Origin: Candidatus Micrarchaeota archaeon
Lineage (GTDB): Archaea > Micrarchaeota > Micrarchaeia > Norongarragalinales > UBA8480
DNA: 10,972 nt
Reading direction: 5' to 3'
NCBI GenBank assembly: GCA_043805855.1
Contig: JAZDHP010000022.1
Span: 1-10,972, forward strand
The position numbers were made by a program, and so were the translations under genes. Below are positions 1 through 10,972 of this stretch, in pieces (the stretch's first letter is position 1; every line of letters starts with the position of its first letter). The notes beneath the pieces are model-generated. The model did not search any database. It was not told the DNA's origin and worked only from the letters and a program-made list of their open reading frames with translations.

Positions 1-8
1 AGAGAGTT

Positions 9-35
9 AAAGAAAAAAAATGTAAAAATAAAAAA
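9..35 (-). terminator. Oligo-T archaeal terminator of the SWIB-like gene
   Basis: The minus strand carries T6, T5 and T8 runs 30-55 nt after the TAG. Confidence 0.55.
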
Positions 36-64
36 GATATTTGTATGAACGCTAGCAAACTAAA

Positions 65-223
65 CTATTTGCTTGAGAGGCCTTTCTTCTTGATGAAGAC
101 CCACAGTTTCTTGGTCATTTCACTCGGAGTTAATGCTCCAGTTCCGAAAACTTCGCTCAAAGTTGCGTCGCTAACGGCCTTAAAGGATATACTGTATCCA
201 CCAAACGGTTTCCTAACTACCAT
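65..223 (-). CDS. Small SWIB/MDM2-like domain protein, 52 aa (below the ORF-track cutoff)
   Basis: Manual translation from ATG (223-221) to TAG (67-65): MVVRKPFGGYSISFKAVSDATLSEVFGTGALTPSEMTKKLWVFIKKKGLSSK. The segment LSEVFG..ALTPSEMTKKLWVFIKKKGL matches the SWIB core pattern L..v.G....R.ev.KKLW.YIK...L. Supported by an SD (AGGTGA, 239-234), an upstream TATA and a downstream oligo-T tract. Confidence 0.8.
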   Translation of the reverse strand: MVVRKPFGGYSISFKAVSDATLSEVFGTGALTPSEMTKKLWVFIKKKGLSSK

Positions 224-304
224 ATTTTTTAAATCACCTATTTTTTACAACGTAAAAAAGAGACTACCCCCCACTTTACGTCTAGAAAGGCTACTCGCCA
301 CACC

Positions 305-312
305 TATATAAA
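305..312 (-). promoter_or_regulatory. TATA box for the SWIB-like gene
   Basis: The minus strand reads GGGAATGG-TTTATATA, a consensus archaeal TATA with a purine-rich upstream element. It implies a 5' UTR of about 55-60 nt containing the SD. Confidence 0.6.
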
Positions 313-387
313 CCATTCCCCACCTCTAGAAAAGTCACTTTTACATCTAGGATTTGCCAGTAGTAACGTTTTTATGGCCTGAAACCA

Positions 388-412
388 TAGGGTTACGTCA
401 GAGGTAACCCTA
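388..412. promoter_or_regulatory. Perfect 9-bp inverted repeat (operator or RBS hairpin) before ORF 416
   Basis: TAGGGTTAC-gtcagag-GTAACCCTA. It overlaps the SD-like GAGGT (401-405) and lies downstream of TATA-like TTTTTATG (369-376). Confidence 0.55.
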
Positions 413-415
413 AAA

Positions 416-898
416 ATGCAACGCGATGATGATGGAGATTACGAAGATAAAGAAGGCGAAAACATGTGCGCCGAAACAGAAGACTCTTACATAACTGACA
501 AGAAATACAAGTGCGACAAATGCGGCAAGAAAAAAACAGAAAAAGCCGGCACTCTATTTGCACCATTCTGCTGTAACCGCATAATGAAACTAACTCACAA
601 ATTGGAACACAAGTTCGACTTTGAAAGCATAATTAAACGTTCACTCGAAAAAGAAAACAAATTATTTCCAATAAGCAAAACCGCAAAAGCTAAGCTAAAA
701 GCTGCAAAGAAAGCCAAAGTAAAGGCGAAGAAGTCAAAAGTAAAAACAAAAAACAAGAAACCAACAAAAGTTAAAGCCAAAAAACTAGCCAAAGTTAAGA
801 AAACCGCAAAAAAAGTCAAGGTAAAGAAACCAAAAGTAAAAAAAGCTAAAGCAAAGAAAGTGGCTAAGCAAAAGAAAGGCAAAAAGAGTAGAAAATGA
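416..898 (+). CDS. Protein with acidic N-terminus, desulforedoxin-type CxxC-x15-CC metal site and histone H1-like Lys/Ala/Val-rich tail
   Basis: Contains YKCDKCG-x14-CCNRIM (C33, C36, C52, C53). The last 73 aa contain 39 Lys. The stop overlaps the next start (ATGA). Confidence 0.8.
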   Translation: MQRDDDGDYEDKEGENMCAETEDSYITDKKYKCDKCGKKKTEKAGTLFAPFCCNRIMKLTHKLEHKFDFESIIKRSLEKENKLFPISKTAKAKLKAAKKAKVKAKKSKVKTKNKKPTKVKAKKLAKVKKTAKKVKVKKPKVKKAKAKKVAKQKKGKKSRK

Positions 899-1617
899 AA
901 TTCATTGCAAACAAACCAGCGGCGGTAATTGGCAAGACACTTGTAATCTGCGATTTACACTATGGGATTGAACTCTTTCTACAGCGTAACGGCGTGCAAA
1001 TAACCCTCGAACCGCACAAATACGCCGATGCACTTAACAAACTACAACGCGAGTCAAAAACCACTGAATTGCTCGTTGTTGGTGACTTTAAACATACCAT
1101 TACCGGCTTTGACCAGCGGGAGCGCAACTACTTCAACGAACTAATTCACTTATTGAAATTTAAAAAAATAACCATCGTTAAAGGTAACCACGACGGCAAC
1201 ATTGAACAACTCGCAAAGCCATTTCCACAAATTGAGATTCAACCACCAACCGGCTATTCGTTCAAAAACGGAAAAGTTACTTACGGTTTTTTCCACGGCC
1301 ACGCGCTACCCTCGGAAAAAGTGCTTGCTTGTCATTATATCTTTTGCGGCCATAACCACGCTGGTGTTAGAATTGGCAGTGAAAAGTTTGGCAAAACCAC
1401 ACCCGCATGGCTAGTTGTTCCATTTAACACCAAACAAAAGTTAATCGCAATGCCTTCGTTTAATCCTTTGAGTGGAAATGTCGCGTTTAACGCCGTTAAG
1501 CGCAGTTCACTTCACGGCCCAATCTTTAAGGATAAACGACTAGACTTAGAAAACGCAGAAGTGATCCAACTAAACGGACAAAGGATTGGGAAACTTAAAC
1601 ATCTACGCACGGTTTAA
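895..1617 (+). CDS. Calcineurin-like metallophosphoesterase (COG1407/PdeM-like)
   Basis: All metallophosphoesterase motifs are present: DLH, GD, GNHD, HGH, GHNH. The C-terminal MPSFNPLSG is typical of the archaeal COG1407 group. Confidence 0.9.
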   Translation: MKFIANKPAAVIGKTLVICDLHYGIELFLQRNGVQITLEPHKYADALNKLQRESKTTELLVVGDFKHTITGFDQRERNYFNELIHLLKFKKITIVKGNHDGNIEQLAKPFPQIEIQPPTGYSFKNGKVTYGFFHGHALPSEKVLACHYIFCGHNHAGVRIGSEKFGKTTPAWLVVPFNTKQKLIAMPSFNPLSGNVAFNAVKRSSLHGPIFKDKRLDLENAEVIQLNGQRIGKLKHLRTV

Positions 1618-1658
1618 AAAAGAAAGCTACACAAATAATAGAGAGTTGATATTTATCC

Positions 1659-2069
1659 ATGGCTAGGGGAAAGGAACGACAAATTATCTGTGCTGGCTGC
1701 AAACGCTACTGCCGTCGCGACAAAGCAGTTTACATTGAAAAAGTAGTATTTTCAAACCCAATTGAAAGAAAAGATACGGTTGACCAAAACGAGTACCGTG
1801 CAGTGTTCAAACGCGAAGTCGCCTACTGCCCCGGCTGTGGCAAACACTTACGCGTTTATGAAAAGAAAAAACAACAAAACGAACGCAACCGCGAGAGAGA
1901 AACCGAACGCGCAATAAGAACGCCAGCATTCAGCGAGAGACACTCAAGAAGCGGCGGTTACAAAGAAGACGAAACACAAACTTCAACACAAAACGACACA
2001 AACCGACCACAACAATACAGGCAAGGCAAACAAACCCAAGACACGCCAAAAGAAACACAAACCCAATAA
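1659..2069 (+). CDS. rps26e: 30S ribosomal protein eS26 (S26e)-like, with a long low-complexity C-terminal tail
   Basis: RG....I.CAGC.R...RDKA followed by YCPGC.KH.RV matches the eS26 pattern RG....v.C.nC.R.vP.DKA ... YCvsCA.H..vv. Confidence 0.75.
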   Translation: MARGKERQIICAGCKRYCRRDKAVYIEKVVFSNPIERKDTVDQNEYRAVFKREVAYCPGCGKHLRVYEKKKQQNERNRERETERAIRTPAFSERHSRSGGYKEDETQTSTQNDTNRPQQYRQGKQTQDTPKETQTQ

Positions 2070-2084
2070 ATTGCCCCAAGCAAA

Positions 2085-2097
2085 TTCTTTTTTTATT
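2085..2097 (+). terminator. Oligo-T terminator after eS26
   Basis: TTCTTTTTTTATT begins about 15 nt after the TAA, in a convergent intergenic region. Confidence 0.55.
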
Positions 2098-2148
2098 CCA
2101 CTTAGATTTAACAATGAGCTCCAGCTAGTTCAAACCAAAAAAATTCGG

Positions 2149-3582
2149 TCAGTGGGAAAAAACTCCTAGTGACTTCTCTTTAAATGGAAGCGGCGACTTT
2201 CCGATTTGTCTTGTCAGACGGTCGGTTTTAAATGCGTTTTGTGGCGCTATTCTGTATTTTCTTTTATTAGGAATTGGAAGCGCTTGTGGTTTGCGTAGCA
2301 TTTCTTTATGTGCACGGACTAAGGCGATTTCAATTGGCCGGTTTATAATTAAATCAAAGTTGGGTATTTTAATCCCGAGCGCGTCTTCGTGTTTTCTCTT
2401 TGTAGCTTCGCCGTGGAACTTTGCCCCACTTAAGTACAAAGCGGCAAATAGTTTTCGCTTAAAGTCGTTTTTATCAGTTTCACGAGGGCAGTTCCTTAAA
2501 ACATAGTTGTCTATTTTTGCCATTTCATGGCCAAGGTATTCACCGCGTATTTCGGCACTAACTGGAATTAGCCCTCCCGAAGGAAGCATACCATGCTGAA
2601 GCGCCTCTCTACCAGGTTTATATGCCGCTAGATCTACATCTGCACCGGCGTCAGTTGTAACAATAACCGGCCGGTTCCCTGCGCGTTTAGCTACTGTTTC
2701 CAGCACGTTTTTTGCCACGTTGCCCTTTCCACTTGCCCTAAGGGCTATAACCTGAGCGGTCTTACTAATGCGAATCCCTTGTATGCTCCTCGTCTCAGAA
2801 ACTTCTATATTATCAAGCAAATCTTCTCTAACAGGAGTGAAAGTTGTTAGTGGCGCCTCATGTCTTTCCTTTTTACTTCTATACAACGCCCTTAGTGACT
2901 TGGATCCCAAAAGTTTTTTACCCCAGCCAGTTAAACGCACGTTTCCATCATAGTGCGCCTGTAAAATCACGCGCTTGTGCGGGTGGTCAAAAGCGTCTAG
3001 CTCGCTTGACTTGAGTTTCAATGCGTTTAACGAGTGGTGAACATCTGCGCCTTGTTCTATTCTATCTCTGCCAAAACATAGCACTACGTTAGGGTATTTT
3101 GCCACTGATAAGTACCACGCGGTTCTAACGGCGTTTTCGTAGTTGCGCTTAGCGTCTGTCCCTTGCTTAGCTAATTCTATTTGTGCGCCTGTGAATACAA
3201 CTGGTTTGTGCAAGTCATGTAAATGATGCGCTAACCTAGTGACTATTTTATGCATGCGGTCAGTGCCACTTATCACCACTACCCCATCTATTGTTTTATC
3301 ATTTGACAACTGTACGAGTTTTTTCCCAAGTTGGTTTAATCGCTTGACATCTATGCGCGAGCTGTCAATGTTGTACAGGAAATGCTGTTGAATTTCCACA
3401 TTGCCGGGACGAAATTCATCTATACACCAAGCGGGTTTGCCCTGTGGCCTAAGTAACGGCAGCTTAATTTCTCCAGGTTCAAGCGTTTCTCCCTTTAAAC
3501 GCATGAACACAGTGCCGCCTATTATGACAACCGCGATGCGTTTACGCGGCAATTCCCCAATCGCTTCATTTCTAATTAACAT
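2149..3582 (-). CDS. Divergent L-asparaginase/glutaminase-family protein with a basic C-terminal extension
   Basis: Motifs IGGTV (TGGTI), IDSS, SGTDRM (HGTDTM), KPVVFTGAQ, TDA..N, K....LDAF and SGKGN (G.GN). There is no GatD N-terminal domain. Confidence 0.8.
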   Translation of the reverse strand: MLIRNEAIGELPRKRIAVVIIGGTVFMRLKGETLEPGEIKLPLLRPQGKPAWCIDEFRPGNVEIQQHFLYNIDSSRIDVKRLNQLGKKLVQLSNDKTIDGVVVISGTDRMHKIVTRLAHHLHDLHKPVVFTGAQIELAKQGTDAKRNYENAVRTAWYLSVAKYPNVVLCFGRDRIEQGADVHHSLNALKLKSSELDAFDHPHKRVILQAHYDGNVRLTGWGKKLLGSKSLRALYRSKKERHEAPLTTFTPVREDLLDNIEVSETRSIQGIRISKTAQVIALRASGKGNVAKNVLETVAKRAGNRPVIVTTDAGADVDLAAYKPGREALQHGMLPSGGLIPVSAEIRGEYLGHEMAKIDNYVLRNCPRETDKNDFKRKLFAALYLSGAKFHGEATKRKHEDALGIKIPNFDLIINRPIEIALVRAHKEMLRKPQALPIPNKRKYRIAPQNAFKTDRLTRQIGKSPLPFKEKSLGVFSH

Positions 3583-3693
3583 TGTCTATTACTTAGACGC
3601 CAGCGTCCTTTTTCAAGATATCGACTGTTCGCGAGTAAGACACCGAACTATTTTTTAAGCTAAACCAGCAAATAACAAGAAACTCTAAAACAA

Positions 3694-4368
3694 CTAGCTC
3701 CGCCTTTGTAGCCCTTTACTAGCTAGCTCAGCAAGAATCTCTTCAAACTTACCCGCATGCTTTTCAGAAAAAGCTTTAATTGCAGCTCGGTTAACCTGCC
3801 CAATTTTATCTATATAATCTGGATGAAGCTGCCCTCTTGGCCAACCTAACTCAAGATTATTACCAACTTGCGTGTTGGGCTCTTCCATACCCCGGCCATA
3901 TTTACCAACAGCAGTTTCTTTTCGCCTATATTTCAAGGGGTCTAAAAAGTAAAGTTCGACAGCGACTGCGTTTCCATACCTTTCAAATTGCAATAGCGAA
4001 GGACGCGACAAATCATAATTATCAACCGGAGTTCCGTGAAAGTGAACAACCGGCGCCGTGAAACCCTTTGACTTTAGAAAATCAGTAACTTGTGAATCAT
4101 CCGGAACATTAGCATGCAACCGCTTGACAACTTCTTTACTTAACTTCCTCTTTTCTGCAGTTTTCCATAACCAGTGTGGCGTCCACCTAGCAGGAATTCT
4201 AACAACAACCGCGCCGTGCTTTTCCCATTTTTCATGATGATGCAACGCGATGTTAATCGTTCCCTCGTTCGGATGGCGGCCGACAAAAACAATTACCTTG
4301 CGCTTTGCTTCCGGAACCTGACGCAACAACTCTTCCATGTGTTTCAAATTCCTAGGCCGAAGAATCAT
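3694..4368 (-). CDS. Hypothetical protein with an M14/AstE-AspA-like zinc-binding signature, 224 aa
   Basis: Start moved to ATG 4368, because the longer ORF runs into the tRNA and TTATAA lies 23-28 nt upstream. Motifs IVFVGRHPNEG (HxxE), VVHFHG and AVAVEL. Confidence 0.6.
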   Translation of the reverse strand: MILRPRNLKHMEELLRQVPEAKRKVIVFVGRHPNEGTINIALHHHEKWEKHGAVVVRIPARWTPHWLWKTAEKRKLSKEVVKRLHANVPDDSQVTDFLKSKGFTAPVVHFHGTPVDNYDLSRPSLLQFERYGNAVAVELYFLDPLKYRRKETAVGKYGRGMEEPNTQVGNNLELGWPRGQLHPDYIDKIGQVNRAAIKAFSEKHAGKFEEILAELASKGLQRRS

Positions 4369-4435
4369 GAATAAACTAATAGCAAATAGCTTATAATCAA
4401 TTACGCACCAAACTAAATACAGAAAAAATAAATGT

Positions 4436-4626
4436 GGGCCCGTAGTCGAGAAAAGGCCCTCAAGGCCGGGCCTTTTAAACCTCGGCCAAGAGGAACTTTC
4501 GACAATGGCCAAGACGTTCGCCTTACACGCGAAAGATCCGGAGTTCGATAAGCCATGCCTTTCTTTTAGAAAAAGAAAGGCCAGGCGTGGCGAAAGAAAA
4601 CCACAACGAAAATCTCCGCGGGCCCA
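4436..4626 (+). tRNA. tRNA-Val(TAC) with two non-canonical introns (15/16: 4451-4505; 59/60: 4550-4612)
   Basis: Exons 4436-4450, 4506-4549 and 4613-4626 join into a 73-nt cloverleaf: GGGCCCG TA GTCG AGTGGCCA AGAC G TTCGC CT TAC AC GCGAA AGATC CGGAG TTCGATT CTCCG CGGGCCC A. Acceptor, anticodon and T stems pair perfectly. G15-C48, G18G19 and discriminator A73 are present. CCA is not encoded. Confidence 0.93.
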
Positions 4627-4672
4627 TATTTTTAAAATTAACTAATTTTATTTAGCCCTGCCTTTTTAGAAG

Positions 4673-5695
4673 TTACGCTGCTTCTTTTTGTTTGTTTTTT
4701 CTTTTTTGTCGTTCGGATTGGAAGAGGTCTTTGTGTCTTCTGCGTAGGCGATAGTAGTTTTCTTGCGTTGTTGCATCTTTTGGCGGGATACCGAATACCG
4801 CGCTGGTGCCAAAGGCTAAAACGTGCTTTACGCGGCTTCTACTTCGATCCAGTTGTTCAGCAATTTCACTTCTATTTTTACCTGCGATGAGTAATTGCAT
4901 TGCTTTTCCAGCTGTTTCTCCACGAAGTGCAAGCGCGTTGACAATATGTTTACGCGTCGCAAGAGAAGCGGGGTGAACGTTGTTAACTAAATCAGGCTGT
5001 AACGCGGTACCCATAACTAAATCTGGGTGCCGCCGCCATAAACTGCCGCCGGTTCGAAAGCTATTGCCACGGAGGCCAGATCTATTACTATCAAGTAAAT
5101 TTTGTGCAGCTTTATCACCACGGTTAGCTGCGATTTGAATCTTACCACGCATCGCCTCAATGAATTCAACGTCTCTTGGTCGCGTTTTAAGCGCGTCAAC
5201 TACGTCAATTGGAAATTCTTTTTCTCGTCTTTTAACCGCACGGCGCAAAAGGTAAATTGAATGTGCGCCCGTTGGCAAAACGCCGGATAATCCCAGTGCA
5301 ATTGCACGGCGAGCGCTTACCACTGCAGCACCAATATACATTGGAAACATCCTGCGAGCGAGTTTTTTAGCTAAACGCCAACTTTCCACAGTTGGGTTAC
5401 GCTCTTTTGGAAGGTTACCGGTTTCGTTATAGAAACGCACGTGGGCGTCAAGCGCCTTGACCATAGCGCTAACTATAGACTCGCTTAACTTAGCTTTCCG
5501 CGCAATTTGCCTAACGTTTTTATCCTGAAGCGCCAAACTTACAACTTCTTCATGCTGCCCACCTAAATGTCGAGCAACTTTAAGCGCATTTTCGCCGTGT
5601 TCTTTAATCCAACTTGCTCCAAAACGTCTAGGCGCCGTTGAGATAAGCATAACCTTTTTCACACTAGCTACTCGACGCGTTCGTATAGTTTTCAT
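4673..5695 (-). CDS. Basic hypothetical protein with two LuxR/sigma70-region-4-like HTH motifs (paralog 1)
   Basis: HTH-like segments LALQDKNVRQIARKAKLSESIVSAMV and LLIAGKNRSEIAEQLDRSRSRVKHVL. Colinear similarity to 5767..6870. Confidence 0.8.
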   Translation of the reverse strand: MKTIRTRRVASVKKVMLISTAPRRFGASWIKEHGENALKVARHLGGQHEEVVSLALQDKNVRQIARKAKLSESIVSAMVKALDAHVRFYNETGNLPKERNPTVESWRLAKKLARRMFPMYIGAAVVSARRAIALGLSGVLPTGAHSIYLLRRAVKRREKEFPIDVVDALKTRPRDVEFIEAMRGKIQIAANRGDKAAQNLLDSNRSGLRGNSFRTGGSLWRRHPDLVMGTALQPDLVNNVHPASLATRKHIVNALALRGETAGKAMQLLIAGKNRSEIAEQLDRSRSRVKHVLAFGTSAVFGIPPKDATTQENYYRLRRRHKDLFQSERQKRKNKQKEAA

Positions 5696-5718
5696 AATTA
5701 AATATAAACCTTCATAGA

Positions 5719-5738
5719 TTTAAAAAAAGCCCAGAATT
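5719..5738 (-). promoter_or_regulatory. TATA promoter of paralog 1 (leaderless)
   Basis: The minus strand reads AATTCTGGGCTTTTTTTAAA, with TTTAAA 24-29 nt upstream of the ATG. The element is conserved upstream of paralog 2. Confidence 0.6.
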
Positions 5739-5766
5739 CAAGTTAGCCCCTCGCATTCTTTTCACA

Positions 5767-6870
5767 TTACGCTGCTTCTTTTAATTGTTGTTTGTCTTTG
5801 GTTTTTGTTTTCTTTGGTTGGAAGACGTCTGCATGTCTTCTCATTAGCTTGAAGTAGTGAACTGTTGCATTGTTTCCTGCTGGTGGGATTCCGAACACTG
5901 CACTTGGACCCGCGGTTAAAAGCGTCGTAACTTTACTAGGCGTTAGCTTCATGTTCCGCGCAATTTCAGCTCTAGATTTACCTGCAATTAGTAACTTCAT
6001 TGCAATACCAGCAGGTTCACTTCGCGCGGCAAGTGCATTCACTATACTTTTTCTCGTTGCAAGTGACTGCGGGTGAATTCCCTTAATGAAAGAAGGCTGC
6101 AATGCAGTTCCCATAACCAAGTCAGGGTGCCGCCGCCATAACCCGCAACCGGAGACATACCGTTCGTTTTTTCTAGTATCGTAGTAACTAGCCAAAAACT
6201 TCTTTGCAGCTTCATCTCCCCGTTCAGCAGCTTGTTCAACTTTATGCCTGATGCCGCGCAATCTCTCGTTATTGCCTAAGTGTACTTTAACAGACTGAAC
6301 TATTTCTTCAGGAAACAAACGGCTATTAGCATTAACCACACGTCGTAAGCAGTAAATTGTATTAGGATGAACAGGCATAACGCCAGATAGCCCAAGTGCA
6401 ATTGCACGCGTAGCGTTGTTTCTCCTAGTTCTATCGCAAAGGTAAGCGGGCGAAGCTAGTTTATGCACTAGCGACTTTGCTGAATGCCAGTCCTCGGCAG
6501 TTGGTTCGCGCTCGCCGGGCATTCTGCCAGTTTTTTTATAGAAACGCACTTGTGCATCAAGTGCTTTAACCATAGCGCTAACGTACTGTGGCGTCAACCT
6601 AAGTTTATGCGCAATTTGTTTAATTCGCTTACCTTTAACCGCCAATTCAACGAGATACTTGTGCGTTTCGCCTAAATTTTCTGCAACTTTAAAGCAAGCT
6701 TCTCTCTCGCTTTTAATCCAACTTGCGCCGTGTCGCTTCGGTGCCTTTGCAGCTAGTGTAAACTCTTCCACTCTAACCACATCTGGAGTTCGATTCGAAT
6801 GCCTAGGCGCTTTTACAGCTAGCGTAAACTTTTCAGTTCTAACAATTCTCCTAGTTCGATTACTTGGCAT
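5767..6870 (-). CDS. Basic hypothetical protein with two HTH motifs (paralog 2)
   Basis: HTH-like segments LAVKGKRIKQIAHKLRLTPQYVSAMV and LLIAGKSRAEIARNMKLTPSKVTTLL. Shares LWRRHPDLVMGTALQP and other blocks with paralog 1. Confidence 0.8.
   Translation of the reverse strand: MPSNRTRRIVRTEKFTLAVKAPRHSNRTPDVVRVEEFTLAAKAPKRHGASWIKSEREACFKVAENLGETHKYLVELAVKGKRIKQIAHKLRLTPQYVSAMVKALDAQVRFYKKTGRMPGEREPTAEDWHSAKSLVHKLASPAYLCDRTRRNNATRAIALGLSGVMPVHPNTIYCLRRVVNANSRLFPEEIVQSVKVHLGNNERLRGIRHKVEQAAERGDEAAKKFLASYYDTRKNERYVSGCGLWRRHPDLVMGTALQPSFIKGIHPQSLATRKSIVNALAARSEPAGIAMKLLIAGKSRAEIARNMKLTPSKVTTLLTAGPSAVFGIPPAGNNATVHYFKLMRRHADVFQPKKTKTKDKQQLKEAA
6733..6864 (-). repeat. Degenerate 66-bp (22-aa) tandem duplication at the N-terminus of paralog 2
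   Basis: SNRTRRIVRTEKFTLAVKAPRH versus SNRTPDVVRVEEFTLAAKAPKR. AGTTCGATT occurs at 6787 and 6853, 66 nt apart. Confidence 0.85.
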
Positions 6871-6892
6871 AGTTAACTATAAGCCAGCCAAG

Positions 6893-6911
6893 TTTAAAAA
6901 AAGGCAGAATT
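6893..6911 (-). promoter_or_regulatory. TATA promoter of paralog 2 (leaderless)
   Basis: The minus strand reads AATTCTGCCTTTTTTTAAA, with TTTAAA 23-28 nt upstream of the ATG. Confidence 0.6.
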
Positions 6912-6938
6912 GGCGAAAAGTTCAATTTACCGTCGCGA

Positions 6939-7340
6939 TTAAATTTTCATTCTTTTAATTTCTTTTACTTTGTCAAAGTCCGGGTCGTTCGTTGCAATTA
7001 CATTTACATTATTTTGTTTCATGAACGCACAGTGCATTGCGTCACGCGGCTTCAAACTATAATTGCTCATAAATTCAAGTGCAATTAAAGGTGCACTTGC
7101 GTCAACTCCGCGAACTTCTAAATTAGGCAGTTCATAAATATTACGAATACAAAGTTCAATTCCCGGTTTGTTATTCTTTAGAAGCACCCACATTACTTCA
7201 TCAATAACCAAAGCAGAAGTTAACGCCTCGTGCTGACCCCGCGCAATTTCGTCAAGCAAATCAGCCGAAGAAATGCCATTAGTGCTATTTCCAGGAATAA
7301 GCGCGCCTAAGAAAATATTAGCATCTACAAATATTTTCAT
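6939..7340 (-). CDS. vapC: VapC-family PIN-domain toxin
   Basis: PIN motifs IFVDANIF, TSALVIDEV, LKPRDAMH and IATNDPDFDKV; 133 aa. Confidence 0.92.
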   Translation of the reverse strand: MKIFVDANIFLGALIPGNSTNGISSADLLDEIARGQHEALTSALVIDEVMWVLLKNNKPGIELCIRNIYELPNLEVRGVDASAPLIALEFMSNYSLKPRDAMHCAFMKQNNVNVIATNDPDFDKVKEIKRMKI

Positions 7341-7576
7341 CCAAATTCCTCTTCGTAAAGTTGATCGCCGCTAATTATCTTATCAGTTGGCTTTCCATAC
7401 TCTTTAGCATAAGCGCGCATCCAAGCAACTACATCTTTCTTCTGGGTGACTAAACGAATTGAATTTTGTTCAACAGCTAGCCTAACGCTTCCACCCTCTT
7501 GGAATTTAAACTGCCTCCGGATAAACGCAGGAATTACAATTTCTCCCTTACTACTCATTTTCACATCAACGTACAT
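7337..7576 (-). CDS. vapB: AbrB/MazE/SpoVT-family antitoxin (VapB)
   Basis: VKMSSKGEIVIPAFIRRQFKFQEG matches the AbrB signature. It has an acidic C-terminus, a 4-nt ATGA overlap with vapC and an AGGTG SD. Confidence 0.9.
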   Translation of the reverse strand: MYVDVKMSSKGEIVIPAFIRRQFKFQEGGSVRLAVEQNSIRLVTQKKDVVAWMRAYAKEYGKPTDKIISGDQLYEEEFG

Positions 7577-7630
7577 CCGAATACACCTTGGAACTCTTCC
7601 GACACCTATTCGGAATTTTATCTTTTAAAA
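7575..7630 (-). promoter_or_regulatory. vapBC promoter with two tandem palindromic operators
   Basis: TATA TTTTAAAA at 7623-7630. Palindromes TTCCGA-N7-TCGGAA (7597-7615) and ATCCGA-N7-TTGGAA (7575-7593). Confidence 0.7.
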
Positions 7631-7737
7631 AGGTTTGTAATGCTAGAGTTGAAAAGCGTAATCGCAAAAAAAGTAGACGAAAAGAAAACAAGCAAGGTAA
7701 CGTCTAAAAACCAGCGTTGTTTAACTATTTTGTAAAT

Positions 7738-8424
7738 ATGGCAATTGTTGTTTTTGACTTGGACGGTACGCTTATTGACAGCATGAAGATACGAGCGCGG
7801 ATGTTTGCTAATGAGTTAGATGTTTCGCCGGCAGTGAGGAAAAAAGTAGAGTGGGTTTTCCTTAGAAACACAGGCGTACTTGTACCTACAGAAGCGTTAG
7901 CCTCTTTTCAAAAAACCGGCGTAAATTTGTCTGGAGAAGAGCTTGACGAAGCGTTTAGAAAAGTCGTTCAAAAATGGAATGAGAAACCGCCAGTTTTTCC
8001 GCTCAAGAAAGGCGTAAAACGTACACTAGAGCAATTACGCCGCGAGGGGCACGTTGTTGTACTTTCTAGTTTTGGCCCAGGCCAAGAAGTTAAACGAATT
8101 CTTAATCAGCATAAAATGCGGCACTTGTTCGACGGAGTTTTTACATATAGCGGCAAATACCCTCAATTTGCAAAGGGACCAGGGCACAATAAATTCGTGC
8201 GGGAAATCGCACGGAGAATGGGAAAAGCAGGGCAACGAGTTATCTATGTTGGCGATGGAGTTCACGACATGGCAAACACAAGGAGAGACAAGAGAGCAAT
8301 TGCAGTTGGAATAACTGGCACAAACCCTACATGGAGATTAAAGTCATTCGGCGCGCATCACGTGATTAGAGAAATTCCAGAAATAGTGAGAATTGCAAAT
8401 CACTACGATAGGCACGAGAGATAG
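7738..8424 (+). CDS. HAD-superfamily hydrolase (phosphoglycolate-phosphatase-like)
   Basis: Motif I VVFDLDGTLIDS, motif II VLSS, motif III Lys (FAKGP) and motif IV YVGDGVHD. ATG 7738 is preferred over TTG 7717. Confidence 0.9.
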   Translation: MAIVVFDLDGTLIDSMKIRARMFANELDVSPAVRKKVEWVFLRNTGVLVPTEALASFQKTGVNLSGEELDEAFRKVVQKWNEKPPVFPLKKGVKRTLEQLRREGHVVVLSSFGPGQEVKRILNQHKMRHLFDGVFTYSGKYPQFAKGPGHNKFVREIARRMGKAGQRVIYVGDGVHDMANTRRDKRAIAVGITGTNPTWRLKSFGAHHVIREIPEIVRIANHYDRHER

Positions 8425-8441
8425 AAAAAGGGAAAAAAAAC

Positions 8442-8951
8442 ATGACAGAAGAAAAAACAACTAAAGATAAGTTGAAATTCTTTATACTTAGTAGAACTGC
8501 GTTTAAACGTTCGCCTTACTGGCAAGAAGTAAAGAAAATAATTGAACAGCGTTTTGAACAAGACAAAATACCGGGCGAAAGTAAACGCGCTTACTTGCGA
8601 GCATTTACGCGCGCGAAGAAAGGACACGGCCACGCGTTGGTCGTAAACGAAGCTAATGGAGACGTAATTGCGCATTTTAACGACGTTCCACTTAGCAACC
8701 CAACCTGTAAAAAAGTTGCAAACGTTGGGCACGGCGTAACTGCGCCAAACAAAAAAGCTTCAATTAGTTTAATTGGAACTGTAGACGAACACTTGAAAAA
8801 ACTTGGATTTAGTGAAATTAGAAGTACGTACTATTCGAAAAGCGGGGCAGTAATTGGCCGCTTCTTAAAATGCAAAGAACATGGAATAACTCGGAGAGGA
8901 AAACTTTTCAACAAGCCAGAATTGAAACACTACTCTCGGCAGCTAAAGTGA
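8442..8951 (+). CDS. Hypothetical basic protein, possibly a degenerate GNAT fold
   Basis: A 169-aa ORF that fills the gap between the HAD and DRG genes. GDVIAHF...ANVGHGVTAP...LIGTVDEHLKKLGFSEI has a GNAT-like pattern but no R/QxxGxG motif. Confidence 0.6.
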   Translation: MTEEKTTKDKLKFFILSRTAFKRSPYWQEVKKIIEQRFEQDKIPGESKRAYLRAFTRAKKGHGHALVVNEANGDVIAHFNDVPLSNPTCKKVANVGHGVTAPNKKASISLIGTVDEHLKKLGFSEIRSTYYSKSGAVIGRFLKCKEHGITRRGKLFNKPELKHYSRQLK

Positions 8952-8997
8952 AAAGAGTTAAAGATGTCAACTGAATAAAACTAAGAGAACTAATACA

Positions 8998-10077
8998 ATG
9001 GGCTTGCATGACAAAATTATTGAAATAGAGCAGCAGATGGCTAAGACGCAGGTGAACAAAGCAACTGAACACCACCTTGGTCTGCTCAAGGCAAAGCTCG
9101 CGCGGTTGAAAAAAGAAGCTGAAGCGCCGAAAAAAGGCGGCGGGAGTAGTGAGGGATTCGCCGTTAGAAAAAGCGGCAACGCGACTGTCGTGTTCATAGG
9201 TTATCCCTCAGTTGGAAAGTCAACAATGCTAAACGCCCTCACAAGCGCAAAGTCCAAAGTTGCGGCATACGCGTTCACTACGTTAACTTGTATTCCTGGA
9301 GTAATGGAGTACAAAGGCGCGAAGATACAACTACTGGACTTGCCTGGAATTATCATCGGCGCAAAGGAAGGTAAAGGCCACGGTAAAGAAGTGCTTGCAG
9401 TTGCACGAAGCGCTGACCTCGTGTTAATAATTCTAGATGTGTTCTGCGCACAACAGCGCGATAAAATAGTAACTGAACTTGAGGGAATTGGAGTGCGCCT
9501 TGACCAAGAGCCGCCGAGAATTTACATTAACGAAACCAAAAAAGGCGGGCTAGACATAGTGCACGGCGTTAAGCTAACTCATTTGAACGAAAACACAATT
9601 CGCGGAGTTATGAACGAATATGGAATTTACAACGCTAATGTTACATTCCGCCAAGACGCAACTGTAGACCAACTTATTGACGTGCTTGTTGGCACGAGAA
9701 AATACGCTGCGTCGCTAACAATTGTAAACAAAGTTGACTTAGTTAAACAAGAGTTTTTGAAAACACTACCATACGACTTTGTTCCAATTTCAGCTGAAAG
9801 TAACTACAATATCGACGTTTTGAAAGAAGCGATTTACAAAAAACTACGCTTGATAAGAGTTTACACAAAGAGAAAGGGAGAAAAGCTAGACGATAAACCA
9901 TTGATGATGCGAAGTGGTTCTACAGTTGCAAATGTGTGCGACGAACTACACCGCGACTTGCGCCGCTTATTCAAATTTAGCCAAGTGTGGGGCAAAAGTG
10001 CAAAGTTCCCCGGCCAAAAAGTCGGCATCGACCACGTGCTGCAAGACAACGATATAGTACAAGTGTTTAAACGCTAG
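8998..10077 (+). CDS. drg: DRG/Rbg1-family OBG GTPase with C-terminal TGS domain
   Basis: N-terminal NKATEHHLGLLKAKLARL, G1 GYPSVGKS, G2 AYAFTT, G3 DLPG, G4 NKVD and TGS segment VWGKSAKFPGQKVGIDHVLQDND. Confidence 0.96.
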   Translation: MGLHDKIIEIEQQMAKTQVNKATEHHLGLLKAKLARLKKEAEAPKKGGGSSEGFAVRKSGNATVVFIGYPSVGKSTMLNALTSAKSKVAAYAFTTLTCIPGVMEYKGAKIQLLDLPGIIIGAKEGKGHGKEVLAVARSADLVLIILDVFCAQQRDKIVTELEGIGVRLDQEPPRIYINETKKGGLDIVHGVKLTHLNENTIRGVMNEYGIYNANVTFRQDATVDQLIDVLVGTRKYAASLTIVNKVDLVKQEFLKTLPYDFVPISAESNYNIDVLKEAIYKKLRLIRVYTKRKGEKLDDKPLMMRSGSTVANVCDELHRDLRRLFKFSQVWGKSAKFPGQKVGIDHVLQDNDIVQVFKR

Positions 10078-10633
10078 AACCGCGCACAAGTTCCTTTCCA
10101 TATTTCAACGCAATGCCAATGCTTACAAACGAAAGTACAATCATTGCGACGAACAGTGCATGGAAACCGAGCTTTTCAACAATTATAACACCTACGAGTG
10201 AAGCGAGGCCAACAATAAACGCAACAGTTGCCGTATTTACACTCCACTCGTTGCCGAATTTGTTCTGGTTGACAAAACTAGAATACATATAATTATACGC
10301 GGGCGTGCCGAACGCTTCGCCAAGCGCAAAAATTAACTGCAAAACATAAATTTGTCAAATTTGAGTTACAAAAAGATAACCAATCCAACCAACTAGCCTC
10401 AGCACAAACCCCAAAATTAAAAACAGCACAGCATACTCGCGAGATTTTTTCATTTTATTTATCAACAACGCAAAAGCCCCAACTGCAAAAATGTAAACAC
10501 TGTAAATCGCACCGACATGAACAATCGAAACGTCAATGCGCTGGATGTAAATTGCGAACAATGGAGCGAATAAGTTAATTGCAAATACGAAAAACGCGTT
10601 TGTCAACAATAGAAGTTTAATCTCACGGCGCAT
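10067..10633 (-). pseudogene. Half-size MFS-like membrane protein interrupted by a single in-frame TGA (10357-10355)
   Basis: The two track ORFs share a frame and join as ...GYLFVTQI*QIYVLQLIFALGEAFGTPAY..., giving 188 codons with about 6 hydrophobic segments and MFS-like LFAPLFAIY and LQLIFALGEA. Confidence 0.75.
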
Positions 10634-10641
10634 TTCAATTT

Positions 10642-10972
10642 TTACCTTTTGAGTTTCTTTGAATAAATTCTCGTAAACGCTTTGAAACCTAACTTTTCGT
10701 GAAACTTTATAGAATCAGAGTTAATTTCGTAAACGTCGCACAAAATTTCAGACACGTTGTTCGTTTTACCCCATTCAGCCAAATCTCGATAAAGCGCAGT
10801 TGCAACTCCTTTTTTTCGACATTCAGGCAAAACATAAGTATAGACAACCCAAGCAAAGCGCGAACCAAAGTCGCCATAATCAACTCCAAAAGGAGTTTGA
10901 TCTGAAACAGTAAACCAAATGAAACCAACTGGAATTCCATTTGAAAAAGCTAATCTCACTCGTTTTTCCTTA
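10642..10972 (-). CDS. GNAT-family N-acetyltransferase, 5'-truncated by the window edge
   Basis: Motif A YVLPECRKKGVATAL and N..SIKFHEKLGF. The frame stays open (KEKR) upstream of GTG 10959 to the end of the window. Confidence 0.9.
   Translation of the reverse strand, partial: KEKRVRLAFSNGIPVGFIWFTVSDQTPFGVDYGDFGSRFAWVVYTYVLPECRKKGVATALYRDLAEWGKTNNVSEILCDVYEINSDSIKFHEKLGFKAFTRIYSKKLKR

Follow-up and report, generated by a model that had tools for sequence, protein, structure and literature searches.

Introduction

Disrupted tRNA genes have been described in some detail for ARMAN-2 (Candidatus Micrarchaeum acidiphilum), in which 56% of the tRNA genes are interrupted (PMC3239211). Pre-tRNA-Cys(GCA) of this archaeon carries an intron at position 59/60 in an hBH motif, and pre-tRNA-Pro(GGG) has two T-loop introns, at 53/54 and 59/60, both in strict hBHBh' motifs; the introns of both tRNAs have been linked to an epsilon2-type EndA (PMC3239211). 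The ARMAN-2 T-loop intron is cleaved in vitro by epsilon2 EndA, the enzyme of PDB entry 4fz2, which has a catalytic triad of Y236, H251 and K282 and recognition residues R275 and W384, and in which K161, within the loop GTYKVSEH, confers cutting of relaxed motifs, the T-loop intron included (PMC3488258). That 59/60 hBH introns of ARMAN-2 are cut in vitro by its epsilon2 EndA is already known. Multi-intron tRNA genes also occur in the Thermoproteales, with 'large-scale tRNA intron transposition', according to work cited within PMC3239211. The route by which tRNA introns arrive in archaea is described as still open in a 2026 preprint on Asgard archaea.

Here a tRNA-Val(UAC) locus from a groundwater archaeon of the Micrarchaeota (DPANN) is compared with these systems. 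Positions 4436-4626 of the analysed DNA are read, with a probability of about 0.9, as a working, spliced tRNA-Val(UAC) gene, the only one that the assembly shows.

Results

A tRNA-Val(UAC) gene of three exons and two introns

The window, which is the whole stretch of DNA analysed (10,972 nucleotides), is an entire contig of a 67-contig, 1.03-Mb assembly with a G+C content of 41% and a completeness of 92%. The tRNA-Val(UAC) gene lies on its forward strand and is composed of three exons separated by two introns (Table 1). An earlier reading of the sequence alone had proposed a tRNA-Val(TAC) with introns at positions 15/16 and 59/60, and every helix, bulge and length named in it was found in place. 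Splicing in silico gave a product of 73 nt, called as tRNA-Val(tac) over [1,73] by ARAGORN, with G15, C48 and A73 present, in agreement with the further claim that cutting after the second bulge nucleotide yields a canonical 73-nt tRNA with G15 and C48. That standard scanners would overlook the gene was also confirmed, as neither ARAGORN nor Rfam produced a tRNA match on the unspliced window, and the locus was absent among the 11 genes obtained with the intron mode of ARAGORN on the whole genome. A run of five T residues is located 3' of exon 3, at 4629-4633. A spurious upstream TTG start stretches an ORF (3694-4512) across the tRNA, and owing to this overlap a crude coding mask drops true tRNA genes, tRNA-Val(UAC) included.

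Table 1. Positions in the window of the parts of the tRNA-Val(UAC) gene and of the repeat units within its introns
Feature	Position	Strand	Description
Exon 1	4436-4450	+	Acceptor 5' strand, nt 8-9, D-stem 5' strand GTCG, A14, G15
Intron 1	4451-4505	+	55 nt, position 15/16, relaxed BHB, HBh' type
Unit A (intron 1 body)	4452-4491	+	Palindromic repeat, imperfect rod-like hairpin
Exon 2	4506-4549	+	Rest of D arm, anticodon arm, variable loop, T-stem 5' strand, T-loop nt 54-59
Anticodon TAC	4524-4526	+	Inside exon 2
Intron 2	4550-4612	+	63 nt, position 59/60, relaxed BHB, hBH type, closed by T stem
Unit B (intron 2 body)	4551-4604	+	Double-hairpin repeat
Exon 3	4613-4626	+	nt 60, T-stem 3' strand, acceptor 3' strand, discriminator A73

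BHB motifs were sought with a custom scanner that required a 4-bp central helix containing no more than one G-U pair, a pair of 3-nt bulges, a flanking helix of 4 bp or longer and an intron of 11-300 nt. In intron 1 the central helix is formed by GTCG (4445-4448) and CGAC (4500-4503), the bulges are AG/A and AA/T (the slash marking the cut), and a 4-bp inner helix pairs AAAG (4452-4455) with CTTT (4496-4499), whilst the outer helix amounts to 0 bp. In intron 2 TTCG (4544-4547) pairs with CGAA (4607-4610), the bulges are AT/A and AA/T, and the T stem itself, CGGAG (4539-4543) with CTCCG (4614-4618), serves as an outer helix of 5 bp, with 0 bp in the adjacent inner helix. Both motifs are thus relaxed, each with one flanking helix missing as had been read from the letters, and correspond to the HBh' type (intron 1) and the hBH type (intron 2).

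BHB-like motifs are common by chance, and for this reason the weight of the identification rests on the tRNA product and the orthologues rather than on the motifs. The scanner returned 99 candidates in the segment 4301-4760 and 355,241 genome-wide on both strands. Splice paths, comprising all intron combinations whose removal leaves 70-95 nt able to form a T stem and an acceptor stem of 7 bp, numbered 77 in the same segment; a single one yields a tRNA, and its junctions are 4450/4506 and 4549/4613. When the letters of the introns were shuffled with the junctions held fixed, a BHB was kept in 34 of 200,000 shuffles for intron 1 and in 4,775 of 200,000 for intron 2, corresponding to a joint chance of about 4e-6.

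The minimum-energy fold of the full-length precursor (-81.8 kcal/mol, z = -6.4 against shuffles) includes the central helix of intron 2 along with the acceptor and T stems. However, it pairs GUCGAG with an internal CUCGGC in place of the BHB partner in intron 1, which counts against formation of that motif. A fold constrained to the cloverleaf and both BHBs had an energy of -77.0 kcal/mol, 4.8 kcal/mol worse than the minimum-energy fold. When nt 8-76 are folded locally, intron 1 does adopt its helix-bulge-helix, atop the rod-like intron hairpin.

Splicing enzymes and valine codon usage

A single match to the EndA catalytic domain was present in the genome, in a protein of 388 aa that carries both the Pfam N-terminal and catalytic domains and has as its closest relatives records titled Candidatus Micrarchaeota archaeon. 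Residues 9-388 of this protein align with residues 10-387 of 4fz2_A (E 9.1e-131), and the six residues Y236, H251, K282, R275, W384 and K161 (GTYK) are identical in the alignment (6/6). The protein is a full-length homologue of the ARMAN-2 enzyme and is predicted to be of the epsilon2 type. The expectation of the sequence-only reading that a broad-specificity EndA would be encoded was therefore borne out by the sole EndA of the genome. An RtcB ligase is also encoded, and a weak full-length match to archaeal RNase P RNA was obtained (50 bits against a gathering score of 84).

Of the 18,265 valine codons in ORFs that are 200 codons or longer, 4,797 are GTA. The sequence-only reading had left room for an uninterrupted tRNA-Val(TAC) elsewhere in the genome; in the 92%-complete assembly no other tRNA-Val(UAC), uninterrupted or otherwise, was found by ARAGORN, and BLAST of the spliced sequence matched only exon 2 of the locus described here.

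Orthologues in related genomes

The region was compared by BLAST with 60 relatives, and matched loci were passed through the same BHB scanner. A tRNA-Val(UAC) gene was found in nine relatives and is intron-free in eight of them, namely three genomes of the same genus (G001, G002 and G003) together with G007, G008, G037, G038 and G053; the ninth, G021, has a single 194-nt intron at 59/60. Intron 1 is missing in 9/9 orthologues and intron 2 in 8/9. Exon 1 matches the 5' end of the intron-free orthologues, and the BLAST matches of exon 2 in relatives begin at 4506 and stop at 4549. The spliced product aligns without gaps to seven of the eight intron-free orthologues and to the spliced G021 gene, the G001 gene being 1 nt shorter. 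Its junction sequences are identical to those of G002 and G003, from which it differs at 7 of 73 positions, with stem changes that keep pairing at 6-67 (TA to CG) and 49-65 (AT to CG). The genes of G001, G002 and G003 score 69.6-73.2 bits against the Rfam tRNA model. With a one-base shift at either junction, the product would no longer resemble the orthologues. The exact junctions read from the sequence are thus matched by the intron-free orthologues, as well as by metagenome contigs that lack introns at the same borders.

A similar pattern was seen for other tRNA genes. tRNA-Val(GAC) is intron-free in G001, G002 and G003, and tRNA-Ala(GGC) is intron-free in G001 and G003, the two same-genus genomes in which it was found. 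In the genome studied here Val(UAC), Val(GAC) and Ala(GGC) carry two, three and one introns respectively, a total of six, against none in the same-genus genomes in which these genes were found. After splicing, Val(GAC) and its G001 counterpart disagree at 1 of 72 positions.

Metagenome alleles with and without the introns

Contigs from four groundwater metagenome runs (X1-X4, presumed to be DNA) were compared with positions 4200-4800, and the segment 4300-4760 was recorded in seven runs, in small shares and again presumed to be DNA, none of them being registered as RNA. The contigs come from relatives and several are short; they report the presence or absence of introns in DNA at the predicted borders rather than splicing, and what is present or absent is in each case the whole intron, repeat unit and tail, rather than the unit alone. 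Record 1 of X1 (825 nt) resembles 4202-4450 at approximately 88% and passes from 4450 straight into 4506, so that precisely the 55 nt of intron 1 are missing, with only 20 letters on the shorter side of the joint. Record 15 of X3 (151 nt) corresponds to 4506-4638 with two other letters and with intron 2 present, whilst 15 nt of exon 1 stand directly before 4506 and intron 1 is absent. The three letters preceding the tRNA in this record differ from the window, indicating DNA of another strain rather than a transcript. In record 11 of X2 an exon 3 of the G002 type follows directly after 4549, with intron 2 absent, and record 4 of X1 is without intron 1 and after 4550 runs into a T-loop intron with a different body. 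Finally, record 9 of X2 matches 4435-4490 with zero other letters, indicating that an allele bearing intron 1 exists outside the assembly. The allele states observed thus number four, with both introns, with intron 2 alone, with neither, and with a T-loop intron of another body.

Dispersed repeats as intron bodies

Each intron consists of a repeat unit followed by a short tail complementary to the exon. Positions 2-40 of intron 1 are identical at 37/39 positions to sequences elsewhere in the genome (C47:15926-15964 and C9:30541-30579), and an nhmmer profile of unit A gave 15 matches at E<=1, of which 13 had E<0.01, four being the seed sequences. Copies of unit A occur in either orientation, some within other tRNA introns, some following coding genes and some adjoining the first base of tRNA genes. 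A TATA-like centre of this unit was considered as a promoter for the adjoining tRNAs and was rejected, as it is TATA-like in only some copies. In unit B a first hairpin at 4558-4580 is followed by a second formed by GTGG (4587-4590) and CCAC (4601-4604) around an A-rich loop. Positions 2-51 of intron 2 are 92-95% identical to three copies in the genome (C34:1050-1099, C9:30804-30851 and C8:567-609), two of which lie outside introns and one of which is antisense within an anticodon-loop intron. The first hairpin of unit B is one of 76 perfect hairpins of its kind in the genome, 28 of which are inside 28 T-loop introns and 14 more close by; in the per-strand list of 152, where each is counted twice, six fall within the coding mask.

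In metagenomes both units occur with many unrelated flanks, the summed contig depth reaching up to 266 as against 2-5 beside the unit (the intron 2 unit in run X4). Many copies, unrelated flanks and both orientations, as expected of mobile palindromes, were thus found for units A and B. No direct repeat or target-site duplication was seen at the intron borders, neither a Y1 transposase nor a reverse transcriptase was found in the genome, and the TnpB zinc-ribbon family gave one sub-threshold match of 18.6 bits.

The tail of intron 1 (4492-4505) supplies CTTT of the inner helix, CGAC of the central helix and the AA of the 3' bulge, and the tail of intron 2 (approximately 4605-4612) supplies the strand complementary to the exon. 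In the homologous D-loop intron of the C21 tRNA, GCAG in the exon and CTGC in the tail stand in place of the GTCG and CGAC of the valine genes, and the inner helix is AAGG/CCTT as against AAAG/CTTT. These changes on both sides of the helices indicate covariation in both helices of the intron 1 motif.

Other interrupted tRNA genes and a family of T-loop introns

With introns disallowed, ARAGORN called three tRNA genes in the genome, two of which are 92-nt mis-modellings of genes that the BHB scanner resolves as interrupted, and Rfam gave five tRNA matches above threshold. The scanner resolved 17 tRNA loci at strict settings and a census around the hairpins found 15, counts that are lower bounds given that the tRNA census is incomplete. 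tRNA-Val(GAC) is split by introns at 15/16, 59/60 and a third site in the D loop, tRNA-Val(CAC) carries one at 53/54, and the C21 tRNA has introns at 15/16 and 59/60 that are homologous to those of the valine genes. Further essential tRNAs of the organism carry introns of the Val(UAC) types.

A permissive list of T-loop candidates (514 rows, mostly noise) was filtered to 16, and a second search, which made no demand of a central helix, looked for a T stem closed across an insert holding the hairpin motif. The resulting alignment (A1) contains 21 T-loop introns that align well; common to them are a perfect pyrimidine/purine hairpin, another hairpin whose loop is A-rich, and YGAA plus two bases at the 3' end. 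When A1 was compared with the hBH structure 97.0% of cells were paired; the value was 83.9% in shuffles, and sliding the 3' partner by 1-3 columns gave 50.6-72.3%. At T-loop nt 57 the pair formed with the intron is AU in nine members, GC in nine and GU in two, with one other, although this covariation count is partly circular because a central helix had been a condition for selecting 16 of the 21 rows. Of the five rows chosen without a pairing criterion, four pair at this position. RNAalifold on A1 favoured an internal GGA over the 3' YGAA as the partner of the T-loop TTC.

A covariance model of the family (R1) gave 39 matches in the genome at E <=0.001, at least 28 of them full-length, together with 25 in G002, 18 in G003 and 9 in G001. 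Matches were present in 43 of 61 genomes of the order, the present one included. R1 was built from sequences of the present genome and hence favours it; the best matches in G001 and G002 score as high as its own. Intron 2 belongs to this family, being part of A1 and scoring 64 bits against R1.

Discussion

A working gene of this structure would be transcribed into a 191-nt precursor, in which each intron would pair through its 3' end with exon sequence, intron 1 with the 5' strand of the D stem and intron 2 with T-loop nt 54-57. These pairings would form two relaxed BHBs, HBh' at 15/16 and hBH at 59/60, each of which the epsilon2-type EndA would cut after the second nucleotide of its 3-nt bulge, leaving RtcB to join the three exons into the 73-nt tRNA. 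From the gene, its junctions and the enzymes encoded in the genome we infer that this cleavage and ligation take place in the cell. To standard tools the genome looks almost tRNA-free, and genes such as tRNA-Val(UAC) restore its decoding set.

The interpretation of both introns as recent, repeat-derived gains is moderately supported. Eight of the nine Val(UAC) orthologues across the order are without introns, so that gain in the present lineage is the simpler reading, and to judge from the X3 allele the arrival, or the loss, of intron 1 may be very recent. The introns could instead be old and spliced, with relatives having lost them, for example by recombination with spliced tRNA copies. If introns were lost by way of a spliced copy, they should be missing precisely between the splice junctions, as is observed, and an old origin is also consistent with the homologous 15/16 and 59/60 introns of the paralogue tRNA-Val(GAC) and of the C21 tRNA and with the distribution of the T-loop family through 43 of 61 genomes of the order, this genome counted. 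It is nevertheless considered unlikely, as orthologues lacking both introns (8/9) are spread over genus, family and order and many independent losses would be needed. In addition, other repeat copies within the genome differ from the intron bodies by just 2-3 mismatches, a search of the genome for a reverse transcriptase was negative, and Val(GAC) is intron-free in three same-genus genomes, as is Ala(GGC) in the two where it was found.

Both introns may be newly arrived selfish elements that make EndA-cuttable sites wherever they land, a tentative proposal to which slightly less than an even chance is given. Such an element would comprise a palindromic unit of 40-55 nt and an 8-14-nt tail able to base-pair with a conserved part of the tRNA, the partner being TTCR of the T loop in the 59/60 family and the 5' strand of the D stem in the 15/16 family, and the element would be tolerated because of the broad specificity of the epsilon2 enzyme. 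This would explain the presence of at least 28 filled T loops, the same-genus difference of six introns across three tRNA genes, and the existence of an allele approximately 98.5% identical over 133 nt that is without intron 1. It is plausible that the 59/60 family owes its success to a tail able to pair with the TTCR of every tRNA and to the T stem, which provides a free outer helix, and the 15/16 type is presumably rare since it needs a matching D stem. If true, selfish units of this kind would show concretely how tRNA introns can originate and spread in archaea.

The same repeat-like bodies raise the question of whether two repeats simply landed in tRNA-Val(UAC) and killed it, with a working copy located in the unassembled 8%. 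Near identity of the intron bodies (approximately 95%) to dispersed repeats would be expected of an inactivating insertion too, as would relatives and metagenome alleles without the insertions, and the assembly is 92% complete. Such a pseudogene is nonetheless very improbable, since both tails form a BHB exactly at the junctions that restore the tRNA, a coincidence seen jointly in only about four per million by the shuffling control. Moreover, the same intron family occupies at least 28 T arms, so that nearly all tRNA genes would be dead, the substitutions relative to G002 and G003 keep stem pairing, and a fitting endonuclease is encoded. Least probable of all, and hardly to be entertained, is an assembly artefact in which tRNA fragments were joined across repeated hairpins, since, although the contig is from a metagenome-assembled genome and the introns hold multi-copy repeats matching many contigs, the junctions are reproduced by contigs of other runs (X2 record 9 for 4435-4490 and X3 record 15 for 4506-4638), the exons are in the right order and orientation, and the unique intron tails are complementary to the adjoining exons.

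The locus offers an unusually clean case for intron arrival, with an exact empty site provided by same-genus genomes, a near-identical allele lacking one intron, and near-identical copies of the intron bodies in the same genome. Together these make gain versus loss, and the route of arrival, testable with population data and simple enzymology. In the literature consulted, which consisted mostly of abstracts, no link of Micrarchaeota tRNA introns to dispersed palindromic repeats and no report of intron content differing among genomes of one genus was found.

The closest described counterpart, ARMAN-2 tRNA-Cys, is from the same phylum and shares the 59/60 position, the hBH class closed by the T stem, the enzyme type and the lysine of the specific loop, whereas the gene described here is a different tRNA with a second intron, the 15/16 HBh'. 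ARMAN-2 tRNA-Pro is likewise a multi-intron Micrarchaeota tRNA with a 59/60 intron, and its 53/54 position recurs in tRNA-Val(CAC) of the present genome; unlike in tRNA-Pro, both motifs of Val(UAC) are relaxed and one is in the D loop. The Thermoproteales resemble this system in having many tRNA genes cut at non-canonical sites, related introns across different tRNAs and a broad-specificity EndA, but they belong to another phylum and have an (alpha-beta)2 enzyme. To our knowledge, introns made of palindromic units that are also found between genes have not been described in them.

Bacterial REP/BIME and Rickettsia palindromic elements are short multi-copy hairpin units that occur in both orientations and mostly outside coding sequence. 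The present units are like them in these respects, being short, multi-copy, hairpin-forming, found in both orientations and mostly non-coding. In contrast to REP/BIME, no Y1 transposase was found in the genome and the units sit inside spliced RNA introns.

In the system described here dispersed repeats correspond to the intron bodies, and intron-bearing alleles coexist with alleles that lack the introns. Compared with ARMAN-2 as published, intron 2 differs in being one of at least 28 homologous T-loop introns and in having a dispersed repeat as its body. What is added here to the known systems is a 59/60 intron family of at least 28 copies, dispersed repeats of approximately 95% identity serving as intron bodies, and a difference of six introns in three tRNA genes within a single genus.

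Dispersed copies of the intron repeat units

In the genome holding the window (G000), copies of both intron bodies of tRNA-Val(UAC), repeat unit A (the palindromic body of intron 1) and repeat unit B (the double-hairpin body of intron 2), were observed beside other tRNA genes. At two tRNA genes, the downstream sequence repeats the final 13–14 nt of the tRNA and part of its trailer, so that this segment is present twice, and an antisense unit B copy sits between the two copies in each case. At four different tRNA genes the first base is met exactly, or within 2 nt, by the end of an antisense unit A copy. Unit A at the start of a tRNA gene would be a structured 5' leader; one of these placements is kept in a same-genus genome (locus L003, G001:C36, about 1165–1204). 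Two further unit A copies, at C28:13082–13125 and C29:47721–47770, lie in paralogous non-coding loci with near-identical flanks, each with a TATA-like box upstream, and these loci may represent an interrupted small RNA gene.

Features in G000 and in the window
Feature	Sequence	Position	Strand
Duplicated tRNA 3' end with antisense unit B between	C9	about 30763–30870	+
Duplicated tRNA 3' end with antisense unit B between	C32	about 6100–6230	
Antisense unit A copy abutting tRNA gene start	C9	30538–30579	
Antisense unit A copy abutting tRNA gene start	C47	15923–15964	
Antisense unit A copy abutting tRNA gene start	C10	13991–14054	
Antisense unit A copy abutting tRNA gene start	C17	8627–8667	
Asparaginase-domain gene, GatD-like	window	2152–3582	
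Uncharacterised gene	window	3697 to about 4369	

Intron 1 of tRNA-Val(GAC) (C19:13331–13586, minus strand; locus L042) is of the Val(UAC) type and additionally contains, nested within it, a perfect palindrome about 30 nt long, as would be expected had the intron received another hairpin by insertion. A T-loop intron is present in both of the orthologous tRNA genes at L004 (G003:C99) and G000 C58:2478–2559, its body being unit B in the same-genus genomes G003 and G002 and of the plain family type in G000; these differing bodies therefore indicate body replacement among close relatives.

Genomic context and RNA-processing genes

In the three same-genus genomes (loci L022–L024) tRNA-Val(UAC) lies about 110–310 nt from the homologue of window 1659–2069; comparison with window 1659–4435 showed that in the window two genes intervene, the GatD-like asparaginase-domain gene and the uncharacterised gene of the table, an arrangement also found in a relative (groundwater metagenome contig X1 record 1). 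A listed 272-aa ORF (window 3694–4512, minus strand) runs over the first 77 nt of tRNA-Val(UAC) only because of an upstream TTG, and starts at ATG 4369 or 4338 would leave the tRNA free of it.

RtcB, the RNA ligase proposed to join the exons, is encoded in G000 within a single 960-aa open frame (C59:12806–15532, minus strand), where Pfam positions 1–50 and 45–426 are separated by about 1.4 kb; this gap resembles an insertion that keeps the reading frame, for example an intein. A full-length match to archaeal RNase P RNA (C20:5180–5525, plus strand) scores 50 bits, below the gathering threshold of 84, and is probably a divergent RNase P RNA.
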